Source: Phycisphaerales bacterium
GTDB lineage: Bacteria > Planctomycetota > Phycisphaerae > Phycisphaerales > UBA1924
Assembly (NCBI GenBank): GCA_043776515.1
Contig: JAYVRG010000050.1
Location: 138 to 64,137 of the forward strand
Reading direction: 5' to 3'
Length of the DNA: 64,000 bases
The notes under the pieces are model-generated. The model was not told the DNA's origin, did no database searches, and was given only the letters and a program-made list of their open reading frames with translations. Shown piece by piece: positions 1-64,000 of the stretch. The position numbers were made by a program, and so were the translations under genes. Positions within the stretch are counted from its first letter, which is position 1. Each line of letters opens with the position of its first letter.

Positions 1-63
1 GTCGATGCGCTTCGCGATCGTGGCTTGAATCTCCGCCAGCCGTTCCGCCCGTTCGCGTGTCAT
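1..63 (-). CDS. 5' end (21 codons, MTRERAERLAEIQATIAKRID) of an unidentified gene that runs off the window
   Basis: Minus-strand ATG at 63-61 preceded by GAGGAAAGAG (Shine-Dalgarno-like, 73-64). Third codon positions are G/C-rich. Too short for a product call. Confidence 0.3.
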   Translation of the reverse strand, partial: MTRERAERLAEIQATIAKRID

Positions 64-222
64 CTCTTTCCTCGTCTGCCCGCACGAGAAGCACAAGAAC
101 AGGCACATTGCCACCACACCCACCGCAATCAACACCATCCGCATAAAGACTTCCTCTCAATAAGCATCTCTACCCATCTAACTCTACGACCCACCCCAAC
201 GCCTCCGTTTCCCTCGTCCGCT

Positions 223-361
223 CTCAAATCTGAAATTTGAAATTTCCCCTCCACTTCCCACTCCCTGCTACTTCCTCCGCCGCGCCCCCCTCTCCCCTTC
301 CCCTCTCAAATTTCAAATTTGAAATTTCCCCCGCCTTCCCCTCCCCACTCCCTCGTCCTCC
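223..361. repeat. Tandem duplication (about 82-87 bp period) of a C/T-rich module, each copy with an AT-rich palindromic core, directly upstream of the MIP channel gene
   Basis: Copy 1 at 223-278 (tctcaaatctgaaatttgaaatttcccc...cactccctgctacttcctc) aligns by eye with copy 2 at 305-361 (tctcaaatttcaaatttgaaatttccccc...cactccctcgtcctcc). Confidence 0.7.
309..328. promoter_or_regulatory. Perfect 20-nt palindrome AAATTTCAAATTTGAAATTT, candidate operator or promoter element for the MIP channel gene
   Basis: The sequence equals its own reverse complement and is AT-rich inside a GC-rich genome. It lies 46-73 nt upstream of the candidate starts 374 and 401. A degenerate copy (aaatctgaaatttgaaattt) is at 227-246. 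Confidence 0.4.
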
Positions 362-400
362 CGATTTGGTACCATGCTCCCCACCACCCGGAGCCCCCTC

Positions 401-1069
401 ATGAACAAACTCCTCACCGAGTTCATCGGCACCTTCTTCCTCGTCCTCACCATCGCCCTCGCCAGCACCTTCACCAGCCCCATCACCCCCATCATCATCG
501 GCTGCGGGCTCATGGTCATGGTCTACATGGGCGGCCCCATCTCCGGCGCTCACTACAACCCCGCCGTCACCCTCGCCGTCTTCATGCGCGGCAAGATCAA
601 GCTCGAACAGGCCATCCCCTATGTCGTCGTCCAACTCCTCGGCGCGTTCTGCGGCGCGGCCATCGCCTACCACCTTTCCGCCACCCACGATCCCGCCGGC
701 ACAACCGTCGGCCACCTCCTCATCGTCGCCCCCGCGCCCGCGTACACCATCATGCAGGCCCTCGGCGCGGAGATCCTCTGGACCTTCGCCCTCGCGCTCG
801 TCGTTCTCAACGTCGCCACCGTCAAGCAGACCGCGGGCAACTCCTACTACGGCGTCGCCATCGGCATGACCGTCGCCGCGGGCGCGGCCTGCGCCGGCAA
901 CATCTCCGGCGGCGCGTTCAACCCCGCCGTCGGCGTCGGCTCGCTCCTGGTCGCCGCCACCAAGGGCGCAAGCATCGCACACGCCTGGCTCTACATCGTC
1001 GGCCCCTGCGCCGGCGCGGCCATCGCCGCCCTCGTCTTCAAGATCCAACACGGCACCAGCGCCGACTAA
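401..1069 (+). CDS. MIP/aquaporin-family channel protein
   Basis: ORF 374..1069. The MNKLLTEFIGTFFLVLT start at 401 fits MIP N-termini (alternative ATG at 374). Two NPA boxes are present (SGAHYNPAVTLA and GGAFNPAVGVG), with six hydrophobic segments. Confidence 0.9.
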   Translation: MNKLLTEFIGTFFLVLTIALASTFTSPITPIIIGCGLMVMVYMGGPISGAHYNPAVTLAVFMRGKIKLEQAIPYVVVQLLGAFCGAAIAYHLSATHDPAGTTVGHLLIVAPAPAYTIMQALGAEILWTFALALVVLNVATVKQTAGNSYYGVAIGMTVAAGAACAGNISGGAFNPAVGVGSLLVAATKGASIAHAWLYIVGPCAGAAIAALVFKIQHGTSAD

Positions 1070-1090
1070 GCACAGCCCTCCAAAAATAAA

Positions 1091-1118
1091 ACAGGCCCGC
1101 ACGCGAATGCGGGCCTGT
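1091..1118 (+). terminator. GC-rich hairpin downstream of the MIP channel gene (11-bp stem, 6-nt loop)
   Basis: acaggcccgca cgcgaa tgcgggcctgt sits 22 nt after the TAA. The A-run lies on the 5' side rather than a 3' T-run, so it is not a textbook intrinsic terminator on this strand. Confidence 0.5.
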
Positions 1119-1340
1119 CACATAGGAGGTGGCTCGGGTCAAGCACGCGGCGAGGGCAGACGCCGCAGCGATTCGTGTGACCCGGGTCGGTGATCCTCAT
1201 TGCAACCTCTGTGCCAGCGAAACCCACGGCGATTCGGCCAATAGATGCCGCATGGCGGGCCAGAACGGGCCGCGGGCGCGCTGGGTGGGCCGCGCGGGGT
1301 GGCCCGCACGCGGCATGAGTTTGCGGTACGCTCGGCCGGC

Positions 1341-2612
1341 ATGGCACTCGGACTCAACTCGCAACAGACCAAATCACTCCTGGCCGCGTGGCTTGGGTGG
1401 GCGTTTGATGGACTGGATGGGTTCCTGTATGTGATGGTCGGCTTTCCGTTCGTGACCCAGCTCGTGGCACAGGAGCATGGGATCACCACGGCCGCGATCA
1501 CTGGAAGTGTCGATCTGACCAACGAGGTGACGCGCAAGGCGACGCTGATTCAGGCATTCTTCCTCGTCGGGTGGGCAGTTGGTGGCGCGGTGTTCGGGCG
1601 GATCGGCGATCGGCTGGGGCGTTCGCGCACGCTGACACTCACGGTACTGACATATGCACTGTTCACCGGGCTTTCGTTCTTTGCGCAAACGTGGTGGCAT
1701 CTGCTGATCTTCCGGTTCGTGGCCGCGCTGGGGATCGGCGGTGAGTGGGCGGCGGGGAGCGCGCTGGTGAGCGAGACGGTGCCCAAGCACTGCCGCGCGT
1801 GGGCGAGCGCGCTGCTGCAATCGGGGTACATGGTCGGGTGCATCTCGGCCGCGCTGGCGGCCAGCTGGCTGTCGGGGTTCGAGCCCAAGTGGGTGTTTCT
1901 GATCGGCGTGATACCGGCGTTCGCGACGGTGTGGATCCGCAGCGCGGTGCCCGAGCCGGAGCAGTGGCGCGAGCAGGCGAGGAAGTCCGAGAAACCGCCG
2001 CCGATCTCGTCGCTCTTCTCGCGCGAGCATCTCTCAACGACGATCCTGACGACGCTGCTGACGGGGATCGCGCTGACCACGGTATGGGCGTTCTGGTTCT
2101 TCCTGCCCAAGGCGATCCAGACAATGCCGGAGGTGAAGGGCTGGACGCGCCAGGAAGTGGCCGCGCTGGTGAGCCATGTGACGATCGCGTCGCTGCTGGT
2201 GAACATCGCGGGAAACTTCTTCGCGACGTACCTGGCGAAGTTCACGTCGTACCGGTTCGCGTTCACGTTCCTGTTTGCCACCGGGCTGGCGTGCTTCATG
2301 TTCGGTTTCGCGCGCCCGCTGACGATGGCGACGGTGTATGTGGTGCCGTGCGTGACATCGTTCTTCATCCTCGGCGTGTTCGGGCTGTTTCCGCTGTACG
2401 TGCCGACGCTGTTTCCGACGCTGATCCGGACGCTGGGCGCGGGCGTGACGTACAACGTCGGACGACTCTTCAGCGCGGCGGGCACTTTCGCGGCGGGATG
2501 GCTGACGATCAACGCGCACGGGCCGGAGGGCGCGCTGTGGTGGGTGTCGCTGCTGTATGTGCCGGGGCTGATCGTGACGATGCTCGCGCCGCGGCCGCGG
2601 TATCTGGAGTGA
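1341..2612 (+). CDS. MFS transporter (12-TM type)
   Basis: ORF 1245..2612, with the likely start at MALGLNSQQTK (1341). It has the MFS loop motif GRIGDRLGRSRTL, the segment FRFVAALGIGGEWAAGSALVSE, and many hydrophobic segments. Confidence 0.85.
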   Translation: MALGLNSQQTKSLLAAWLGWAFDGLDGFLYVMVGFPFVTQLVAQEHGITTAAITGSVDLTNEVTRKATLIQAFFLVGWAVGGAVFGRIGDRLGRSRTLTLTVLTYALFTGLSFFAQTWWHLLIFRFVAALGIGGEWAAGSALVSETVPKHCRAWASALLQSGYMVGCISAALAASWLSGFEPKWVFLIGVIPAFATVWIRSAVPEPEQWREQARKSEKPPPISSLFSREHLSTTILTTLLTGIALTTVWAFWFFLPKAIQTMPEVKGWTRQEVAALVSHVTIASLLVNIAGNFFATYLAKFTSYRFAFTFLFATGLACFMFGFARPLTMATVYVVPCVTSFFILGVFGLFPLYVPTLFPTLIRTLGAGVTYNVGRLFSAAGTFAAGWLTINAHGPEGALWWVSLLYVPGLIVTMLAPRPRYLE

Positions 2613-2670
2613 GCGGGGAAGTAGTGCGGGGAGGGGACGTCCTGTTGGGGGAAGCGGGGTGAGAAAGGCA

Positions 2671-2745
2671 TTCGGGCCGCGGCGTCCCGAACACGGCTCG
2701 GAGAGCCGTGCCACCCAGGCACATGGGCGGGACGCCCATGCCACG
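2671..2745. repeat. REP-like cluster of three GC-rich hairpins between convergent genes
   Basis: The three hairpins are ttcgggccgcggcgtcccgaa, cacggctcggagagccgtg and catgggcgggacgcccatg followed by ccacgg. The last hairpin is the family-2 unit seen at 10927, 20789, 39392, 53878, 60634 and 62496. Confidence 0.8.
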
Positions 2746-2748
2746 GAA

Positions 2749-4041
2749 TCAGTGGGACTTGGGCTGGGGGAAGTTGTAGTCGGTGAGGTTGGGGAGGACG
2801 TAGATGTAGACGAAGGTGGGCATGCCACCGGTCGCGGCGTCACCCTGCTTGGGGGCGCAGACGATGTAGCGGCGCTTCTCGGGGATGAAGACGCTGGTGC
2901 GGGCTCCGGGGGCGGTGTCCACCTGGTGTTCGACGCGCCAGCCGACCTGCGGAGCGAACGCCTCGATCTGGGCCACCTTGGCCTTGAGTTCGGTCTGCTC
3001 GCGCAGGAGCTTGGCTTTTTCTGCCTCCGCCACGTTGCCCTCCAGCAAGGTCTTGATCAGGGCGAGGCGCACGGTTTCGGTGGCGGTGTTGGCAGGAATG
3101 ACGGGCTTGTCCCAGAGCATGGAGATCTGGCCGCCGGGCTGGCCGCAACTGACGTAGACGCGCCGGCCCATGGGGTCCCACCAGCAGTCTGCGGCATCGG
3201 CGCCGATGTCCAAGCGGTTGATCTCGGTGCCGTCATTCGAGTTCAGGATGAGAAGCTTGGTTGGGTTGCGACAGGCGACAAAGAGGCGGGCGTTCTGGTC
3301 GTCCAGAGCCATCGGCGCGGGCATGGTGGCGTCTTTGAGATCCCAAGTGGTGGTAGTCTTGAACTCGGCGCGATCGACGACGAGGATCTGGTTTTTGCTG
3401 GCGATGCTGACGAAGATGCGCGAGGAGCCGGGGTCGATGACGATGCCCTTGGTGGGGCCGGGGAGCTCGAGGGACTTCTCGCACTTGGTGCCATCGGCGG
3501 GGTTGATCCAACTGAGGAACTTGCCGTGGCCGAAATAGGCCTTTTTGGACTTGGGGTCATAGCGAATCTGATCGGCCTCGCCGGGGAACTGGATGGACTT
3601 CTCGAGAGTAAGCGTGCCGGCGGGGGTGGGCTTGCCGGCGGCATCGGTGCCGGCGGGATTGATGGTGAAGATTTTGACGGAGCCGTCGCCGCCGGTGAGC
3701 ATGAGTTTGCGGAGGTCGGGAACAATGGCGATGCCGGAGGGCTCGTTGAGATCGCGGAGGACCTGGATGCGGGTCATGCCGGAGGGATCCAGGACGATGA
3801 GGACGCCGCTGCGCGGGGCGGCGAAGTACATGCACTGGGTGGTGGGGTCATAGGCGATCGCGCCCATGCGGCCTTCGGGGACGCCGGTGGTGTCGGTCGG
3901 ATCGTTCAGCACGCTGCGCTGGATCATGGGCAGCGCATCCTTGAACATGGAATACGGCTGCGCGAGCGCGGCGGAGCCAGCGGCGAGGCCGACGGTGAGG
4001 GCGAGGAAGAGGGAGCAGCGGCGGAGAGAGGTCGTGAGCAT
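2749..4041 (-). CDS. Secreted beta-propeller repeat protein (YncE/YVTN-like) with a C-terminal coiled-coil tail
   Basis: Signal peptide MLTTSLRRCSLFLALTVGLAAGSAALAQ begins at the internal ATG 4041. Repeated blocks include GIAIVPDLRKLMLTGGDGSVKIF, GIVIDPGSSRIFVS, RLFVACRNPTKLLIL and RVYVSCGQPGG. Confidence 0.7.
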   Translation of the reverse strand: MLTTSLRRCSLFLALTVGLAAGSAALAQPYSMFKDALPMIQRSVLNDPTDTTGVPEGRMGAIAYDPTTQCMYFAAPRSGVLIVLDPSGMTRIQVLRDLNEPSGIAIVPDLRKLMLTGGDGSVKIFTINPAGTDAAGKPTPAGTLTLEKSIQFPGEADQIRYDPKSKKAYFGHGKFLSWINPADGTKCEKSLELPGPTKGIVIDPGSSRIFVSIASKNQILVVDRAEFKTTTTWDLKDATMPAPMALDDQNARLFVACRNPTKLLILNSNDGTEINRLDIGADAADCWWDPMGRRVYVSCGQPGGQISMLWDKPVIPANTATETVRLALIKTLLEGNVAEAEKAKLLREQTELKAKVAQIEAFAPQVGWRVEHQVDTAPGARTSVFIPEKRRYIVCAPKQGDAATGGMPTFVYIYVLPNLTDYNFPQPKSH

Positions 4042-4248
4042 GGGAAATCCTAGCGGGAGGGGGGCGCGGAGGTTGTACGGGCGAGGAGTTGGGAGCGTTC
4101 GATTGGGTCGAAGTGTGTGGAAGTTAGGCGATAGGCACTCTGCACGAGCGGGATTGAGTGTGAGCGTACGGGCACCTGACATCGCGGTGGGTGTCGGCTT
4201 GAGAATCCGCGATCATGGGAGTGTGACACCGCACAAGGAAGGAAGACA

Positions 4249-4290
4249 TCCGGGCCGCGGCGGCCCGGACCACCCACGCGGAGCGTGGGG
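4249..4290. repeat. REP-like double hairpin
   Basis: tccgggccgcggcggcccgga (compare 10907) is followed by ccacccacgcggagcgtggg. The GGACCACCCA tail is shared with 36799-36806 and 39443-39450. Confidence 0.7.
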
Positions 4291-4298
4291 GTACCCAA

Positions 4299-5570
4299 TC
4301 AGGCGGCCATTTGCCGCATGACGCGCAGGAGTTCGAGGAGGTGGGCGTGCGGGGCATCATCCAAGCCGAGGAGGTGGCCGACGGATTCGGGGGTTTCTTT
4401 GGCGGGGGTGAGGGTGCAACTGATCATGCGCTGGCCGTTGGCGGCGTTGATGTAGGCGATGACTTCGCCGCTCTGGCCGGGCTCGACCTCGATCTGCTGG
4501 CCGGAGATTTCCAGGTGCTCGGTGCCGCCGCGGCTCTCGGCGCGGGCGACGCGCTGCATCTGCTCATCCATCATCTCGACGAGCTGGCCCTGCACGGCGT
4601 CGGAGATTTCGTCGGTGTCGCCGATGGAATCGCCAACATCGGCGAAGACGCCGACCATGTCCTGATAGGACTGGCCGGTGGAACGGACGACGCTCTCCAG
4701 ATCGGTGGGCAGCACCTCGAAGAGGCGCTGCGCGATGGAGGACATGGGGGCGCGGGTGGTGGGCTGGCTGTTCTTCTCGTTGAGCTGCACCGCGCCGACG
4801 TAAAAGGCGATGCGGTGGAGGAGGACCGCGGGATCGACGCTCTTGCCGACCTGCGGGGCGGTGTGGTGGGAGCAGATGGGGCGGGCGAGGATGGCGGGGA
4901 GCTTCCAGCGCGTGACGAGCGCGGTGACGACATCGGCGTGGGTGAACTCCAGCTGGGCGTATTCGGCGAGGTGGAGTTTGTGGGGGTTGCGGTTGTGGGC
5001 GTGCAGGGTTTCGTACTGCTCGCCGAGGAGGCGGGCCATGATGGGCTGGCCGCAGTCGAGCATGAGGCCGACGATGAAGGCCTCGGGCGCGAGGTGCGGA
5101 CAGATGGCCTTGGCCATGGCGGAGGCGAGGGAGGCGCGGTAGACGGACTCGCCCCAGACCTTGCGGCCCATGGTGCGTGCGCCCGCGCTGGCGGCGGAGC
5201 GGCTGAGAAAGAAACCGAGGGAGACGGCCTTGGTTTTTTCGATGCCGAGAATGACGAGGGCGCGTTCGAGTCGGGTGACTGGCTGGCGCTGCGCGTAGAA
5301 GGCGGAGTTGGCGAGCCGCAGGATGCGCGCGGTAATGGCGGCGTCGAGCCGGATGGCTTCCAGATAGTCCTTGATCTGGGCGTCGGGATGCTGGGCGAGT
5401 TCGAGCAGACGCTGCGCGATCTTGGGTTGAGACTCCACGCCGACGCGATCCAGCTGCCGATTGAGGCGCGCGTACAGCGACTCAAGCTCATTGGGGGGCA
5501 GATCTTTGCGAAGCGTCGGCACTCGGAGAATCCTCGACAACGCGGGCCGCGGAAACGGCCTGCACTTCAT
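4299..5570 (-). CDS. HDOD domain-containing signalling protein
   Basis: IAQRLLELAQHPDAQIKDYLEAIRLDAAITARILRLANSAFYAQRQPVTRLERALVILGIEKTKAVSLGF matches the HDOD signature. Confidence 0.8.
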   Translation of the reverse strand: MKCRPFPRPALSRILRVPTLRKDLPPNELESLYARLNRQLDRVGVESQPKIAQRLLELAQHPDAQIKDYLEAIRLDAAITARILRLANSAFYAQRQPVTRLERALVILGIEKTKAVSLGFFLSRSAASAGARTMGRKVWGESVYRASLASAMAKAICPHLAPEAFIVGLMLDCGQPIMARLLGEQYETLHAHNRNPHKLHLAEYAQLEFTHADVVTALVTRWKLPAILARPICSHHTAPQVGKSVDPAVLLHRIAFYVGAVQLNEKNSQPTTRAPMSSIAQRLFEVLPTDLESVVRSTGQSYQDMVGVFADVGDSIGDTDEISDAVQGQLVEMMDEQMQRVARAESRGGTEHLEISGQQIEVEPGQSGEVIAYINAANGQRMISCTLTPAKETPESVGHLLGLDDAPHAHLLELLRVMRQMAA

Positions 5571-5896
5571 GGTGGCCCAAGCGGCGGCGCACCGTGTGCG
5601 CCGAAACAGGGGGGTTGCTGGAACTAAGATCGACCCGAGCGCGGGGCGGGTTCATGTTGGGTTCGGGGAATCCACGGCGGGACGGGTGAACACCGAGGAG
5701 GGAGAGTCCGAGAACTGGGCAGCTGCAAGATCGATCAGCACGCAGAGGTACGCCGAGGTCGCGCAGGGGATCGCGGAGAAGAAGTCGTGGATTACGGCGT
5801 CAGCACTCCGCTCTTTCTGCGAAGCTGCGAGTACTGGTTTACAGGACTTTGCGTGTGCGCTGGTCCTAGAACCGGATGGCATGTGAGGGCGGGCAA

Positions 5897-6649
5897 TCAG
5901 GGTTGCAGGCGGGTGCAGGACCACGGGGAGGATGCGAGATAGGTGGCCGGAGCGGCGGCGGGTTCGGGGCGAAGCGTGCGGGTCCACGCGGCGCGATCGT
6001 GGAGGCGGCCCGCGCCAGCGCACCAGAACTCGATGCGCTCGGCGTGCAGGCGGAAGCCGCCCCAGTGCGGCGGGCGCGGGATGTTCACGACGGCATCGCG
6101 CGCCGGTGGATGTGCAGGGTCGATGCCGAAGCGGCGCAGAGTGGCATCCAGTTTGGCTTCGAGCGCGGCGCGGGTGGCGATGGGCTGGGATTGATCGCTG
6201 GACCAGGCACCAATGCGACTGAGCCACGGGCGCGAGGCGAAGTAGGCGTCGCTCTCGGCGGCGGGGCTGCGGACGACGGGGCCTTCGATGCGAACCTGGC
6301 GATCCTGATGATCCCAGTGAAACACGGCCGAGGCGCGATGGGTGGCGAGGAGTTCGCGGCCCTTGCGGCCGTGTTCATTGGTATAGAAAACAATGTGGCC
6401 GGAGTCCAGGTCCATGCCCTTGCAGAGGACGATGCGTGCGCTGGGGCGGCCGGAGGGATCGACGGTGGCGAGCGTCAGGGCGTTGGGGTTGGGCTGATTC
6501 TTGAGCTGTTGCGCGGCGGTGAACCAAAGGTGGAAGAGGGGGAAGGGATCGGCGGGGAGAGGGTTGGGGAGGAGTTCGCCCTCGGAGGGAGGGTGGGTGG
6601 ATTGGTTGGATTGGTCGGCGGGGCCGAGGTTGGAGAGATGGTCGGGCAT
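5897..6649 (-). CDS. pdxH: Pyridoxamine 5'-phosphate oxidase
   Basis: Motifs LATVDPSGRPSARIVLCKGMD, VFHWDHQDRQVRIEG and HWGGFRLHAERIEFWCAGAGRLHDR are present. The start is set at the internal ATG 6649 (MPDHLSNLG); the upstream part of ORF 5897..7057 is Arg/His-rich junk. Confidence 0.9.
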   Translation of the reverse strand: MPDHLSNLGPADQSNQSTHPPSEGELLPNPLPADPFPLFHLWFTAAQQLKNQPNPNALTLATVDPSGRPSARIVLCKGMDLDSGHIVFYTNEHGRKGRELLATHRASAVFHWDHQDRQVRIEGPVVRSPAAESDAYFASRPWLSRIGAWSSDQSQPIATRAALEAKLDATLRRFGIDPAHPPARDAVVNIPRPPHWGGFRLHAERIEFWCAGAGRLHDRAAWTRTLRPEPAAAPATYLASSPWSCTRLQP

Positions 6650-6673
6650 GTTGAGGGAAGAGTATCGGGTGGG

Positions 6674-6712
6674 AAGAAGGCATCGAGGCATTGAGGCACA
6701 AGGCATCAAGGC
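6674..6712. repeat. 8-nt-period microsatellite (GGSATCRA x4) preceded by GAAGAAGG
   Basis: gaagaaggcatcgaggcattgaggcacaaggcatcaagg is homologous to 15613-15656. It lies in the pdxH-dnaB divergent intergenic region. Confidence 0.7.
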
Positions 6713-6832
6713 GGGGGAAGGGCACTGTGGGCTGTCGGTCGTGTGGGAATCCGTATCCAATGACTGCACGCTTGATGTCGATTGGGGCAGAAAGGGGCGA
6801 GAACGGGGGTGAAGGAGGGGTAGCATCGGCGC

Positions 6833-8539
6833 ATGGCAGAAGGAACGGAGTTCATACAGGAAGCAAAGCCGCAACGCGACCGTGGGGGGAAGCGGGAGCG
6901 GGTGGTGTTGCCGCTGGATAAGTTGTTTGACAAGCCGCCGCCACATGCGCCGCTGGCGGAGATGTCGCTGCTGGGGGCGATGATTCTTGAGCCGTCGGTG
7001 ATCCATGATGTGATCTCGATCTTGAAGGATTCGCGGGCGTTTTATTTGGAGGCGCACGCGGCGATTTACGCCGCGCTGGTGAAGACGTATGACCAGAAGC
7101 AGGCCGGAAATCTGGTGCTACTGGCGGAGTCGCTGGCGGACACGGAACAACTGAAGGATGTCGGGGGCGTCAAGTATTTGGAGAAGCTGGCGGCGGAGAC
7201 GCCGGGGCCGGCGACGGCGGTGCATTTCGCCAAGATGGTGGCGGACAAGTATCGGCTGCGGAAGCTGATCGCGGCGGGCGGGCAGATCGTGTACGACGCG
7301 TATCACGCGGGAGACATGGGGCCGGATGGGTCGCGGGAGATCATCGACGCGGCGGAGGCGCTGGTGTTCGAGATCGCGCAGGCGGAGGAGACATCCGATG
7401 CGCAGTCGCTGGCGCATCTGGTGGAGCAGGAGTATCAGCGGCTGCTGGCGCTGCAGGGGAAGGGGTTCAGCGGAATCCCCACGCACTTCAAGGATCTGGA
7501 TGAGATCACGACCGGGATACAGCCGGGGGACATGATTATTCTGGCGGCAAGACCATCGATGGGCAAAACCGCTATGGCGCTGAACCTGGCGGAGCAGGTG
7601 GCGATGGGCGGGACGCCGTGGAGCTCGCAGCGGACGGCGCCGATGCCGGTGGCGTTTTTCTCATTGGAAATGTCCAAGAGCGCGATCGCGCAACGCATGT
7701 TGAGCGCGCGATCGGGGTTCAGTTCGCACGACATGCGCTCGGGGAAGCTGCGCGATGTGGACTATGACCGGCTGGGGGAGGCGATGTATGAGCTGCACGA
7801 GGCGCCGGTGTTTATCGATGACACGCCGGGGCTGACGGTGCTGGGGCTGCGCACGCGGGCGCGCCGGCTGGTGTCGCAGCATGGGATCAAGTGCATCTTC
7901 ATCGACTACTTGCAGCTGATGACCGCGCCGGGATCGGCGAAGGAATCGCGGCAGGTGGAGGTGGCGGCTATCTCACGCGGGGTGAAGGGGCTGGCGCGGG
8001 AGTTGAATGTGCCGGTAATCTGTTTGAGTCAGTTGAATCGCGGGGCGGAGAATCGCGGGGATAATCGGCCGCGGATGAGTGATCTGCGCGAGTCGGGGTC
8101 GATCGAGCAGGACGCGGACGTGGTGGCGCTGTTGCACCGCGAGGCGTACTACCACGTCGGCGATCAGCAATGGCTACAAGAGAACGAGAGCAAGGTGAAC
8201 GAGGCGGAGCTGATTATTGCGAAGCAGCGCAACGGGCCGACGGACTCGATCAGACTAACGTGGGACGCGAGCACGACACGGTTCAAGGACTACGGGAACT
8301 TTTCGGGCGGCACGGGGCTGTCGGGCGGATATTCGGCGCCGGGGCCGGCGCGGCGAGGTGGCGGTGGAGGTGGCGGTGGTGCGAGTACCGGAGCAGCCGC
8401 GCCGCAAGATCCGTTCTCAACGACCGTCCCTGTTGTGCCGTTCTCGCCGGGGAAGAAGACGGGGCCGATTGAGAATCATCGGGATGGTGGCGGGCCGGAT
8501 AAGGATGATGATGGGGCGGATGTGGGGCTGCCGGAATGA
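6833..8539 (+). CDS. dnaB: Replicative DNA helicase DnaB with a Gly-rich C-terminal tail
   Basis: Walker A GDMIILAARPSMGKTAMALNLA, Walker B CIFIDYLQLM, LRESGSIEQDADVVALLHRE and ELIIAKQRNGPT are present. About 90 extra low-complexity residues follow ...TTRFKDY. Confidence 0.95.
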   Translation: MAEGTEFIQEAKPQRDRGGKRERVVLPLDKLFDKPPPHAPLAEMSLLGAMILEPSVIHDVISILKDSRAFYLEAHAAIYAALVKTYDQKQAGNLVLLAESLADTEQLKDVGGVKYLEKLAAETPGPATAVHFAKMVADKYRLRKLIAAGGQIVYDAYHAGDMGPDGSREIIDAAEALVFEIAQAEETSDAQSLAHLVEQEYQRLLALQGKGFSGIPTHFKDLDEITTGIQPGDMIILAARPSMGKTAMALNLAEQVAMGGTPWSSQRTAPMPVAFFSLEMSKSAIAQRMLSARSGFSSHDMRSGKLRDVDYDRLGEAMYELHEAPVFIDDTPGLTVLGLRTRARRLVSQHGIKCIFIDYLQLMTAPGSAKESRQVEVAAISRGVKGLARELNVPVICLSQLNRGAENRGDNRPRMSDLRESGSIEQDADVVALLHREAYYHVGDQQWLQENESKVNEAELIIAKQRNGPTDSIRLTWDASTTRFKDYGNFSGGTGLSGGYSAPGPARRGGGGGGGGASTGAAAPQDPFSTTVPVVPFSPGKKTGPIENHRDGGGPDKDDDGADVGLPE

Positions 8540-8565
8540 GACCCGTTGGGTGCGGGCTGGCATTC

Positions 8566-8682
8566 GTGCCACGGGTTCGCCGCCGCTTTGGGCGGCAACC
8601 CGTGCGATGTTCGTTGGGCATCGTGCGCTCCCTTCGCGCATCACGGGTTGCCCGCTCAGGGCAGCGGGCGAACCCGTGGCAC
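8566..8682. mobile_element. Family-1 REPIN-like element (117 nt: two inverted REP hairpins plus a central small hairpin)
   Basis: The left arm is GTGCCACGGGTTCGCCgccgctttgGGCGGCAACCCGTG. The spacer has a TGCGC-tcccttc-GCGCA hairpin. The right arm is CACGGGTTGCCCgctcagggcagcGGGCGAACCCGTGGCAC. It is about 88 percent identical by eye to the reverse complement of 31638-31755. Confidence 0.85.
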
Positions 8683-8818
8683 GGGCGTGCTCCGTGGAAT
8701 GGACATAGAATCTGATGAGGTGTCAGATGTGCCTGCACGTTTCGATCCAACTCCCAGCCGACCTTGAGGAACACATTCGGCGCGAGGTTGTCGATCTGGA
8801 CAGCGTTGCGAGAAAGGA

Positions 8819-9478
8819 ATGACTGCCGCCGCGTCGCACGCCCTGCATGATCGCTGGAACTCACTCTGCGAACGGGTGGGGGTGTTCAAGTCGGCGCACG
8901 AGAGCGATGTGGCGTTTGAGATGCTCTGGACGCTGTACGGAAATCCACCCAGGAAGTATCACACTCTGGAGCACATCGGGCAGGTGCTGGGGGCGTTTGA
9001 CTCGGCGCGGATGCTGGCGGATGAGAAGGATGTGGTGGAGTTTGCGATCTGGCTGCACGACTGCGTGTACTTCGCGGAGCGGCCCGACAACGAGGAACGC
9101 TCGGCGGACGCGGCGGGGATGATCGCGGGGCTGCTGGGCTGCGGGGCGGAGTTTCTGGCACTGGTGCGCCCGTGCATCATGGCGACGCGGCACTCGAGCG
9201 TGCCGGAGAAGGGGGACGCCGCGCTGGTGGCGGACCTGGACCTGACGATTCTGGGGAGCCCGCGCGAGGAGTACGACCGGTACGCCGCGGCGATCCGCGC
9301 GGAGTTCGCGTTCGCACCGGATGAGCAGTATGTGCCGGGGCGGATCGCGTTTTTGCAGCGGATGGTGGATAAGGAAAGGATTTTCCACACGCCGCATTTC
9401 TTTGCGCGGATGGAGCGGGGGGCGCGGGGGAATCTTTATCGGGAGATGGATGGGCTGGAGAAGATTGCGAAGGGGTAA
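8819..9478 (+). CDS. HD-domain metal-dependent phosphohydrolase-like protein
   Basis: It carries YHTLEHIGQVL and AIWLHDCVY (H...HD motif). The length and layout resemble the small predicted HD phosphohydrolase family. Confidence 0.7.
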   Translation: MTAAASHALHDRWNSLCERVGVFKSAHESDVAFEMLWTLYGNPPRKYHTLEHIGQVLGAFDSARMLADEKDVVEFAIWLHDCVYFAERPDNEERSADAAGMIAGLLGCGAEFLALVRPCIMATRHSSVPEKGDAALVADLDLTILGSPREEYDRYAAAIRAEFAFAPDEQYVPGRIAFLQRMVDKERIFHTPHFFARMERGARGNLYREMDGLEKIAKG

Positions 9479-9521
9479 AAGGGCTGTCCGCAGAAAAGAA
9501 TGATTCACTCAGATCGCTCGG

Positions 9522-10775
9522 CTACGGCTTCCGCTTTTTTGTGTCTTTCTCTTCTGGTACGGCGGACTTGGATGCCCATTCGGATTCAGCGACTGGGATA
9601 CGTTCCATTTTCCAGATATCCTGGGTCGGGTTCCCCCATGCCGCGGTGTCCAGTTCTTCCTGCTGCGGGATTGTCAGGGAATCACGCAGCGTCTTTGCCA
9701 GCGATGTCGTCGTCTTCGATCCTTTCTGCTGACGGCGTGCCTGTTCGGATTGCTGCGCCGGTGCTTGGTCTTCCCGCATGGCGGCTGAATCGCGTTCGCG
9801 AAGCTCGGCGAGAGCCATCGCAAAGACGGCGTCATCAGCATCGACGACCAGTTCCTCGAAACGGCTTTTCTGATCCGGGGTAAGCGAAGGACACTGCATG
9901 ATCTGCTTGATGCGAGGGTCGTTCGATGGGCGTGAGAAGACGCCGTTGAGTTCCATGCAAATGCGCTGCCGAAGGAATGCCCGCTGGCCCTCTTCCGAGA
10001 GAAGCCGCTGGATGACACCCGCGGTCTTGACGTTCAATCTGAGAATCTGCGCGGTTCCGAGTTCGGGGTGCGTCCATAATGTCGTGTCGTACTCGCCGGT
10101 CGGCTCGGCCTCGGCGTTCAGTTTGGCAAGCACCTCCATCCGCCGAATGAGCAAGGGATCGAGTTCAAGGTCGTAGCGGGACAACGCCTCCTCGATTGCT
10201 GCACTATCGGCGGGGCAGAGTTTGAGTACCCGAACAATCAGACGCGGATTGAGGCCGAGACCGAACGAACTGCCGTACGGGTCAACAAGCAGGCGACGCC
10301 GCCATCGCTCGAAGCCCGGCCAACTCGTTTCACGTTGAGGTTTCTCCAGAACCGCCATGAGATCCGAGAGTGCTTCGCGCTCAATGCCCGCGATGACTTT
10401 ATTGGTCGCCAGGGCTGCCCTTTGATAGTCGGCCATGTAGGTCTTGTACTTCTCGGCGAACGCCTCACCACCCTCGTATGCGCCTTGCTGAATAGTTTCA
10501 GTCTGCTCGGTGAACTTTCGGACGAGATTTGATTGCTCACGGCGTGCCCGCGCACACGCCGCCTTCATCAGCGATTCCGCGGCCTGCTTCTGGGCGTCGG
10601 AGAGTTTGGCGAGCTTGTCCAGCTCGGCAAGGTCTTGGGCGCAGAAGAGCGCGTGGCCGATCACGGTGTATTCGGCGAGCGGTTGCTGAGCGGTGGCCCG
10701 AACCGGCTGGGACGCGATGATCGCGACACATAGGACGAAAAGCAGTATTCGCGGGCATAAGAATCGCATTGGCAT
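9522..10775 (-). CDS. Hypothetical secreted all-alpha protein
   Basis: Signal peptide MPMRFLCPRILLFVLCVAIIASQPVRATAQ begins at the internal ATG 10775. I recognise no motif. G+C is visibly lower than in neighbouring genes. Confidence 0.6.
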   Translation of the reverse strand: MPMRFLCPRILLFVLCVAIIASQPVRATAQQPLAEYTVIGHALFCAQDLAELDKLAKLSDAQKQAAESLMKAACARARREQSNLVRKFTEQTETIQQGAYEGGEAFAEKYKTYMADYQRAALATNKVIAGIEREALSDLMAVLEKPQRETSWPGFERWRRRLLVDPYGSSFGLGLNPRLIVRVLKLCPADSAAIEEALSRYDLELDPLLIRRMEVLAKLNAEAEPTGEYDTTLWTHPELGTAQILRLNVKTAGVIQRLLSEEGQRAFLRQRICMELNGVFSRPSNDPRIKQIMQCPSLTPDQKSRFEELVVDADDAVFAMALAELRERDSAAMREDQAPAQQSEQARRQQKGSKTTTSLAKTLRDSLTIPQQEELDTAAWGNPTQDIWKMERIPVAESEWASKSAVPEEKDTKKRKP

Positions 10776-10906
10776 CTCCCGGCATTGCCCCGCCCCGAGG
10801 CATGTTGTCGGCGATGGTGGTACCGGTGGGGGCGTGCAGGGTTGAGGGTTTGTAAAGCGTTGTGGAGACACTGGAAGGCATGGTGGCGCGGGTACAAGCA
10901 AAGGCA

Positions 10907-10951
10907 TCAGGGCCGCGGCGGCCCGGACATGGGCTGGTAAGCCCATGCCAC
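10907..10951. repeat. REP-like double hairpin (family-2 unit)
   Basis: tcagggccgcggcggcccgga is followed by catgggctggtaagcccatgccac. Confidence 0.8.
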
Positions 10952-10962
10952 TTTTGGCTCGA

Positions 10963-12495
10963 TCAATCGGGCACAATCGGCTTGTCTAGCAGCATGAGGT
11001 CTTCCATGCCGGGGAGCGGCTTGGGCTCGCTGAGGGCGAGAGCGGTGGCCATGACTCCGTGGAGTTCGATGTTGTCGATGATGGAACCTGGTCCGACTCC
11101 AATGAGTTCCGAGCCGGGGCCGGTGGCGGTGACTTCGACGTAGTCAGCGGTGTGGTTGGGGCTGATGAAGGCGACGCCGAAGCGGTTGGCGAGGATTGCG
11201 CCCAGGACGCTGGTCCACTTGTTGGTCTCGATGAAGGGCATGACGCGGTGGTCTTGCATGGTTTCTTCGAGGAGCAACTGGTCGCCGGGGGTCAGCTCGT
11301 GGCCGGTGGCTTCCAGCACGGCGGGAACCATCTTGGCGACGCGGTCTTTCGCGGGTTTGATGTCGGCGATCTGGGCGGCGATCCAGTCGAAGGACTTTTT
11401 CGCGCCTGCTAGGTTTGCGAAGCCGGTGTTTCCATCCGCGCCATACAGCGTCAGGCCGGGGTTGGCGTTGGCGTGGTCGGTGGTGATGATAAGGAGCGTG
11501 TCGTCGCGGCCCTTCATCCACTCCAGCACGGCGGCGATGGCTTGGTCAAACTCGACCTGCTCGCGGACGAGCGAGCCGGCATCGTTGTTGTGCGCGGCGT
11601 GATCCACGCGGCCGCCCTCGATCTGCAGGACGAAGCCATTTGGGCTTTTTTCCAAGCGGGCGAGCGCGACGCTAGACATCTCGACCAGTCCCGGACGGGT
11701 GGCGTCGCGATCGAGCACGTACGGGACGTGGCCGGAGGCGAACAGCCCCACGAGGCGGCCGTCGGGTTTGGCGGCGCGGAGTTCGGTTGCGTTGTTCACG
11801 AACTGCACATCGGGGTGTTTGCTGGTTTCGGATTTGGGCAGGTATGTGCGGCCGCCGCCGAGGGCGACGTCGATGCCGCGCTCTAAGAGTTGCGAGCCGA
11901 TCATGCCCTCGTAATCGCGGCGCGGCGAGTTGGCGTAGAAACTGGCGGGCGTGGCGTGGGTGATGCGGGCGGTGGTGACGACGCTGGTGGCCTTGCCGGA
12001 TTGCCTGGCGTGGATGAGGATCGGCATGAGTTGGCGGCCGTCGGGCATGACGTTGATGCAGCCGTTGTTGATGTGGACGCCGCTGCCCCAGGCGGAGCCG
12101 CCTGCGGCGGAATCGGTGACGAGGGAATCCAGCGCGTGCGTGCGCATGGTGGCGCGGCGGACACCCTCGCGCCCCCAGAGCGACATCCACGCGCTCCCGC
12201 CGGACCAGTTGGCCCACGCGGGGCCGGAGCCGGTGTGGCGGATCATCATGTCCGCGAGCGTGAGGGTGCCGGTGGACATGCCGTCGGCGACCATGAAGAT
12301 GACGTTTCTCGCGCGCGAGGATCGCGGAGAAGTGGCGGGCGGCGCGGGAGGTTGGGCGGCGAGTAGAGCGCGGGCCGGGAGCATGACACCGGCGGCGAGG
12401 CCGATGGCCGCGCCGGCGCGGAGGAGGTCGCGGCGGCCCAGCACGGGGAAGCGGTGGTCGGGGTGGTGGTCGAGACGGTCTTGGTCGGAAGACAT
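10963..12495 (-). CDS. Alkaline phosphatase (PhoA family) with a Tat signal
   Basis: Twin-arginine leader RRDLLRAGAAIGLAAG is present, with NVIFMVADGMSTGT (active-site Ser region), RVDHAAHNNDAG and ITTDHANANPG. Confidence 0.85.
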   Translation of the reverse strand: MSSDQDRLDHHPDHRFPVLGRRDLLRAGAAIGLAAGVMLPARALLAAQPPAPPATSPRSSRARNVIFMVADGMSTGTLTLADMMIRHTGSGPAWANWSGGSAWMSLWGREGVRRATMRTHALDSLVTDSAAGGSAWGSGVHINNGCINVMPDGRQLMPILIHARQSGKATSVVTTARITHATPASFYANSPRRDYEGMIGSQLLERGIDVALGGGRTYLPKSETSKHPDVQFVNNATELRAAKPDGRLVGLFASGHVPYVLDRDATRPGLVEMSSVALARLEKSPNGFVLQIEGGRVDHAAHNNDAGSLVREQVEFDQAIAAVLEWMKGRDDTLLIITTDHANANPGLTLYGADGNTGFANLAGAKKSFDWIAAQIADIKPAKDRVAKMVPAVLEATGHELTPGDQLLLEETMQDHRVMPFIETNKWTSVLGAILANRFGVAFISPNHTADYVEVTATGPGSELIGVGPGSIIDNIELHGVMATALALSEPKPLPGMEDLMLLDKPIVPD

Positions 12496-12691
12496 GCCGG
12501 ATCATTCGCAGCGCGGCACGAGGGCGCGGCAGGGTTTGCGCGATCTTGGCTCAAATTGCGTTCATGGACGTGCGTAGAGACACCCCACCGCAGTATTTGT
12601 TGCGTGCGATCGGATAGACCATGATTGACATCGCGTGCGTATCCACGGGATTCGCTCGCCCCCCCACCAGCATCGCTCATCCCGGGCGTGC

Positions 12692-14239
12692 TCAGTTGGA
12701 CTTGCCCACACCGACCTGTTCGCGGATCGCCGCGAGTTCCGCGGCGGTATGCACGGGCTTGCCAGCGAAGAGTTTCTCGAGTTTGGCCATGAGTTCCTTC
12801 TCCTTGCCGGGGAGATAGCCGTTTTCGATGTCGGCGATGTTGCCTTCCTGATCGATGATGACGACGCACGGGATCGAGTTGGTGGTGACAAACGCCTCCG
12901 CGGCCTTGCCGGCGACATCATTGAACTGACGGATGGTGATGTCGCGGCGGGCGAGGAAGGGCTTGACCTTGCGCTCGTCGCCGGCGTGTTCACGGTTCAT
13001 GCCGATGAGGACAAAGGGCTTGTCGGCGTACTTCTGCTGGATCATCTGCATGGAGGGGAGCGAGGCGCAGCAGGGGCCGCACCAGGTGGCCCAGAAGTCC
13101 AGCACCACAACCTTGCCCTTCATACCGGGAATATCCACGGTTTGCGGCGGGAGGTCTTTTCCGGCCTCGTCCTTGCCACCGAAGTCCAAGCCAACCAGCG
13201 CCGGCGCGGGCTTGCCGATCATGGCGATCTGGTCTTTCACGCCGGGGTGGATGACGAAGATGAACTTGTCCACCTTGCGATCCTCAGGGCCGGGCTTGAA
13301 GACGAAGGTTTCGGGTGCGATCTTGGGGTTCAGCTCGCGCTTGTAGGTGGTGGTGGTGCCGACGGCGAGGTATCGGGCGGCCTTCTTGGGCACGGCCAGC
13401 CCCTCGCTGTCTTCGGCGGCGATGCGGTCGGCCATGTCCTGATACATCGCAGTCATGTTCTGACGAGTGACGTGGATCAGATGGTCTTCATCGGAATAGA
13501 AGCGATCAAACTCGTAAGGGTTGCTTCCGGGCTGACGATCATCGGTCGCAAAGCCGTGGACCCAGATGCCGGCCTGGCCGCCCTCGTCGCCGTTGCGGAG
13601 ACGCTCGACGGAGCTGATGCCGCGAAGGGTTTGCTCGAGCGACATGCCGGGGCGCAGGATGGGCTCGCCGGGGATGCTGCGAATCTGGCCGCTGGAGAGT
13701 TGTTCGAGGGTGTCGCGGAGCAGCCACAACTCGGGCATGGGCTGCTGCACGTATTGCTTGAGCCACTTGCTGTAGACGATCAGGGTCTGGCCATCGGCGT
13801 AGGCCTTGACATCTTTGTTCTCGATGAAGAGCTTGTTGGGTTTTTCCACGGCGTAGGTGGTGGTGAAGTCCTGCTTGATGGGCTGCTGGCTCTCTACCTC
13901 GTGCTGCCAAGTTGAAACGCTCTCGCCCTTCAAGCTCTTGAGCGCCTTGACGATCTCGAGTTCCTTTTCGAGAATCCAGCGGGCCTCGGTCCAGATTTCA
14001 ACCTTGCGCTCGGGGGCATCCATGTTGGGCCGGTCGGAGAGCTTCTTCTCCGAGCCGGGCGGGTTCAGCGCGGGCTTCTCGGCGGTGGGTTCGGGCTTGG
14101 ATGGGGCGGGCACGGGGGGGGTTGCTTTGGGTGCTGGCGTCGAGGGCTGCGCCAGCACAGGCGCGGCCGCGATGGCGAGACCGGTGGCGGCGAGCAGCGC
14201 GAGCAGAGCGGCGGGGCGCGGGGAGGAAGAACGGTTCAT
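12692..14239 (-). CDS. TlpA/ResA-like thiol-disulfide oxidoreductase fused to an N-terminal LolA-like domain
   Basis: Signal peptide MNRSSSPRPAALLALLAATGLAIAAAPVLAQ is present. The C-terminal thioredoxin fold has VVVLDFWATWCGPCCASLP (CxxC). Confidence 0.8.
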   Translation of the reverse strand: MNRSSSPRPAALLALLAATGLAIAAAPVLAQPSTPAPKATPPVPAPSKPEPTAEKPALNPPGSEKKLSDRPNMDAPERKVEIWTEARWILEKELEIVKALKSLKGESVSTWQHEVESQQPIKQDFTTTYAVEKPNKLFIENKDVKAYADGQTLIVYSKWLKQYVQQPMPELWLLRDTLEQLSSGQIRSIPGEPILRPGMSLEQTLRGISSVERLRNGDEGGQAGIWVHGFATDDRQPGSNPYEFDRFYSDEDHLIHVTRQNMTAMYQDMADRIAAEDSEGLAVPKKAARYLAVGTTTTYKRELNPKIAPETFVFKPGPEDRKVDKFIFVIHPGVKDQIAMIGKPAPALVGLDFGGKDEAGKDLPPQTVDIPGMKGKVVVLDFWATWCGPCCASLPSMQMIQQKYADKPFVLIGMNREHAGDERKVKPFLARRDITIRQFNDVAGKAAEAFVTTNSIPCVVIIDQEGNIADIENGYLPGKEKELMAKLEKLFAGKPVHTAAELAAIREQVGVGKSN

Positions 14240-14543
14240 GCCGGACCTTTCAAGAAACCAGCTTCGACAACAGCAAACTCACGAGAACAGCCAAATGACG
14301 TGGGCAGCCCAGGGCAACGATGGCCGCGTCGATAAGAGTGTACGGGAGCCGGAACGCCGGGTTCACGCAGCGGCGAGGCGAACGGGGACAATGCGCCGTC
14401 CGTGCCGCCCGTGGCAAAGGCGAAGCGGGGCAAACGCGGAAATATCCCCATCGCGGACGCGACCGGGCTGGTTATTGGTTGCCGAGAGTCGAACCGGGAC
14501 TAGCCGATCCCATACAACCTGATACAGTCCACAGCTGCCGCGC

Positions 14544-15614
14544 ATGGATGCACCCGCCACACCATCTTCGTCCACACCCACCCCCCCACCACCCACACCG
14601 GGTCGCGGGGGCGTAGGAGCGACGAGTGCGGGCGCGGCCCGACTTCCGGAGGTCGATGCGCAGTTGTATCTGCACCCGCAGACACTGGCGCGGCTGGGGA
14701 CGCTGGAACTGCGGGCGAAGATGATCGTCGAGGGCGTGATGACGGGGGCGCACCGCTCTCCCTATCACGGCTTCTCCGTCGAGTTCGCGCAGCACCGGCC
14801 GTATGTGGCGGGCGATGACATTCGGCACCTGGACTGGAAGGTGTACGGGCGTTCCGACAAGCTGCACCTGAAGCAGTACCAGCAGGAGACGAATCTCGAC
14901 CTGGTGGTGTTGGTGGATTGCTCGGGGAGCATGAACTACGGCTCGCGGTCGTTTGAGTCCGCCAGTGGCATGGGGCGGACCGTCTCGCCGGATGGGCGGA
15001 ACTACTGGAGCAAGTACGATCACGCGACGGCGATCGGGGCCGCGCTCGCGTATATGTCCCTGCACCAGGGGGACCGGGTCGGGCTGACGGTGTTCGCCGA
15101 TGAGGTGAAGCACATGCTCAAGCGGACCAGCGCGATGAGCAGTTGGCGGCAGATTGTCGGCGCGCTGGCGGGGCAACCTGTGGACAAGCCAACGAACATG
15201 GCGCGGGTGATCGATCAGGTGCTGGGCAAACTCAACAACCGCTGCCTGATCGCGCTGGTGAGCGACCTGTTCATTGATCCGGAGGACTACCGGACGGCGC
15301 TGGCTCGCATCCGGCACAAGCGGCACGACCTGATCGTCTTCCAGATCGTGGACAACCGCGAGAAGGAACTGGACATGAAGGATGTCGCGCCCTTCGAGGG
15401 GCTGGAAGGCGAGCCGAAGATTCGCGTGGACCCGCGGGCGATCCGCGAGGCGTACAAGGAAGTCTTCGCGGAGCATCTGGCGAAGATCGAGCAGATCACG
15501 CGGTCGTTCAACTTTGATTATCAACTGGTGACGACGCACGACTGGCTGGGGCCGCCGATGGCGGCGTTTTTGGCGAAACGGAACTCGCAGATTAAGAGGA
15601 GTAAGTTCGGGTGA
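14544..15614 (+). CDS. DUF58 domain protein (vWA-like, MoxR-associated family)
   Basis: GAHRSPYHGFSVEFAQHRPYVAGDDIRHLDWKVYGRSDKLHLKQYQQETNLDLVVLVDCSGSM matches the family. The Pro-rich N-terminus leaves the start uncertain. Confidence 0.85.
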   Translation: MDAPATPSSSTPTPPPPTPGRGGVGATSAGAARLPEVDAQLYLHPQTLARLGTLELRAKMIVEGVMTGAHRSPYHGFSVEFAQHRPYVAGDDIRHLDWKVYGRSDKLHLKQYQQETNLDLVVLVDCSGSMNYGSRSFESASGMGRTVSPDGRNYWSKYDHATAIGAALAYMSLHQGDRVGLTVFADEVKHMLKRTSAMSSWRQIVGALAGQPVDKPTNMARVIDQVLGKLNNRCLIALVSDLFIDPEDYRTALARIRHKRHDLIVFQIVDNREKELDMKDVAPFEGLEGEPKIRVDPRAIREAYKEVFAEHLAKIEQITRSFNFDYQLVTTHDWLGPPMAAFLAKRNSQIKRSKFG

Positions 15615-15712
15615 AGAAGGGATCAAGGCATCAAGGGATCAAGGGATCAAGGGAACGGCGCGGCGATGTCGCGGCTGCCGGCCTCGATCCCTTGATCCCA
15701 TTTCCCTCGATC
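15613..15712. repeat. 8-nt-period microsatellite (GGGATCAA x4) plus a partial inverted copy forming an imperfect long hairpin between the DUF58 and BatA-like genes
   Basis: gaagaagggatcaaggcatcaagggatcaagggatcaaggga is at 15613-15656, and the inverted tcgatcccttgatccc...ccctcgatc is at 15684-15712. The repeat overlaps the DUF58 stop codon (15612-15614). Confidence 0.75.
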
Positions 15713-15729
15713 ACTTCGGAGGATCGCCA

Positions 15730-18273
15730 ATGACCTTCCTCCACCCCGCTCTCCTCGCCGCCGGGCTCGCGTGCATCGCGATTCCGATCATTATCCATCT
15801 ACTGATGCACCGCAGGCGCAAGCCCGTCATGTGGGGGGCGATGCGGTTTCTGCTGGAGGCGTACAAGCGGCAGCGCCGGCGGATCATGCTGGAGAAGTGG
15901 CTGCTGCTGGCGTGCCGCGTGTTGTTGATTGCGCTGGTGGCGCTGGCGATCGGGCGGCCGCTGCTGGGGCGGCTGGCGCCGGGGAAGCCGGGGAAAACGA
16001 TCTACATATTGATTGACAACTCGCTGACTTCGGGCGTGCGTGATGGGTCGGGGGCGACGGCGCTCGCGCGTCACAAGCAAGCGGCGAAGCAGGTGCTCAA
16101 GTCGCTCCGGTCGCTCGCGGCGTCGGGGTCGGAGGCGGATCGCGTGGGGCTGATCTCGCTCGGCGGGCCGGCGGAGGGGCTGGTTGTGCCCGCGTCCGCG
16201 AATCTCGGGTCGGTGGAGACATTGATCGACGCGGTGGAAGCGACGGACTCGAAGGCGGATTTCCCGGGCGCGCTCACGCTGCTCTCGGGCTCGCTCTCGC
16301 CGGTGGAGGGATCGGGGCTGGCCGCGCCGCGCCCGGATCGCTCGTTTGTGGTGCTGCTCTCGGACTATCTGGATGGCTCGCTTGATCTGGCGGCGACTTC
16401 CACGGATGCCTCGCAATCACTCGGCGGCGTGAAACTTCCCGATGGTGTGCGGCTGATCTCCTCGACGCCGAGCACCGAAGCCGCTTCCAATATCTCTATC
16501 ACCGCGCTGGAGCCGCTGCGCTCCGTGCTGGTGGACGCGGCCAAGGGCGCAGGGGCCACCGGGAACGCGGACCTTTCCGAACTGGTGCGCATCATGCTGC
16601 GGCGATCTGGCGATACCTCGCAGCCCGCGATCACCACTGTTCGAGCACGCATCGCGCCGATCGGCGAGGGCGAGGACGCCGCGCCGCGGGCGGAGAATCC
16701 GAGTGAGCGAGCGGTGGTGCGCTGGACGGCGGGGCAGGACACGGCCGTCGCCGTGGTGCCGGTGCGGGCGGATCGGAAGGCGACCGGAAAGTCGGGGGCA
16801 TCTGGGACATCGGGGGGGTCCGCCGCGGCGGTGATTGTGGCGAGTATTGATGATGATGCGCTTCCCGCGGACAACCGCTGGCGACGACCTGTGGAACTGC
16901 GCGATGCGCTGCGCGTGGGCGTGATCGCACCGGTGCGCTTCGGCAAGCCGGAGCGGATCGATAAACTCGATCCCGGTGCGTGGGCGCGGCTGGCGCTCGC
17001 GCCAGCGGGTGAGAACTCTGGCGTGGATGTGATCGACATCGAGCCAGCATCACTGGACGCGGCGCGGCTGGCCGCGCTGGACGCGGTGGTGCTGCCTCGG
17101 CCCGACTTGGTTCCGGAGCAGACGTGGGCGCGGCTGAAGCTGTTCATTGATTCGGGCGGGCTTGTAATCGTCACGCCGCCGCCGGGCGTCACCGTTCACC
17201 TGTGGGGCGACGCGATGAGCAAGTCGCTCGGGCTGGACTGGACGGTGGCCCGGGAATCGCAGGATGCCAGCGGCAAGAAACTGCGCCGGGGCACGCCGCC
17301 ATCGACGACACCGAACACCGAAGCGCCGTCGTCGCTGCTGAATCTGGTCGAGGGAGAGCTGGACGATCTGCTCTCGCCGATCACGGTGCTGCGAACGCTG
17401 CCGATGTCGAGCGCGCCGGATTCCGGCGAGGCGTTGTTGCGGCTGGATGACAACTCCGTGCTGATGTGGGCGGGCACGCCGGGCGCTGCCGATTCCAAGC
17501 CCTCCGCTGCTTCCAACAAATCCGATATCCGACATCCCACATCCGACATCTCCCAAGGTCGTGGGCTGCTGATCTATCTCGCGGTCGCGCTGGATCTGGA
17601 ATGGTCCGACCTGCCCGCGAAGCCGCTGATGGTGCCGCTGGTGCAGGAAGTTTTGCGCCAGGGAATCGGCAAGGCGCGCGGGAACTGGACGACGATCGCG
17701 GGCTCGCGCCCGGCGGTGCCGACGCGCACGGCGGAGCTCCAGGAACTCGCGGACCCAGCTCGCGCCGGAAACGATCGCCCCAGCGGCGGGCGGATTCGCG
17801 TTGATATCTCCGGCCCGAATGCACTCGCGGAGCCGGTGCGACGCGCCGGGTTGTGGCGCGCCGTGGATGAGCGCGGCGCGAGCCGCGGCGTGATCGCGGC
17901 GAACCCTGATCCGCGTGCGGGGCGCGCACAGACGCAGACGAAGGACGCGGTGTCGGCCGCGCTGAACAAGATCGCACCGGGACACAACGAGGGCACGCCG
18001 GGCGCGGGAGCAGGCACACCGGACGCGATCGCGTGGCTCCCACCAGATCATGCGATCCCCGGCGGCGCGGCCGTCGCGAGCATCAACGACACGATGGCGA
18101 CGGTCTTCGGTCGCGCGGACTCCGGATCGCCGATTTCGTGGCCGCTGCTGATCGCCGCGCTGCTGCTGGCGCTCACTGAGATCGTGCTAGCCCGTCGCGC
18201 CAGCCACGCGGATGTCGCGGCCGTCGCGCCCGCTGGCTCCATCTCGCTCGTGCCAAGCAAGGAGGCCGCGTGA
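15730..18273 (+). CDS. BatA-type N-terminal double-transmembrane domain protein (847 aa)
   Basis: MTFLHPALLAAGLACIAIPIIIHLLMHRRRKPVMWGAMRFLL is the aerotolerance-regulator N-terminal motif. A GGAGGA ribosome-binding site is at 15718-15723, and there is a C-terminal TM segment. Confidence 0.8.
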   Translation: MTFLHPALLAAGLACIAIPIIIHLLMHRRRKPVMWGAMRFLLEAYKRQRRRIMLEKWLLLACRVLLIALVALAIGRPLLGRLAPGKPGKTIYILIDNSLTSGVRDGSGATALARHKQAAKQVLKSLRSLAASGSEADRVGLISLGGPAEGLVVPASANLGSVETLIDAVEATDSKADFPGALTLLSGSLSPVEGSGLAAPRPDRSFVVLLSDYLDGSLDLAATSTDASQSLGGVKLPDGVRLISSTPSTEAASNISITALEPLRSVLVDAAKGAGATGNADLSELVRIMLRRSGDTSQPAITTVRARIAPIGEGEDAAPRAENPSERAVVRWTAGQDTAVAVVPVRADRKATGKSGASGTSGGSAAAVIVASIDDDALPADNRWRRPVELRDALRVGVIAPVRFGKPERIDKLDPGAWARLALAPAGENSGVDVIDIEPASLDAARLAALDAVVLPRPDLVPEQTWARLKLFIDSGGLVIVTPPPGVTVHLWGDAMSKSLGLDWTVARESQDASGKKLRRGTPPSTTPNTEAPSSLLNLVEGELDDLLSPITVLRTLPMSSAPDSGEALLRLDDNSVLMWAGTPGAADSKPSAASNKSDIRHPTSDISQGRGLLIYLAVALDLEWSDLPAKPLMVPLVQEVLRQGIGKARGNWTTIAGSRPAVPTRTAELQELADPARAGNDRPSGGRIRVDISGPNALAEPVRRAGLWRAVDERGASRGVIAANPDPRAGRAQTQTKDAVSAALNKIAPGHNEGTPGAGAGTPDAIAWLPPDHAIPGGAAVASINDTMATVFGRADSGSPISWPLLIAALLLALTEIVLARRASHADVAAVAPAGSISLVPSKEAA

Positions 18274-20786
18274 ACGGGCTTCTTGACAGATTGATCGGCT
18301 CGCCGTCGCTGCGGCTCGGGCAGCCGGGCGTGGAGTTCGGCTTTGCGCTGAGCGTGCCGCCGTGGGCGTGGGCACTCATCGCGCTGGGGGCCGCGCTCTG
18401 CGGGGTGTACGCGTATCGAAGACAAGAAGGTTCGTTCGCTGCACGCTTCGCGCTGGGCGCTAGCCGCACGCTGCTGCTGATTCTGCTGGCGGTGCTGCTC
18501 GCCGGGCCGCGGCTCATCAAGCCGAACGAGACGGAAGAGAAGGACTGGGTGCTGGTGCTCGCGGATCGCTCCGGCTCGATGGCGATCGCCGATGCACCGC
18601 ACGGCGCGGGACAGCCGCGCAAGACCCGCGAGGAGCAACTGCGCGAGGCGCTGCACGCCGCGGAGCCGACGTTCCGCTCGCTTGCGGCCGAGCGGGTGGT
18701 CGTCTGGCTGGGCTTTGATTCGGCCTGCTACGACCTGCCGCTGAAGCCCGGCGCGGCGGAGCCGGACCTGACGGACCCGATCGGGCATCGCACCGACTTG
18801 AACAAAGCACTCGAACAAGCCCTGCGCCGCGGGGCCGCGCGCCCGATCTCCGGCATCGTGCTGCTGACCGACGGGCGCACCAGCGGGCCGAGCGATGAGC
18901 CCTCGCGCGCGCTTCTGCGCCGGCTGGAATCCGAGAAAATCCCGATCATCACCGTGCCGCTGGGCTCGCTGGTGGGCGTGGCGGATCTCGCGGTGCGCCG
19001 GGCCGCGGGGCCGCGCTATGCGTTCGTGAAAGATTCCGTGCCGGTGGATGTCGAGTTGCAGCGCACCGGCCCGGTGCCGACAGCGAGCGAGCCATCACTG
19101 GTGGAACTGATCGACTCCGCGACCGGCACCGTGCTGGACTCGCGGACGATCACATGGGATGCGCCCTCCGGCCGCGACACCTCCAAGCCCGAGGGCGACC
19201 CGGTTGAGCAGATGCAGCGGGTGACGCTGACAACGCAGCCGAGCTCATCCGGCACCACCAAGTGGACGGTGCGCATTCGTCCCGGCGCGTCCTCCACAAC
19301 TCCCGGCGACATGGTTGAGGAGAACAACACCGCCGACCTCACGATCGACCTCGTTGATCGTCCGCTCCGCGTCGCGTACTTCGACGGCTACCCGCGCTGG
19401 GAGTATCGCTATCTCAAGAACCTGCTGGTGCGTGAGCAATCCATCTCCGCGGCGGTCATGCTGCTGGCCTCCGGCAAGCGGTACATCCAGGAGGGCACCG
19501 TCATCCTCGATGCCCTGCCGCACACCGCCGAGGAGTGGAACAAGTTTGATGTGGTCATCCTCGGCGACCTCTGGCCGGGCGTGTTCACGCTGGAGCAACT
19601 CACGCAGCTCAAGGAAAGGGTTGCCGTCGGTGGCGCGGGCCTGATCTGGATCGGCGGCGAGGGCGCGACCCCGGCCGCGTGGCGGACGACGCCGATGAAC
19701 GAGCTGCTTCCGTTTGTGATCTCCGAATCCGCCGCGACCGCGAACCCGTCCGGGCTGGATTCCTTCGACGGCCCGGTGGTGCTCTCCCCCACTCCCGCGG
19801 CCGAACGCCTGGGCATCCTGCGGCTGGCTGAATCGCAATCCAACAACACCTGGTTCCCTCCCGCACTATCCGACCCCGGAACTGGGTGGTCACAACTCTA
19901 CTGGGTGCAGCGGATCGAGCCAGCCATTCTGAAGCCAACTGCGGAAATCCTGGCAATTGCATCGCCTGTTCAGGGGAGTGGCGTGGACGCTCTCGGGGCG
20001 CGGCCTGCGCTGCTCACCATGCGGTATGGGGCGGGGCGCATCATCTATGTGGCGACCGATGAGATCTGGCGCTGGCGGTATGGGCGGGGCGAGCTGTTCC
20101 CGGAGCGGTTCTGGATTCAGCTCGTGCGGCTGCTGGGGCGCGAGTCGGTGGCCCGATCCGGGCGGCCCGCGATCCTGGAAGCCACGCCGGATCGGGCAGT
20201 GGTGGATCAGCCGGTGCGGATTCAGATCACGCTGCTGGATCAGTCATTGGCTGATACGGCTCTGACCTCGCTTCGGGTGAAGGTGAAGCGTGAGGGGGCG
20301 GTGGAACTGAAGCCCGCGGCCACAACGGCACCGGCGAGCGAACCCGTGGAACTCACTTTGACGCCGGAAAACGTGGATTCCGGGGGGATTGGGACGCGAA
20401 AGCCGGGGGCGCGGGTGTTCGCGACGACGTGGATACCGACCGAATCCGGGCGGTATCGGGCGACCACGGATGATCCGACGCTGATCTCGGCGGGCGGCGC
20501 GGCGGAGGACCTGACGGCGCGGATTGATGTGTGGCAGCCGGATGATGAGATGCGCCGGCCGCAGACGGATCACCCGCTTTTGGCGAAACTCGCGGAATCC
20601 AGCGGCGGGCGGGTGTTGGAACCGGACAGACTGGCGGAACTGCCACGACTGCTGCCGAATCGCAAGCTGAAACTGGCGGGAGAGCCCGAGGTACACACGC
20701 TGTGGGATACGCCGCTGGCGCTGCTGCTGGCGGTGCTGCTGCTGACGTGTGAGTGGGTGGGGCGGCGGCTGCTGCGGATGGCGTGA
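18270..20786 (+). CDS. Membrane protein with a vWA-like and a glutamine-amidotransferase-like (DUF1355-type) region
   Basis: The GTG start overlaps the upstream stop (GTGA at 18270-18273) after AAGGAGG. Motifs are LVLADRSGSM, YFDGYPRWEYRYLKNLL and FDVVILGD, with a C-terminal TM segment. Confidence 0.7.
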   Translation: MNGLLDRLIGSPSLRLGQPGVEFGFALSVPPWAWALIALGAALCGVYAYRRQEGSFAARFALGASRTLLLILLAVLLAGPRLIKPNETEEKDWVLVLADRSGSMAIADAPHGAGQPRKTREEQLREALHAAEPTFRSLAAERVVVWLGFDSACYDLPLKPGAAEPDLTDPIGHRTDLNKALEQALRRGAARPISGIVLLTDGRTSGPSDEPSRALLRRLESEKIPIITVPLGSLVGVADLAVRRAAGPRYAFVKDSVPVDVELQRTGPVPTASEPSLVELIDSATGTVLDSRTITWDAPSGRDTSKPEGDPVEQMQRVTLTTQPSSSGTTKWTVRIRPGASSTTPGDMVEENNTADLTIDLVDRPLRVAYFDGYPRWEYRYLKNLLVREQSISAAVMLLASGKRYIQEGTVILDALPHTAEEWNKFDVVILGDLWPGVFTLEQLTQLKERVAVGGAGLIWIGGEGATPAAWRTTPMNELLPFVISESAATANPSGLDSFDGPVVLSPTPAAERLGILRLAESQSNNTWFPPALSDPGTGWSQLYWVQRIEPAILKPTAEILAIASPVQGSGVDALGARPALLTMRYGAGRIIYVATDEIWRWRYGRGELFPERFWIQLVRLLGRESVARSGRPAILEATPDRAVVDQPVRIQITLLDQSLADTALTSLRVKVKREGAVELKPAATTAPASEPVELTLTPENVDSGGIGTRKPGARVFATTWIPTESGRYRATTDDPTLISAGGAAEDLTARIDVWQPDDEMRRPQTDHPLLAKLAESSGGRVLEPDRLAELPRLLPNRKLKLAGEPEVHTLWDTPLALLLAVLLLTCEWVGRRLLRMA

Positions 20787-20788
20787 AA

Positions 20789-20943
20789 GTGGCATGGGCT
20801 TACTAGCCCATGTCGCGGGCGCGGCGGCCGCGATCGGGGTGAAAGTCGGTAGTCTGGGGTAATCTGCTTCGGGCGAAGCGCCCGAACATGGGGCTGGTAA
20901 GCCCATGCCACGAAAACACATGGGCCGGTAAGCCCATGCCACG
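20789..20943. mobile_element. Family-2 MITE-like composite element (155 nt)
   Basis: The left end is GTGGCATGGGCttactaGCCCATG. The right end is CATGGGGCtggtaaGCCCATGCCACG followed by CATGGGCCggtaaGCCCATGCCACG. The core contains ttcgggcgaagcgcccgaa, as at 54012-54030 in the opposite orientation. Confidence 0.85.
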
Positions 20944-21030
20944 AGTATTCTGGACGATACTGTGGAGAGGCCGCCCCGGGCGTCCATCTTGGTACGTACA
21001 ACCGTGCAGTGCTGAACCCGGGAACGCCGC

Positions 21031-24000
21031 GTGACCAATCCGACTGAACCAACCCCGTCCACCGCCGCACCGTCCGCCACTGCCCCACTGCCGGTGGGCG
21101 GGCATGGACATAGCGATGCGCCGGCTGTTCATGCGGACATGGATGCCTCGGCGGGGCGGATCGCGGAGTGGCTGCGGCTGATCCGGAAGACGGCGCGGTC
21201 GCTGCTGGTGGCGCAGCGGACGGGGTGGATCATCGCGGGGGCGATCGTGGCGGTGATTGTCGGCGGGTTCGCGGATTACTTCCTGCGGGCTCCGATGCAG
21301 TTGCGCCTGCTCGGACTATTAGGGGCGAGTGGCGTGCTGGGGTGGTGCGTGGTGAAGCTGCTGCTCCCGGCGATGCGGTTCAAGCCGTCGCTGACGGAGA
21401 TCGCGCTGCGCGTGGAGCGCAGCGGTGTGGCTGGGGAGAAAGGCGTGCGCGGGTTGCTGGCGTCGGCTTTAGAACTCGGGCGGGCGCACGACTCGCCGCG
21501 GACACACGCGCTGGCAGTGCCGGTGGTGGCGGAGGCGGCGGACAAGCTGACGAAGATCAAGGCACGCCAAGTGTTCTCGGCGCGCCCGACGATGCGGGCG
21601 GTGGGCGCGGGCGTGGCGGCCTTTCTACTGCTGTTCGGATTGACGGTGACTTGGCCGCAGCACTCGAGAATCGGGCTGGCGCGGATGCTGCTGCCGTGGA
21701 GCAGCGCGCAGTGGCCCAAGCACACCCAGATCGCGGACGCGACGAATGTGGGGCACCACCCGATCGGGGCCGCGCTGGAGTTTCGGGCGGCGCTCGTGAA
21801 GTCGGATCGGGACGCAGAGAAGACCAACATCGCGGCGCACTACCGCGTGATCACGGGCGGGAGCGCGGGGCCGACGCGGAAGGCGCTGCTGAGCGCACAA
21901 CCGCGCTCGGTCGGAGTGTTGGGGGCGGATGGAGCGACCATCAACGGGACGCTATTTGAGCGGCTGATCGAGCCGACGGGATTGACCGCCGGCAACGCGG
22001 CGACGCGCACCGAAGTCGCGGCCGCGAAGATGGAACTGGAATACTGGTACACATCCGACGATGATGAGACCACGCCGAAGCGGATTCTGCTGATTGATCC
22101 GCCCGCGGTGCTGCGTGCCAGCGCGAGCATCTCGCTGCCGGAATACGCCGCGGCGATGCTGGGGGCGGCGAGCAGTGGCGGGACGCAGAAGATTGATCTG
22201 GGGCCGGGGACGGATGACCGGGCCGCGCCCGCGCCGATTCTGGCGGGCTCGAAGGTGAGCATCACGCTGGAGTTCAACAAGCCGCTGACGCTGCCCGCGA
22301 CGATGGACCCACAATCGCCGGAGGCGTCGCGGTGGATTCAGTCCACGCTGGGGCCGGAGGCGATGCTGCTGTTCACGAAACCGGCGACGGGGCCAGCGCC
22401 GGATGCGAAGATGAGCGGCGAGGGGCGAACGTGGACGCTCTCGTGGCAGCACTGGGAATCGATGCGGCTGATTGTGAAGCCGACGGATGAGTATCAGATC
22501 ACGGCCGCGGAAGACGCGGCGTATCGGTTCGATGCGCTCAAGGATAATCCGCCGACATGCTCGGTGGTGACGCCAGCGGAGGATAAGTCCGTGCTGCCGA
22601 CGGCGATTGTGGAGATCACCGGCGAGGCGCGGGACGATGTCGCGCTGGAGTGGGTCGCGCTGGAGCGGCAACTGGCGCGGAAGACGGCGGGTTCCGAGGC
22701 GGGAACGCCGGAGGGCGCGGCGGAGCGGGTGGAGTTTGCGCGGGCACGCGCGGCGGAGCAGCCGTTGGAAACGGGCGCGGATGGAGCGACAACACCAGCC
22801 GCACAGGGCGTGGCAGTGAGCGTGAAGCGGCTGGTCTCGGCGCACGCGCTGGACCTCTCGACGATTCCGGAACTCAAAGCGGGCGACGAACTCTGGATCA
22901 CCGCGCTGGCGACGGACGCGTTCAACCTGGAAGGCCAGCGGCACGAGCCGGTGCGCTCGACGGTGCGGAAGCTGCGGATCTTGTCGCGCGATCAACTGGT
23001 GGAGCAGATCTGGAACGAGCTCTCGACGATGCGCCGGACGGCGATCAAGGTGGATCAGGACCAGCAGGATGTGGCGAAGGTGTTGCCGCCGCCGGGGCCG
23101 ATGGGCGAGGAACTCTCGGCCCGTGCCGAGCGGGCACAGGCGGGACTGACGGAGCGATTGTCGCGCCAGAACCAGCAGATCGCGCGGTTGCAACAGCGCG
23201 TGAAAGAGAACGGACTGACGGATCAGAACGTGCAGGATGTGCTGAAGCAGGCGAGCGAATCGCTGACGCAAGCGGGTCAGCACTCGACATCCGCCTCGCA
23301 GAACCTGGGCGACGCGGCCAAGCAGCAGTCGCAGGAGGGCGCGAAGGAGCAGGCGGGCGAGCCGCAACTGGAGAAGGCGAAGGACGAGCAGAAGCAGGTG
23401 CGTGATGAACTGGCGCGGCTGATCGACATGCTGGATCAGGGCGAGGACTCATTCGCCAGCAAACGCTCGCTGGAACGGCTGTTGGAGCAGCAGCAGCAAC
23501 TCCGCGAGCGCACCGGGAACGCGGGGCGCGAGACGGCGGGCAAGAGCGGCGAGCAGCTCACGCCCGAGCAGCAGCAGGAGCTGGACAAGATCGCGCAGGA
23601 GCAGAAGGCGCTGGCGGACCAGCTCCGCGACCAGGTGCGCAAGATGCAGGAGCGCGAGAGCAAGGTGCGGGAGAAGGACGCCGCGGCGGCCGAGGCGATG
23701 GCGCAGGCGTCGGCCCAATCCAACCGCGACCAGACACCCGAACGCATGGAGGAGGCGGGCAAACAGGCGAAGAAGAACCAGACCTCCAGCGCGCAGCAGC
23801 AGCAATCCGAGGCGATCGCGTCCATGCAGCAGATGTTGCAGAAGATGGAGCAGGCGCAGAAGAACAAAGATGAGGTGCTCAAGCGTGCGCTCGCGTCGCT
23901 GATTGATTCCATCAAGGGGCTGGTCAAGGTGCAGGAGATCAGCGTGGATGCGCTGCAGAAGGCGACGCCCAAGGGCGCACCCGAGATCGCCACACTGGAG

Positions 24001-24981
24001 CGCCCGATGGTGCTGCACCACCAGAACACGCTCGGGGTGCTGGAGCAGGCGACGACTTCCGGAGCGCGGGAGATCGCGCCGGTGGCGGACAAGATCGAAC
24101 TGGCGGCGCAGGAGATGGCGCAAACGATCCCGGACCTGCGCGAGGCACGGCCCGACCCTGCACTCGGCCATGAGAACGCCGCGCTGGAAGCACTGAATGC
24201 GGCGCTCGCACTGGCGGAGAAACTGAACAATCAGGCGCAGGAGAAGGCAAGCGCTCAAAGACGGGCGGAGCTTCGGACCAAGTACGAGGAAGCTCTCAAG
24301 ACCCAGATCCAGATTCGCGACTCGGCGCAGGGCTTGGTGGGCGCGGAGGACAACCGGCGCACCCGGGCCACCGCGCGCGGGCTGGGCGAGGAGCAGAACA
24401 CACTGAAGAATGTCGTGGACGCGATCCGCGATGAGACGCAAGATTTGCAGAACGTCAAGACGTTTCTGTACGCGCACGGACGCATCGACGAGCTGATGCA
24501 CGCGGCGGGCGAGTCACTGGTGGGCGGCACGGCGAGCGCGAGGGTGGTGCGGAATCAGACGGCCGCGGCCCGGGTGCTCAAGTCGCTCGCGGATGCGCTG
24601 GATGATCGCAAGCCGCCGGATGACCCATTCCGCAAACAGGAAGGTGGCGGCGGCGGACAGGGTGGTGGCGGAGAGCCGCCTGCCGTACCGCCCGCGGCGG
24701 AGATCGTGCTGTTGCGGCTGATGCAGATCGAGGCGCTGGACCTGGCGCGGGCCGCGGCGGACGCGAACAAGCCGGACGCGGAAGCGGGCGCGGAGGGCGC
24801 GAAACTGCAGCGCGAGATCGCCACGCAGGGCATGGAACTGCTCAAGAAGATTGAGGAAAAGACCAACCCTCGGACGCCTGGCGTGAAAGCGTCGCCGAAG
24901 AAAAAAGATGCGAAGCCGGATGAGCCGGCGGGGAAGGGTGAGAAGCCGGAGAAGCCCGAGGGGGAAGGGAAGCCGCAATGA
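21031..24981 (+). CDS. Large membrane-anchored coiled-coil protein (DUF4175-like), 1316 aa
   Basis: Two N-terminal TM segments are present (WIIAGAIVAVIVGGFADYF and LLGLLGASGVLGWCVVKLLL), with a long Q/E/K-rich coiled-coil C-terminal half. The start is GTG at 21031; an alternative ATG is at 21139. Confidence 0.65.
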   Translation: MTNPTEPTPSTAAPSATAPLPVGGHGHSDAPAVHADMDASAGRIAEWLRLIRKTARSLLVAQRTGWIIAGAIVAVIVGGFADYFLRAPMQLRLLGLLGASGVLGWCVVKLLLPAMRFKPSLTEIALRVERSGVAGEKGVRGLLASALELGRAHDSPRTHALAVPVVAEAADKLTKIKARQVFSARPTMRAVGAGVAAFLLLFGLTVTWPQHSRIGLARMLLPWSSAQWPKHTQIADATNVGHHPIGAALEFRAALVKSDRDAEKTNIAAHYRVITGGSAGPTRKALLSAQPRSVGVLGADGATINGTLFERLIEPTGLTAGNAATRTEVAAAKMELEYWYTSDDDETTPKRILLIDPPAVLRASASISLPEYAAAMLGAASSGGTQKIDLGPGTDDRAAPAPILAGSKVSITLEFNKPLTLPATMDPQSPEASRWIQSTLGPEAMLLFTKPATGPAPDAKMSGEGRTWTLSWQHWESMRLIVKPTDEYQITAAEDAAYRFDALKDNPPTCSVVTPAEDKSVLPTAIVEITGEARDDVALEWVALERQLARKTAGSEAGTPEGAAERVEFARARAAEQPLETGADGATTPAAQGVAVSVKRLVSAHALDLSTIPELKAGDELWITALATDAFNLEGQRHEPVRSTVRKLRILSRDQLVEQIWNELSTMRRTAIKVDQDQQDVAKVLPPPGPMGEELSARAERAQAGLTERLSRQNQQIARLQQRVKENGLTDQNVQDVLKQASESLTQAGQHSTSASQNLGDAAKQQSQEGAKEQAGEPQLEKAKDEQKQVRDELARLIDMLDQGEDSFASKRSLERLLEQQQQLRERTGNAGRETAGKSGEQLTPEQQQELDKIAQEQKALADQLRDQVRKMQERESKVREKDAAAAEAMAQASAQSNRDQTPERMEEAGKQAKKNQTSSAQQQQSEAIASMQQMLQKMEQAQKNKDEVLKRALASLIDSIKGLVKVQEISVDALQKATPKGAPEIATLERPMVLHHQNTLGVLEQATTSGAREIAPVADKIELAAQEMAQTIPDLREARPDPALGHENAALEALNAALALAEKLNNQAQEKASAQRRAELRTKYEEALKTQIQIRDSAQGLVGAEDNRRTRATARGLGEEQNTLKNVVDAIRDETQDLQNVKTFLYAHGRIDELMHAAGESLVGGTASARVVRNQTAAARVLKSLADALDDRKPPDDPFRKQEGGGGGQGGGGEPPAVPPAAEIVLLRLMQIEALDLARAAADANKPDAEAGAEGAKLQREIATQGMELLKKIEEKTNPRTPGVKASPKKKDAKPDEPAGKGEKPEKPEGEGKPQ

Positions 24982-25748
24982 ATATGCAACAGATTGCATT
25001 CTTCGCTGGAGTGGTCGCGGCATCGGCCGCGCTTGCTCAACAGCCGGAGGCGAAGCCCGCTGAGAAACCGGCGGAGAAGCCAGCGGCTGCGCCGAAGCCC
25101 GCGCCGCCACCGGCGCAGCCGTCACTTGATGATCTGCTGGGCATCAAGCCCAAGCCGGGCGACAAACCAGCAGCGACGATCACACCCACCAAGCCCGAAG
25201 ATTCATCCAGCACTCCCGACGGCGCGCCGGATCAATCGCGCGCCGATCTGGATCGCCTGCTCTCGGCGCAGGAAATCGGCGATGCCTTCAAGCAGGCGAT
25301 CGCGCTGATGGGCGATGCCTCCAAGCGGATGAACGAGCACGCGGACAATGGTTTGGGAACGCAGCGCGTGCAGGAGGATGTCGTCAAGCGGCTGGATCAA
25401 CTGCTCGCGAGTTTGGACAAACAGAAACAGCAGGGCGGTGATCCCAAGCCCGGGCCGAAGAATCAGGACTCGCAGCAGGAGCCGGGACCGTCCAAGCCCA
25501 AGCCCGGGCAGGGCCAAGGGCAACCCAAACCGCAGCCGGGCGGGGATGGGATGCAGCAACACGAGGGGCCGACGTTGCAGGAGGGGACGCTGAAGCCGGA
25601 ACTGGAATCCGCACGCGCGGCGTGGGGCTCGTTGCCCGCACGCATCCGCGCCATGCTGATGCAGGGAACCGAAGATCGCTTCAGCTCTCGCTACAAAGCG
25701 TTGACGCAGGAGTATTACAAGCGGCTCGCGGAGGAGAACAGCAAGTGA
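24978..25748 (+). CDS. Secreted Pro/Lys/Gln-rich low-complexity protein
   Basis: The ATG overlaps the upstream stop (ATGA at 24978-24981). Signal peptide MNMQQIAFFAGVVAASAALAQ is present, and the conserved-looking tail is SSRYKALTQEYYKRLAEE. Confidence 0.6.
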   Translation: MNMQQIAFFAGVVAASAALAQQPEAKPAEKPAEKPAAAPKPAPPPAQPSLDDLLGIKPKPGDKPAATITPTKPEDSSSTPDGAPDQSRADLDRLLSAQEIGDAFKQAIALMGDASKRMNEHADNGLGTQRVQEDVVKRLDQLLASLDKQKQQGGDPKPGPKNQDSQQEPGPSKPKPGQGQGQPKPQPGGDGMQQHEGPTLQEGTLKPELESARAAWGSLPARIRAMLMQGTEDRFSSRYKALTQEYYKRLAEENSK

Positions 25749-25750
25749 GC

Positions 25751-27181
25751 ATGCACGAAGATCAAACGCCTGATATTGATATTCGTGCCACGGGTTCTCA
25801 TGCCACGGGTTCGCCGCCGCTTTGGGCGGCAACCCGTGACAAGACCGATGGAGTCATTGGATATCGTGCGCTCACTTCGCGCAGCACGGGTTGCCCGCTC
25901 AAAGCAGCGGGCGAACCCGTGGCACGGGCGGCAACCCGTGCGGGGAACGATGGGGTCAAAGGTCGTCGTGCAGTCGCCGCGCGGAGCACGGGTTGCCCGG
26001 CGAAGCGCCGGGCGAACCCGTGGCACGGTCGAATCGTTGGCACGATTGCGATCTTGCTTGCCACGGTGGCTCACGCGCAGTTGCTGGACCCGACGGTGAA
26101 GCCGGAAGTCTCAACACTGCCGCCACTCGAATTGCCCAAGCCCGACGAGAAACCCGCGGCGACGAAACCCACTGCTCCGGGCGCGGCCGATCCGGTGCGC
26201 TCCGCGCAGAACAACGCCGCTGCCAACGAGATCACGCCGGAACTCGACGAGATTGTTTCCAATGGGCTTAAGTATCTCGTCTCGGATCAAGGGCCGGACG
26301 GCTCCTTCGGCCAGGGGCGCTACGGCAAGAACATCGCCGTGACCGCGCTCGCCTGCATTGCGCTGATGGCCGACGGAAACACGCCGGGGCGCGGGCGCTA
26401 CGGCAAGAACGTGCAGAAGGGTTTGGAGTTCGTGCTGGCGTCATCGACGGAGACCGGCCTGCTCGCGGCGGATTCCACCAACGGCCCAATGTACGGGCAC
26501 GGGTTCGCCGCGCTTTTTCTGGGCGAGGTGTACGGCATGACCAAGGGCGGCGGAGAGACGCCGCAATCCGCGAAGGTCCATGAGGCGCTCATCAAGGCGT
26601 GTACGTTGATCCAGCGCTCGCAGAACTCCGAGGGCGGCTGGCGCTACAACCCGGTGCCGTACGACGCGGACATCTCGGTGACCATCTGCCAGATCATGGC
26701 GCTGCGCTCGGCCCGCAACGCGGGGATCGAGGTGCCCAAGGAGACGATCGACAAGGCGATCGAGTACGTCAAGCAGTGCCAGAACTCCGATGGGGGATTC
26801 CGGTATCAGGCGTCGGCGGGCGTGTCGGCGTGGCCGCGCAGCGCGGCGGGCGTGGCGGCCCTCTACTACGCGGGCATCTATAAGGACGACGCGATTGACC
26901 GGGGTGTGAAGTATGTCAACGAGAGCGCGTTCCCGGGCAAGAATCAGGGCAACACCAGCGCGCATTATTTTTACGGCCAGTATTACTCGGTGCAGACGAT
27001 GTATCTCGCGGGCGGCGAGCCGTGGGCCAAGTGGTGGCCCGCGGTGCGCTCGGAACTGAAGAACAAGCAGCAGCCCGACGGCTCATGGGCGGACCCATCG
27101 GTGGGTCCGGCGTATGGCACGGCGATGGCGCTGATCGTTTTGCAAATGCCCAAGCGATTCTTGCCGATTTTCCAGAAGTGA
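25751..27181 (+). CDS. Prenyltransferase/squalene-cyclase-repeat (alpha/alpha toroid) protein with a repeat-derived N-terminal extension
   Basis: Repeats are PDGSFGQGRYGKN, NSEGGWRYNPVPYD, NSDGGFRYQASAG and QPDGSWADPSVG. The only in-frame ATG or GTG (25751, 25745) lies upstream of the REP cluster 25785-26026. The hydrophobic segment IVGTIAILLATVAHAQ follows at 26033. Confidence 0.7.
   Translation: MHEDQTPDIDIRATGSHATGSPPLWAATRDKTDGVIGYRALTSRSTGCPLKAAGEPVARAATRAGNDGVKGRRAVAARSTGCPAKRRANPWHGRIVGTIAILLATVAHAQLLDPTVKPEVSTLPPLELPKPDEKPAATKPTAPGAADPVRSAQNNAAANEITPELDEIVSNGLKYLVSDQGPDGSFGQGRYGKNIAVTALACIALMADGNTPGRGRYGKNVQKGLEFVLASSTETGLLAADSTNGPMYGHGFAALFLGEVYGMTKGGGETPQSAKVHEALIKACTLIQRSQNSEGGWRYNPVPYDADISVTICQIMALRSARNAGIEVPKETIDKAIEYVKQCQNSDGGFRYQASAGVSAWPRSAAGVAALYYAGIYKDDAIDRGVKYVNESAFPGKNQGNTSAHYFYGQYYSVQTMYLAGGEPWAKWWPAVRSELKNKQQPDGSWADPSVGPAYGTAMALIVLQMPKRFLPIFQK
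25785..26026. mobile_element. Cluster of family-1 REP/REPIN units (one partial hairpin, one full REPIN, one half REPIN)
   Basis: gtgccacgggttc (partial) comes first. The full unit spans 25800-25926, with spacer ggatatcgtgcgctcacttcgcgca. Then ggcggcaacccgtg...cacgggttgcccggcgaagcgccgggcgaacccgtggcac follows. Confidence 0.85.
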
Positions 27182-27223
27182 TGGTTGCTCTTTGAGTGCG
27201 TTTTTTAGGATACTGAACACACA

Positions 27224-28633
27224 ATGCGAACATCTGTCGCGGCATCAACACTTCTGCTCGCACTCTGCGCCGGTTCTTCCAGCGCGTTGGTGTTATCGCC
27301 AGCTGGCGGGCCAGCCGCGCCGCGCTTGACGCTGCTGATGCGGGCCAAGCCGCCGGAGCCGATCACGCTGCTCTCCATCAACGCGACGGACGCGAAGGGG
27401 CCGGGAACAATCGTGTATCTGGACGCGGCGGGAGCTCAGCAAACACTCGCGCTCTCGGGGATCGTCGCGCTCGCGCCCGGTTCGTGGGTGCCCACGCCGG
27501 AAACCACCGCGCCGACGAGCGAAGACATGGACACCTCCGATCTGCCGGTGCATCGGCTGGACCTGACCGATGGGGAGCGATTCGTCGGCGAGCTGGCCTT
27601 CGCGCCCGCCAGCGGCACGCCCGCCGGGGCCAACAAATACTCGGACGATGCGGTGTTTCTGCGCCACGACAAACTCGGCCTGCTGGCGTTTCCGCTGGAT
27701 CGCGTCTTGAAATACTGGAGCAACGCGCGCCGGGTCGTTGCGCCGGGGGCTCGCGCACTCTCTACAACGAACGACACGCTGCTGCTGGCGAATGCGGAGC
27801 GGCTGGAGGGACTGGTCACGCGGCTCGCGCCGACGGTGGTGATCGAGATCGCGCAGCCGGGCGGCAAGCCCGGCGCGCCCAACCCGAAGGCGGACTCGAA
27901 GGCCGATACGAAGGGCGGTTCGGCGACGGCGAGTGCGAGAACGCCCGCGACGGAGATCGAGGCGGGGAATATCGCGCTGGTGAATCTCGTAAACCCGGCC
28001 GCGCCGCTGCGGACGCTGCGGATTGATCTGGCCGACGGCACCGTGCTGGCGGCCGATGCGCTGGCGGGAGATGCGCAGTCGGGAAAACTGACCTTCAAGG
28101 CGATCGCGGCGGGCTCGCGCGGGATGCTGGTGGACCTGGCGCAGCTCGCTGGCGTGGTGCCGGACCCATCGCGCATCACCGCGCTGGCGTCGCTGCCGAT
28201 CGCAAGCCAGAAACCAGCGGAGGGGCGAATCGGAGCGTCGCCAGCGCAGGTATTGGCGGACGCGGGCGCGCCGCTGGCAGCGGCGGACATCCTGCTGCCC
28301 GGACCGATGTCGGTGACATGGGCGATTCCCGCAGGCATCTCGTCGGTGATCGGCTATGCGCAGATGGATGATCGCTCGTTTGCGTGGGGCGATTGCACGG
28401 TGGTGGTGAGTGTTGTGCCTGCAACGACGGGCACGAGCGGGGGGGCGGAGCGCGAACTGGCACGCGGACGACTGAACGCGATGTCGCCGTCGCTGACGAT
28501 CTCCGCCGAACTCGGCGCGATCAAGCCGGGAGACACGCTGAGAGTCCGCACGGAATCCGGTGAACGCGGGCCGATCCAGGATCGCGTGGTGCTGCGCCGG
28601 GTCCTGCTGCTGAGCGGGGCCACGACGAACTGA
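27224..28633 (+). CDS. Hypothetical secreted protein, last gene of the Bat-like operon
   Basis: Signal peptide MRTSVAASTLLLALCAGSSSALV is present and the ORF has high-GC codon bias. I recognise no motif. Confidence 0.6.
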   Translation: MRTSVAASTLLLALCAGSSSALVLSPAGGPAAPRLTLLMRAKPPEPITLLSINATDAKGPGTIVYLDAAGAQQTLALSGIVALAPGSWVPTPETTAPTSEDMDTSDLPVHRLDLTDGERFVGELAFAPASGTPAGANKYSDDAVFLRHDKLGLLAFPLDRVLKYWSNARRVVAPGARALSTTNDTLLLANAERLEGLVTRLAPTVVIEIAQPGGKPGAPNPKADSKADTKGGSATASARTPATEIEAGNIALVNLVNPAAPLRTLRIDLADGTVLAADALAGDAQSGKLTFKAIAAGSRGMLVDLAQLAGVVPDPSRITALASLPIASQKPAEGRIGASPAQVLADAGAPLAAADILLPGPMSVTWAIPAGISSVIGYAQMDDRSFAWGDCTVVVSVVPATTGTSGGAERELARGRLNAMSPSLTISAELGAIKPGDTLRVRTESGERGPIQDRVVLRRVLLLSGATTN

Positions 28634-28658
28634 GCAACCATCAGAGCCGAGCGGCATC

Positions 28659-28777
28659 GTGCCACGGGTTCGTCCGCCGCGGCGGACAACCCGTGCTAGA
28701 ACGTGTGAGCACAAGGGTCTGTCACGCGTCTTTCGGGTCTTCATGGGTTGCCGCGAAGCGCGGCGAACCCGTGGCAC
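28659..28777. mobile_element. Family-1 REPIN-like element (119 nt, variant loops)
   Basis: GTGCCACGGGTTCGTCCGCCGCGGCGGACAACCCGTG ... ATGGGTTGCCGCGAAGCGCGGCGAACCCGTGGCAC lies between the convergent ends of the 27224 gene and mraY. Confidence 0.8.
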
Positions 28778-28800
28778 GCCGCCCCTCGTGGGTGGATGGG

Positions 28801-30000
28801 CTACCGCACCTTGACGAGCGCGAGCGCTGCCACCACCAGAATCGCGGTGATGATCCAGAACCGCGCGACCACCGTTTGCTCCGTCCAGCCGACAATGTGG
28901 AAGTGGTGGTGGATGGGCGCGACCTTGAAGAGCCGCTGACCGGTGCCGGTCTTTCTCCGGGTGTACTTGAAGTATCCGACCTGCAGCACCACGCTGGAAA
29001 TCTCTAGGATGAACACGCCGCTCATCAGCAGCAGGAGCAGTTCCTGGCGAATCACAACGGCGAGGTAGCCGAGCAGGCCGCCCAGCGCGAGCGAACCCGT
29101 GTCGCCCATGAAGACCTGCGCGGGCGAGCAGTTCCACCACAGAAAGCCCAGACAGGCCCCGGCGACGGCCGCGGCGAGAATGCACAGCTCATCCGCGTAT
29201 GCGATATACGGCATGCGAAGATACTGCGCCATGGTGTCCGCGCCGGCGATCGCCACCAGCACCAGCATCCCGAGCGAGACGATCGTCGTCGTGCCCGCCG
29301 CGAGGCCGTCCATGCCGTCGGTGATGTTCACGGCGTTGGACATGCCCGCGACCATCAGCATCGCGATGACAACGAAGAGCATCCGCGGCAGATACACCAG
29401 CGAATCGTTGATCGCCCAGCCACCCTGCTCGGTGCGCACCCAGGTCGCTTGAAACGGAACACTCACAACGTGCTGCAGCGCGCGATCCACCCCGGGCGTT
29501 TCGCCCTTCACATACAGGAACCAGCCGACCATCAACCCCAGGCCGAGCTGGAAGATCAGTTTTTCCCAGCCGTACAGCCCCTGTCGCGAGCCGCCGGGGC
29601 GCGACGCGGCGGTGAGTTTCAGCCAGTCATCAATCGACCCGAGCGCGGCGAGCCAGACCAGCACCACCAAGCCCATGATGACGTAAAACTCGCGGATGTC
29701 CGCGAGCAGCGCGGTGGATCCGAAGATCGCGGCGCAGATCAGCAGGCCGCCCATCGTCGGCACGTTCGCCTTGCTCTTGGCCGCGTCCTGGAGCAGCGCG
29801 GTATCGGCAAGGCCCGCGTCGCCGATCTTCTTGCGGCGCAGCCAGCGGATCACCGGCTTACCCGCGAGCAGGACAACGAAGAACGCCAGCGCGGCTGCGG
29901 CCAGGGCGCGGAACGAGAGCTGGTCCAGGATGCGGAACATCCACCAGACGCGATGGTCCTGCAGCCACGCACGAAAATGATCAATCAGAACGTAGAGCAT
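28801..30000 (-). CDS. mraY: Phospho-N-acetylmuramoyl-pentapeptide transferase
   Basis: NAVNITDGMDGLAAG, MGDTGSLALGGLLG and APIHHHF are present, with a 10-TM-like profile. Confidence 0.95.
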   Translation of the reverse strand: MLYVLIDHFRAWLQDHRVWWMFRILDQLSFRALAAAALAFFVVLLAGKPVIRWLRRKKIGDAGLADTALLQDAAKSKANVPTMGGLLICAAIFGSTALLADIREFYVIMGLVVLVWLAALGSIDDWLKLTAASRPGGSRQGLYGWEKLIFQLGLGLMVGWFLYVKGETPGVDRALQHVVSVPFQATWVRTEQGGWAINDSLVYLPRMLFVVIAMLMVAGMSNAVNITDGMDGLAAGTTTIVSLGMLVLVAIAGADTMAQYLRMPYIAYADELCILAAAVAGACLGFLWWNCSPAQVFMGDTGSLALGGLLGYLAVVIRQELLLLLMSGVFILEISSVVLQVGYFKYTRRKTGTGQRLFKVAPIHHHFHIVGWTEQTVVARFWIITAILVVAALALVKVR

Positions 30001-30012
30001 CGCACGCGGCCG

Positions 30013-31620
30013 TTATGCGGCCTGACTCTCCCCGCTTGCCCCGGCGCGCCCCACGCCGAGCAGTTCCGAAATCTGTGTGGTCTTCACTTCCACGCCGACC
30101 ATCCCCACACCCGTGGTCGGCTGCTCGGCTCTGGCACCATGTTTGCGGAGCGCGGCCACGACAAGTTCCAGCTTCACGCGGCGCGAGCCCTTCACCAGCG
30201 CGATGTCGCCCGGGCGCAGCATCGCGGCGATGTTCGCGGCGTGGTCGCCATCGGCGCTCTCGAACCAGCGGACGCGCGAGCCATCCCAGCCGCGCTCGTG
30301 CAGGGCTTTCTCTGCTTCTCGCATTCCTGCGCCGACCAGAACGGCCATGTCGATGCGAACATCATCGCCGCCCTCAGCGACGGCATCGGCAACGGCGCGG
30401 TGTCCGGCGGGCGCGCTGCTGCCCATTTCCAGCATCTCGCCGAGCACGACCACCGTGCGTCCGCCCGAGGCGATACCCGCTTTCTTGAGCGAGCAGAGCG
30501 TGCGGATGCCCGCGATCATTGAGTCGGGATTCGCGTTGTACGCATCGTTCAGGATGGTGATAGCGCTCGCACCATCGCCGATGCGATCGACGCTCAGCCG
30601 CATGTCCGCGCCGCCTGCGGTGAGCAGGGCATCGGTCGCCTTCTGATCGTCCACGCCCAACCGGCGCGCCACGGCGAGCGCGGCGATTGCGTTGAGCGCG
30701 TTGTGCTCTCCCACCAGCGGCATCTTGTACTTCTGGCGGGCGTTCACGGCGAAGCTCAGCCAGGCGCGCCCGTCTTGGATCTCGTGCTTCGCATCCGTCA
30801 GCCGCAGCGTCGCGTCCTGCTTGCGCCCGAATGTCACGAGGTTCTTCGCACACTTGAGGTGCTCGGTGAGTTCCGGCGCATCCGCCGTCGCGATCGCCCA
30901 CCCGGCGGGCTTGAGATACTTGAGAATCACGGCCTCTTCCGCCGCCACGCCCGCGAGATCGCCGAAGCCCTCGAGATGCTCGCGCCCGATGGATGTAATC
31001 ACCGCGATGTCCGGGCGAACGACCTCGGCGAGAATCTTGATCTCGCCCGGGTGATTCGTGCCGACCTCACAGATGAGGTATTGGTCGTTTTCCTTGGCCG
31101 CGAGGATGGTCAGCGGCACGCCGACGGCATTATTGAAACTCTTCTGGCTCGCCGTGCCGCGCATGGTTTTGCCGAGCAGGTGATCGACGAGCCGCGTGGT
31201 GGTGGTCTTGCCGTTGGAGCCGCAGATGGCGATCACCTTGGTGCGTTTGAGGGATTCCCGGTACGCGGCGGCGATCTTCAGCAGGGCCTTGCCGGTGTCG
31301 GCCACCTTCAACACGCCACAGCCGTTCAGGTCCGCGCCGGTCGGAATGCCAGCGACATCCTCAACCACCACCACCGGCGCGCCGGCGCGCACGGCGTCGG
31401 CCACGAACTTGTGGCCGTCGAAGTTCTCGCCGCGCAGCGCGATGAATATCTGCCCCTTGCGAATGGTGCGGCTGTCGGTATTGACGCCGATGATCGGCGC
31501 GTACAGGTCGGGCAGCGGCAGGTCGGCGGGGCGGTCTTTGGGCAACTCGATCTGCGCCGGGCGCACCACCCACGCTCCCCCGCTTGCGATACGAATGTTG
31601 TCCGGATTCCAGAACGGCAT
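30013..31620 (-). CDS. murF: UDP-N-acetylmuramoyl-tripeptide--D-alanyl-D-alanine ligase with a C-terminal extension
   Basis: VIAICGSNGKTTTTRL (P-loop), DAYNANPDSM and VKGSRRVKLE are present. About 40 extra C-terminal residues follow. Confidence 0.9.
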   Translation of the reverse strand: MPFWNPDNIRIASGGAWVVRPAQIELPKDRPADLPLPDLYAPIIGVNTDSRTIRKGQIFIALRGENFDGHKFVADAVRAGAPVVVVEDVAGIPTGADLNGCGVLKVADTGKALLKIAAAYRESLKRTKVIAICGSNGKTTTTRLVDHLLGKTMRGTASQKSFNNAVGVPLTILAAKENDQYLICEVGTNHPGEIKILAEVVRPDIAVITSIGREHLEGFGDLAGVAAEEAVILKYLKPAGWAIATADAPELTEHLKCAKNLVTFGRKQDATLRLTDAKHEIQDGRAWLSFAVNARQKYKMPLVGEHNALNAIAALAVARRLGVDDQKATDALLTAGGADMRLSVDRIGDGASAITILNDAYNANPDSMIAGIRTLCSLKKAGIASGGRTVVVLGEMLEMGSSAPAGHRAVADAVAEGGDDVRIDMAVLVGAGMREAEKALHERGWDGSRVRWFESADGDHAANIAAMLRPGDIALVKGSRRVKLELVVAALRKHGARAEQPTTGVGMVGVEVKTTQISELLGVGRAGASGESQAA

Positions 31621-31637
31621 GGAACTTCCTATTCAAC

Positions 31638-31755
31638 GTGCCACGGGTTCGCGTGCTGCTCTGAGCGGGCAACCCGTGATGCGCGAAGCGAACGCACAAT
31701 ATCCAACGAACTCCCGCACGGGTTGCCGCCCAAAGCGGCGGCGAACCCGTGGCAC
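31638..31755. mobile_element. Family-1 REPIN-like element (118 nt) in the murE-murF intergenic spacer
   Basis: Its reverse complement aligns with 8566-8682 along the whole length, with the same two arms and the same central gcgcgaagcg...cgcac hairpin. Confidence 0.85.
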
Positions 31756-31800
31756 GACATTCCGTAGCACGGAACCGTGTCACGACAACCCTACATCGGC

Positions 31801-33729
31801 TCACCCGCCCAAAGCCAATGACGCGCCGGCGGTCATGTCTTCACCATCGTCGCGATCGTCGTCTGTTCGCGCGGCCGCCAGCTCACGGACGGCGATCCCA
31901 CGCTCACGCAGCGCGGCCCGGGCCACCTCGCGATCATCGAAATGCCGCGTGATTGTCGCCCCCTTCTTCGCCGGGTCGGGCAATATCTGATAGTCCTCGT
32001 GCCCCTTGCCCGCGATGATGATGGTGTCCCCCGGCTTGGCCGCGGTGATCGCCAACCGAATGGCCCGCTCGCGGTCGGGTTCCACGACGACACCTCCCGT
32101 GCCACGGGTTCGCCCGCTGCTTTGAGCGGGCAACCCGTGCTCCCCCGCACGCACACCCGCGAGTATCTCCTCGATAATCCCCCCCGCGTCCTCCGTCCGC
32201 GGATTGTCACTCGTCACCACCACCCGATCCGCCATCTCCGCCGCAACTTTGCCCATGCGCGGCCGCTTGGTCCGGTCCCGATCACCGCCGCACCCGAACA
32301 CACACCAAAGTTCGCCACCCGCGACACGCCCCGGCATCGGCCCGGTGCCGATAGCACTCGTGCCGCGGCCGAGGTCATGTTTCTCACTGGGTTCTGAAGC
32401 CGCGCGCCCCATCGCCCCGCGCAACACCCCCAGCACCGTCGCCAGCGCATCATCGGTGTGTGCGTAATCCACGAACACCTGGATCGGAGCCCCAATCGCC
32501 GTCACCGGCTCCAGCCGACCCGGCGGCGCGCTCGCCTTCTCCAGCGCGCCCGCGATGATCTCGAAGCTCAGGGCATCCTCATCCGTCCCACCCCAGAGCG
32601 CGTGTACCGTCGCCACCGCCTGCAGCGCGTTCATCACGTTGAACGCACCAACCAATGGCACGCGGCAGACACAGTGCCCCCACGGGCCCGTGAACTCCAC
32701 ATCCGTCCCTTCCGTCGTCGCACCCATGACCCGCGCGCGGCAGACGGTTTCGGGAGCGGTTCCGCCAACGATCGGAAGGGTGGCACTGGCAGCTTGCTGC
32801 CAGTGGTGCGTGCCTTGTGCTCCCGACACGGGCAGCAAGCTGCCCGTGCCACCCGATTCTGATCCCGTGCCACCCAATACTGATATGGATCCCTCCACCT
32901 TGCACCGCACCACCCGCACGCCCGACTTCATCCCCTTCACCATCCGCGAGTGCCCCGCGTCTTGGATGTTCACCACCGCCACGCCGTCTGTGGGGAGATG
33001 CTCAAACAGCATCGCCTTGGCCGCGGCGTATTCCTCCATGGTTTTGTGATAATCCAGATGGTCGCCGGTCAGATTCGTGAACACCGCCGCGTTCCAGTGC
33101 AGCGCGCCGACGCGCCGCTGGTGCAACGCATGGCTGGAAACCTCCATCACCGCCGCCTGACACCCAGCGTCGTGCATCCGCGCGAAGGTGCGGGAGATTT
33201 CCAGCGCGGGCGGCGTCGTCAGCAAGGCCGCGGCGGTCTCCACGCCGTCATCAATCACCACCGTGCCGATCAATCCACAGCGAATCCCCAGCGCGTTGAG
33301 CATCTGGTGGATGAGAAACGTCGTCGTCGTCTTCCCGTTGGTCCCCGTCACCCCGATCACCCGCATCTTCGAGCTCGGCTCGCCATAGAACCGCTCCGCC
33401 AGCCGCGCGATGGCGAGGTTGGTATCCGTCGCGGTCAGCAGCGCGACGCCCTGGGTGGCCCGCCGCTCCGCGGCGGCTCCCCTTTCCTGATCTGTCGCTC
33501 CCAACCGAAACCCCGGATCATCCGTGAGAATCGCCGCCGCGCCCGCCGCGATCGCCCCCGCCACAAACCCCTTCCCATCCACCTTCTCCCCCTTGCGGGC
33601 GATGAAGAGCGACCCGGGCATGACGGTACGGGAGTCCTCGGTGATATCGCACACGCGCAGGTTGCTCACCTCGTCGCCCGGGTTGACGATCCGGACATCG
33701 AGTCCGTGGATGAGGTCGGCGATCCGCAT
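31801..33729 (-). CDS. murE: UDP-N-acetylmuramoyl-L-alanyl-D-glutamate--2,6-diaminopimelate ligase carrying in-frame repeat insertions (643 aa, unusually long)
   Basis: VTGTNGKTTTTFL, DYAHTDDAL, GCGGDRDRTKRPRMG and AGKGHEDYQ are present. The start is set at MRIADLIHGLDV (33729). It contains the repeat elements at 32099-32139 and 32778-32875. Confidence 0.9.
   Translation of the reverse strand: MRIADLIHGLDVRIVNPGDEVSNLRVCDITEDSRTVMPGSLFIARKGEKVDGKGFVAGAIAAGAAAILTDDPGFRLGATDQERGAAAERRATQGVALLTATDTNLAIARLAERFYGEPSSKMRVIGVTGTNGKTTTTFLIHQMLNALGIRCGLIGTVVIDDGVETAAALLTTPPALEISRTFARMHDAGCQAAVMEVSSHALHQRRVGALHWNAAVFTNLTGDHLDYHKTMEEYAAAKAMLFEHLPTDGVAVVNIQDAGHSRMVKGMKSGVRVVRCKVEGSISVLGGTGSESGGTGSLLPVSGAQGTHHWQQAASATLPIVGGTAPETVCRARVMGATTEGTDVEFTGPWGHCVCRVPLVGAFNVMNALQAVATVHALWGGTDEDALSFEIIAGALEKASAPPGRLEPVTAIGAPIQVFVDYAHTDDALATVLGVLRGAMGRAASEPSEKHDLGRGTSAIGTGPMPGRVAGGELWCVFGCGGDRDRTKRPRMGKVAAEMADRVVVTSDNPRTEDAGGIIEEILAGVRAGEHGLPAQSSGRTRGTGGVVVEPDRERAIRLAITAAKPGDTIIIAGKGHEDYQILPDPAKKGATITRHFDDREVARAALRERGIAVRELAAARTDDDRDDGEDMTAGASLALGG
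32099..32139. repeat. Solo family-1 REP hairpin inside the murE coding sequence
   Basis: GTGCCACGGGTTCGCCCGCTGCTTTGAGCGGGCAACCCGTG is translated on the minus strand as ..EHGLPAQSSGRTRGT.. within ILAGVRAG-[insert]-GVVVEPDRERAI. Confidence 0.85.
32778..32875. mobile_element. Family-3 element (77 nt) plus an extra terminal fragment inside the murE coding sequence
   Basis: GGGTGGCACTGGCAGCTTGCTGCCAGTG...CACGGGCAGCAAGCTGCCCGTGCCACCC has the same architecture as 40883-40961. It is followed by a second CCCGTGCCACCC. Confidence 0.8.
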
Positions 33730-33831
33730 GAAACATCCTATCTCCGCTCCTGATTGGGGCCGCAACCGACCACAACGGTTCTTCACGACCGATATTGCAG
33801 CCACGTTCCGCCACCGCCCGATCCACACCGC

Positions 33832-35415
33832 ATGAGCCAGCTAGAATCGCAGCGTTTTTCGAGCATACGAGCCGGTTTTGCCATCGCGGCCCTCGCAACT
33901 GCGGCGGCCGTTCACGCGCAGCCGGGGGTGATCTATGCGGATGCGCACGCTCCGGCGGGCGGCAACGGCGCATCTTGGGCCACGGCGTTTCGGGATTTGC
34001 AAGATGCGATTGCGGCGGCGAATGCGGACCCCGATCACTACGTTGGAAGTCAGATACGTATAGCGCAGGGTATCTACACGCCTGATCGCGCCAGCGGCGA
34101 CCGGAGCATGGCCTTTACACCTTCCAGCGCAATTTCCCTTATGGGCGGATTTGCGGGACTTCTGGCCAGCAATCCCGATCAACGCGACACGAGCCGATTT
34201 GTGACTGTCTTGTCTGGAGACCTCGCCCGGAACGACGGCTCTGACTTCACAAACTACGAGGACAACTCTCGATGTATCGTTGATCTCAGCGACCAAGACC
34301 TCGCGGTACTCGATGGCGTGACAATCCGGGGCGGTTCTGCCCCTGAGTCGGACGATCCATTCGCAACGAGAGGTGTCGTTACGGGTGTGCGCAAGGCATC
34401 GAACGGCCAAGTGATTCAGAGAAATGTCATTCTGCATCGATGCCGACTCGAGCAGAATTTGGCCGGGCTTGGTACACCAATCGTTCGCGGTCCGATCGTC
34501 TTGATGTTCGATTGCAAAGTATTTGGAAACTCAACGATCGAGGCACCAACAGTGTTCGGAGCGACTCCGTTCCTGATCCGTTGCGAGTTTCGCGGGAATC
34601 GGGTTCGCTCAGTATTCGTCCCCGAGTTCTCGCCGGGACTCATCGGCGGAATGGTTGCGGATGCTTTCCCGATGCACGTCTTGACATGTCTCTTTGCCGA
34701 CAACCTCTGCGAGGGTCCCGGCGCGATTGTGTGCAATGGCTTTTCGACTTCGGAGATTTCGCACTGTACATTCGTGGCCCATCCGACGCTGCCACGCCCG
34801 GCGATCGCGGTGCTGCTTGGCTCTCGCATCTCGCTGCGAAACTGCGTCTTTGCGCCCGGAGGCGGCGCACCATACCCGTCGGCGTTTGTTCACGTCGCAG
34901 CGGCGCAGATATTCCAAGACGACATTGACTCTTCCAATCTATTCTCAAATGGCCAAAGTGGCATCTCGGTCACGTCGAGCCCATCTTTCCCAGTTTCTGT
35001 GCGAGCGGGCGATCCCGCGTTTGTGCTGCCCCGTGGTACCGACAACGATCCAGCAACTTGGCGAGACAACAACTATCACTTGCTGGCGAGTTCGCCCGCG
35101 ATCGACACCGCAGGCAGTTCAAATGAGTATCCATCGAATGACTATCGAGACTTGGATGGCACTTCACCTTTCGATGCACCAACGGTGGTCAACCACGGCA
35201 CGGGGCTGACTCCATATCTCGATCTGGGATGCTATGAGTTCACCGAACGTCTCTGTCCCGCCGACTTCAACGCCTCCGGCTCTCTGACTCCCGCCGACAT
35301 CTACGACTTCCTGAACGCCTGGCTCGCCGCAGACCCCCGCGCGGATTTCAATGGCTACGGCCTCAGCGCACAGGACATCTTCGACTTCCTCGGCGCATGG
35401 TTCGCTGGTTGCTGA
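33832..35415 (+). CDS. Secreted parallel-beta-helix-like protein with a C-terminal GC-type dockerin-like module
   Basis: Signal peptide MSQLESQRFSSIRAGFAIAALATAAAVHAQ is present. The C-terminus is CPADFNASGSLTPADIYDFLNAWLAADPRADFNGYGLSAQDIFDFLGAWFAGC. G+C is lower than in the core genes. Confidence 0.7.
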   Translation: MSQLESQRFSSIRAGFAIAALATAAAVHAQPGVIYADAHAPAGGNGASWATAFRDLQDAIAAANADPDHYVGSQIRIAQGIYTPDRASGDRSMAFTPSSAISLMGGFAGLLASNPDQRDTSRFVTVLSGDLARNDGSDFTNYEDNSRCIVDLSDQDLAVLDGVTIRGGSAPESDDPFATRGVVTGVRKASNGQVIQRNVILHRCRLEQNLAGLGTPIVRGPIVLMFDCKVFGNSTIEAPTVFGATPFLIRCEFRGNRVRSVFVPEFSPGLIGGMVADAFPMHVLTCLFADNLCEGPGAIVCNGFSTSEISHCTFVAHPTLPRPAIAVLLGSRISLRNCVFAPGGGAPYPSAFVHVAAAQIFQDDIDSSNLFSNGQSGISVTSSPSFPVSVRAGDPAFVLPRGTDNDPATWRDNNYHLLASSPAIDTAGSSNEYPSNDYRDLDGTSPFDAPTVVNHGTGLTPYLDLGCYEFTERLCPADFNASGSLTPADIYDFLNAWLAADPRADFNGYGLSAQDIFDFLGAWFAGC

Positions 35416-35496
35416 TTCACGAATCAAGCGTCTCTTTTTCCGCCGCGGCGAGAGAACCTTCACACGTCCCTCGCGTTTCCGTGGTACATTCCCGGC

Positions 35497-36426
35497 ATGA
35501 TGCACCACCATCCTCGCGCGTTTCTGACCGCCGCTGTACTGCTGATCGCCCCGCTCTGCGGCTGCTCCGACCATTCCAAACACGACACCTCTAGCGCCCC
35601 ACCGCCGCCGGACCACCCCACGGCCCCGCCGCTGCCGAAGGACTCCGCGCCGACTCCGCCGAAGGAACCGACCGCGCCGCCGCTGCACGACTCATCCGGC
35701 GCGGCCGCGCCCGCACCCCTTGCACAGCCCTTGCCCGTCGTAACCGCACCCACCGCCCCCCCAGCGCCCGCACCCAAAACCACCATGTCCGACCTGCGCA
35801 CCGACGGCAATCTCATGGAGCGCCACAAGCGCATCGTCGCCGAGGCATCGCAGGGCGGCAACGAGATCGCCTTCATCGGCGACTCCATCACCGAGGGCTG
35901 GGCCGGCGCGGGCAAGGATGCGTGGAAGAACATCTGGGAGCCGCGCCACGGCGTGAACTGTGGCATCGGCGGCGACCGCACGCAGCACGTCATCGGTCGC
36001 CTCGATAACGGACTCATGGACGCCCTCTCCGCATCGAACAACAACATCAAGTGGGTCGTGCTGATGATCGGCACGAATAATACCGGCGGCGGCCCCAATG
36101 GAGATAGTGCGGCCGACATCGCCGCGGGCAACGAGACCATCATCAACAAGCTCCGCGCCGGGCTGCCCAAGGCCGAGATCGCTCTGTTCGCCGTCTTCCC
36201 CCGCGGCCAATGGCCCAGCCCGCAGCGCGACACCATCGACGCGATCAACAAACGCCTCCAGACCATCGCCGCGCGCGACCCGCGGCACATCCACTACATC
36301 GACATCGGCCCGAAGTTTCTCAAGCCCAGCGGCGAACTCCCGCCGGTCCTGATGCCGGACTTCCTGCACCTTTCGCCGATGGGGTACAAGATCTGGAGTG
36401 ATGAGCTGGCGAATGTGATCAAGTGA
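35497..36426 (+). CDS. SGNH/GDSL hydrolase-type esterase lipoprotein
   Basis: Lipobox-like LIAPLCGC is present. The SGNH blocks are IAFIGDSITEGW, GIGGDRTQHV, VVLMIGTNN and DFLHLSPMGY. Confidence 0.85.
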   Translation: MMHHHPRAFLTAAVLLIAPLCGCSDHSKHDTSSAPPPPDHPTAPPLPKDSAPTPPKEPTAPPLHDSSGAAAPAPLAQPLPVVTAPTAPPAPAPKTTMSDLRTDGNLMERHKRIVAEASQGGNEIAFIGDSITEGWAGAGKDAWKNIWEPRHGVNCGIGGDRTQHVIGRLDNGLMDALSASNNNIKWVVLMIGTNNTGGGPNGDSAADIAAGNETIINKLRAGLPKAEIALFAVFPRGQWPSPQRDTIDAINKRLQTIAARDPRHIHYIDIGPKFLKPSGELPPVLMPDFLHLSPMGYKIWSDELANVIK

Positions 36427-36440
36427 GTAAATGAGTCAGT

Positions 36441-36690
36441 GGGTGGCACGGGCGGCTTGCCCGCCCACGGTGTTGCCCACCGGGCCACGGCTCACCGTGC
36501 CACGGGTTCGCCCGCTGCTTTGAGTGGTCTACCCGTGATGCGCGAAGCGAGTACACGATTCTCCGCGCTCCCACGCATCGCTTCCAACATCACGGGTTGC
36601 CCGGCGAAGCGCCGAGCGAACCCGTGGCACGTCCAAGTCGTGTTCTTGCGTGCCACGGGTTCGTCCGCCGCGGCGGACAACCCGTGGCAC
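36441..36690. mobile_element. Composite repeat cluster: family-3 half element, a full family-1 REPIN (36497-36630) and a solo perfect family-1 hairpin (36650-36690)
   Basis: The parts are GGGTGGCACGGGCGGCTTGCCCGCCC; GTGCCACGGGTTCGCCCGCTG...GAGCGAACCCGTGGCAC; and GTGCCACGGGTTCGTCCGCCGCGGCGGACAACCCGTGGCAC. Confidence 0.85.
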
Positions 36691-36720
36691 GAATCCGAAC
36701 CCAGGGCACGAACTCGATAA

Positions 36721-36755
36721 CAAAATGACCAACGCCCGCGACTGGGCGCGGGCGT
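36721..36755 (-). terminator. Intrinsic terminator of fibro-slime gene 1
   Basis: On the minus strand, ACGCCCGCG cccagt CGCGGGCGT is followed by tggtcattttgtt, about 55 nt after the stop. Confidence 0.7.
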
Positions 36756-36781
36756 CGGGCGAGAGAGTGTTCGAGTCGAGT

Positions 36782-36806
36782 CCGCCGCGGAGCGGCGGGC
36801 CACCCA
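36782..36806. repeat. 25-nt hairpin repeat CCGCCGCGGAGCGGCGG-GCCACCCA
   Basis: It is identical at 24 of 25 positions to 39426-39450. Confidence 0.75.
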
Positions 36807-36810
36807 CGAA

Positions 36811-37749
36811 TCAGTCGTAGAGCCCGCTCGTCGCCGGCAGCGGGGCCGGTTGCATGTTGATGGTCGTATCGATGCGCACGTTGGACTGCGTGGTGTGGCG
36901 CTCCGCGAAGAAGAGCTTGAACGAGTAGCGATTGCCGTCGGTCAGCCAGTTCAGGCGGTCCAACTCGATGGTCTGGCTGACGGCCGAGTGAACGCCGCCG
37001 ATGTCGATCACCAGTTTGCCGTCGATGTACACCCACACATCATCGTCGCCGGTGAACGTGAACACCTGGCCGGAGTTGCGGGTGTACACAAAGTTGGTGT
37101 TGAGCTCAAACGAGAAGCCAAAGTTCTTGCTCTGCCCGGGCGAGTTGCCCAGCAGGTCGCCGTTGATGGGGAAGAACCCGCCGCGCCCCTGATACGTCGC
37201 GTCCGTCTGATCCGAGAACGAGTACAGATTCGAGTTGGTCTGGCGCACCAGCGTGATGGGAATGTTCCGTGAGAGATTCACGCCCGGGGTGTCGCGGTAC
37301 CACTGCGCAAACGCCGAGGAAGTGTGCAGCGAGCCGCCCGTGCTGCTGGACCTCGCGCCCGCCTTGTCCCCGCTCTTGGCGGTGATGTAGGACTTCGCGA
37401 CCGACATGATGTTGCGGCTGGAAGCATCCGTTGCCTCGGTCGTCACCTTGTATCCGGTGGAAGCAAACACGGGCTTGCCGTCCACATCCAGCAGATCGGC
37501 CACCGAGCCGACATAGTGACCGTAGCCCGCCGTGGGCTGCCACTCATAGTCCGAGTGCCCGCCGCTCTCGCTGGCCCACTTGAAGTCGCGGCAGGTGCCG
37601 CTGAGCGTGAGCGTGGCGGGCAGATTGGAATACGAATCGGTGGTCGTGGTGACCACACCCGTGGCGTGCCACGCGATGCCCGCGGACGCGATGACCGCGA
37701 GCAGGCCGGCGCCGGAGATCGTGCGAGCATTGACGAGCGTGCGATTCAT
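36811..37749 (-). CDS. Fibro-slime/PA14-like domain secreted protein, paralogue 1
   Basis: Signal peptide MNRTLVNARTISGAGLLAVIASAG is present, with GGFFPINGDLLGN and FTFTGDDDVWVYIDGKLVIDIGGVH. Confidence 0.8.
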   Translation of the reverse strand: MNRTLVNARTISGAGLLAVIASAGIAWHATGVVTTTTDSYSNLPATLTLSGTCRDFKWASESGGHSDYEWQPTAGYGHYVGSVADLLDVDGKPVFASTGYKVTTEATDASSRNIMSVAKSYITAKSGDKAGARSSSTGGSLHTSSAFAQWYRDTPGVNLSRNIPITLVRQTNSNLYSFSDQTDATYQGRGGFFPINGDLLGNSPGQSKNFGFSFELNTNFVYTRNSGQVFTFTGDDDVWVYIDGKLVIDIGGVHSAVSQTIELDRLNWLTDGNRYSFKLFFAERHTTQSNVRIDTTINMQPAPLPATSGLYD

Positions 37750-37971
37750 AGATAAATCCCCTTCGTGGGCCCGGATCCGGCGTCCTGCCGGGTCCGGGCG
37801 TATGTATGCCACCAGAACTGGAGCCGGGGCGGCGCTTCATGCTCCGTCCCACCCTCTCCTCCCCGCGACGATGGGCCGCGGATTGGACTCCGAAACAAAT
37901 ATGCAAATCAGCGACGCACAATGCAAGCGAAGTGTGCGATTCATCGCGCGTGCGTGCGGCGTGTGCGGGCC

Positions 37972-38008
37972 GTGCCGCGCGAGAAACCGCGGCGAGCGGC
38001 GCGGGCAC
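37972..38008. repeat. REP-like hairpin with GTGCC/GGCAC termini
   Basis: GTGCCGCGCgagaaaCCGCGGCGAGCGGCGCGGGCAC has an inner part resembling the CCGCCGCGGAGCGGCGG repeat. Confidence 0.5.
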
Positions 38009-38102
38009 GATCCCAACGCGACATTCTGGGACGAGCGTACAGTTTCCGAACCAGACCGTGGATTCAACAGTGCCAGCAACACGCGATCGCACGCGCACCA
38101 AC

Positions 38103-38144
38103 CAACAAAAAACAACATCGCCCGGCCACTCAAGGACCGGGCGA
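38103..38144 (-). terminator. Intrinsic terminator of fibro-slime gene 2
   Basis: On the minus strand, TCGCCCGG...CCGGGCGA is followed by tgttgttttttgttgg. Confidence 0.75.
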
Positions 38145-38190
38145 CGTGTGAAATGGGGCTGGGTTGAACACTGGAGAACGTGCGAGGGGC

Positions 38191-39126
38191 TCAGTCCTGC
38201 AATCCGCTGGTCGGCGGAAGCGCGGCCGGAACAAGCTGCAACGACGTTTCAATGCGGAAGTTCGAGTCCGTGGTGTGGCGTTCGGCGTGGAAGATTTTGA
38301 GCGTGTACGCCTGGCCGTCCACCAGCGCGGGCACGCGATTGACTTCCAGCGACTGCGCCTGCTTGCCGTGCAGGCCGCCCAGGTCCATCACGAGGTTGTT
38401 GTTGATGAACACCCAGAGATCATCATCGCCCGTGAAGTTGAACACGGAGTTGTCCGCGCGGTTGAACACGAATCGGCACTCCACCTCGGTGGTGAAGTGG
38501 TAGTTCTTGCCGGTGGTGGAGTAGTTGCCGAACAGGTCGCCGTTGATGGGATAGAACCCGCCGCGGGTCTTGTACGGCTCATCCACCGCCGAATCGAAGA
38601 CGTAGCGTCGGGTGCCCGCCACGCGGTTGAGCCGCAGCGGCACCGACCGTGAGAGATTCACGCCGGTGGTATCGCGGTACCACTGCCCGAACGCCTCGCT
38701 GCTGGTGAGCTGCTTCGCGGTGCTCTTGGCCAGCGTGCCCACCGTATCGCCCAGAGTTTGAGACGCGAACGACGGGAGAATGCGCTGCCCCGCCGCGTTC
38801 TTGAAGCCGTTGCAGCCGTCGTATCCATAGGCATCGGCGAAGACCGGCTTGCCATCCGAGTCCAGCGTGCTTGCAATCAGCCCGATGCTGGCATCCGAAT
38901 GGCCATAAGTCTCAAAGTCCGGGTGCCCACCTGTCTGATTTCCCGCCTTGAAGTCGCGGATGACCGCGTTGAAGGTCATCACATCGGGCAGCCCGTCCGC
39001 AACGGCGGTGCTGGTCGGGTCGCCGCTGGCGTTTCGCGGGCCGAGCACGCTATATGCGCCGGCGACGAAGCCGATGCCGGCAACAGCCAAGAGCAGTGCG
39101 TTGGACGAGTGGCGGGTCTTGCACAT
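38191..39126 (-). CDS. Fibro-slime/PA14-like domain secreted protein, paralogue 2
   Basis: Signal peptide MCKTRHSSNALLLAVAGIGFVAGAYS is present, with GGFYPINGDLFGN and FNFTGDDDLWVFINNNLVMDLGGLH. Confidence 0.8.
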   Translation of the reverse strand: MCKTRHSSNALLLAVAGIGFVAGAYSVLGPRNASGDPTSTAVADGLPDVMTFNAVIRDFKAGNQTGGHPDFETYGHSDASIGLIASTLDSDGKPVFADAYGYDGCNGFKNAAGQRILPSFASQTLGDTVGTLAKSTAKQLTSSEAFGQWYRDTTGVNLSRSVPLRLNRVAGTRRYVFDSAVDEPYKTRGGFYPINGDLFGNYSTTGKNYHFTTEVECRFVFNRADNSVFNFTGDDDLWVFINNNLVMDLGGLHGKQAQSLEVNRVPALVDGQAYTLKIFHAERHTTDSNFRIETSLQLVPAALPPTSGLQD

Positions 39127-39391
39127 GGTGGACTCCTTCTTGCAGGAGCGAACGGCGGTTGGCCACCCCATATGGCCTTCAGCGTTCGCGGACAGCGAAG
39201 ATGTCTAATTCCAGTGGCCAGTTCGCCAGTGGAAATCATGTTGATGGGGTGTGGCCAACGCGGCCTGTGCGAGTTGTGCGCCCGGGGGCGATAAAGGTGC
39301 GGTTTTCGGTGCGTGCTGGCCGATTGAACGGGCCGTGCGGCGAGCCGTTCTTTGCACTCGCGGAACGACTCGCCGGAACAGTTCACCGGAA

Positions 39392-39450
39392 CATGGGCAG
39401 GATGCCCATGCCACGGACAAAAGAACCGCCGCGGAGCGGCGGACCACCCA
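39392..39450. repeat. Family-2 solo hairpin plus the CCGCCGCGGAGCGGCGG hairpin, upstream of murA
   Basis: CATGGGCAGGATGCCCATGCCACGG is identical to 60810-60834. CCGCCGCGGAGCGGCGGACCACCCA follows. Confidence 0.8.
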
Positions 39451-39504
39451 TTACAACCGACAGGGGCGGGGCGGTATCCTGAACACTCACGGAGGAGCGG
39501 CACC

Positions 39505-40863
39505 TTGGATCAGTTTGTCATCACCGGCGGGAAGCGGCTGTGCGGAACCATCAGCGTGAAGGGCTCCAAGAACGCGGCCCTGCCGATCATGGCCGCGGCC
39601 CTGCTGACGGACCGGCCGGTGCTGCTGCGCGACGTGGCCGAACTTTCGGACATCGGCAACATGCAACGCCTGCTGGCCGAACTCGGCTGCAAAGTCGAGT
39701 TCAGCCCCGCCGCCGATGCCACTGCACCCGGCGGCACCATGCTCATCCACGCCGAAGATGAGAGCCAGAGCCACGCCCGCTACGACATCGTCCGCACCAT
39801 GCGGGCCAGCATCTGTGTGCTCGGCCCGATGCTTGCGCGGCGCGGCTTCGCCCGAATCTCCATGCCCGGCGGGTGCGCCATCGGCGACCGCCCGGTGGAC
39901 CTCCACCTGCGCGGCATGGAAGCCCTGGGCGCAGAAATTACGCTTCATCAGGGCGACATCGTCGCCCGCGTCCCCGGTGGCAAGGGCGGGCGGCTCAAGG
40001 GCGCTCGCGTCTTCCTCGGCGGGCCGTTCGGCTCAACCGTACTCGGCACCGCCAACGTCATGTCCGCCGCGACGCTGGCGGATGGCCAAACCGTCATCGA
40101 GTGTGCCGCGTGCGAGCCGGAGATCGTCGATCTGGCGAATATGCTCAACGCGATGGGAGCGCGGATTCGCGGGGCTGGCTCGCCGCGCATCATTATTGAT
40201 GGCGTGGAGGGGCTGAAGGGTGTGGAACACCGCATCATCCCGGACCGCATCGAGGCGGGCACATACATGGCCGCCGCGGCGATCACCAACGGCGACATCA
40301 CGCTGGAAAACTGCCCCGTCGATGCCCTCATGGCCGCCATCGACACGCTGAGCAAGATCGGTGTGAACGTTGAGATCACGCATACAGGCAAGGACCACAT
40401 GCGTGCTACCGCCCGCGTCACCTGCTCGCGCGTGCTCCGCCCGGTGGAGATTACCACGCAGCCGCACCCCGGCTTTCCGACGGATTTGCAGGCCCAGTTC
40501 ATGGCGCTGCTGGCGCTCTCGGATGGCAACAGCATGATCACCGAGCGCATCTACCCCGAGCGTTTCATGCACGTCCCCGAACTGAGCCGCATGGGCGCGA
40601 AGATCATGCGCCAGAGCGCGACGGCGGTTGTGACCGGCGTGCGGAAGTTAATAGGCGCGCCGGTGATGGCGAGCGACCTGCGGGCGAGCGCCGCGCTGGT
40701 GCTGGCCGGCCTCGCGGCCGAGGGCACAACCATCGTGCACCGCGTCTATCACCTGGATCGCGGCTACGAGCAGATGGAGACCCGCCTCCGCTCACTCGGT
40801 GCCGATATCCAGCGCGTGACAGAGGCCAAGCCCGCCGAAGCCGGAATCGCCGCGCCGGTGTGA
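39505..40863 (+). CDS. murA: UDP-N-acetylglucosamine 1-carboxyvinyltransferase
   Basis: A TTG start at 39505 lies 8 nt after GGAGGA. It carries [34 protein letters not shown] and the catalytic Cys region [15 protein letters not shown]. The upstream part of ORF 39352 overlaps repeats. Confidence 0.9.
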
Positions 40864-40882
40864 GTTGAATGAGGGGGTGCTA

Positions 40883-40961
40883 GGGTGGCACTGGCGGCTT
40901 GCCCGCCAGTGCTTGGGCGTCTGTTGCAACACCACGGGCGGGCAAGCCGCCCGTGCCACCC
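40883..40961. mobile_element. Family-3 element (79 nt)
   Basis: The sequence is GGGTGGCACTGGCGGCTTGCCCGCCAGTG cttgggcgtctgttgcaacac CACGGGCGGGCAAGCCGCCCGTGCCACCC. Confidence 0.8.
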
Positions 40962-40982
40962 TTCAAGAGTTTGTGGTGATTG

Positions 40983-41393
40983 ATGGCCGGCTACTCAGAA
41001 ACACCCCTCGCCAAAAAGCTCGGCGTCAAGCCGGGCTTTTCTCTCGCGCTCGTCAACGCGCCCGAAGGATTTGAGTCCTTGCTCGCAGGTCTGCCCGACG
41101 ACGTTGACCCAGTGCGCGGATTGAAGGGCAAGCAGCCAATAGATGTGCTGGTGCTGTTCGTCACCACACGCGCGAACTTGACGAAACGCTTCACCCAGTC
41201 CGCCCCGCGGCTCTCGCAGCAACCCGGCGCGGGCATCTGGATCGCCTGGCCGAAGAAATCCTCCGGCGTCCCCACCGACATCACCGAGAACGCCATCCGC
41301 GAACTCTGCCTCCCCTCCGGCCTGGTGGACAACAAAGTCTGCGCGATTGACGAGACGTGGTCGGGCCTGCGCATGGTGCGCCGTCGCAAATAG
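40983..41393 (+). CDS. DUF3052-like small protein
   Basis: MAGYSETPLAKKLGVKPGFSLALVNAPEGF...IWIAWPKKSSGVPTDITE resembles the DUF3052 family as I remember it. Confidence 0.55.
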   Translation: MAGYSETPLAKKLGVKPGFSLALVNAPEGFESLLAGLPDDVDPVRGLKGKQPIDVLVLFVTTRANLTKRFTQSAPRLSQQPGAGIWIAWPKKSSGVPTDITENAIRELCLPSGLVDNKVCAIDETWSGLRMVRRRK

Positions 41394-41417
41394 CGGTCAT
41401 GGCACCCAAGAAAAGCT

Positions 41418-41442
41418 GGCGTTCACCATTTCTGATGAACGC
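41418..41442. terminator. Hairpin between convergent genes (8-bp stem GGCGTTCA/TGAACGCC)
   Basis: ggcgttca ccatttctga tgaacgcc has no clear T-run. Confidence 0.35.
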
Positions 41443-41470
41443 CGCATGAGAGACGATGTTGCTGGCCCAC

Positions 41471-44443
41471 TCAGTTCAAATGGCAGACCGCGTCATTGGC
41501 CGCAAACCAGTAGCTCAAAAAGTCAAAGACATCCTGAATATCAACGGAGCCAGAGTCGTTCACGTCCGCCGACTGTCTGCACGGCGAAGGCAACGGTTGG
41601 GCCTGCGTGCATGGATAAAACCAGGCACTCAAGAAGTCGAAGATATCCTGAACTTCAATGAGCCCGTTTCTGTTGAAGTCGGCTCGGCAGATGTTCTTTC
41701 CAGCCGTCGAAGTGCAGATCATGCCATCGCCGTCCGGGTCGTACGTGCCGGGGTTGTTGAACACCTGCAAGTAGTCGTTCGCGCCGTCGAAGTTGCAGTC
41801 AGGCGCAACCCGAAAGAAGTACGGATCGATCCACTCGACAGGTGGCAGTCCGACAACGTCTGTACAACGGACATTCAGCGGCACCATGCAGTACACGCCC
41901 GGCTTGGGCACATACTGCGCACGCGGCGACAGCCCGATGGTGCGAGCGTCCCCGTTCCATCCAGATTCACCCGGACCGTGAATTCCGAAAAGCTTGGTGG
42001 CGTCGATCATCTGAGAGTGGTTGTTCTCATCCACCGCAAAGATAGCGACCGCATTGGAAGTGCCGTTGGATGCCTGCCAGGGAATCTGTGCCCCGCTCGC
42101 TGAGCGTGCCTCAACCGGTCCGTACGACCTCGCACTGAGCAGGATGGGCGCACCAGTTCCGACGAACTGGGAGTTCGTAATCGTCGCGAACCGTCTGTTG
42201 GCAACCGATACCCCAAGGTTTTGCTCAGGCGAGCACGCTGTTTCGTACAAATGGAACGGTGCCAACCCAATCGCGCCGCCACCCAGACTCGCTGGCGTCC
42301 TCCGGTAATACGGCGCCTGATCCCCCGACGCCACCGGCCGATCCGGACTGATCGTGATAGGAGAGCTCAGACCATCTTCTCCGACGATCACATCGCCCAG
42401 CCACAATCCGGTTGGATCATTGTCAGCGGCATTCAGCACGATCTGCCCCATCAGCCCAAGCGTGCCCCGGATGCGGATGGCCCCGCGAGTTGCACACGCA
42501 GTCACCCGCGGCTCGGTCTCGGTTGTGCTTCCCATGACCGCCGGATACGGACATGTGTTGACATTGAACGAGAAGCAACCGCAGTTCGTATAGTTGAGCA
42601 GGCCACCGGAAACGATCACCTTCTGACTCGACGTGAGGAAAGGTAGATGGAGTTCGCCGAACACATCACCAGTGAAACTCGCGCGCGGGCATCCTTGAAA
42701 CCAGACATCCGCGGACGGCCCGACCGTGCCGATCGTCAGTGTGCCGATGCTCGCATAATCGTTGGTCACATCGTTGTTCCGCGTTCCGTCCGCAAGAAAC
42801 TCCATGCGCCCGGACCAGACGATTCCCTCGCGCAGATCGCCGATCTCGATCGAGGAAATCGTCTCACCCTCAATGCGCGGCACAAAGTTTTTCCGGGCCT
42901 CGCCATCGTATCGGGTACTCATGGAGTGGATGCGTATCGCTCCGATCGTCCGAGCGCGAACAATCGATTCCGAGGTGCCGCCGTCCGAGCAGCCTCCCGT
43001 CGGTCGCAGCCAGTCGTCTGCGTCGAACTGATTGATCGGTGAGGCGAGCGTCGGCAGAATCGGTTCACAGTCGATGCCAGCCATCCCGTGTGGCTTGCCC
43101 AGATATGCGTCCGGCGTGTTTGTCTCGTACCCGATCTGCAACTGCGAGATTGTGCCGTTGACAGGATCGGTGGCCACTATGACACCCTTACTCTTGATTC
43201 CGATCCAGATCGGCTGCGTGAACGTGGCGCCGATGATGCTCGCGTTCTCCAAGTCATACATGATCGTAATGGGAGCGTTCACCGCACCCCGGACAAGCAC
43301 CCCGGACGGAATTGTTCCCGCTGACGGAATGTTTCCCGCTTGCAGAGACCCTGAAAATGCCCCGTCTGTCTGTACATATTTCACGACCGCGTCGAAGGTC
43401 GCTCCGTTCGTGGGCTGGAACTCCAGATTCGCGACAATGTCCGCATTGATGTCGTGCGGTGCCGCTTGAGTAAACGTTCCAGAGTTGGGGTCGATCTGAA
43501 CCACCCGAACCTCATCAATGCCGTTCGCGGCCAAAATCTGCGAACGACGGGCCACCGTGCCAATCGGGCCATTGCACAAGATCGATCCGATCTTGCCGCG
43601 TTCGGCTCGAACGTCTCCGGAAATGCCAAATACCGTTCCCGAAGTCTGGATCGGCCCCAGACCGACAAGCATCTTTGCGATGCCGTTGCGGAGGAGGTTA
43701 CCCGCCGAGGATGGCGGAGCACCTGTCGCAGAAATGTTTCCCTGCACACTCTGTCCAGCCAAGACAAATCCAACCGCATCCCAACCGCCAAAGTCCGTTC
43801 CCGAGCCAAACTCATCCGCGCCCATGTTCGCTGCAACGTCCGCATAGACGTTCCCGCCGTGCGTCACAAACCCGCTTCCATCCGTCTGACCTCGCGCCTG
43901 CAAGCGATACGCCTGAGCCACGTTGATCTGGTCGCGGGGATTCGCACTAGCAAGGCCGATGTCGTTGGTCACCGCGATGGCGCAACGAACACCCGTACAA
44001 CCCGCTGCGCTGAGCGATCGAAAACTCCTTGCCCCGGGGAACAGCATTTGCGATTCCGGGCTGGTGTTGAAGTCCGCTTGCCCGTTCGATCCAAACTGAT
44101 CCGTCGGCGGAGGCGCGACGAGCACCCGAAGTTGCGAGGGCAGCAGCGAGTTCGGCTGCACGATCACTGGGCCGATATCCGCGACCGGAACACCGCCGTT
44201 CGCGGAGTTTGTGTCGTAGATGCGGACGAACTGAAAACTGTACCACGGATTTCCGACAGACCTCGCGGCGTTGGCGAGTTCCTGCGTCGTCAGGGTGATC
44301 GGTTCACCGGAGTTGTGCAGCGGCCCAACCTGCCGTTCCTGATTGTCAATGCCGCGCACCGTCACCCGGATCGGCTGGCCCATTGCCGGGATCGCAAAAA
44401 GGCCGATCGCCACCATCGCCACGAGCATGAGTAAAGTTCGCAT
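41471..44443 (-). CDS. Very large secreted protein (990 aa) with a C-terminal double GC-type dockerin-like module
   Basis: Signal peptide MRTLLMLVAMVAIGLFAIPAMGQ begins at ATG 44443, preceded by GGAGAAGGAGA. The C-terminus is CRADFNRNGLIEVQDIFDFLSAWF...VNDSGSVDIQDVFDFLSYWFAAN. Confidence 0.7.
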   Translation of the reverse strand: MRTLLMLVAMVAIGLFAIPAMGQPIRVTVRGIDNQERQVGPLHNSGEPITLTTQELANAARSVGNPWYSFQFVRIYDTNSANGGVPVADIGPVIVQPNSLLPSQLRVLVAPPPTDQFGSNGQADFNTSPESQMLFPGARSFRSLSAAGCTGVRCAIAVTNDIGLASANPRDQINVAQAYRLQARGQTDGSGFVTHGGNVYADVAANMGADEFGSGTDFGGWDAVGFVLAGQSVQGNISATGAPPSSAGNLLRNGIAKMLVGLGPIQTSGTVFGISGDVRAERGKIGSILCNGPIGTVARRSQILAANGIDEVRVVQIDPNSGTFTQAAPHDINADIVANLEFQPTNGATFDAVVKYVQTDGAFSGSLQAGNIPSAGTIPSGVLVRGAVNAPITIMYDLENASIIGATFTQPIWIGIKSKGVIVATDPVNGTISQLQIGYETNTPDAYLGKPHGMAGIDCEPILPTLASPINQFDADDWLRPTGGCSDGGTSESIVRARTIGAIRIHSMSTRYDGEARKNFVPRIEGETISSIEIGDLREGIVWSGRMEFLADGTRNNDVTNDYASIGTLTIGTVGPSADVWFQGCPRASFTGDVFGELHLPFLTSSQKVIVSGGLLNYTNCGCFSFNVNTCPYPAVMGSTTETEPRVTACATRGAIRIRGTLGLMGQIVLNAADNDPTGLWLGDVIVGEDGLSSPITISPDRPVASGDQAPYYRRTPASLGGGAIGLAPFHLYETACSPEQNLGVSVANRRFATITNSQFVGTGAPILLSARSYGPVEARSASGAQIPWQASNGTSNAVAIFAVDENNHSQMIDATKLFGIHGPGESGWNGDARTIGLSPRAQYVPKPGVYCMVPLNVRCTDVVGLPPVEWIDPYFFRVAPDCNFDGANDYLQVFNNPGTYDPDGDGMICTSTAGKNICRADFNRNGLIEVQDIFDFLSAWFYPCTQAQPLPSPCRQSADVNDSGSVDIQDVFDFLSYWFAANDAVCHLN

Positions 44444-45494
44444 CGCGTCTCCTTCTCCGCGCCTGAAGCGCGGCAAGCGAGATCAGCACAAATGCCGAGG
44501 GGGGACTCGGCACTGCACTCGCGATTCTGAACCCCAAATCAAGAAAATCGAGCCCTGGATATGCAGCAGTGGTTGCGGCATAAATCGAATCGTTGACGGC
44601 AGCCCCAGGAGGACTTCCCCAATAGCTGCCTTCATACACACGAAAGTGACTGTTCTGGAAGCCGACGAGCGTCCCTTCCGTCCACTCCGCCGTGCCGCCG
44701 CTTGCGTCCAGCAACCCCCACGGAGACTGCGTCTGCGGATACGCCCCAAGCAGCGTGGTCCACTGGCTATTCGTGCCATCCCGCCATCCGTAGTTGGCCT
44801 GCCCAACCCCCGGCGGCCCCCCGATCGGTGCTTGATCCGATCTCGTGCTGTATAACCAGTACCCGCCCTGCCCCGGACCAGTCTTGTTCGGGTCGTAGTG
44901 TGCCGCCTTGATCCACTCGTCCCAGGTCGGTATCCAATACCGTGCGCCCGTGTTGTGCGTGAGCTGGTCCGTGAAAAAATCGGTGCCGCTGAACTGGCTC
45001 ACGTCGTACGCCCCGTTCAGGAACGCGCTCCGATCCGTGCCTTTGTCGTTGTGCAACCAGTTGCAATACATCGCGGCCATCCGCCACGAAATGTTCCCTA
45101 CCGGGCGCATCTCTTTGCCCGCAGGAACCGACCACCGCTGCCCTCCCGCTACCGTGGCAGCCGCGGGAACCGCTCCCCAATGGCCCGGCGGCGACAGCCA
45201 CGGGAGACGATCCGCCGGTGCACGATCAAACGCGGCGTTGAAAAATGCTGACCACTGCGCTGTCGTCACCTCGAACTTGCCGATGTTGTACTCGTAGTTC
45301 ACCCGGCCACGGCCAAGTGCCATGTCCTGACCGGGGAGTAGCGGCGGATTTGTGCCCATCCACGGCGCGTTTCCCACCGCCCCAACGCGCACAAAGTTGA
45401 TCCCCGAGTTTGGATCAATGTCAGCCGCACAGCACGCCACGGTCGCAAGCACGGCGCCTATCCCGAGAAATGAATGTAGAGGGCGAAGCGTCAT
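44346..45494 (-). CDS. FGE-sulfatase (SUMF1/EgtB-like) domain protein with a PEP-CTERM-like tail
   Basis: Signal peptide MTLRPLHSFLGIGAVLATVACCA is present, with NISWRMAAMYCNWLHND and GLDFLDLGFRIAS. The tail is VPSPPSAFVLISLAALQARRRRR plus 32 further residues that overlap the next gene. Confidence 0.8.
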   Translation of the reverse strand: MTLRPLHSFLGIGAVLATVACCAADIDPNSGINFVRVGAVGNAPWMGTNPPLLPGQDMALGRGRVNYEYNIGKFEVTTAQWSAFFNAAFDRAPADRLPWLSPPGHWGAVPAAATVAGGQRWSVPAGKEMRPVGNISWRMAAMYCNWLHNDKGTDRSAFLNGAYDVSQFSGTDFFTDQLTHNTGARYWIPTWDEWIKAAHYDPNKTGPGQGGYWLYSTRSDQAPIGGPPGVGQANYGWRDGTNSQWTTLLGAYPQTQSPWGLLDASGGTAEWTEGTLVGFQNSHFRVYEGSYWGSPPGAAVNDSIYAATTAAYPGLDFLDLGFRIASAVPSPPSAFVLISLAALQARRRRRDANFTHARGDGGDRPFCDPGNGPADPGDGARH

Positions 45495-45657
45495 GGGGAG
45501 TTCCCGTCTCTCGCTCCGTCCGTATCACACGCTAACTCTGTTCCGCATAAGTTGCAACCCTGAAGGTCCAGATTCACACAGATGATATCGAGAATCAGCG
45601 CTTCCAAACAAAGCACCGCGTTGGAATCAAACCAGACTAGGCATCCACCATCCGCGC

Positions 45658-46176
45658 CTACTGCCAAAACCCCCACGTCCCGCTCCCGCGCTCATATCCA
45701 CCACCACCACTTCCATACGAGCCGCGATATCCCCCGCGATACCCGCCGTACCTGCTCCCGGTATCAAAGTACAGCAGCTCGCTCGCCCGCGTCTCCAACT
45801 GAACTCGCCGCGCGTAGTACAAGTCCGACCGCTCGCGCTCCGGCCATTCATTCGTCGCCAGCAGCGGCCCATCGCGCCCGACACCAAGTGCCGCGTCGTT
45901 TCTTAAATACTCAGCGGCCGACCTCGCATCCGTCCCCGCCAGCATCTGCGCCGTCCGCGGCGACTGCATCACCAGCGCCCAGCTCCCCCCACTTCCTTCC
46001 CATGATTCCCATGATTCCCATGATTCCCGTGATTCCCTGCTTTCCATCTGCCCGCCGCGCCCATCTCCCGGGCGCGCGGCCCGCTGCATCGGCGCTCCGC
46101 ACCCGCCCAACATCATCGCGCCGCCCAGCACGCCCATCGCGATCGTCCACACCCCGGTCGATCGCATCGCGTGCAT
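45658..46176 (-). CDS. Small lipoprotein with RESWESWE and Gly/Tyr/Arg-rich repeats
   Basis: Lipobox MHAMRSTGVWTIAMGVLGGAMMLGGC begins at the internal ATG 46176. A 9-nt tandem repeat lies in the coding sequence. The tail is GGYRGGYRGSYGSGGGGYERG. Confidence 0.45.
   Translation of the reverse strand: MHAMRSTGVWTIAMGVLGGAMMLGGCGAPMQRAARPGDGRGGQMESRESRESWESWESWEGSGGSWALVMQSPRTAQMLAGTDARSAAEYLRNDAALGVGRDGPLLATNEWPERERSDLYYARRVQLETRASELLYFDTGSRYGGYRGGYRGSYGSGGGGYERGSGTWGFWQ
46001..46036. repeat. 9-nt tandem repeat x4 (CATGATTCC) inside the lipoprotein ORF
   Basis: catgattcc catgattcc catgattcc cgtgattcc encodes ESWESWESRE-type residues on the minus strand. Confidence 0.9.
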
Positions 46177-46558
46177 CGTGCGCACCGCGCCCACGCACCC
46201 GTCTGGTTTTTCAGTTGTTCGTTGCACACCCCAATCATGGCCCATGCCCGTCCACTCGCCACGCGCCCGCCCGATATCGGACCACTCTTCCCGCTCACCC
46301 GCCGTCACAGCCCAACACAATCCCCCCGAACCCCCGACACACGCCGCACATCACCCCGCGCCGCGCGAAGCCGAGATGAATCCCACATGACCAGCGCGCC
46401 CAATGCGGCACCCCGGGTGCCACCACGCCCCGCGTGGTGTTCTTCCAATCCCGACCCAGATGAATCGCCGCGCGGAGCGTGGTGGTACTCAAGCACGAAC
46501 ATCTCCCCCTCTCCCCCTCCTTCCATCCCACATCCAACATCGCCCATCCCACATTCCC

Positions 46559-49525
46559 TTACAACTGATTCGTCCTGAACCGCACCATCACATCCTGCGC
46601 GAAGCTCGGCAGCACCATCGACAGCTTCCCGCTCACCACGCTCAGCCCCCACTGCACATCCAGCATCACGCTGTTTGCGCCCGTGGACCAGAACTCCACG
46701 TTCCACACCAGCGAGCTGCTCAGCCCCGCGATGCTCAGCGCCGCCGTGCCCACTTCGCCAGTCGTGCGGTTCAGGTCCTGCGTCACATACACCATGCCCT
46801 GCGTGCCATCGGTCGAGCCCACCGTCACCAATCGCTTGCTCGTGCCCGTCACCGACAGCCGCCCCGCCAGCGTGTTCGCGTTGTACCTTCCATAGTCAAA
46901 CCCGATCGGTGAATCGCCCGCGAAGCTCACCACCGACTGCTGAATATCCCGCATCCCCTGCGGCAGGGGCAGCGGCAGATATCCCGTCGTGCTCACACCA
47001 ATATTGCTCGGCACCAGGTCGCGCATCTCCTGGCCGCCCAGCCGAAGCCCGCTGCCGCCTAGCCCCAGCGCGATCTGCGTCCAGCTCGTCGTGCGATACA
47101 AGTCCACATCGTTCTGAACCGTCCACGGCTTCGCCGGGTTCGGGTTCGCCGACACACCCGTGTAGTACACCCGCCCCGTGTCCCACTGCCACTTCACCAG
47201 CCCCCACTCGCCGTTGTTGATCACCCGGTTGTCGCGCTTGTTGCTCTGCCAGTATCCCGCCACCGCCGCGTAGTCCGTCACCGGCCGGATCGACTTGTCC
47301 GCGTCCGGACTGTTCACCGGCTCCGCCGTCGTCGTCGTGTACCAGTGCGGCGTGAGCATGTCGATGTTGTCACCCAGGAACAGCGCCCGCGCCACCGCGC
47401 CGTGCGGCACAATCCCGTTCGTGCTGCTGATAATGTTCATGCTCGGGTCGTACTGCTTCACGGCCGCCGCGATTCGCAGCATCGTCTTGCTCCGGTCCCG
47501 CATCTCCTGCATGCGGCTCGGGTCCCCGTCGCCGCGCGGGTTCAGAGTCCACTGCCAGTTGTCCCACTCATTGGGCAACTGAATGCCGATCACGCTCGTC
47601 GCCGCCGGGCTCTCATGCACCCAATCAATGATCGTCTTCATCCGGTCGATCGTCATGTCCTTCACAACCGGGTTCTGGAAGAAGTCATCAATCGTCGTCA
47701 GCGGCCCGCCATTGGCCGTCGAATACGGCGTCAGGTTGAACAGCCCCTTGTAGTTGAACGTGTCGAACGGCTTGAGGATCAACCGGATCCCCGTCCGCGC
47801 CGCCTCCGCCATCACGCTCTGCAAATAGTCCTTCATCGCCGGGTTGTAGTGCCCCTTCGGGTACTCGATCCAGTAGTTGCCATCCGGCAGCGAGCCCTGC
47901 CCCGCCGTCGGCAGCGCCAGCCACTCCAACGTCACCCGAAGCGTGTTCACGCCGCTCGCCGCCAGCGAATCAAAGAACCCCGCCGCCGGTCCCTCGCTGC
48001 CCGGGTTCACAGTGAAGTTGGTCATGCGCCCCGCGCCCGCGTTCCAGACGTTTCCGTTGTACAGATTCCGCACGTAGTAGTTGCTCGGAATGATCGCCGA
48101 CCCGACCATCACGAACGGATCGCCCGCCTCCGTCACCAGCGAGCCGCCGTTCGGGCTGGGCAGCAACCACTGCCCGTTGGACGTGTCCTGCACATCCGTC
48201 TGTGTTGCGAAGATCACCTGCCGGATGTCGCTCAGCCGCCCCGCACCGTCCGCCGCGCGCACCGCTATGTAGTACGTCTGCCCCGGCTCCAGATTGTTGA
48301 TCCGCAAGGACTCCGCTTGCCCACGCGGGTGCGGCACATACGTGTTGCTCACGATCGTCGCGCTGTCCCACTCCAGCTCATTGGTGATCGGCATGTGCGA
48401 CCAGCGGATGTCATACGCCGCCGTCCCGCCGCGCTTCGCCGGCCCCAGCACCATCACCGCGCTGCTCGCCGCCGGAGACAGAAAGTTCAGCCGCGCCCCA
48501 TACCCGTCCACGTTCGCCGCGCTCAGGTTGATCACCGGGTTCGGCTTGTCATTGGTCCGCGCATCGCTGAACACCAGCCACGCGTAGTTGATCGGCCCCT
48601 CCATCCCCGGAATCGCCACGTTGAAGCTGCTCTCGGTCCCGTTGATCTGGTCATCGAGCGTCCGTGGCCCAAACCGCGTCGTCGCGCTGCTATCCGCGTC
48701 GTGCGTCGAAGCGTCGCGTGCCCCGCCCGTGTCGTCCAGCAACACCGAGAACGTCATCGTGATCGCCTGCCCGTTGATCGGCGCGCGATCCATCCCGATC
48801 GTCTCCCACGGCAGGAACACCTCGGTCGTCCAGCCCTGGTCAAGGTCCGAGTTGTTATTCAGCGTGCCGTGCAGCACCGTCTTCCACGTCATCCCCGGCG
48901 TCAGCGCGCCGTACGGGTTCATCTGCACACCGTCGTAGTCCCCATCGCGTCCCGTCGGGTTGTTGCCCCGGATGTAGTTGTACCGCGTCACCGCGCCCGA
49001 GCCGGTCTCCGGCCCGTTCACCGGCGCGATGTTGAAGCCCAGCGCACGCCCCGCCGGTGTCAGCAGCCGCTTCCTCGTGTTGGACGGATCAAAGAACAGC
49101 GCGATCGAGTCGTCGTTGAACCAGTCGTACCGCGTCCCGCTTCCCCCGCCGCCGCCATCCGCCCACAGATACTGGTCCGATACCTCAAACGCCGCGTACA
49201 GCCCCAGCTCCGTGTACTTCACCCGCGCCGTCACCGCCGAGTCCGTCCGGTTCGCCTGGGCCCGGAAGATCGGCGTCGATCCCGCCCACTCCGCGTCGTT
49301 CACAACGCCATCCACCACCACCGCCCCGTAGTTGGCAAACCACGTCGGATGCGCGATGCTCACCGGATCAGCCACCATCAGTTGCCGCGGCTCCAGCGTC
49401 TCCATCTCCGCAAACAGCGCCCCCGCTCGCCCCGCCCGGGCCGCAACCGTTGCGGCCGCCAATCCCCGATTGCGGGTGGTCTGTGTCATCGAGTTCGTCG
49501 GCTGAAATGAGTTGGCAGTCGGCAT
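46559..49525 (-). CDS. Large secreted multidomain protein, putative glycoside hydrolase (TIM-barrel, GH5-like) with CBM9/DOMON-like and FN3-like domains
   Basis: An N-terminal LEPRQLM motif is present. Other segments are ARVKYTELGLYAAFEVSDQYLWADG, the FN3-like LEPGQTYYIAVRAADGAGRLS, and GVNTLRVTLEWLALP with IGIQLPNEWDNW. Confidence 0.6.
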   Translation of the reverse strand: MPTANSFQPTNSMTQTTRNRGLAAATVAARAGRAGALFAEMETLEPRQLMVADPVSIAHPTWFANYGAVVVDGVVNDAEWAGSTPIFRAQANRTDSAVTARVKYTELGLYAAFEVSDQYLWADGGGGGSGTRYDWFNDDSIALFFDPSNTRKRLLTPAGRALGFNIAPVNGPETGSGAVTRYNYIRGNNPTGRDGDYDGVQMNPYGALTPGMTWKTVLHGTLNNNSDLDQGWTTEVFLPWETIGMDRAPINGQAITMTFSVLLDDTGGARDASTHDADSSATTRFGPRTLDDQINGTESSFNVAIPGMEGPINYAWLVFSDARTNDKPNPVINLSAANVDGYGARLNFLSPAASSAVMVLGPAKRGGTAAYDIRWSHMPITNELEWDSATIVSNTYVPHPRGQAESLRINNLEPGQTYYIAVRAADGAGRLSDIRQVIFATQTDVQDTSNGQWLLPSPNGGSLVTEAGDPFVMVGSAIIPSNYYVRNLYNGNVWNAGAGRMTNFTVNPGSEGPAAGFFDSLAASGVNTLRVTLEWLALPTAGQGSLPDGNYWIEYPKGHYNPAMKDYLQSVMAEAARTGIRLILKPFDTFNYKGLFNLTPYSTANGGPLTTIDDFFQNPVVKDMTIDRMKTIIDWVHESPAATSVIGIQLPNEWDNWQWTLNPRGDGDPSRMQEMRDRSKTMLRIAAAVKQYDPSMNIISSTNGIVPHGAVARALFLGDNIDMLTPHWYTTTTAEPVNSPDADKSIRPVTDYAAVAGYWQSNKRDNRVINNGEWGLVKWQWDTGRVYYTGVSANPNPAKPWTVQNDVDLYRTTSWTQIALGLGGSGLRLGGQEMRDLVPSNIGVSTTGYLPLPLPQGMRDIQQSVVSFAGDSPIGFDYGRYNANTLAGRLSVTGTSKRLVTVGSTDGTQGMVYVTQDLNRTTGEVGTAALSIAGLSSSLVWNVEFWSTGANSVMLDVQWGLSVVSGKLSMVLPSFAQDVMVRFRTNQL

Positions 49526-49943
49526 GTGACCTCGCGGAAATGCCCGGAAACAGGTGGGTCATACGGTCCACCCTAAATCGGGTAATTCTGGTCATCGGCG
49601 AAAGTCATCCCGGACTCAAATCAGCATAATTGGCTTTTTTTTAGGGGTAACCCCCAGACCCGAGTAGAATCCCCGCAGAAAGGTGGTAAAAAAGCATTGA
49701 CAAATCCCACTTCTCCGGCAAACTAGAGCGTCTGTGTCGCCTTTGGCCGCTACGCCCAAAGTCCCATCCTCTTTTGCACGATCCTTTCATCTCGCGGTCG
49801 TGCTTCGCTCGTGTCTTTTTTCCCTCGTGATATTTCGGGACGTTGTCTCGTTACAGAAATGGTGAGATGCGTCGCGTCGGCACTTCGCCGACACGACGCT
49901 CGTCATTCGGGTTCCTTCCATAACTGGAAGAAAGGTGGTTCGT

Positions 49944-52900
49944 ATGTCTTTGAGGAATTGTATGAGGTCCGGGCTGGCCGCAATGGCCGCTCTGTCCGCG
50001 CTCTGTTGTTCCACAGCCAACGGCCAAGTGGTGGTCAGTCAGATCTACGGCGGCGCTAGCGCTGCTGGCTCCACCTACACCCGCGACTTCGTCGAGTTGT
50101 TCAACCGTGGCACCACCACTGTGAACCTCTCCACGTACTCACTCCAGTACGCCGCGACCACCGGCACCACTTGGACCAAGGTCAATCTCACCGGCTCCAT
50201 CGCGCCCGGTAGCTATTACCTCTTCCTCGGAGCCACCGGCACCAGCGGCGTCGCCCCGCCAGTCGCCGACCTCTCCGGCACGCTTGACCTTGCGTCCACC
50301 ACCGGCAAGGTTGCACTCGTTGCCAACCAGACCGTGCTCACCGCTGGCCAGGCAGCATTCGCCCCCGGCACCAACGGCGTCGTTGACTTCGTCGGCTACG
50401 GCGCGACCACCAACGGCTTTGAGGGTGGCGCCGCCACCGGCGTGAACCTCTCCACCATCCTCTCGGTCAAGCGCCTCAACGGCGGCTGCACCGATGACAA
50501 CAACAACTTCACCGACTTCGCCGCGCCCGCCACCCCCCTGGCTCGCAACAGCGCGTCCCCCGCGAATGTCTGCGCCACGCTGACCGGCGCCTGCTGCCTC
50601 GCCTCCGGCGAGTGCCGCACGCTCTCCGCGACCGCGTGCGCAACTGCGGGCGGCACCTATGGCGGCAACTTCACGCTCTGCACCGCCGGCACCTACACCA
50701 TGACCTCCAATGCCGTCGCCTTCGACGACCTCACAACGCAGACCGTCGGCCGCATCAACCTGACCACCGCCCAGGCCGACGATGCCTCGCAGGCCGTGCA
50801 GCTCACTCCCTTCCCCTTCTTCTACTTCGGCTCCCCGATCGTCCGCTACTCCGTGAACTCCAACGGCTGGGCCGCCTTCTACGCCCAGGCATCCGCCACC
50901 AACTACGGCACCGGCGAGACCATCCCAGCCATCGCCGTCCCCAACATGATTACATCCGTCTACCGGCGCGACCTCAACGGCACCGGCAAGAACTGCTGGC
51001 AGCTCGTCAAGGGCACCGCGCCCAATCGCCAACTCGTGATCCAGTGGGACCAGTACGTTCCCTTCGGTTTCCTCACGACCAACACCTTCGAGCTCATCCT
51101 CAACGAGTCCACCAACGTCATCGAGTATCGCTACGCCACGCTCAACGCTGGCGTCCCCAACGTCTGCGGCCTTGAGGAAGTCTCCGGCACCGTCGGCGTG
51201 CTGGTCCCCAACGCCTCGGTCATCTCCAACGCCTCGTTCCAGTTCACACCCATCGGCGAGTGCCCGGTGATCGGTGCCTGCTGCAACGCTGGCGCGTGTA
51301 CCTCTGGTGATGCTGTTGGCTGCCTGGCCTCCGGCGGCATCTTCAGCGGCCCTGGTTCTTCCTGCAATCCCAACCCCTGCGCGACCGGCGCCTGCTGCCT
51401 CCCGAACGGAACCTGCGCAGCGCAAACCGCTGGCCAGTGCGCTGGCAACAGCGGCGTCTACCAGGGCGACAACGCCATCTGCGGCGCGATCGCATGCCCC
51501 GCTTCCGGCTCTTGCTGCGTCGCCACGGCGTGCACGGTCGGCTTCCAAGCCAACTGCACCGGTGTCTTCACTGCCGCGGGCGTCTGCTCCCCCAATCCCT
51601 GCGCCACACCCTGCTGTGACGCGAGCACCGCCGCCTGCACCCTTGTCGCCACTACCGGCGGCACCTGCAACGGCACGCTCGGTACCGCGGGCGCCACCTG
51701 CGCCGCTACCGTCTGCCCCTCTGGCGCTTGCTGCAACACCACCACCTTCGTGTGCTCCGTGACCGGCCCCAGCGGTTGCGCCTTCACCTACGCTGGAACC
51801 GGCACCACCTGCACCACCAACCCCTGCCCCGCTCCGGCCAACGATCTCTGTGCGAACGCGGCCGTCCTTTCCGGTTCTGGCCCCTTCCCGCTGCAGACGC
51901 TTGGCCAGAACAACAGCTCCACGGACACCACGGCCTTTGCACCCGCCGTCTGCGCTTCCTCCAGCCGTGACGTTTGGTACTCCTTCACCCCCACCAGTGG
52001 CGCTTTGTCTTACACCTTCACCACCTGCAACTCCGTGACCCAGACCGGCAACGGCACCGGCGGCGCGTTCGACACAGTGCTCTCCATCCACAGCGCCTGC
52101 CCCATCACCGGCGCCAACAATCTCCAGACCGGCCTCTCCAGCAACTGCAACGACGACAGCTGCACCGGCGGCATTGGTGCCTCCACCATCGCCGGTCTGA
52201 CACTCACCGCCGGACAGACTTATCTCATCCGCGTGGCACGCTTCAGCACCGGCACAGGCGGCACCTTCCGCCTGGACATCATCACCGAGCCCTACGGTGC
52301 CTGCTGCTCTTCCACCAGCACCTGCATTCTTTCCGCTCAATCCGCCTGCACCGGCACCAATGTCTTCGTCGGCGGCGGCACCCTCTGCAACACCGCCGGC
52401 ATCTGCAACGGTGCCTGCTGCGTCGCCGCCACCGGCGTCTGCACCTTTACCACCGCCGCTTCCTGCACCGGCGTACACGGCGGCGTCGGCAGCGCCTGCA
52501 CCACTACCTTCTGCCCCACAACTACTTGCTGCAATGACGCCACCGGCGCCTGCACCACCACCGGCACCGCGGCCTGCCCCGCCGGCACAACCAACAACGG
52601 CACCGGCACCTGCACCGCGTCTCCCTGCCGCACCACTACCTGCTGCAACACAACTACCGGCGCTTGCACCGTGACCGGCACCGCGGCCTGCCCCGCTGGC
52701 ACGACCGCGAACGCCGCTACGACCTGCTCTCCCCAGCCCTGCCCGCAGCCCACGGCCTGCTGCACGGCTGGCGGCTGCTGCACGCTCGCTTTCGCCGCCA
52801 GCTGCATCGGCACTTCCGGCACCGCTCTGTCCTGCACTCCCAACCCCTGCAGCAACCCGCCCCCGGCCAACGATGCCTGCGCCGGAGCCACCTCCATCGC

Positions 52901-53792
52901 CATCAACTCCGGTATTGTCGCCGAAAGCTGCCTCGCCACCGCTGAAGTTGGCGATGTCGCTGGCACCTGCACCGCTGGCACCTTCGCCAGCATGTGGTGG
53001 TCCTTCACCGCTCCCTACACCGGCACCTTCACCGCCAGCACCTGCGGCAGCTCCTATGACACCGTTCTCGTCGCCTTCTCCGGCACGTGTGCCGCACTCA
53101 CCCAGGTCGGCTGTAACGATGACACCTGCGGATTGCAGTCCACCATCGCCACCCTCGCCTTCACTGCGGGTCAGACCTATTTCATCCGCGTCGGCTCCTT
53201 CGGCACGACCACCGGAACGATCAACCTGATCGTCACCGGCAACAACCCCGCCGGCTCATGCTGCGCAAGCAGCGGCTCCTGCACGCTGACCGACGCGGCC
53301 GCCTGCACCTCCGGCACCTGGACCGCCGCTGGCACCTGCACCCCCAACACCTGCCCGCAGCCCGGCACCTGCTGCGATAACGCTCAGGTCTGCACCTTCG
53401 GGCTCCCCGCCGCCTGCACCGGGACCTTCTCGGCTGGTGGCTCCTGCACCCCCAACCCCTGCACCCCGCCCGGCGTCTGCTGCCGCGGCTCTACCTGCAC
53501 CACCGCCATCACTACGGCCGCGGCCTGTGCCGCCTCCATCACCAGCGGCACCGCTGGCTCTAACTTCCCGACCGGCACTCTCTGCAACGGCGTGCCCGTC
53601 TCCAACAGCCCCTGCTGCTATGGCGACTACAACAAGGTCAACGGCATCACCGTTGCCGACATCTTCAACTTCCTGAGCGACTGGTTCGCCGGGGAGCCCT
53701 ACGCCAACGTCGGCGGCTCCGGTGCCCCCGCCACCCTGACCGTGCAGAACATCTTCGACTTCCTCGCCAACTGGTTCGCTGGCGGCTGCTGA
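49944..53792 (+). CDS. 1282-aa secreted protein: lamin-tail domain, about 15 Cys-rich 33-38 aa repeats, two PPC-like domains, and a C-terminal GC-type dockerin-like module
   Basis: The ATG at 49944 follows GGAAGAAAGG (the ORF track starts at GTG 49935). The LTD segment is VVVSQIYGG...RDFVELFNRG. Repeats have the form GACC..G.C...C.G...G..C..NPC. The tail is DIFNFLSDWFAG...NIFDFLANWFAGGC. Confidence 0.75.
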   Translation: MSLRNCMRSGLAAMAALSALCCSTANGQVVVSQIYGGASAAGSTYTRDFVELFNRGTTTVNLSTYSLQYAATTGTTWTKVNLTGSIAPGSYYLFLGATGTSGVAPPVADLSGTLDLASTTGKVALVANQTVLTAGQAAFAPGTNGVVDFVGYGATTNGFEGGAATGVNLSTILSVKRLNGGCTDDNNNFTDFAAPATPLARNSASPANVCATLTGACCLASGECRTLSATACATAGGTYGGNFTLCTAGTYTMTSNAVAFDDLTTQTVGRINLTTAQADDASQAVQLTPFPFFYFGSPIVRYSVNSNGWAAFYAQASATNYGTGETIPAIAVPNMITSVYRRDLNGTGKNCWQLVKGTAPNRQLVIQWDQYVPFGFLTTNTFELILNESTNVIEYRYATLNAGVPNVCGLEEVSGTVGVLVPNASVISNASFQFTPIGECPVIGACCNAGACTSGDAVGCLASGGIFSGPGSSCNPNPCATGACCLPNGTCAAQTAGQCAGNSGVYQGDNAICGAIACPASGSCCVATACTVGFQANCTGVFTAAGVCSPNPCATPCCDASTAACTLVATTGGTCNGTLGTAGATCAATVCPSGACCNTTTFVCSVTGPSGCAFTYAGTGTTCTTNPCPAPANDLCANAAVLSGSGPFPLQTLGQNNSSTDTTAFAPAVCASSSRDVWYSFTPTSGALSYTFTTCNSVTQTGNGTGGAFDTVLSIHSACPITGANNLQTGLSSNCNDDSCTGGIGASTIAGLTLTAGQTYLIRVARFSTGTGGTFRLDIITEPYGACCSSTSTCILSAQSACTGTNVFVGGGTLCNTAGICNGACCVAATGVCTFTTAASCTGVHGGVGSACTTTFCPTTTCCNDATGACTTTGTAACPAGTTNNGTGTCTASPCRTTTCCNTTTGACTVTGTAACPAGTTANAATTCSPQPCPQPTACCTAGGCCTLAFAASCIGTSGTALSCTPNPCSNPPPANDACAGATSIAINSGIVAESCLATAEVGDVAGTCTAGTFASMWWSFTAPYTGTFTASTCGSSYDTVLVAFSGTCAALTQVGCNDDTCGLQSTIATLAFTAGQTYFIRVGSFGTTTGTINLIVTGNNPAGSCCASSGSCTLTDAAACTSGTWTAAGTCTPNTCPQPGTCCDNAQVCTFGLPAACTGTFSAGGSCTPNPCTPPGVCCRGSTCTTAITTAAACAASITSGTAGSNFPTGTLCNGVPVSNSPCCYGDYNKVNGITVADIFNFLSDWFAGEPYANVGGSGAPATLTVQNIFDFLANWFAGGC
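52518..52745. repeat. Near-identical 114-nt tandem duplication (38-aa Cys-rich unit x2)
   Basis: The units are TTTCCNDATGACTTTGTAACPAGTTNNGTGTCTASPCR and TTTCCNTTTGACTVTGTAACPAGTTANAATTCSPQPCP. The nucleotide copies start at 52518 and 52632. Confidence 0.85.
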
Positions 53793-53841
53793 TCGCATCC
53801 GTCTGAAACCACGCGGTTCTACATCTCGGGTACACACCCCC

Positions 53842-53870
53842 AAAGCCCCCGCCATCCGGCGGGGGCTTTT
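53842..53870 (+). terminator. Strong intrinsic terminator after the Cys-rich giant gene
   Basis: AAAGCCCCCGCC atcc GGCGGGGGCTTT followed by t; the 12-bp stem starts 50 nt after the stop. Confidence 0.85.
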
Positions 53871-53877
53871 CATATCC

Positions 53878-54145
53878 GTGCCATGGGCTTTCCAGCCCAT
53901 GCGCCTCCGCTCCTGTGTGGCATGGGCGTCCCGCCCATGTGCCTTCGCTCCTGCGTGGCATGGGCTTTCCAGCCCATATGCTTTGGTTTCTTCATGGCCC
54001 GCCGCGGCGGGTTCGGGCGCTTCGCCCGAAACACTTCGCTCACAAGCAGCCCGACTCGAACTATCACCTCGCCACACACACACACCCAGCGCAGGGGTTG
54101 GAAGCCCATGCCACGCAAATCACGGGCGGGACGCCCGTGCCACGG
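53878..54145. mobile_element. Family-2 MITE-like composite element (268 nt) abutting tRNA-Arg
   Basis: Three left-type hairpins are present (GTGCCATGGGCTTTCCAGCCCATG, GGCATGGGCGTCCCGCCCATG, TGGCATGGGCTTTCCAGCCCATATG). The core is tggcccgccgcggcgggttcgggcgcttcgcccgaa. The right-type hairpins are ..GAAGCCCATGCCACG and CGGGCGGGACGCCCGTGCCACGG. Confidence 0.85.
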
Positions 54146-54162
54146 AGGTTGAAAAAAGGAAA

Positions 54163-54236
<74 letters not shown>

Positions 54237-54398
54237 AACGCACGGCAAAAGGATAGGGGCGATTCCTCTTGGATGAAATCGGACGGCCGCGGACTTGTGC
54301 CAGCACCGTCGGCGGGGTACCTTCTCGCGGCGCGTTCTACAAACCGGCCGCGCGTGGCGCGGCCGGTTCCACGGAAAGAGGCGTGCCAGGAGCGGTGC

Positions 54399-55298
54399 AT
54401 GACTGGGCTGCTTTCCGTTCTGACTCCGGTCTACAACGGTGCCACGCATGTTGGGCGGAGCTATCGCTCGCTGGCGATGCAAACCCATACGGATTGGGAG
54501 TGGGTCGTGGTGGACGACGGTTCGGGGGACGGCACGCCCGATCTGCTCGCGGACATTGCAAAGTCCGATCCGCGGGTGCGCGTCACCGGGCACCGCCCCA
54601 ACCGCGGGCGCGGCTACGCGCGAGGACGCACGCTTGAGCTCGCGCGCGGCGACTGGTCGGTGGTGTGGGACGCGGATGATGCGTATCACCCGAGGCGTCT
54701 GGAGATCATCGATGGCGCGCGGCGCGAGGGGTTTGATTTCTCCTGCGCCTACGCGCACGTGGTGGACAACGCGCTGCGGTCCAAGGGCGTGCGCGGGTTC
54801 AGCACGTTTCTGGACGCAACGACGTTCGTCCATGCGACGCTCGGAGCGCGGACCGAGCTGATGCGATCCATCGGATACGAGCAAGGCCTGACAACCGTCG
54901 GGCAGATCGGAGAGGATCATCGCATGGGGCTGGTACTCCCGTCGCGCCATCGCGGGTACTACCACCAGGGTGTGCTGATGGTGAACCAGGAGGATCGCGA
55001 GGTCTTTCTGCTCAAGGCGATCCACTCCAACCGCGTGCGTCTGCGCGTGTTGCGAGAGCTGGGCGAGCAGGGAATCTTCCGAGTGCCCGAGCTGGTGTGG
55101 CGCGCCGAGGTGCGCCAGTTGCGCAGCAAGCTGCTGGTGCTGGAGGCGATGCGATTGTTTCCGCCCGCGTACAAGCGCACGGTGCGATACCGCTCGTACG
55201 GAAACGTTGCGCAGGGATACGCGCCGTCGCCGGAGGATTGGGCGTTTCTGGAAGCGATGCGACATGGGTTTGCTCCCGCAGCGCCGGCGATTGCGTGA
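54399..55298 (+). CDS. Family 2 glycosyltransferase
   Basis: LSVLTPVYNGATHVGRSYRSLAMQTHTDWEWVVVDDGSGDGT and the WDADD (DxD) motif are present. The start is set at MTGLLSV (54399); the upstream part of the ORF overlaps the tRNA. Confidence 0.85.
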   Translation: MTGLLSVLTPVYNGATHVGRSYRSLAMQTHTDWEWVVVDDGSGDGTPDLLADIAKSDPRVRVTGHRPNRGRGYARGRTLELARGDWSVVWDADDAYHPRRLEIIDGARREGFDFSCAYAHVVDNALRSKGVRGFSTFLDATTFVHATLGARTELMRSIGYEQGLTTVGQIGEDHRMGLVLPSRHRGYYHQGVLMVNQEDREVFLLKAIHSNRVRLRVLRELGEQGIFRVPELVWRAEVRQLRSKLLVLEAMRLFPPAYKRTVRYRSYGNVAQGYAPSPEDWAFLEAMRHGFAPAAPAIA

Positions 55299-55302
55299 GC
55301 GA

Positions 55303-57765
55303 TCACGACGAACCGCCGATCGCGGGAATGGCGGCTTGCCAGGCACGTGGCCAGCCATCATTCCGAACAACACGGACGGTACCGGCAAGGGACATGCGAG
55401 CAAAGATTGAGCGAGCCGTCTCTCGCTCGCCGACAACGATCCGGCGGATGCAGCCCGGGCGGTGGAGCGGGCGAATCGGAGCATGCACGCCATGTTCGGC
55501 GGAGGCGCAGGACTCGAATCCGGCGCGAAAGACGCGGCTGGCGACCTGCGCCGTGCAACGAGAGAATCGACCGAACGGCCAGGCGAAATGGGCGCACGGG
55601 AGGGCGTGCTGGGTGATCCTGAGTCGCGCGCCCGCGATCTCTTCATCAAGCCGATCCGGCGTGAGCGTTGCCATGTCCTGATGCGAGGCGGAGTGGCAAC
55701 CTATCTCGTGTCCCGCGCCCGTGAGAGCACCGAGGTCGGACCAACCCATGAGCGGCGCGGGCGGGATGCGCAGACACTCGCGGCAGAGGCGAGCGGCGCG
55801 ATCAAGATCGCTCGCGGCGTCGAGCAGATCGGGGCAGACGAAAAAGCAGGCGGAGACGCCGCGAAGAGCGAGGGCGGCTGCGGCGCGGACGTGGTCGCGC
55901 GTGCCATCGTCAAAGGTCAGAGCGACGGTGGGGCGTTGCACTCCCTGCTGCACGAGCCGGGCGGCCTGTGAATAGGACACGATCTCGTGGGTGCGATCGA
56001 GCGCGTCGATCAACCAGAGCAGTTCCGCCTGCTGCGCGTGCGAGACCTGATGGAAGCAGAGCACATGCAGAGCGGCGCGGCGAGAGGAGAGTGGCGCGAG
56101 CAGCGCACCCCCGGCGCGCTGCAGTATTCGCGTGAGCGTGCCCGAACCGGGTTCGCGACGATTCAGATGCGTGTTTGGCGAGGCCGAGGCGCGGCGATGT
56201 TCGGCTGCACGCTGGAGCGCCTCGTGCCAGTGTTCAGCGGATGCGTGTGCGCTCTGTGATTCGGCGAGCCGCCGGGACTCGGTGCCCATCGCTGGCAGCC
56301 GCGCGAGGCTGGCGTGCGCGAAGCGGAGCGCATCGGCCAGTGCTCGCGTATCGCCGGGAGCAACGACCATCGCGTTCCCCGGGCCAGCAACATGCTCGGT
56401 CGAACCGATTTCGCGCGTGCAGATGAGCGGGAGCCCGGCCGCGGCGGCCTCGATCAGCGCGAGGCCCCAGGGATCGAATCGGCTCGGAAGCACGAAGGCA
56501 CCTGCGGCGGCCATGATCCGCGGCATGTCGGCGGGTTGAACAAACCGGAGGTCTTCGGCGCCTGCAGACTTCAGATCACTCGCGAGCGGGCCGCGCCCGC
56601 AGCAGCGGAGCGGCCAGGGATCGGAGACCGAAGCGCGGTATTCCCGATACGCACGCGCGAGAACATCCGCGCCCTTGTCCGGCACGTATCGACCGGCGAA
56701 AAGAAAGGATCGGGGCCACGAGCCGGCGGCGCGGAGTTGGATGGCACGGTCCAGCAGATCGGTATCCACTCCGTACATGCCAACGGAAATCCGGTCCTGC
56801 GAAATGCCCAGACGCGACGCGAGCAGCGCGGCGCGGCTGCCGCAGGCGATGAAATGATCGGCACGATTGAAAAAATGCGCGTATCGGCAGCGACCGGCGC
56901 GCTGTCGGAGTGTGCCGGTCCACGGCCGATCGCTGGCGATCACAACCGGAAGGCCAGCGAGCGCGGGAGCGAGCGCGGCCCGCGCGGCGGCGGGATTCAC
57001 CCAGCCGGGAAGCACGAGGACATCCGGGCTGTGCGCCCGGATGCGTTCAAGAAGAAAGTTGGTGGACAAGAGAGCGGAGCGCCCGTGCAGTTCCGCGGAC
57101 ACTCCCGCGAGCACCGATTGGTCGTAGGGAGCGATGGTCTCGGGACTTGGGCGGAGCGCGATGACGGCGACACTCGTATCCGGGCGCGCGGCCAGCGCAC
57201 GCCAGCACGCGGCGATATAGCCCTCGAATGTCCACCAGCAGAAGAGTGCTTTCATGGTCGAACGCTCGGAATGCAAGGAGAATATCGGGGGCGGAGCGGG
57301 GAGGCGGATGAGCACACGCGTGCGCTCAACAAACACACGAGCGACGTTCATGATGCCGGTGGCGTTGGCGAGGTCGATCGCGGCGAAATGATCGGCAGCG
57401 AGCGAGCGCAGCCAAGCCGCGCCGACATCCGAGAGTTCGGCCTCGGCCGGATCGCCGGGGATGATGGTGGCGCGGAGACGAATGAGATCCTGGCTGACGC
57501 GCTCGCGAGCGCGTCGGGCCATCGCGCCGGATTCGAGCTGGGCGAGTTCGCTCGCGCCGGTGGCGAGTGTGGAGACGTTGGCCGCATAGATGGTCGCGTT
57601 CGCGGCGTTGTGGTCGGCGACTGCCCGCAACACCGGACTCAGCGCACACCCGATCGCGAGGAACAACGCGGCGGCAGCGATCATGTAGAAACTCAGACTG
57701 TGAGCGAACTGAATCCAAACCGCAGCAAGAAATGCGGATCGACTCCGCTGACATAAACAGCTCAT
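55303..57765 (-). CDS. Fusion protein: N-terminal TM/unknown domain, GT1 (GT4-type) glycosyltransferase, and a polysaccharide deacetylase domain
   Basis: The GT1 part has FAGRYVPDKGADVL and FVLPSRFDPWGLALIEAAAAGLPLI. The deacetylase part has TFDDGTRDHV and GHEIGCHSASHQDM. The start is set at ATG 57765, where G/C-rich third positions begin. Confidence 0.75.
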   Translation of the reverse strand: MSCLCQRSRSAFLAAVWIQFAHSLSFYMIAAAALFLAIGCALSPVLRAVADHNAANATIYAANVSTLATGASELAQLESGAMARRARERVSQDLIRLRATIIPGDPAEAELSDVGAAWLRSLAADHFAAIDLANATGIMNVARVFVERTRVLIRLPAPPPIFSLHSERSTMKALFCWWTFEGYIAACWRALAARPDTSVAVIALRPSPETIAPYDQSVLAGVSAELHGRSALLSTNFLLERIRAHSPDVLVLPGWVNPAAARAALAPALAGLPVVIASDRPWTGTLRQRAGRCRYAHFFNRADHFIACGSRAALLASRLGISQDRISVGMYGVDTDLLDRAIQLRAAGSWPRSFLFAGRYVPDKGADVLARAYREYRASVSDPWPLRCCGRGPLASDLKSAGAEDLRFVQPADMPRIMAAAGAFVLPSRFDPWGLALIEAAAAGLPLICTREIGSTEHVAGPGNAMVVAPGDTRALADALRFAHASLARLPAMGTESRRLAESQSAHASAEHWHEALQRAAEHRRASASPNTHLNRREPGSGTLTRILQRAGGALLAPLSSRRAALHVLCFHQVSHAQQAELLWLIDALDRTHEIVSYSQAARLVQQGVQRPTVALTFDDGTRDHVRAAAALALRGVSACFFVCPDLLDAASDLDRAARLCRECLRIPPAPLMGWSDLGALTGAGHEIGCHSASHQDMATLTPDRLDEEIAGARLRITQHALPCAHFAWPFGRFSRCTAQVASRVFRAGFESCASAEHGVHAPIRPLHRPGCIRRIVVGERETARSIFARMSLAGTVRVVRNDGWPRAWQAAIPAIGGSS

Positions 57766-57988
57766 GGCACCCCCCAATCTGATTGCTGAACTTCCGGACC
57801 GGCACTCTGCCAGCGGCATACCGTACAGAGTACGAGTGAAAATAGGCCTGTCAATGGAAAATGGAGAAAATGTCACCAGAGATGCCTAACATAGCCCCCA
57901 CTTCTGGGCGTTGGTTGCCGCGATGGTGGTTGAAAAGCTGAAAACCAGGACCGGCGGCTTACGCCGCTCGGCTCTGATGGAGAGTCTC

Positions 57989-59104
57989 ATGGAAGCCGGT
58001 ATTGTCGGAATGCCCAACGTCGGGAAGAGCACGCTGTTCAACGCGCTGACCAAGGCGGGCGCGCTGGCGGCGAACTATCCGTTCGCCACCATCGAGCCCA
58101 ACGTGGGCGTGGTGCCGATCCCGGACGCGCGCCTGGAGACCATCCGCAAGCACATCGAGAGCCAGAAGATTATTCCCGCCGCGCTGCGGCTGGTGGACAT
58201 CGCGGGCCTGGTGCGCGGCGCGAGCAAGGGCGAGGGCAAGGGCAACGCGTTCCTTAGCCACATCCGCGAGGTGGACGCGATCGTGCAGGTGGTGCGCTGC
58301 TTCGAGAGTGCGCCCGGCGGCGAGGACATCACCCACGTTGAGGGCACCGTCGATCCGGCCCGCGACATTGACACCATCAACACCGAGCTGATCCTGGCGG
58401 ATTTGCAGACGGTGGACTCATCGCTGAGCCGCGCGGAGCGGGCGGCCAAGAGCGGCGAGCGCGAGGCGATCGCTCGCTTCGAGGTGCTCAAGAAGATGCG
58501 CCCGGTGCTGGATAGTGGCAAGCCGGCGATCACCGTGCGCGTGGATGATCCGGAGCAGAAGAAGATTCTCAAGGGGATGGGCCTGATCACGGCGAAGAAG
58601 GTGCTGTACGTGGCGAACGTGTCGGATGAAGACCCGCACGGGCGCGGGGAGCTGGCGATGAAGTGCCGCGCCCATGTGAAGTCCATCGGCGGCGATCCCG
58701 AGGAGGACGTCGTGCCCGTATGCGCCCGCATCGAGAGCGAACTCTCGGAACTCGGCGACGCGGATCGGCTGGAGATGCTCAAGAGCTACGGCATGGATGA
58801 GCCCGCGCTGAACGCGCTGGCCCGCGCCGCGTATCACCTGCTGGGCATGCAGAGCTATTACACGGCGGGGCCGAAGGAGATTCGCGCGTGGACGATCCCG
58901 CATGGCGCGACCGCGCCGCAGGCGGCGGGCGTGATCCACACGGACTTCGAGAAGGGCTTCATCCGCGCGGAAATCTATACCGTGGCCGATCTGGAGAAGT
59001 TCGGCAGCGAGAAGGCCATCAAGGACGCGGGAAAGATGCGGATCGAGGGCAAGGAATACGTGATGAAGGACGCGGATGTGTGCCACTTCTTGTTCAATGT
59101 GTGA
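57989..59104 (+). CDS. ychF: Redox-regulated ribosome-binding ATPase YchF
   Basis: [35 protein letters not shown] and a TGS-like C-terminus are present. Alternative starts are at 57977 and 57911. Confidence 0.95.
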
Positions 59105-59172
59105 GGGCGTGTCTGACATATCATCCCGCGGCGTATGAGTGATCAACGTCCCCGCAGTGTGGAGTGCTACAC

Positions 59173-60243
59173 ATGTCCCAGCTCAACATGGATCGGCTTA
59201 TGCAGTTCATGGGCAAGGTCGTCGGCGACCTCGGCTCTTCCATGAGCACGCCTTTGGTCATTCTCGGCGACAAACTGGGGCTGTACAAGGCACTGGCAGC
59301 CGCCGGGCCAGCGGGGCTCGCCTCCGCAGAACTTGCTGGGGCGACGAGGACGCATGAGCGGTACATCCGCGAGTGGCTTGTCAACCAGGCCGCGGGCGGG
59401 TATGTCGAGTTTGACGCCAAGGCCGGACGATACAGCATGACGCCCGAGCAGGGCGCGGCGCTGGCCGATGAGACGAGTCCGTGCCATGTGCCGGGCGGCT
59501 TTTATATCGCTCTCTCGATGGCTCGCGATATCTCCAAGATCGAGAGTGCGTTCCGCACCGGCGAGGGCGTGGACTGGGGCGAGCACGATACGGACCTGTT
59601 CTGCGGAACCGAACTTTTCTTTTCCGCGTCGTACCGCGCCAATCTCATCGCCTCCTGGCTGCCCGCGCTGGAGGGCGTTGTCGCCAAGCTTGAACGCGGC
59701 GGTACCGTCTGCGATGTCGGTTGCGGGCACGGGGCATCGACCATGATCATGGCCAAGGCGTTTCCCAAGTCAACGTTCGTGGGCGTGGATGCCCATGCGC
59801 CGTCGATCGAGTGCGCCACGAATCGGGCCGCGAAGATGGGGCTGGGCGATCGATGCACGTTCGTGACGGCCAACGCGAGCGGATACGCCGCGCCCGTCGG
59901 TGGGTACGACTTCATCTGCTTCTTCGACTGCCTGCACGACATGGGGGACCCAGTCGGCGCGGCCAGGCACGCCCGGAAGTCCATCAAGGCCGATGGAACG
60001 GCGATGATTGTGGAGCCGGCGGCGACGGATGATGTGTCGGGGAATCTCAACCCGGTGGGGCGCGTGTTCAGCGCGGCCAGCACGATGATCTGCGTGCCGG
60101 CATCCATCAAGCACAAGGGACCGGCACTTGGAGCCGTCGCGGGCGAGGCCCGGCTGACCAAGGTGCTAAATGAGGGCGGCTGGGGACGCGTGCGGAAGGC
60201 GACGGCGACACCGTTCAACATGATTCTTGAGGCAAGGCCCTGA
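59173..60243 (+). CDS. Class I SAM-dependent methyltransferase
   Basis: VCDVGCGHGAST (motif I), YDFICFFDCLHDMGDP and GTAMIVEP are present. The ATG lies 9 nt after GGAG. Confidence 0.85.
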   Translation: MSQLNMDRLMQFMGKVVGDLGSSMSTPLVILGDKLGLYKALAAAGPAGLASAELAGATRTHERYIREWLVNQAAGGYVEFDAKAGRYSMTPEQGAALADETSPCHVPGGFYIALSMARDISKIESAFRTGEGVDWGEHDTDLFCGTELFFSASYRANLIASWLPALEGVVAKLERGGTVCDVGCGHGASTMIMAKAFPKSTFVGVDAHAPSIECATNRAAKMGLGDRCTFVTANASGYAAPVGGYDFICFFDCLHDMGDPVGAARHARKSIKADGTAMIVEPAATDDVSGNLNPVGRVFSAASTMICVPASIKHKGPALGAVAGEARLTKVLNEGGWGRVRKATATPFNMILEARP

Positions 60244-60371
60244 CCAGAGCGGCTACCTTCGCGTGGCACGTTGGGTCTGCCGCGCCCGGAAACGCCGAAC
60301 TGGCGCGCTGCGATCCAAACTGGCTCTACCAAGTGCGCAACCTTCGCGTGCTTCGCCGATACTCTTGCTCC

Positions 60372-61601
60372 ATGTCCGACCCATATCCCCTGCTGCTTCG
60401 CCCGGTGATCCTGGAAAAAGTCTGGGGTGGGCGCCGTCTGGAGTCGCTGGGCAAGACGCTGGAGATACCGGGCGCGAAGTACGGCGAGAGCTGGGAGCTT
60501 GCGGACATGGCCTCGACGAGCGCATCGGGCGCGGGGGGCGGCGCGGTGCGGACGCTGATTGCCAATGGGGAACTGCGCGGCAAGACGCTTGGGGATGCTC
60601 GCGCGGCGTGGGGCGCGGGGCTGCTGGGTCTGCGTGGCACGGGCGTCCCGCCCGTGGTCTTGGGTGGCACGGGCTTTCCAGCCCGTGTTTCTGGTGCGAG
60701 TAGTTCGACGCAGGCGGAACTCGGGGCGATCCGCCCCGAGCCCGCCGCGGCGGGCCACGAAGCAAATGAACATGGGCTGGAAAGCCCATGCCACGAAGCA
60801 GCCAAGGCACATGGGCAGGATGCCCATGCCACGGACTTTCCACTGCTCATCAAGTTTCTGGATGCCAGCGAGAATCTGAGCGTGCAGGTGCATCCGTCGC
60901 CGGAGTACGCCGCGTCGCGCGCGGGGGCGTTCCTGAAGACCGAGTGCTGGTACATCATTGACGCGGAGCCGGGGGCGGTCATCTATAAGGGTCTGCGGCC
61001 GGAGGTGACGCGCGAAGAGTTCTCACGGCTGGCGCGGTCGGGGGCGGCGGGCGGACGCGCTCTGGTGGACGCGATGGTCGCGCTACCCGCGGTGCCGGGA
61101 GAGTGTCACAATCTGCCCAGCGGCACGGTCCACGCGCTCGGCGCGGGCGTGCTGGTGGCGGAGGTGCAGACCCCGAGCGACACGACGTATCGGTTGTATG
61201 ACTGGGGACGCACGGGGCGGGCGCTGCATGTGGAGGAGTCGATCGCGTGCGCGAGTTTTCCGGGAGAGCCGGCGCACGCCGCGTTGCCGCGGGGGATGAC
61301 GGTGGCGCGGTGCGAACCGGGGAAGACATCGGCGCGGCTGGTGACGACGGAGTTTTTCACCGTGGATGAGTTGCGCCCGGCGGTGGGCGATGTGCTCTCG
61401 GTGGAAGCGATTCTCGGCGCGGGCGGTTCGTGCGTGGCGATCGTGGTGCTGGATGGAGAGTGCGAGCTTGTCGATGGGCGCGCGTTTCAGCCCGTCGCGC
61501 TCAAACGCGGCGACACCGCGCTGATTCCGGCGGGAATCGGGCCACAAACGCTGCTGGCGGCGGGGAGCGGGTTGCGCGTGCTCGCGGCACGGGTGGTGTG
61601 A
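60372..61601 (+). CDS. manA: Type I mannose-6-phosphate isomerase carrying a 67-codon in-frame repeat insertion
   Basis: PVILEKVWGG, GESWELAD, FPLLIKFLDASENLSVQVHP, KTECWYII, SGTVHALG and QTPSDTTYRLYDWGR are present. The insertion is at 60634-60834. Confidence 0.85.
   Translation: MSDPYPLLLRPVILEKVWGGRRLESLGKTLEIPGAKYGESWELADMASTSASGAGGGAVRTLIANGELRGKTLGDARAAWGAGLLGLRGTGVPPVVLGGTGFPARVSGASSSTQAELGAIRPEPAAAGHEANEHGLESPCHEAAKAHGQDAHATDFPLLIKFLDASENLSVQVHPSPEYAASRAGAFLKTECWYIIDAEPGAVIYKGLRPEVTREEFSRLARSGAAGGRALVDAMVALPAVPGECHNLPSGTVHALGAGVLVAEVQTPSDTTYRLYDWGRTGRALHVEESIACASFPGEPAHAALPRGMTVARCEPGKTSARLVTTEFFTVDELRPAVGDVLSVEAILGAGGSCVAIVVLDGECELVDGRAFQPVALKRGDTALIPAGIGPQTLLAAGSGLRVLAARVV
60634..60834. 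mobile_element. Family-2 MITE-like composite element (201 nt) inside the manA ORF
   Basis: The left end is GTGGCACGGGCGTCCCGCCCGTG followed by TGGCACGGGCTTTCCAGCCCGTG. The core at 60720-60758 is ctcggggcgatccgccccgag followed by cccgccgcggcgggccac. The right end is CATGGGCTGGAAAGCCCATGCCACG followed by CATGGGCAGGATGCCCATGCCACGG. Confidence 0.85.
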
Positions 61602-61615
61602 GAAACGTGAAACAA

Positions 61616-61698
61616 GGGTGCCGTGGTGGAGTCGCTTTGGACTCCGCCACGATGCTGCAACATGCGTGGCGGACTCAGAGCAGTCCACCACGGCACCC
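61616..61698. mobile_element. Family-3-like element (83 nt) between convergent manA and the comB-like gene
   Basis: The sequence is GGGTGCC-GTGGTGGAGTC-gctttg-GACTCCGCCAC ... GTGGCGGACTC-agagc-AGTCCACCAC-GGCACCC. The central tgcaaca is shared with 40926-40932. Confidence 0.7.
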
Positions 61699-61712
61699 GA
61701 TTCGATATTCGA

Positions 61713-62474
61713 TCAACCCGCGAGCGTGAACGCGCCCGGCACCGCGTTGAACACCGGCACCACTGGGTACGCATCAATCCGCGCACAGAGTTCGATATCG
61801 CGCGTCAGGTGCTCGCGTGTGAGGTTGCGCCCGCCGCGCGAGGTTTGCATGAGGTTCAGAACACCTCCGGGCTGCTCGCGGGCGGTGCGCCAGAGGGTGA
61901 TGGCCAGCAGCGTGGAATCATCATCCGGGCGGGCGTCTGGGAGGTTGGTCGGGCGGCCGAGCGCGGCGAGTTTTTCCGCGATGGCGCCCGCCGCGCCGAC
62001 GTCTTCTTTGGAGACACGGTCGCGGGTGCCGGCGCAGATGATGTGGATGGGACGCTCATCCACGCCGAGATAGCGTGTGAGAGCATCGAGATTGCCGAGG
62101 CAACCGATGACCATGTGCTCACCGTGGCGCGCGAGAACGGCGGCCTTGGTACCGTTGGTGGTGGTGAAGGCGATGGTCTTGCCGCCGACCCGCGCGGACG
62201 TGTATGACGCTGGTGAGTTGTCCAGATCGAAGCCGGGGATAAGCACGCCCTCGCGCTCGCCGCCGGTGAGGACGGTGCCGGGAAGTGCGGCGGCCTTGAG
62301 GCGGGTGGCGTCATCGGGTGTGAGACAGGGGACGACACCCGCCGCGCCGATAGCGAGCGCGGCGCAGATGGTGGTGGAGGCGCGGAGCTGATCGATGATG
62401 ACTGCGACCCCGCCGGCGAGAGACGCAGGATCAACGAGTTGCGGGAGGAGGTAGGTGCGGATGATGCCGGGCAT
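61713..62474 (-). CDS. comB: 2-phosphosulfolactate phosphatase (ComB) family protein
   Basis: VAVIIDQLRASTTICAALAIGA and LTGGEREGVLIPGFDLDNSPASY are present. The start is set at MPGIIRTY (62474); the upstream part of the ORF is repeat-derived. Confidence 0.8.
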   Translation of the reverse strand: MPGIIRTYLLPQLVDPASLAGGVAVIIDQLRASTTICAALAIGAAGVVPCLTPDDATRLKAAALPGTVLTGGEREGVLIPGFDLDNSPASYTSARVGGKTIAFTTTNGTKAAVLARHGEHMVIGCLGNLDALTRYLGVDERPIHIICAGTRDRVSKEDVGAAGAIAEKLAALGRPTNLPDARPDDDSTLLAITLWRTAREQPGGVLNLMQTSRGGRNLTREHLTRDIELCARIDAYPVVPVFNAVPGAFTLAG

Positions 62475-62495
62475 GGGGAGTTGTAGGACGTGCGC

Positions 62496-62651
62496 GTGGT
62501 ATGGGCGTCCCGCCCGTGTTCGCACTATCAGAGCCGAGTGGCGTAAGCCGCCGGTCCCACGCGACCGACATCGCACCACAATCCACCGAGGGCTTACCCC
62601 CTGCGGCTCTGATTCGCACGCCCGAAACATGGGCTGGAAAGCCCATGCCAC
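62496..62651. mobile_element. Family-2 MITE-like element (156 nt) filling the comB/dinB-like divergent intergenic region
   Basis: The left end is GTGGTATGGGCGTCCCGCCCGTG and the right end is CATGGGCTGGAAAGCCCATGCCAC. Internal nested stems are tcagagccg/cggctctga and gtaagcc/ggcttac. Confidence 0.8.
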
Positions 62652-62665
62652 GAATACAATCAAGC

Positions 62666-63163
62666 ATGATCGACATCGCAACGATTCGCGTGATGCTGGA
62701 ATACACGGACTGGTCGAACGGGAAGCTGCTGGACGGCGCGGCGGGTTGCACAGATGAACAGCTTGATCGCGACTTGCAGATCGGACCCGGCACGCTTCGC
62801 CGGATTCTGCTGCACACGTACAACGGTGAGATGATCTGGTTCAAACGCTGGCGGGGCATCGTTGAGAATCCGTGGCCGGGTGAGGGGGAGCGGGTTGCAA
62901 TCGCGGAGTTGCGCGAGAGATTGGAGCGGAACACACGCGAGCGAGAGGAATGGATCGCGACGCTGACGCCCGGAGACGCCGCGCGAGTGCAGCAGTACCG
63001 GGACTCGAAGAGCAACCTGTTTCAGGCATCCCTCGGCGACATGCTGATGCAGGGCGTGATGCACACCAAGCACCATCAGGCCCAAGCGGTGAACGCGCTC
63101 AAGCGGCTCGGTGCGGCGTGGCCGGAACTGGATTACATGTACCGGGTGCGGAAGCCAGCGTGA
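62666..63163 (+). CDS. DinB-family (four-helix bundle, metal-binding) protein
   Basis: MIDIATIRVMLEYTDWSNGKLL, LLHTYNGEMIW and VMHTKHHQAQAVNALKRLG are present. Confidence 0.8.
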   Translation: MIDIATIRVMLEYTDWSNGKLLDGAAGCTDEQLDRDLQIGPGTLRRILLHTYNGEMIWFKRWRGIVENPWPGEGERVAIAELRERLERNTREREEWIATLTPGDAARVQQYRDSKSNLFQASLGDMLMQGVMHTKHHQAQAVNALKRLGAAWPELDYMYRVRKPA

Positions 63164-63247
63164 ACGTGCCTGAGATGACTTCCTCGCACGTTCGTACGGT
63201 TCTCAAACGTGGCTTGCTCTTCGCCGGCGAAGCCCGCGCCACACGCA

Positions 63248-63330
63248 TAGCCCGGGGCGCAAGCCCCGGGGTCGGGCTACCCAGCAACCCCCTCGGCATT
63301 TGGGTTCCCAGCCCGCCAAGCGGGCGGCAC
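63248..63330. repeat. Left flanking two-hairpin module of the Y1 transposase gene
   Basis: tagCCCGGGGCgcaaGCCCCGGGg ... aGCCCGCcaaGCGGGCggcac is the reverse complement of 63845-63931 (22/24 and 20/21 matches at the two hairpins). Confidence 0.85.
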
Positions 63331-63340
63331 AAAGCCGCCG

Positions 63341-63835
63341 TCAATCCAGAAATCGTTCTTCAAAGTCGATCTCGTGCTTCCGATACAGAATCTCGATCTC
63401 TTGGCGACAACTCATGGACTTGTGATGCCTCTCCTGATCCGCGACATACCGACGCACATCTTCTTTGTTGGACATGCTCACCGAGAACGCGCCATATCCA
63501 TCCTGCCAGCCAAACGGATGTGATGCGTATGTCTCGTGCATCCATTTCGAGGAGTTGGACTTTACAACCCGCGCCAACTCCGCTTCAGCGACGGTCGGGT
63601 GTCGGTACGTAAACACATGGACATGATCCTCGACGCCGTTGATGAGCACAGGCACGCACTCGAGTTTCTTCAGAATGCCCGCCATGTACGCGTGCAGGCG
63701 CGGCTTGATCTCCGCGATAATCTGCGGCTCGCGGTGCTTGGTGGACCAGACGAAGTGCGTCAGCAAGCAGGTGTAGGAATCGCCCATGCGGACAGAATAG
63801 TGGAAGGGCCGCGTGATGTGCAAGGAAGGAATCAC
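63341..63835 (-). CDS. Y1/HUH transposase of the IS200/RayT (REP-associated tyrosine transposase) superfamily
   Basis: LLTHFVWSTKHREP, HUH motif EDHVHVF, Tyr block FGWQDGYGAFSVS and YVADQERHH are present. The maximal ORF starts at GTG 63835; ATG 63787 (MGDSYTCLL) is the likelier start. Confidence 0.85.
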   Translation of the reverse strand: MIPSLHITRPFHYSVRMGDSYTCLLTHFVWSTKHREPQIIAEIKPRLHAYMAGILKKLECVPVLINGVEDHVHVFTYRHPTVAEAELARVVKSNSSKWMHETYASHPFGWQDGYGAFSVSMSNKEDVRRYVADQERHHKSMSCRQEIEILYRKHEIDFEERFLD

Positions 63836-63844
63836 ACGGTCTGT

Positions 63845-63931
63845 GTGCCGCCCGCTTCGCGGGCTTGATGCACGCGCGTGCGTATGAACATGGGCGAAAC
63901 CTACTACCCCCGGGGCTGACGCCCCGGGCTA
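63845..63931. repeat. Right flanking two-hairpin module of the Y1 transposase gene
   Basis: gtgccGCCCGCttcGCGGGCt ... cCCCGGGGCtgacGCCCCGGGcta is inverted relative to 63248-63330. Confidence 0.85.
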
Positions 63932-64000
63932 CGATTGTTTCGGCCGCGATGCGGCCTGCAAATCAGCAAAACAACAGACTCCGGCTCCAATCACGCCCGA

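Follow-up and report, generated by a model that had tools for sequence, protein, structure and literature searches.

Short palindromic repeats of REP/REPIN type lie in frame within loops of murE in a Phycisphaerales bacterium

The murE gene of an uncultured Phycisphaerales bacterium encodes an unusually long MurE protein, and an inspection of the DNA without database searches (hereafter the sequence-only reading) had proposed that two different repeat elements lie in frame within this essential cell-wall gene. This raises the question of how such DNA came to be part of the gene and whether the gene that carries it still works. The locus was studied within a 64-kb window, that is, the whole stretch of 64,000 nucleotides analysed (GenBank assembly GCA_043776515.1, contig JAYVRG010000050.1, positions 138 to 64,137). 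Our preferred reading, to which we give a probability of about 0.85, is that selfish elements of REP/REPIN type repeatedly entered tolerant loops of murE, where they are presumably translated and leave the enzyme core undisturbed.

The gene (31801..33729, minus strand) is enclosed in a longer ORF (31801-33828, minus strand), of which the true start is the ATG at 33729; the product is 642 aa followed by a stop codon and is identical to database protein P0001. The length of 643 aa given previously was off by one, but the extra length itself is real: in the comparison with E. coli MurE, the gaps coincide exactly with the inserts, and the alignment of 118 MurE homologues, from which the site lengths below were taken, gives the same picture. 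Pfam detects the three Mur ligase domains, all above their cut-offs: N-terminal (Mur_ligase, PF01225), central ATP-binding (Mur_ligase_M, PF08245) and C-terminal (Mur_ligase_C, PF02875). Similarly, the NCBIfam model for murE (TIGR01085), whose cut-off is 257, gives a score of 452 bits, and sequence matches in the PDB reach an E-value of 4e-76. The motifs that the sequence-only reading had called intact are all present in the translation; GTNGKTT (the GxxGKT P-loop) and TSDNPRTE are invariant across the 118 homologues, and the DNPR within the latter is what we take to be the mark of mDAP-adding enzymes. The AlphaFold2 model (mean pLDDT 85.9, pTM 0.87, core pLDDT above 90) matches the solved MurE structures 2XJA, 1E8C and 4BUB in Foldseek with TM-scores of 0.87-0.91, normalised to target length. 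Confidence is low only at residues 281-318 (pLDDT below 50), 450-468 (below 50), about 531-540 (down to 57) and about 81-90 (58), which correspond to insert A, the linker insert, insert B and the N-loop element described below, and in the C-terminal tail. In addition, the gene order murE-murF-mraY, typical of the division and cell-wall cluster, is found in the window and in relatives. Judged from its sequence, murE is a working gene that would encode an intact mDAP-type UDP-MurNAc-tripeptide synthetase. An intein or other self-excising protein insert was also considered and rejected: Pfam finds Mur ligase domains only, and the inserts are of low complexity and 13-38 aa long.

Insert A is a segment of 114 nt encoding G280-T317 (32779..32892, minus strand). 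In the codon alignment with relatives it substitutes for 12 nt (encoding MPGA), a net gain of 102 nt, and it falls in a loop that has strand 272-279 before it and strand 329-337 after it, close to the end of the middle domain. Its core (32778..32854, minus strand) is a REPIN-like inverted doublet of two small palindromes, GGGTGG-CACGGGCAGC..GCTGCCCGTG and CACTGGCAGC..GCTGCCAGTG-CCACCC, whose arms form a 28-nt inverted repeat (32778-32805 and 32827-32854) with 93% complementarity and whose predicted fold has an energy of -66.5 kcal/mol (z -6.4 vs shuffled sequence). This bears out the proposal that murE holds a family-3 element with the architecture of the intergenic copy at 40883..40961 (plus strand), in the spacer that separates the genes for EPSP synthase and DUF3052; the murE element can be aligned with that copy and with an element in murE of the relative P0006, and family-3 copies also occur in the loci of relatives. 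A 21-nt tandem partial duplication follows in frame (direct repeat D1, 32843..32884, minus strand), with units at 32843-32863 and 32864-32884 that are 90% identical, consist of the 5' terminus of the family-3 element (gene sense) plus 9 flanking nt and are read as SVLGGTG and SESGGTG. Compared with MITEs, family 3 has inverted arms of 28 nt, yet no target-site duplication is recognisable at the murE insert junctions. Among the 118 homologues, the mode of site A length is 22 residues vs 56 in the window MurE; site A exceeds 50 residues in only three, all of them with GGGTGGCAC-type DNA.

Insert B (32099..32139, minus strand), a solo family-1 REP hairpin of 41 nt read as H531-T544 (HGLPAQSSGRTRGT), lies exactly where it had been reported. 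It occupies a loop of the C-terminal domain, with helix 515-532 on one side and strand 547-549 on the other. An identical copy stands at 25885..25925 (plus strand, 0 mismatches), within the REP cluster 25785-26027, and near copies are present at 8642, 31638 and 36497, where the chance expectation is 0; the fold is stable (-28.9 kcal/mol, z -3.6 vs shuffled sequence). The net gain relative to relatives is 39 nt. Because the flanks have diverged, the exact junction is ambiguous, a gain of 41 nt with a loss of 2 nt being one of the possible routes. Insert B has no counterpart in P0002-P0004 or in P0006-P0009, and 98 of the 118 homologues have 10 residues at this site vs 23 in the window MurE. For both elements the reading frame continues through the insert and its flanks, as previously claimed. 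Direct reading of the REP-1 hairpin finds five of its six frames free of stop codons, and the filter on surviving insertions would therefore act mainly on a net length that is a multiple of three (+39 and +102 nt).

The count of two elements in murE, both real, has to be raised to three. The third in-frame repeat lies in a loop of the N-terminal domain (33451..33480, minus strand; G84-Q93, GAAAERRATQ) and consists of the hairpin GCCGCCGC-GGA-GCGGCGGG followed by CCACCCAG. Near-identical copies are found at 36778-36807 and 39422-39451, with four matches in total vs 0.25 expected. Relatives have elements at the same position of this N-loop, and their stems differ yet are complementary: of 8 pairs, 5 have changes on both sides, pairing stands at 96.9%, and the covariation score was not attained in any shuffle. 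The two proteins P0121 and P0002, with about 97% identity outside the gap, are set apart by one block of 13 aa in the N-loop, which speaks for independent events. The alignments also reveal an older insert in the linker (32326..32382, minus strand; residues about 450-468, GRGTSAIGTGPMP... ahead of LWCVFGCGGDRD), which is common to several relatives and missing in P0004 and P0008. It was rejected as a repeat of this window, where it exists as a single copy.

The families to which these elements belong are dispersed through the window. Family 1 accounts for 13 hairpins, and its inverted doublets sit in spacers at 8566-8682, 28659-28773, 31638-31755 and 36497-36690; the third of these, in the murE-murF spacer (31638..31755, minus strand; fold -82.8 kcal/mol), recurs in loci L085, L088 and L089 of relatives. 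Family 1, family 3 and the N-loop family are all short imperfect palindromes with many dispersed copies, and, as is usual for REPs and REPINs, the copies are mostly extragenic and often arranged as inverted doublets. Their tags are GTGC/GCAC in family 1 and GTGG/CCAC in family 3 and the N-loop family, and not the GTAG or CGTC of REPs. In a metagenome scan with the family-1 REP, only two contigs matched, both with apparently intergenic solo copies. Coding copies are not restricted to murE. In manA, the second gene named by the sequence-only reading, a loop of about 70 aa vs 10-13 aa in distant relatives includes repeat-coded peptides, and manA is a valid second example of in-frame insertion derived from repeats. 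The gene at 25751, which had been cited in the same way, is an ambiguous example, with an ORF that runs without a stop from the orthologous start across the REP cluster.

A candidate for the mobilising enzyme is encoded near the end of the window (63341..63835, minus strand): an IS200-like Y1 (HuH) transposase of 164 aa (Pfam PF01797, E 1e-21; NCBIfam NF033573, 68 bits), whose PDB matches are IS200/IS605 TnpA and which scores as a generic IS200/IS605 protein. The gene is flanked by inverted 20-nt tagged hairpins, GCCCGC-CAA-GCGGGC-GGCAC (63311-63330) and GTGCC-GCCCGC-TTC-GCGGGC (63845-63864), which have the stem GCCCGC/GCGGGC and the tag GCAC in common with family 1. These shared motifs make it a candidate REP-associated (RAYT-like) transposase. 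GTAG-like ends are seen only on other hairpins that adjoin the transposase.

Comparison with relatives, one of the checks proposed at the outset, separates the inserts from the ancestral gene. Both A and B are absent from P0002, P0003 and P0004, which are 85-87% identical to the window protein; an uninterrupted motif, E-MPGALPVTGG-TAPETV, recurs in outgroups; and conservation of the extra segments in distant lineages was not seen among the 118 homologues. The elements are members of dispersed repeat families and are missing in near relatives. In L089, the closest relative, the N-loop and sites A and B of murE likewise contain inserts, but with different hairpin bodies. At site A it shares the 3' half of the element with the window murE. 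At site B the loop and the 3' junction agree with those of the window, but the stem, perfect over 12 bp, is another one; this hairpin is 7 nt shorter, flanking length changes restore the frame, and the region totals 117 nt in both. More generally, the same murE loops hold different elements in different lineages: P0006 and P0010 have different family-3-like inserts at site A, and murE of P0005 contains its own genome's REP-1 variant (CACCGG...), which agrees in orientation and frame (HRLPGQSTGRTGGT) but stands in the linker and not at site B. The core of murE is under purifying selection (dN/dS 0.14-0.16 against P0002-P0004; dN 0.024, dS 0.223 and dN/dS 0.11 against L089), whereas the insert peptides are not; between the window and L089, 17 of 21 residues differ in the N-loop, 21 of 40 at A and 16 of 24 at B. 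A genome-contig scan with MurE peptides matched only distant relatives and was uninformative on the presence or absence of the inserts.

Four other accounts of these data have to be weighed. That this copy of murE is decaying while an intact paralogue elsewhere does the work could be argued from the somewhat higher dN of the window lineage (0.088-0.105 vs 0.053-0.070 for pairs among P0002-P0004) and from an in-frame TGA in L089 murE, which, if real, means that insert-laden copies can decay. It is nevertheless highly improbable given the dN/dS values, the invariant catalytic motifs, the canonical murE-murF-mraY context and the confident AlphaFold2 core; furthermore, ORF and Pfam surveys, covering part of the window's genes, found no second MurE-type Mur ligase in the 64 kb. 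An origin of the inserts in assembly or binning, by repeat-induced mis-joins, is a natural suspicion for a metagenome-assembled contig, as repeats are a classic cause of mis-assembly and the exact protein is known from one contig, the same as the window. However, both inserts keep the murE frame, which continues unbroken in their flanks; comparable in-frame inserts exist in independently assembled ENA, JGI, NCBI and Logan contigs; and the elements, at 41 and 77 nt, probably fall below the k-mer length of such assemblies. Such an artefact is very improbable. Least probable of all is that the long loops are ancestral in MurE and were deleted in relatives, the resemblance to repeats being secondary. 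L089 shares the three insert loops and the 3' half at site A, which does imply that part of the history is inheritance and not fresh insertion; yet short forms dominate among the 118 homologues and are also seen in E. coli, the outgroups keep the uninterrupted motif, and one insert shares 100% identity with a copy located 6 kb from it amid unrelated sequence.

The account that deserves most attention beside our own, though we regard it as unlikely, is that the murE hairpins are kept for their nucleic-acid structure (ribosome pausing, mRNA stability, the murE/murF ratio or recognition by a transposase), with the peptides incidental. The compensated N-loop stems, the perfect and different stem of L089 at site B and the very stable folds (-29 to -66 kcal/mol) speak in its favour. 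However, intragenic copies match the extragenic variant of their own genome, and replacement or conversion by the current repeat population would suffice to explain this, with no need of local selection; close relatives fare well with no such hairpins, and the elements are found in spacers and unrelated genes as well. Promoter- or terminator-like sites and Rfam families were not found in murE either: the scans returned only sub-threshold models of plant miRNA precursors, on the long hairpin, and a reading of the hairpins as terminators was rejected on these grounds. Even so, the covariation could mean that the structures are selected, and 'neutral passenger' may be an incomplete description of the inserts.

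Under the preferred reading of repeated entry by selfish repeats, the genome's own palindromic elements would colonise surface loops of MurE. At least three elements, drawn from three families, would have done so: the solo hairpin of family 1, the inverted doublet of family 3 and the N-loop hairpin, with GGA as its loop and CCACCC as its tail. All of them are placed in loops flanked by conserved secondary-structure elements. Insertion may be the work of a Y1 (RAYT-like) transposase, with single-stranded hairpins as its substrate, or of repeat-templated repair. The events that survived would be those free of stop codons and with net lengths in multiples of three, which supports the earlier suggestion of repeated insertion into coding DNA with frame-preserving events retained. 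Maintenance of the frame suggests that the inserts are translated, presumably into Gly/Ser/Thr/Arg-rich and probably disordered loops that would leave the ligase core unaffected and be close to neutral; intragenic copies would then turn over along with the extragenic repeat population. A bolder extension, possible but on balance doubtful, is that in this Phycisphaerales clade a small number of loops in MurE, and one or more in ManA, are recurrent landing pads, in which intragenic REPs are active and are replaced or converted together with extragenic copies, the frame always being restored. Native codons that mimic a REP hairpin may attract repeats, for example GCCCGTGACGGGC, which encodes PVTG at site A. 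When relatives lacking the inserts are scored against the elements, native site A is the gene's best-scoring stretch in P0002 and P0003 and not in P0004, and native site B is so in P0003 and not in P0002 or P0004; homology-directed insertion at these sites is a lead and not a result.

Selfish repeats that lengthen proteins are already known, although rarely documented, and the murE case is best read as resembling two reported systems. Intragenic REPs are palindromes of 20-40 nt tagged with GTAG or CGTC, present in many copies, mostly extragenic and often in inverted dimers; others, single or dimeric, are contained entirely within ORFs for known proteins, where they encode about 10-30 aa and are proposed to sit in flexible loops, and the highest counts were reported in Opitutus terrae (PVC superphylum) and Rickettsia conorii (Di Nocera et al., 2013; PMC3733652). 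The murE elements are likewise short multi-copy palindromes, single or doubled, within ORFs. In contrast, they have the GTGC/GCAC and GTGG/CCAC tags, their host is a member of the Phycisphaerales, a lineage not named in that study, and here three families occur in one essential gene, with the same loops hit repeatedly in sister lineages; murE was not found in the supplementary text of PMC3733652. The second system is that of the Rickettsia palindromic elements (RPEs; Ogata et al., 2000, 2002, summarised in PMC10969869), selfish palindromic DNA in frame in unrelated housekeeping genes, translated and at positions predicted to suit both the fold and the function of the host protein; these are of about 100-150 bp, with conserved peptides, in reduced genomes of obligate intracellular bacteria. 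The murE elements differ in being 26-77 nt long, G+C-rich and REP-like, with peptides unconserved between close relatives and a host that is presumably free-living, and the resemblance would be one of kind, with no sequence relationship expected. In the REPIN-RAYT system, two inverted REPs form a larger hairpin, and related hairpins flank a single-copy Y1 transposase gene (Bertels and Rainey, 2011; PMC3116915). Family 3, the family-1 doublets in spacers and the Y1 gene flanked by related hairpins are all reminiscent of this arrangement. To our knowledge, REPINs have been described as essentially extragenic, whereas some elements of this window are coding.

As these observations indicate, an essential cell-wall enzyme that is also a drug target can be extended by selfish palindromic repeats without being broken, a kind of protein lengthening undescribed so far in this lineage (Phycisphaerae, Planctomycetota). 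The series of relatives that have or lack each insert amount to a natural experiment in the acquisition of loops by proteins. For genomes assembled from metagenomes such as this one, odd protein lengths are not necessarily annotation errors, and repeat-coded segments may mislead homology-based annotation and start-codon calls. If the landing pads are real, a RAYT/REP system would keep generating diversity in the loops of essential proteins in a bacterium that is presumably free-living, with hairpin structure maintained within coding sequence.

The murE gene lies within an open reading frame on the minus strand (31801-33828) and, from the ATG at 33729, encodes 642 residues identical to a database protein (P0001). 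All three Mur ligase domains are recognized by Pfam, the NCBIfam model TIGR01085 matches with 452 bits (cut-off 257), and the motifs are intact in translation: the P-loop, DYAHTDDAL, GCGGDRDRTKRPRMG, DNPR, and AGKGHEDYQ. Downstream are murF (30013-31620) and then mraY (28801-30000), an order common to every relative examined; where MurE homologues have a source name, their annotation is Phycisphaerales or Phycisphaeraceae MAG. In relatives, murE and the GDSL lipase gene are neighbours; in the window they are separated by a 553-aa ORF (33754-35415, plus strand) that has no Pfam match and fails a GC3-based coding filter. Its C-terminus, with paired Cys and an FN..G..D..DF-type motif, may resemble dockerin-like anchors, and the ORF may be a lineage-specific acquisition or no gene.

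As the sequence-only reading had proposed, two different repeat elements are read in frame within murE. One is a solo 41-nt family-1 REP hairpin (32099-32139) in a loop of the C-terminal domain (site B), which recurs unchanged at 25885-25925 and with slight differences at 8642, 31638, and 36497 (0 expected by chance); the 13 family-1 hairpins of the window are mostly inverted doublets in spacers, the murE-murF spacer among them. The other, in a loop near the end of the middle domain (site A), is a family-3 element, a 28-nt inverted repeat of two small palindromes (32778-32805/32827-32854), which is followed by a 21-nt in-frame tandem duplication of the element end and aligns with an intergenic copy at 40883-40961. 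Both fold, as single strands, far better than shuffled controls. Exact position, dispersed copies, inverted-repeat architecture, and folding therefore confirm the observation.

Sequence comparison indicates that these segments are insertions, not old loops. The alignment to Escherichia coli MurE breaks exactly at both sites, and neither insert is present in P0002, P0003, or P0004, the nearest relatives of full length (85-87% identical). In codon alignments with relatives, the net gain is 39 nt for insert B; insert A, 114 nt long (32779-32892, G280-T317), stands in place of 12 nt coding MPGA and lengthens the gene by a net 102 nt. Among 118 homologues, the short form prevails at site B (10 residues in 98, vs 23 in the window MurE); at site A the modal loop is 22 residues, and the 56 residues of the window MurE are comparable only to those of P0006 (61) and P0010 (57), whose DNA also contains GGGTGGCAC-type elements at this site. 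The proposal of repeated, frame-keeping insertion into coding DNA is supported, with corrections.

A third repeat family occupies a loop of the N-terminal domain (loop N), where the hairpin GCCGCCGC-GGA-GCGGCGGG, followed by CCACCCAG (33451-33480), corresponds to G84-Q93 and has near-identical copies at 36778-36807 and 39422-39451. At this position, relatives have hairpins with a common GGA loop and ACCCAG tail and with different stems (CCCGGTTC/GAACCGGG, CCCGGCTC/GAGCCGGG, CTCCACGC/GCGTGGAG); in the eight copies compared, both sides of the stem have changed in five of eight pairs, and 96.9% of cells pair. The MurE proteins P0121 and P0002 agree at about 97% of positions outside the gap and are set apart by a single 13-aa loop N block (GSPALRAGSGGSP...). 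This block matches a hairpin also present in P0005 and P0006 and marks a recent difference between the two in whether murE contains the repeat. Linker residues 450-468 form a fourth, older variable segment, which several relatives have and P0004 and P0008 lack; within the window this segment is not a repeat.

In the closest relative (locus L089), murE carries inserts in the same three loops, with different bodies. Its site B contains a perfect hairpin, CACCACCTTGCC-CAGAGC-GGCAAGGTGGTG-GCAC, 7 nt shorter than that of the window; the 3' junction GTGGCACGGGA is common to both, and compensating flank changes give a region of 117 nt in each. At site A, the 3' half of the family-3 element is shared and the 5' half is replaced by a doublet resembling family 1. 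In P0005, the family-1 variant of that genome (CACCGG...) lies in murE and is read in the same frame (HRLPGQSTGRTGGT), but in the linker, and intragenic copies each resemble the extragenic copies of their own genome. Such a pattern is in keeping with repeated insertion, replacement, or conversion at the murE loops, with the frame restored each time by selection. The murE of L089 also has an in-frame TGA (about 1345-1347; ENA ERZ28573558 scaffold_146664) replacing a Leu codon in RVPLVGAFN, so that gene calling splits it into two ORFs; the TGA may stem from an error in sequencing or assembly, or be a real inactivation of an insert-laden murE.

An AlphaFold2 model of the window MurE (118 sequences; mean pLDDT 85.9, pTM 0.87) has low confidence limited to residues 281-318, 450-468, about 531-540, about 81-90, and the C-terminal tail, and gives TM scores of 0.87-0.91, normalised by target length, with solved MurE structures. 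Every insert falls between predicted secondary-structure elements. The dN/dS of murE is 0.14-0.16 against P0002-4; between the window and L089, the core (523 codons) gives a dN of 0.024 and a dS of 0.223, and residues differ at 17/21 positions in loop N, 21/40 in loop A, and 16/24 in loop B. By these rates the MurE core is conserved while the insert peptides can vary freely, and the protein looks, from model and substitutions, still functional.

Repeat insertion into coding DNA was also claimed for manA and a gene at 25751. In manA (60372-61601; 409 aa from its true start at 60372), which encodes phosphomannose isomerase, the loop between GLLG and DFPLLIKFLD has about 70 aa, vs about 37 in close and 10-13 in distant relatives, and indeed holds repeat-coded peptides, with several GTGGCAC/CCAC-tagged hairpins in frame (about 60634-60690 and 60810-60835; e.g., HGLESPCHE). 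The manA loops of relatives code other repeat peptides; one of them, PGLESRGTQ of P0131, is similar to the MurE loop N peptide. The ORF from 25745, coding a prenyltransferase/SQHop-cyclase-like protein with a conserved signal peptide, begins at an overlapping GTG whose context (AAGTGAGC) is that of its orthologue in the relative L081; in relatives, the orthologue overlaps the preceding gene by 4 nt, with zero spacer. A family-1 hairpin cluster (25785-26027) sits between this GTG and the signal peptide; the frame stays open across it for about 95 codons, up to the signal peptide. Other in-frame starts occur only at 25919 and 26054, and before the signal peptide there is no plausible alternative to the GTG. 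The stretch is putative coding sequence. The EPSP synthase ORF (503 aa vs 452 in relatives) has a 5' extension that contains, at 39392-39451, one hairpin each of two families, CATGGGCAGGATGCCCATGCCACGGA and CCGCCGCGGAGCGGCGGACCACCCA; they are probably untranslated leader sequence, and the start codon could have been called too far upstream through them.

A hairpin plus a tag (GTGC/GCAC or GTGG/CCAC) is the design common to the repeat families, and their doublet arrangement is typical of REPs and REPINs. A gene for a 164-aa Y1 (HuH) IS200-like transposase (63341-63835, minus strand), lower in G+C than its neighbours, is bracketed (63311-63864) by inverted 20-nt tagged hairpins, GCCCGC-CAA-GCGGGC-GGCAC and GTGCC-GCCCGC-TTC-GCGGGC, with hairpins with GTAG-like ends farther away (about 63248-63283 and 63903-63932), a REPtron-like arrangement. 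Since the flanking hairpins have the GCCCGC/GCGGGC stem and the GCAC tag of family 1, this transposase is a candidate mobilising enzyme, or RAYT, for that family. Five of the six reading frames of the family-1 hairpin are open, so that length would be the main filter on insertions. As for the choice of site, the insert-free site A of P0002 and P0003 (TGCCCGTGACGGG) matches the element better than any other part of the gene, and site B of P0003 (GCGGCGGGCCGAACC) resembles the REP 3' arm; the resemblance fails in P0004 and, for site B, in P0002. Site A may be an insertion hot spot through hairpin mimicry; mimicry or microhomology as the cause is only a lead. At site A of the P0002 murE (L081, about 10640-10670) and its equivalent in L088, the uninterrupted PGALPVTGG codons (CCGGGTGCGTTGCCCGTGACGGGCGGG) form a small palindrome, GCCCGTGACGGGC, similar to the stems of the family-3 element, which three lineages carry as an insert at site A.

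Intragenic REPs are the subject of an earlier catalogue, which covers the PVC bacterium Opitutus terrae among others and suggests a flexible-loop location (PMC3733652); the RPEs of Rickettsia are classic palindromic inserts in frame (PMC10969869). The murE case therefore belongs to a known kind of repeat insertion. The supplementary text of the REP catalogue does not contain murE, and the paper does not name the Phycisphaerae (PMC3733652). Compared with known intragenic palindromes, what stands out in this case is that three families occur in a single essential gene and that the same loops have been struck repeatedly in sister lineages.

Follow-up and report, generated by a model that had tools for sequence, protein, structure and literature searches.

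How can a gene for phosphomannose isomerase (PMI) hold some 200 nt of palindromic repeat DNA and still read through from end to end, and what has become of the enzyme that it encodes? The question is raised by manA in the window that we analyzed, a 64,000-nt stretch of Phycisphaerales DNA. An open reading frame (ORF) on the plus strand (60333..61601) crosses positions 60634 to 60834 without a stop codon, and the ATG at 60372 is the likely start of manA, which would give a 409-amino-acid (aa) protein.

60372..61601, plus strand: manA, coding sequence of a type I PMI, 409 aa counting the insert (PF20511, TIGR00218, and 1qwr matches)

The predicted product matched PF20511 above the Pfam cutoff, as a fragment only, and the Bacillus subtilis PMI 1qwr by sequence (E = 2.6e-27). 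Its TIGR00218 score fell below the cutoff (81.5 versus 116.2 bits) because the insert splits the match. Q172, H174, E191, and H254, which we regard as the metal ligands in type I PMIs, were invariant among 119 homologues, as were 49 other columns. Given this catalytic domain, the metal-site residues, and a predicted PMI fold, the product was classed as a type I PMI. One protein in the database is identical to it (P0001; 1 member, 1 contig). At the insert, the protein reads ...NGELRGKTLGDARAAWGAGLLGL / RGTGVPPV...HGQDAHAT / DFPLLIKFLDASENLSVQVHPSPEY.

The repeat DNA in manA occupies 60634-60834 (201 nt, 67 codons), or 204 nt and 68 codons when the preceding CTG is counted. Since CTG CGTGGCAC also ends other copies of the repeat, the element probably starts at 60631 rather than at 60634. 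Alignment with homologues further suggests that it probably takes the place of most of a native loop of ~10 aa and is not a pure addition. Its modules, together with its closest relative in the window, are as follows.

60631..60834, plus strand: composite palindromic repeat, in frame, encoding L87-T154 (end-to-end alignment with 53917-54146; fold; absence from orthologues)
60634..60656, plus strand: REP unit 1, GTGG + CACGGGC-GTCCC-GCCCGTG, encoding GTGVPPV (six-frame peptides equal to those of Opitutus terrae GTAG-19 REPs)
60664..60687, plus strand: REP unit 2, GTGG + CACGGGC-TTTCCA-GCCCGTG, encoding GTGFPAR (kept in the shorter alleles L001-L004)
60720..60755, plus strand: two central hairpins, CTCGGGGCG-ATC-CGCCCCGAG (60720-60740) and GCCCGCCG/CGGCGGGC (60740-60755) (inverted repeats, conserved in the intergenic copy)
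60771..60794, minus strand: REP unit 3, inverted, encoding HGLESPCH (pairs with unit 2 over 26 nt, 92% complementary)
60810..60832, minus strand: REP unit 4, inverted, encoding HGQDAHAT (pairs with unit 1 over 24 nt, 83% complementary)
53917..54146, minus strand: intergenic full-length homologue of the composite element (alignment to 60631-60834), adjoining tRNA-Arg(CCT) at 54162-54237

The original prediction, made from the sequence of the window, had described a 201-nt hairpin repeat lying in frame within manA with the ORF unbroken, and the ORF, its flanks, and the hairpins were all found as described. It had also placed two hairpins at the left and two at the right. Indeed, four hairpins of the form CAYGGGC-N5/6-GCCCRTG were present (60638-56, 60668-87, 60771-90, and 60810-28), with GTGG tags 5' of the left two, CCAC tags 3' of the right two, and a double hairpin at the center. 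The first central hairpin (60720-60740) was also found in L001, L002, and L004. A derivation of the central spacer from the native loop was ruled out, as the intergenic copy has these central hairpins too.

A single long hairpin was predicted for the 221-nt region, both as RNA (-155.2 kcal/mol, z = -12) and as DNA (-81.7 kcal/mol, z = -9). The element thus has the form of a REPIN, namely, inverted REP pairs around a spacer with a minimum-free-energy fold that is one hairpin. It also has the inverted arms of a classical MITE but lacks the target-site duplication, none being present at the junctions ...CTGGGT/CTGCGTGG...GCCACG/GACTTT in the window, L001-L004, or L007. Rather than "MITE-like", as first labeled, the element is better described as a composite of REP hairpins that is REPIN/BIME-like. 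Because there is no target-site duplication, an IS200/IS605-type mechanism fits better than a DDE-type one. A terminator scan revealed no intrinsic terminator on the manA strand inside the element, and an Rfam scan of 60200-61700 in E-value mode returned only subthreshold miRNA and sRNA matches (18-29 bits versus gathering thresholds of 45-100).

When 60631-60834 was aligned with the reverse complement of 53917-54146, 167 of 202 positions were identical (83%) from end to end, and the modules were in the same order; BLAST between the two copies aligned 101 nt at 86%. The homology that had been noted between the core of the element and 53995-54030 is therefore real, but its extent was understated. 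An extra REP lies beside the intergenic copy (53878-53901). The 11-mer GTGGCACGGGC, allowing at most one mismatch, occurred 30 times in the window versus 4.4 expected, a count reached in 0 of 100 shuffles, and GCCCATGCCACG occurred 18 times versus 1.3 expected. In all, 17 REP units were counted in the 64 kb (chance, ~1-4), each with a 7-bp stem (CAYGGGC/GCCCRTG) and a 5- to 6-nt loop and measuring 23-24 nt with its tag. The tag immediately 5' of the stem was GTGG in 16 of the 17 and GTGC in one. Outside manA, and leaving the unit at 25919 aside, the units lie at gene ends, in gaps, or 5' of Pfam-supported starts.

Translation of unit 1 in six frames gives GTGVPPV, WHGRPAR, VARASRP, HGRDARAT, TGGTPVP, and RAGRPCH. 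In a comparison at the peptide level, all six agreed exactly with the published table for GTAG-19 REPs inside O. terrae genes, and since three overlapping frames per strand are involved, the published peptides fix the DNA sequence of unit 1. By sequence, then, the hairpins of the manA element belong to the published GTAG-19-type REP family. They also carry the marks of the GTAG superfamily, being short, G+C-rich palindromes with a GTGG tag, identity to a published family, and dispersed, mostly extragenic copies. In other genomes, the same REP was also found in frame in Pfam-verified proteins, namely, AnmK, a MeaB-mutase fusion, a pectate lyase, a UPF0261 protein, and a radical SAM protein. With RAYT/TIRYT queries from O. 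terrae, E. coli, R. baltica, and Koribacter, a tblastn search of the window and of ~950 kb of fetched loci detected no RAYT gene, the sole match being a weak TIRYT-like fragment in the Terriglobia locus L072.

Comparison with homologues supported the predicted empty site. Among the 119 homologues, the loop is most often 9 aa long and typically spans 5-14 aa, with lengths of at least 36 aa in REP carriers only. The site is empty in close orthologues, whose loop is 9-14 aa long; the element is absent from P0006-9, P0011, and P0012, none of which has a segment homologous to the 67 aa, and P0006, the closest of the empty-site orthologues, is 89% identical. Four relatives (L001-L004) carry shorter in-frame versions of 102-111 nt, and in a lineage further removed, the identical junction (after ...CTG GGT) is occupied by yet another version. 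Both carriers share this CTG GGT, which is synonymous with the CTC GGG of the empty sites. All six structural variants are multiples of three in length and stop-free in the manA frame, a regularity that is partly due to ascertainment, as the retrieval covered intact predicted proteins only. The sequence LRGSGVGAV in P0020 was considered as a third, decayed REP at this site and was too degenerate to call.

We compared substitution rates (NG86) among the five insert carriers, which differ from each other by a dS of 0.08-0.66. The dN/dS ratio was 0.035-0.069 upstream of the insert and 0.028-0.090 downstream of it, and it was 0.26-1.76 within the insert, whose divergence was ~10-fold the dN of the flanks. 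These rates indicate that the flanks have been under strong purifying selection since the insertion and that the insert is near-neutral.

Structure prediction had been proposed at the outset as a check on whether the insert is a loop. AlphaFold2 modeled the manA product with a pTM of 0.85, a core pLDDT of >90, and a pLDDT of <50 for residues 89-149, and the best Foldseek match of this model was PMI 1qwr (TM 0.82, normalized to the target). In the model of an empty-site orthologue, the order of secondary structure elements was unchanged, and the native loop was the least confident segment. The models thus support a confident PMI core from which the insert makes a disordered excursion. The linker that holds the element joins helix 82-85 (...AWGAGLLG) to the active-site strand FPLLIKFLD. 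The C-terminal junction of the element lies 2 residues before this strand, near the catalytic Lys/Gln/His block in sequence, and some effect of the insert on activity is possible.

Taken together, the sequence comparisons and models make it quite probable that manA carries a tolerated, translated, and near-neutral insertion of the REP/REPIN type; its translation and the function of the enzyme are what we infer from them. A copy of a composite palindromic repeat of ~200 nt, REPIN/BIME-like in having two REP hairpins per arm, inverted, and two central hairpins, would have entered a flexible linker of the PMI. As has been suggested for REPs and REPINs, a transposase of the RAYT type (IS200/IS605-like HUH) may have mobilized the element in the form of single-stranded hairpin DNA. 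The manA frame would have stayed open because the element is a multiple of three in length and, being GC-rich, is almost without stop codons. Transcription and translation of the insert would then give the enzyme a disordered loop of 67-68 residues, rich in Gly, Pro, Ala, and His, which it tolerates, leaving the 409-aa protein presumably active; translation across the insert would yield peptides such as GASSSTQAELGAIRPEPAAAGHEANEHGLESPCHEAAK. The shorter alleles may derive from deletion between direct REP repeats, with periods of 30 and 38/39 nt. Of the readings first offered, tolerance of a repeat-encoded loop is the one favored by the flank dN/dS, the near-neutral insert, the invariant metal site, and the modeled PMI core. 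Both the length of 3n and the stop-free frame had been noted at the outset. That the frame is stop-free is true but weak evidence, as five of the six possible frames across the element lack stop codons. For the same reason, counting stops in the other frames has little power to reveal whether only the open frame is tolerated.

Could the insert instead have been put to use, either as an mRNA hairpin that tunes manA translation or stability or as a loop that gained a protein function? Several observations would fit. Between alleles, the REP stems (4-16% differences) and the central hairpin (5-24%) are better conserved than the spacer (16-34%); in one stem pair, C-G has become T-A through a mismatch intermediate; the long hairpin is retained in four of five alleles, with L001, L003, L004, and L007 folding like the manA element; and one loop is occupied in two separate clades. 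Nevertheless, we consider such co-option improbable, given that the dN/dS of the insert is ~1, that the long hairpin is gone from L002 (z = -1.5), whose gene is still constrained, and that module content differs between the very close relatives L001 and L003 (dS 0.08). A recent origin, or conversion from other copies, could explain the conservation of the REP stems equally well.

It would surprise us more if the four-hairpin, 201-nt form were an artifact of assembly, i.e., a misjoin or expansion of a true allele resembling the 102- to 111-nt forms. Only a single assembly contains this exact form (P0001), the left and right manA/element junctions gave 0 matches in two exact-pattern scans of JGI metagenome contigs, and short-read assemblers struggle with repeats. 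However, the element lies inside a 130-kb contig with unique sequence on both sides, an independent full-length copy lying 6.5 kb away has its modules in the same order, five independent assemblies have shorter versions at this site, and the frame would be preserved by chance in only one case in three.

Removal or skipping of the element, whether as an intron-like RNA, by translational bypassing, or by protein splicing, is very improbable. An exceptionally stable stand-alone hairpin with sharp ends (z = -12) and a peptide free of protein-level constraint might be expected of a segment that is discarded, but no Rfam family, group I and II introns included, reached threshold, and the low-complexity Gly/Pro/Ala sequence has no intein-like features. 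Moreover, the six variants need not all be 3n and stop-free if the segment were removed, and identical REP peptides occur in frame in many unrelated genes. Least probable of all is that manA is a cryptic pseudogene whose enzyme was killed too recently for decay to show: the size of the element (67 aa), its end 2 residues before the active-site strand, the predicted mRNA hairpin of -155 kcal/mol, and the five of six open frames, which mean that an open frame proves little, could all be cited for it, but it is rejected by the flank dN/dS of 0.03-0.09 across five carrier lineages (dS 0.08-0.66), the invariance of the metal-site residues and 49 other columns, and a nonsynonymous rate ~10-fold higher in the insert than in the flanks.

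With a tolerated REP/REPIN-type insertion as the preferred reading, the two element-bearing clades, which are separated by empty-site lineages, call for an explanation of their own. A single ancient insertion with later losses is less parsimonious, requiring at least five precise excisions versus two gains, although IS200/IS605-type excision is seamless. It is conceivable, albeit unlikely, that the shared junction marks a sequence- or structure-specific target of the mobilizing machinery, or REP-loop recombination between diverged Phycisphaerales, and that, with in-frame module turnover at a dS of 0.08, these alleles record, as a natural time series, how selfish DNA gives birth to a protein segment.

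Both in-frame REPs of the GTAG-19 family and the RPEs of Rickettsia have been published before, and manA is a clean further example rather than a new mechanism. It is a well-documented case in which an enzyme of an essential pathway has apparently taken up selfish palindromic DNA as a disordered loop. The comparative set is unusually complete, comprising the empty site, the full-length element, four in-frame versions probably derived from it by deletion, and a second lineage in which the site is occupied. The case takes the O. terrae observation to the Planctomycetota and shows that one and the same 23-nt REP has spread over PVC and neighboring phyla. Such inserts can also mislead annotation and domain-boundary prediction in metagenome-assembled genomes: they depress family-model scores, as with TIGR00218 (under the cutoff) and PF20511 (a fragment match) here, and on other strands they give rise to spurious "hypothetical protein" ORFs.

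How does the manA element compare with known systems? The BIMEs of enterobacteria are mosaics of alternately oriented REPs and conserved linker motifs. The same linkers likewise recur in the manA and intergenic copies, but BIMEs are extragenic, unlike the manA element. Their REPs are GTAG-3 in the scheme of PMC3733652 and hence a different REP family. REPINs are REP doublets that form hairpins and are mobilized by RAYT transposases (Bertels and Rainey 2011; PMC3116915, PMC3337134). Like the family in manA, they are dispersed and mostly extragenic. REPINs have been described as extragenic, whereas the manA element, with its four REPs, is nested or doubled and sits within coding sequence. The Rickettsia RPEs (Ogata et al. 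2000, Science 290:347; 2002, Genome Res 12:808), as summarized in PMC10969869, are selfish palindromes of 100-150 bp found in frame in unrelated metabolic genes, and the peptide segments derived from them are translated and were judged compatible with fold and function. The manA element resembles them as an in-frame palindrome read as extra peptide, but this is a likeness in function alone: neither the sequence family nor the host is related, and by their description RPEs are not built of GTAG-type REP hairpins, RPE-4 and RPE-6 being CGTC-type (PMC3733652).

The closest precedent is provided by the GTAG-19 REPs of O. terrae, which Di Nocera, De Gregorio, and Rocco (2013; BMC Genomics 14:522; PMC3733652) found in frame inside many genes. 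They reported a GTGG tag variant in O. terrae, REP-encoded stretches of up to 82 aa, and GTGVPPV...HGRDARAT in UvrA and in UTP-glucose-1-phosphate uridylyltransferase. The manA REPs share the GTGG tag, the 7-bp CAYGGGC stem, the 5- to 6-nt loop, and the six-frame peptides, as well as the arrangement in head-to-head dimers or clusters that are translated in frame within housekeeping genes. In contrast to the O. terrae case, the element is hosted not by a verrucomicrobium but by a Phycisphaerales-like planctomycete, the target is manA, the REPs form a larger composite with two per arm, fixed spacers, and two central hairpins, and an allelic series exists across related genomes.

The original prediction placed a 201-nt MITE-like element in frame within manA, with the ORF left unbroken. 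The gene and the features tied to the element lie in the window (65% G+C) as follows:

60333-61601, plus strand: manA ORF, 409-aa protein from the ATG at 60372
53878-54146: intergenic full-length composite copy of the element plus one extra REP (short palindromic hairpin repeat), flanked by the end of a 1285-aa ORF and by tRNA-Arg(CCT)
54162-54237, minus strand: tRNA-Arg(CCT) gene, 16 nt from the intergenic copy

The manA product matches type I phosphomannose isomerase (PMI) through Pfam PF20511; the TIGR00218 match was split and fell under its cut-off. When the product was aligned with Bacillus subtilis PMI 1qwr (E = 2.6e-27), query residue 73 paired with chain residue 64 and query residue 154 with chain residue 81, so that ~64 surplus query residues separate two conserved blocks. 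The surplus segment is precisely 60634-60834 (201 nt, 67 codons, R88-T154), which confirms the in-frame repeat.

The element contains four hairpins of the form CAYGGGC-N5/6-GCCCRTG, two with a 5' GTGG and two inverted, and two central hairpins sit between these pairs. The whole region folds into a single long hairpin, with -155.2 kcal/mol and z = -12 as RNA and z = -9 as DNA. Since 60631-60834 (204 nt, including the preceding CTG) aligned end to end with the reverse complement of intergenic 53917-54146 (167/202 identical) and the module order was the same, the composite as a whole belongs to a repeat family, as had been suspected from the sequence. Both copies run from unit 1 (GTCCC loop) through unit 2 (TTTCCAG loop), a spacer, and central hairpins 1 and 2 to unit 3, a 14-nt spacer, and unit 4. 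Hairpin motifs were enriched in the window (30 versus 4.4 expected and 18 versus 1.3 expected), and a relaxed search recovered 17 hairpin units across its 64 kb. With the unit at 25919 set aside, those outside manA lay past gene ends, in gene gaps, or 5' of Pfam-supported starts, the last for example in the ORFs of EPSP synthase and 2-phosphosulpholactate phosphatase (domains beginning at residues 58 and 79, respectively).

The unit set aside is a degenerate REP, GTGGCACGGGCGGCAACCCGTG (25919-25940), ~100 codons into the longest ORF (25622-27181) of a prenyltransferase/squalene-cyclase-like protein; it may lie within the true CDS or 5' of the actual start. A second, unrelated palindromic element occupies 61616-61698, right behind the manA stop, and separates manA from the phosphatase gene that converges on it. 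Its two inverted hairpins (GTGGTGGAGTC...GACTCCGCCAC and GTGGCGGACTC...GTCCACCAC) fold together as a single long hairpin (-66.8 kcal/mol, z = -8.45). It has no second copy in the window, and its only Rfam matches were weak and miRNA-like; it may act as a bidirectional terminator or represent a REPIN (inverted REP pair) from a different family.

Alignment of 119 PMI homologues bore out the expected empty site. From ...LLG to (D)FPLL, the loop is most often 9 aa long (typically 5 to 14), and it reaches 36 aa or more in REP carriers only; the orthologue P0006, 89% identical in the alignment, reads 'LLG KAPGATGADTR DFP', without the repeat. Four relatives (P0002-P0005, from five independent assemblies) carry shorter inserts at the same site:

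L001 and L002: 102 nt; unit 2, spacer, central hairpin 1, unit 4
L003 and L004: 105 or 111 nt; unit 2, spacer, unit 3, plus 8 nt

Judged against the full-length architecture, these are probably internal deletion derivatives. Modules would have been lost through deletion between direct repeats, which recur at 30 nt for units 1 and 2 and at 38/39 nt for units 3 and 4. Given that the right halves of L001 and L003 differ although dS between their flanks is only 0.08, module content turns over fast.

The AlphaFold2 model of the manA product (119 sequences) had a pTM of 0.85, with pLDDT above 90 for nearly all residues, and its best Foldseek match was again PMI 1qwr (E = 1.9e-24; TM 0.82 normalised to target). 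The insert is flanked by helices 73-80 and 82-85 and strand 159-165, and its C-terminal junction lies two residues ahead of the conserved FPLLIKFLD strand. Modelling predicted the same element order for the carrier and for the empty-site orthologue P0006 (pLDDT 95), with residues 89-149 of the carrier below 50. Since the native loop (86-101) is the least confident part of the P0006 model, the insert lengthens an already flexible linker.

Selection on the gene was assessed by the Nei-Gojobori method with the loop excluded. Among the five carriers, manA dN/dS was 0.03 to 0.08, and ~0.10 against the empty-site orthologue. When the gene was split at the insert, the values were 0.035 to 0.069 upstream and 0.028 to 0.090 downstream (dS up to 0.66), so strong purifying selection has acted on both halves since insertion. 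The insert itself evolves near-neutrally: its dN/dS was 0.26 to 1.76 over the alignable 26 codons, and its total divergence (JC 0.14 to 0.26) was ~10 times the flank dN. Residues Q172, H174, E191, and H254, which we take to be the metal ligands of type I PMI, are invariant in 119/119 homologues; together with the purifying selection on the flanks, this leads us to reject a manA pseudogene. We infer that PMI with the insert keeps its enzyme activity. The mRNA hairpin could possibly have a regulatory effect, a weak hint being that the stems are better conserved than the spacer and include one compensatory pair; however, allele L002 lacks the long hairpin, and the constraint on manA is not relaxed.

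In a neighbour-joining tree, P0001 (identical to the window protein) to P0005 form one clade, sister to empty P0006, and a second carrier, P0010, falls in a separate clade, sister to empty P0011, whose genome has the same gene order (YchF-methyltransferase-PMI-phosphatase-DinB). In the P0010 insert, unit 1 is followed by a decayed middle, then by the same spacer ('GCCAAGRCAC') and unit 4, and native loop residues PGLESRGTQ are kept 3' of the insert. Its left junction is the same as in the window's manA (...CTG GGT / CTS CGTGGCAC). The Leu-Gly codons before the element are CTG GGT in both carrier lineages (L007:360-520; window 60610-60640), versus CTC GGG in 3/3 empty-site orthologues (L006, L127, and L128). 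These two synonymous differences could have arisen by chance (~1 in 10), belong to the element's end, or reflect past recombination. Recombination could likewise underlie the two-clade occupancy, as could a single gain, although the latter requires at least five precise losses and two gains are more parsimonious. What gives the finding its value is this clean series of comparisons, along with a hint that one junction was used repeatedly.

The exact 201-nt form is known from one assembly only, with 0 matches to the manA/element junctions in two scans of metagenome contigs, but it is unlikely to be an assembly artefact: an independent copy elsewhere in this contig has an identical architecture. 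Removal or bypass of the element is also unlikely. No Rfam family exceeded threshold at the element, and a terminator scan found no terminator on the manA strand inside it. All six structural variants had a length of 3n and contained no stop in the manA frame, among retrieved proteins that were all predicted to be intact. The proposed six-frame stop count proved to have little power as a test of open-frame tolerance, since five of six frames are open anyway. The lack of stops in five frames also means that long spurious ORFs (up to 463 aa), either extended or created by the element, run across manA on both strands:

59502-60893, minus strand
60253-60843, minus strand
60326-60982, minus strand
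60559-60879, plus strand

In REP-coded peptides such as WAFQPMF, MGWKAHAT, and RGMGFPAHV, a gene caller would see 'hypothetical proteins'. Taken together, the finding is real and its original interpretation was right in outline.

An exact-pattern scan for GTGGCAYGGGC-N5/6-GCCCRTG (one genome per species, 596 Gb) returned at least 118 loci (L009-L126) spread over many phyla; a rough estimate allows for some hundreds of matches by chance. The matches listed were distributed as follows:

Planctomycetota: 65 loci
Verrucomicrobiota/Kiritimatiellia/Lentisphaerae: 26 loci
Acidobacteriota: 10 loci
Armatimonadota: 5 loci
Other: 12 loci

Inverted pairs at close spacing were frequent among the matches listed, and this and the taxonomic skew are not chance. 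Retention of a 23-nt REP across phyla suggests that its transposase system spread horizontally or that the recognition site is highly conserved. Also among the matches listed were REPs in frame within Pfam-verified proteins:

L121:2911-4149, plus strand: AnmK with a REP trimer, Opitutus sp. GAS368
L090:3-2618, minus strand: MeaB-methylmalonyl-CoA mutase fusion with two separate REP sites, Planctomycetota S40-2
L024:61-1797, plus strand: pectate lyase, Kiritimatiellae
L118:5548-6885, minus strand: UPF0261, Opitutaceae
L063:1207-2409, plus strand: radical SAM protein, Planctomycetota

REPINs, two inverted REPs that form a hairpin, are thought to be mobilised by RAYT transposases (PMC3116915, PMC3337134). 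The manA element may have moved as hairpin DNA through a RAYT-type HUH transposase, which fits since its flanks show no target-site duplication; no RAYT gene was found in the 64-kb window or the fetched loci. A weak match to an acidobacterial TIRYT-type tyrosine transposase (Koribacter aba 3477) lies at L072:1941-2182 (minus strand) in a Terriglobia MAG, adjoining a REP match at L072:2074-2096; it may be a degraded REP-associated transposase.

REPs have been split into GTAG- and CGTC-tagged superfamilies, with a GTGG tag variant in Opitutus terrae, and REPs in frame within genes have been catalogued, the encoded stretches reaching 82 aa (Di Nocera et al. 2013, PMC3733652). Additional file 3 of that study lists intragenic O. 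terrae GTAG-19 peptides (GTGVPPV, WHGRPAR, VARASRP, HGRDARAT, TGGTPVP, and RAGRPCH) and head-to-head REP dimers in UvrA ('GTGVPPVDSGSASDDHGRDARAT') and UTP-glucose-1-phosphate uridylyltransferase ('GTGVPPVMADQPHGRDARAT'). Six-frame translation of manA unit 1 gave exactly these six peptides; since three overlapping frames per strand fix the DNA, the 23-mer GTGGCACGGGCGTCCCGCCCGTG is the same REP as GTAG-19. The manA insert is thus a further instance of a known phenomenon, from an already published REP family, whose classic analogue is the Rickettsia palindromic element, found in frame in many genes (PMC10969869).

Follow-up and report, generated by a model that had tools for sequence, protein, structure and literature searches.

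The locus studied here, in a 64-kb stretch of Phycisphaerales DNA (the window), carries a gene for a small Y1/HUH transposase between hairpin-forming repeats, and it raises the question of whether this gene is a domesticated, REP-associated transposase, as the preliminary description of the DNA had proposed, or part of an element that moves. The intact gene lies between two inverted modules of ~125 nt and forms with them an insertion-type cassette of ~760 bp (window positions 63209–63970; Table 1). Each module contains three GC-rich hairpins: two small ones (S), the second of them with a GGCAC tail, and between them a hairpin (B) that has a TAG foot. The modules had been described as two-hairpin structures; each flank has a third, outermost hairpin, and the left one can be aligned with the corresponding outer helix in 52 modules. 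The reported inverted relationship of the flanks was confirmed: the inner hairpin with GGCAC (63310–63330) recurs inverted at 63845–63865 with one mismatch in 21, and the outer hairpin (63248–63271) at 63908–63931 with two mismatches in 24. Both hairpin repeats were unique in the window at ≤3 mismatches, and two matches were obtained in 0 of 100 shuffles. The G+C content of the gene was also lower than that of its surroundings, as had been suggested (54.8 %, compared with 64.9 % for the window, placing it in the lowest 0.3 % of 447-nt windows).

Table 1. Features of the transposase cassette and adjoining genes (window coordinates)
Feature	Position	Strand	Details
DinB-family gene (Pfam DinB; gene call in L001)	62645..63163	+	context
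Left module S-B-S, 3' side of the gene	63209..63333	+	read towards gene; inverted partner of 63842–63970
Left outer small hairpin S	63223..63237	+	GCCGGC gaa GCCCGC, one mismatched pair; then CCACAC
Left foot ATAG and hairpin B	63247..63270	+	CCCGGGGC gcaa GCCCCGGG
Left inner S and tail GGCAC	63311..63330	+	GCCCGC caa GCGGGC; end 10 nt from stop codon of gene
Y1/HUH transposase gene, 148 aa	63341..63787	-	ATG 63787, stop 63341–63343
Right module S-B-S, 5' side of the gene	63842..63970	-	read towards gene; inverted partner of left module
Right inner S and tail GGCAC	63845..63864	-	GCCCGC gaa GCGGGC on minus; GTGCC on plus, 63845–63849
Right hairpin B and foot GTAG	63909..63932	-	CCCGGGGC gtca GCCCCGGG on minus; CTAC on plus, 63929–63932
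Right outer small hairpin S	63942..63956	-	GGCCGC atc GCGGCC on minus
DegT/perosamine-synthetase-like aminotransferase gene, 3' end	63991..64000	-	stop 63991–63993; runs off window

The DinB stop codon is 45 nt from the left module and 59 nt from its outer S, and the DegT gene corresponds to gene 8580–9797 of L001 and is supported by orthologues. These two genes are the neighbours of the transposase gene, with no tnpB beside it, and there was no second near-identical copy of the gene within the 64-kb window. A simple scan of positions 63100–64000 revealed neither a promoter-like site nor a terminator-like T-run.

The ORF originally proposed (63341..63835, minus strand) exists and encodes a Y1 transposase, matching Pfam Y1_Tnp (PF01797; E 1.1e-21, 77.6 bits against a cut-off of 23) and the NCBIfam equivalog for IS200/IS605 family transposases (NF033573; 68.2 bits against a cut-off of 55). 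Its GTG start at 63835 was not upheld, as public gene calls begin at the ATG and give a protein of 148 aa; one of these (P0001) was 100 % identical to the window protein, and the 164-aa form of the ORF had no match among public assemblies, since the gene is called there with 148 aa. The HUH motif had been correctly recognized (D54-H55-V-H57), and these residues and Y114 align to their counterparts in 2f4f, 2ec2 and 2a6m. The tyrosine, on the other hand, had been assigned to the FGWQDGYGAFSVS stretch, the conserved strand with ‘WQ’ (W94-Q95); the catalytic tyrosine is Y114, which sits in RRYVADQ (‘vrrYvadQ’, aligned with the IS200/IS608 structures) and begins the motif Y114-x3-Q118-x2-H121-H122. 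Residues including Y-x3-Q also aligned with the TnpA proteins of IS200, IS608 and ISDra2 in an alignment of PDB sequences. Among 50 homologues (alignment A2), 16 columns were invariant, including D54, H55, H57, W94, Q95, Y114, Q118 and H122, H121 was conserved in ≥90 %, and the family consensus had the C-terminal tail ..KHxxExDERYVWD.

An AF2 model of the transposase had a pLDDT of 92.5, and the top 29 Foldseek matches in the PDB were all ISDra2, IS608 and IS200 TnpA chains (E 7e-9 to 2.5e-7). The Escherichia coli TnpA-REP protein (4er8) was 30th by fold (E 1.9e-5), below these 29 IS200-type chains, and was not reported by phmmer at E ≤ 1. A class-2 RAYT identity was rejected, as the protein has Y-x3-Q-x2-HH (YVADQE) and not Y-x3-NP and as phmmer and fold both favour IS200 TnpA; of the earlier label ‘IS200/RayT-type’, the first half stands and the second does not.

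The protein is a member of the IS200 clade and, judged by motifs and length, assignable to TnpAY1 subclass 1.2. The motifs of this subclass (DH[IV]H, WQ and Y-x3-Q-x2-HH), its median length of 148 aa and its conserved C-terminal tail (Quentin et al., 2018; PMC6006769) all have equivalents here, namely DHVH, GWQ and YVADQERHH, a length of 148 aa and a conserved C-terminal tail; like the subclass, the element lacks ends of the IS200 type and appears to have few copies. Quentin et al. (2018) found 1.7 copies of subclass 1.2 per genome at 36 % identity, set it apart from IS200 proper because it has few copies and lacks IS ends, and recorded it as ‘REP: no’, with Cyanobacteria and Bacteroidetes as its taxa. 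On motif grounds, subclass 1.2 probably corresponds to ‘IS200 Group 3’, which among the IS200 groups is the one nearest to RAYTs; Group 3 has no duplicates or plasmid copies, and its flanking 16-mers are moderately repeated, with 21 occurrences (Bertels et al., 2017; PMC5581495). In contrast to the published picture of subclass 1.2, the members examined here came from Planctomycetota, Acidobacteriota and other groups, and they carried conserved inverted hairpin modules and had gene-less derivatives.

The modules were compared across the family by retrieving 70 homologue loci by protein similarity alone and scanning them with a covariance model (R1). Modules were found in 47 of the 70 loci; of the gene-proximal modules, 58 faced the gene and 10 faced away from it. 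In the cassette itself the left module scored 68.6 bits (E 6e-14) and the right module 73 bits (E 6e-15), both sequences being themselves part of the R1 alignment. Module length across the comparisons was ~105–125 nt, as a fixed three-hairpin unit, and an S hairpin with a tail of the G-R-C-A-C type was conserved beside homologous genes. When upstream flanks were compared with reverse-complemented downstream flanks in 65 homologue loci, the median score was 76, against 28 for the direct control. Ends of one cassette resembled each other far more than ends of different cassettes did (median 69.5 versus 18, p = 2e-22), and thus the two ends of each cassette co-evolve.

In the alignment of 52 modules (A1), 97 % of the cells were paired and 11 pairs changed on both sides, an amount of covariation that was reached in 0 of 500 shuffles; seven of the eight pairs of the B helix covaried. 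One-sided (G-U) changes were confined to four of 1029 cells, compared with 96 changed on both sides, and this near-absence of G-U pairs fits a palindrome required at the DNA level or in both strands. The DNA folding z-scores of the modules were modest against the GC-rich background (−1.1 to −3.4), and support for the structure therefore rests on covariation instead.

Copies without the gene were sought with a genome scan for the inner hairpin and its tail. In 79 genome loci among the matches listed, there were 43 gene-less convergent pairs, four gene-enclosing pairs, six divergent pairs and 56 unpaired modules, and gene-less convergent pairs thus outnumbered gene cassettes by ~10 : 1 in related genomes, a ratio on which the REPtron/REPIN-like reading holds for the family. 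Gene-less pairs occurred in genomes with at least one gene cassette. The Planctomycetota MAG Co_metawrap_1754, among the matches listed, had at least one gene cassette (L098) and four recurrent gene-less pairs that were closely similar by eye (L093, L108, L145 and L159). In addition, units of 89 nt were repeated 5.2 times in tandem in L031, and one solo module was held at an orthologous site in two species. In the source sample itself, the only modules present in the sequence examined were the cassette's own two, R1 finding no others in the 64-kb window and a simple hairpin pattern none in the first 9.8 kb of L001. The description of the locus as REPtron-like is therefore borne out at the level of the family, by flanking modules, gene-less pairs and solo copies, but not by dispersed modules within the window. 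The preliminary description had also linked the cassette to the dispersed repeats of the window, in particular to the ‘family-2 cores’ (60720–60758 and 53995–54030). R1 scored only 12.7 bits at 60726–60813 (E 0.2) and 14.7 bits at 53806–53935 (E 0.07), neither of them significant in comparison with 73 and 68.6 bits for the flanks, and this kinship was rejected. The abundant GTG[GC]-headed REPs of the window are a separate family.

The claim that the gene is domesticated turns on whether the cassette itself moves. Units of the family are 690–717 bp long and 80–97 % identical, with sharp borders in differing or unrelated contexts. The DegT–DinB site was empty in L206, where 3 nt separate the two stop codons and DegT shares 91 % identity, and also in L208; the DegT genes of the relatives with an empty site were 91 and 83 % identical, and the distance from the DinB stop to the DegT stop in relatives was 3–111 nt. 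L208 and L082 are parts of one genome, in which the cassette, the nearest relative of the present one, lies between transporter genes (L082). Synteny with L082, the closest relative on a long contig, was looked for and was absent, and the comparison of filled with empty sites showed neither a target-site duplication nor an obvious conserved target. Empty DegT–DinB sites, together with the cassette's location elsewhere in relatives, indicate that the cassette itself moves and leave ‘domesticated’ unsupported. An immobile REPtron in the strict RAYT sense, with a vertically inherited gene that only spreads or maintains REP-like modules for the benefit of the host, would agree with the occurrence of the gene on one NCBI contig only, where it is assembled through within 130 kb, and with the sister strain, which has the cassette at the same site (95 % identity, stems unchanged). 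It would also agree with the published low copy number of subclass 1.2, the lack of duplicates and plasmid copies in IS200 Group 3, and the solo module kept at an orthologous site. It is nevertheless unlikely in view of the empty sites and of the closest relative, which has its cassette at another locus and its own DegT–DinB site empty; cassettes of 84–97 % identity with sharp borders in unrelated contexts and a gene G+C content 10 points under that of the surroundings also speak against it. The opposite extreme, an ordinary autonomous IS200 copy whose hairpins are the usual subterminal left-end and right-end structures and whose symmetry is incidental, appears extremely improbable. The best sequence and fold matches are indeed IS200, IS608 and ISDra2 TnpA, the protein reaches the NCBIfam equivalog cut-off, the unit behaves as an insertion, and the unit of ~700 bp is IS200-like in size, IS200 being 707–711 bp long. 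However, the ends are mirror-image over ~125 nt throughout the family, the neighbours are DegT and DinB and not tnpB, the window holds no near-identical second copy, and the protein has the Y-x3-Q-x2-HH motif and C-terminal domain of subclass 1.2, which the literature separates from IS200 proper.

A further alternative arises from Rfam, since the outer part of the module (outer S, xTAG and B) is the reverse complement of RF01687, the ‘Acido-Lenti-1 sRNA’. RF01687 matched the right flank at 63909–63957 (plus strand; 29.1 bits, E 1.9e-4) and the left flank at 63243–63270 (minus strand; 24.2 bits), both below the gathering score of 37, whereas the modules of relatives scored 39.4–49.5 bits and exceeded it. 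The RF01687 consensus shares with A1 an arrangement of two hairpins in which CUA follows the first stem, the common elements being an 8-bp stem, a 4-nt loop, CUA, a linker of ~9 nt and a 5-bp stem capped by a UUC loop; the Rfam model covers neither the third hairpin of the module nor the GRCAC tail. The annotation of Acido-Lenti-1 is that of a small RNA found in Acidobacteria and Lentisphaerae and makes no connection with a transposase; the motif was rated a probable RNA from covariation (Weinberg et al., 2010; PMC2864571), the supplementary files of that study giving no result on an IS200/COG1943 context of the original copies. The classification of this outer part as RNA by the Rfam curators was counted against the transposition model set out below. 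The hairpins might accordingly be RNA-level elements, either the Acido-Lenti-1 sRNA or bidirectional terminators or attenuators, that insulate or regulate the gene and are not substrates of the transposase. The matches to both flanks and to relatives' modules and the ‘probable RNA’ rating are in favour of such a role, as is the observation, cited by Di Nocera (2013), that hairpins of IS200 prevent both read-through and translation. It is still very unlikely that they have only this function, as G-U pairs are nearly absent, with four one-sided against 96 two-sided changes, the modules occur in both orientations, as convergent pairs and tandem arrays whose placement relative to adjacent genes varies, positions 63100–64000 have no T-run or promoter-like site, and the RF01687 motif travels with a Y1 gene and with cassette borders. 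Control of the gene's expression, as in IS200, may be an additional or alternative role of the hairpins.

The locus is, on this evidence, probably an insertion-type cassette in which an IS200-clade single-stranded DNA transposase lies between its cognate three-hairpin modules (S, xTAG-B and S-GRCAC), the modules being the putative DNA sites of the enzyme. On DNA exposed as a single strand, as at a replication fork, the dimeric enzyme would bind the S and B hairpins together with short tags (5' xTAG before B, and GTGYC before S on the other strand), and the strand would be cut and then rejoined via a 5'-phosphotyrosine link to Y114. We infer that the protein acts on these hairpins, that it does so on single strands, and where it cuts. 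As the ends are mirror-image, either strand would present one ‘forward’ module. The same activity may mobilize gene-less pairs and solo modules in trans, in a REPIN- or MITE-like manner, and, more rarely, the whole cassette. Y1 enzymes normally need asymmetric ends, and the mirror-image ends of the cassette were counted against the model, as were the lack of further modules in the 64-kb window and in the first 9.8 kb of L001, the lack of a target-site duplication or conserved target at the filled site, and the possible regulatory role of the hairpins.

The cassette resembles the REPtrons of E. coli and Pseudomonas (RAYT/TnpA-REP; Nunvar, 2010; Bertels & Rainey, 2011; Ton-Hoang, 2012) in having a Y1/HUH gene between inverted, tagged, GC-rich hairpins, two hairpin types in alternating orientation like the Y and Z REPs of BIMEs, an apparently low gene copy number and, at the family level, gene-less inverted pairs (REPIN-like) and solo copies elsewhere in the genome. 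It differs in that its protein belongs to the IS200 clade (Y-x3-Q-x2-HH) and not to class 2 (Y-x3-NP), with 4er8 undetected by sequence, its repeat is a fixed three-hairpin module of ~105–125 nt, the gene cassette occupies varying loci with empty sites in relatives, and no dispersed module copies are present in the 64-kb window. With IS200 proper (subclass 1.1), IS608 and ISDra2 it shares the fold, the HUH and Y-x3-Q residues, a small size, hairpin DNA sites adjoining the gene and insertion-type behaviour, but the ends of IS200/IS605 elements are asymmetric and read on one strand, and their copies are usually multiple and near-identical, often with tnpB. The TIRYT/TIRtron systems (Di Nocera et al., 2013; roughly subclass 2.1) also combine a Y1 gene with long flanking inverted repeats that form repeat families; TIRYTs, however, belong to class 2, are longer and have HTH domains at the C terminus, and the TIRtron inverted repeats (consensus GGGG[AT][CG]A[CG]) are not hairpin arrays.

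We regard as evenly balanced the broader proposition that subclass 1.2 Y1 transposases are the engine of a widespread, undescribed REP/REPIN-like system, with ‘Acido-Lenti-1’ as its module and a cassette that is still transposing. If true, the system would span Planctomycetota, Acidobacteriota and nearby phyla and, by virtue of its mirror-image ends, would be able to operate from either strand; unlike classical REPtrons, it would be a living intermediate between IS200 and domesticated RAYTs. An orphan Rfam motif (89 original representatives in 2010) would then be explained as the DNA end and repeat module of a transposase family, the published picture of a repeat-less TnpAY1 subclass 1.2 would be corrected, and the modules should not be annotated as small RNA genes or terminators. 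For biochemistry, the family would offer a compact enzyme of 148 aa and defined, covarying candidate hairpin substrates for the cutting and joining of single-stranded DNA. It would also provide a candidate intermediate for how IS200-type elements became REP-associated, host-retained genes, a question left open by Bertels et al.

The cassette extends over approximately 63209–63970 and comprises a Y1 gene on the minus strand between two modules of about 125 nt, each made up of a TAG-footed hairpin (B) between two small hairpins (S). The hairpin pairs of the preliminary description, one per flank, were inverted copies of one another (mismatches 1/21 and 2/24); neither had another occurrence in the window at ≤3 mismatches, and no shuffles gave two matches. 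The inversion of the flanks stood, but not the number of hairpins, as refinement against the close relatives L082–L086 (64–71 % protein identity) revealed a third, outermost small hairpin on each side. Towards the gene, the order in each flank was S, approximately 8–12 nt ending in (G/T/A)TAG, B, a spacer of variable length, the second S and G(G/A)CAC. The xTAG tag of B sits 5' on one strand and the GTGYC tag of S 5' on the opposite strand, with the outer S and B arranged head to head across a short conserved linker, and B and the inner S tail to tail across a spacer that varies. REP dimers show the same head-to-head/tail-to-tail spacing regularity (Di Nocera et al., 2013).

Coordinates of outer hairpins and dispersed repeats in the window
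Feature	Position	Remarks
Outermost S, left flank	63223–63237	Imperfect; comparison with relatives
Outermost S, right flank	63942–63956	Comparison with relatives
GTG[GC]-headed REPs, scattered	2722–2740, 10928–10947, 20793–20812, 20919–20938, 39392–39410, 62628–62647	
GTG[GC]-headed REPs, symmetric clusters	53877–54146, 60634–60835 (perfect hairpins at 53882–54139 and 60638–60828)	
Third dispersed repeat	8581–8687, 25824–26037, 31633–31700, 32094–32161, 36492–36641	

ORF 63341..63835 (minus strand) was confirmed as a Y1/HUH transposase by profile search, matching Pfam Y1_Tnp (E 1.1e-21) and the NCBIfam IS200 profile above its equivalog cut-off. Public gene calls place the start codon at an ATG (63787) and yield a 148-aa product (P0001, a public protein, 100 % identical). 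The low G+C content suspected earlier was borne out (54.8 % vs 64.9 % for the window; lowest 0.3 % of equal-size windows). When PDB sequences were searched with the protein, Sulfolobus IS200 TnpA (E 7.6e-9), IS608 and ISDra2 were matched, and E. coli TnpA-REP gave no match at E ≤ 1. By these alignments the catalytic tyrosine is Y114, within ‘RRYVADQ’, and does not lie in FGWQDGYGAFSVS, previously taken as the ‘Tyr block’, which is the conserved WQ strand. Residues T16, R19, G51, D54, H55, H57, K76, W94, Q95, G97, F101, S104, Y114, Q118, H122 and E130 were invariant in an alignment of 50 homologues, in which the C-terminal ..DERYVWD tail was also conserved.

The preliminary assignment to the RAYT type was not upheld. 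Class-2 RAYTs carry Y-x3-NP (Quentin et al., 2018, PMC6006769), whereas this protein has Y-x3-Q-x2-HH, and its AlphaFold model (pLDDT 92.5) ranked 29 IS200/IS608/ISDra2 chains (E ~1e-8) ahead of TnpA-REP 4er8 (E 1.9e-5). By its motifs (DHVH, WQ and Y-x3-Q-x2-HH), its length of 148 aa and its C-terminal tail, the protein appears to fit TnpAY1 subclass 1.2, defined by Quentin et al. (2018). Bertels et al. (2017, PMC5581495) described ‘IS200 Group 3’ as a RAYT-like outlier without duplicates or plasmid copies and with moderately repeated flanking 16-mers; judging from motifs, this group and subclass 1.2 are probably the same.

A metagenome scan with the protein retrieved a set of 80 homologue loci (36–50 % identity); flank alignments showed the S–xTAG-B–S layout again, with different stem sequences. 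Flanks were scored by the best local alignment of the 300 nt upstream with the reverse complement of the 300 nt downstream; the median was 76, compared with 28 in a direct-repeat control (65 loci with enough flank). The match between left and right flanks was far higher within cassettes (median 69.5) than between cassettes (median 18; p = 2e-22), indicating that the two ends of a cassette co-evolve. In an alignment of 52 modules, including those of the window, standard pairs occupied 97 % of cells, falling to 31–46 % when the partner column was slid. Eleven pairs had changed on both sides, among them seven of the eight in helix B, and none of 500 shuffles scored as high; the inner S helix was imposed by the search pattern and is uninformative for covariation. 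One-sided (G-U) differences occurred in only four of 1029 cells, against 96 that were two-sided, a rarity that would be expected if the palindrome had to work as DNA, or on both strands. A covariance model built from this alignment (R1) gave significant matches in 47 of 70 loci retrieved through the protein alone: 27 upstream on the gene's strand, 31 downstream on the opposite strand and 10 reversed, with 42 extra module copies nearby.

The only Rfam family matching the cassette region was RF01687, ‘Acido-Lenti-1 RNA’, whose consensus corresponds to outer S–xTAG–B in reverse complement. In the window it scored 29.1 bits (63909–63957, plus strand) and 24.2 bits (63243–63270, minus strand), compared with a gathering score of 37. 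Among relatives' modules, those flanking the L098 gene on either side (46.5 and 44.9 bits), those of two gene-less pairs, L093 and L145 (44.9 bits), and three copies at L180 (39.4–49.5 bits) passed this score; other cassettes gave sub-threshold, symmetric matches reading outwards from the gene. Weinberg et al. (2010, PMC2864571) graded Acido-Lenti-1 a probable RNA and noted no more than its occurrence in Acidobacteria and Lentisphaerae, at times near group II introns. No paper tying it to a transposase was found in the literature searched.

The preliminary description also regarded the gene as domesticated, and comparison of insertion sites argues against this. In the window, a DegT-like gene is followed by 34 nt, the cassette, 59 nt, a convergent DinB gene and ComB. 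A sister strain (DegT 94 % identical) carries the cassette at the same place with 95 % nucleotide identity, the stems being unchanged and the differences confined to spacers. At L206 (DegT 91 % identical), the DegT and DinB stop codons lie 3 nt apart without a Y1 gene; at L208 (DegT 83 % identical) the site is empty, with a spacing of 111 nt, and in two further relatives it is occupied by other genes. The genome of L208 (GCA_044221735.1) has its cassette, at L082, between two transporter genes; the product called there (P0007, 118 aa) shares 71 % identity with the protein of the window (68 % across 149 aa by tblastn). Other units of the family (690–717 bp; 80–97 % identity) stop abruptly at the outer hairpin and occupy unrelated contexts. 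From the empty sites, the other locus of L082 and these sharp borders, the cassette appears to behave as a discrete, low-copy mobile unit and not as a fixed domesticated locus.

Two further arrangements were observed next to DegT. In the sister strain (L211 1620–1700 vs window 63957–63990), an 11-nt duplication (GCTGATTTGCA twice) lies on the side facing DegT, immediately past the outer hairpin. In L083 (1347–2278, compared with 8580–10447 of L001, a contig carrying the cassette), the cassette of a relative with a 64 %-identical Y1 protein likewise adjoins a DegT-like gene at its 3' end (74 % identical across 73 aa), but its orientation to DegT is the reverse of that in the window and the neighbour on the other side is a different one; the unit could have inverted between its two modules or have been inserted independently.

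Modules were also common without the gene. Scanning species-representative genomes with the pattern AGCCCGCNNAGCGGGCGRCAC gave at least 119 stretches; those listed came mostly from Planctomycetota (including Phycisphaerales), Acidobacteriota, Armatimonadota and Verrucomicrobiota MAGs, and only seven of these 119 had a Y1 homologue. A perfect xAG-footed hairpin ended 20–28 nt upstream of 59 of the 156 listed matches, compared with 11 of 595 random positions. R1, applied to 100 of the listed loci, had matches in 79 of them, with 150 modules detected: 43 convergent pairs lacking the gene (gap −38 to 283 nt), four convergent pairs enclosing a Y1 gene, six divergent pairs and 56 unpaired modules. 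In Phycisphaerales MAGs, modules were solo at L100, L119, L154, L160, L179 and L186 and paired at L151, L194 and L198. One solo module occupied an orthologous intergenic site in two species (L100 4416–4521, L160 6753–6859), upstream of a conserved gene beginning MSRPTLLILSQVYVP, and is either long-lived or functional there. The Planctomycetota MAG Co_metawrap_1754 had one gene cassette (L098) among the loci listed and at least four gene-less pairs with a core of ~150 bp (L093, L108, L145 and L159), closely similar as judged by eye. These pairs (L093 4680–5150, L145 1350–1830, L108 4850–5320, L159 7080–7570) lie inside a larger inverted-repeat element whose outer ends carry a shortened B hairpin joined to another ~60 nt of repeat, which makes it a composite MITE-like structure. 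At L031, an 89-nt S+B unit forms a tandem array of 5.2 copies. Gene-less pairs, solo copies and a tandem array are the REP/BIME/REPIN pattern, and with the inverted flanks they bear out the REPtron-like reading for the family.

The modules had been considered kin to the window's dispersed repeats. Perfect CAYGGGC-n(3–6)-GCCCRTG hairpins numbered 13 in the window (0.04 expected), each with a GTG[GC] head on one side, and resemble the GTGG-type tagged REPs of Opitutus terrae (Di Nocera et al., 2013). Kinship was rejected: R1 scored at most 14.7 bits outside the flanks, compared with 18.2 bits for the reverse-strand match to the right flank itself. The common ‘GTG..C’ start amounts to similar tags and does not show that the two form a single family, and no transposase cognate to these REPs was found in the 64-kb window. 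The cluster at 60634–60835 places four REP hairpins and a two-hairpin core in frame inside ORF 60333..61601 (plus strand), a type I phosphomannose-isomerase-like gene; aligned with PDB 1qwr, its product has ~64 additional residues within the stretch from 73 to 154. Intragenic clusters of in-frame REPs were already known (Di Nocera et al., 2013). Contig L001, of the Logan assembly, breaks at the REP copy at 62626–62654 (window ~62630), identical to 60769–60797, so that in this organism the REPs break up short-read assemblies. The third dispersed repeat contains a nested hairpin, CACGGGTT-GCCCGC...GCGGGC-GAACCCGTG-GCAC, at times tandem or inverted. Distant ORFs share a 65-nt coding repeat (35361–35425, 53645–53709, 53735–53799) that, read by eye, seems to specify a C-terminal motif of the type ..IFDFL..WFAG.., and 51347–53483 contains internal Cys/Pro-rich coding repeats.

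Hairpin binding, tag-guided cutting and rejoining are established for IS608/ISDra2 TnpA and E. coli TnpA-REP. By analogy, an enzyme dimer would recognise S and B in single-stranded DNA, with the short tags at their feet setting the cleavage position, and would use Y114 to cut the strand and then rejoin it. The mirror-image ends provide one forward module per strand, and it may be speculated that this frees the system from replication direction. The distribution suggests that gene-less pairs would move in trans and the whole cassette only rarely. What is new relative to the literature is a REPtron/REPIN-like system, with a module already present in Rfam under an RNA name, that would be driven by a subclass of the IS200 clade previously reported as REP-less.
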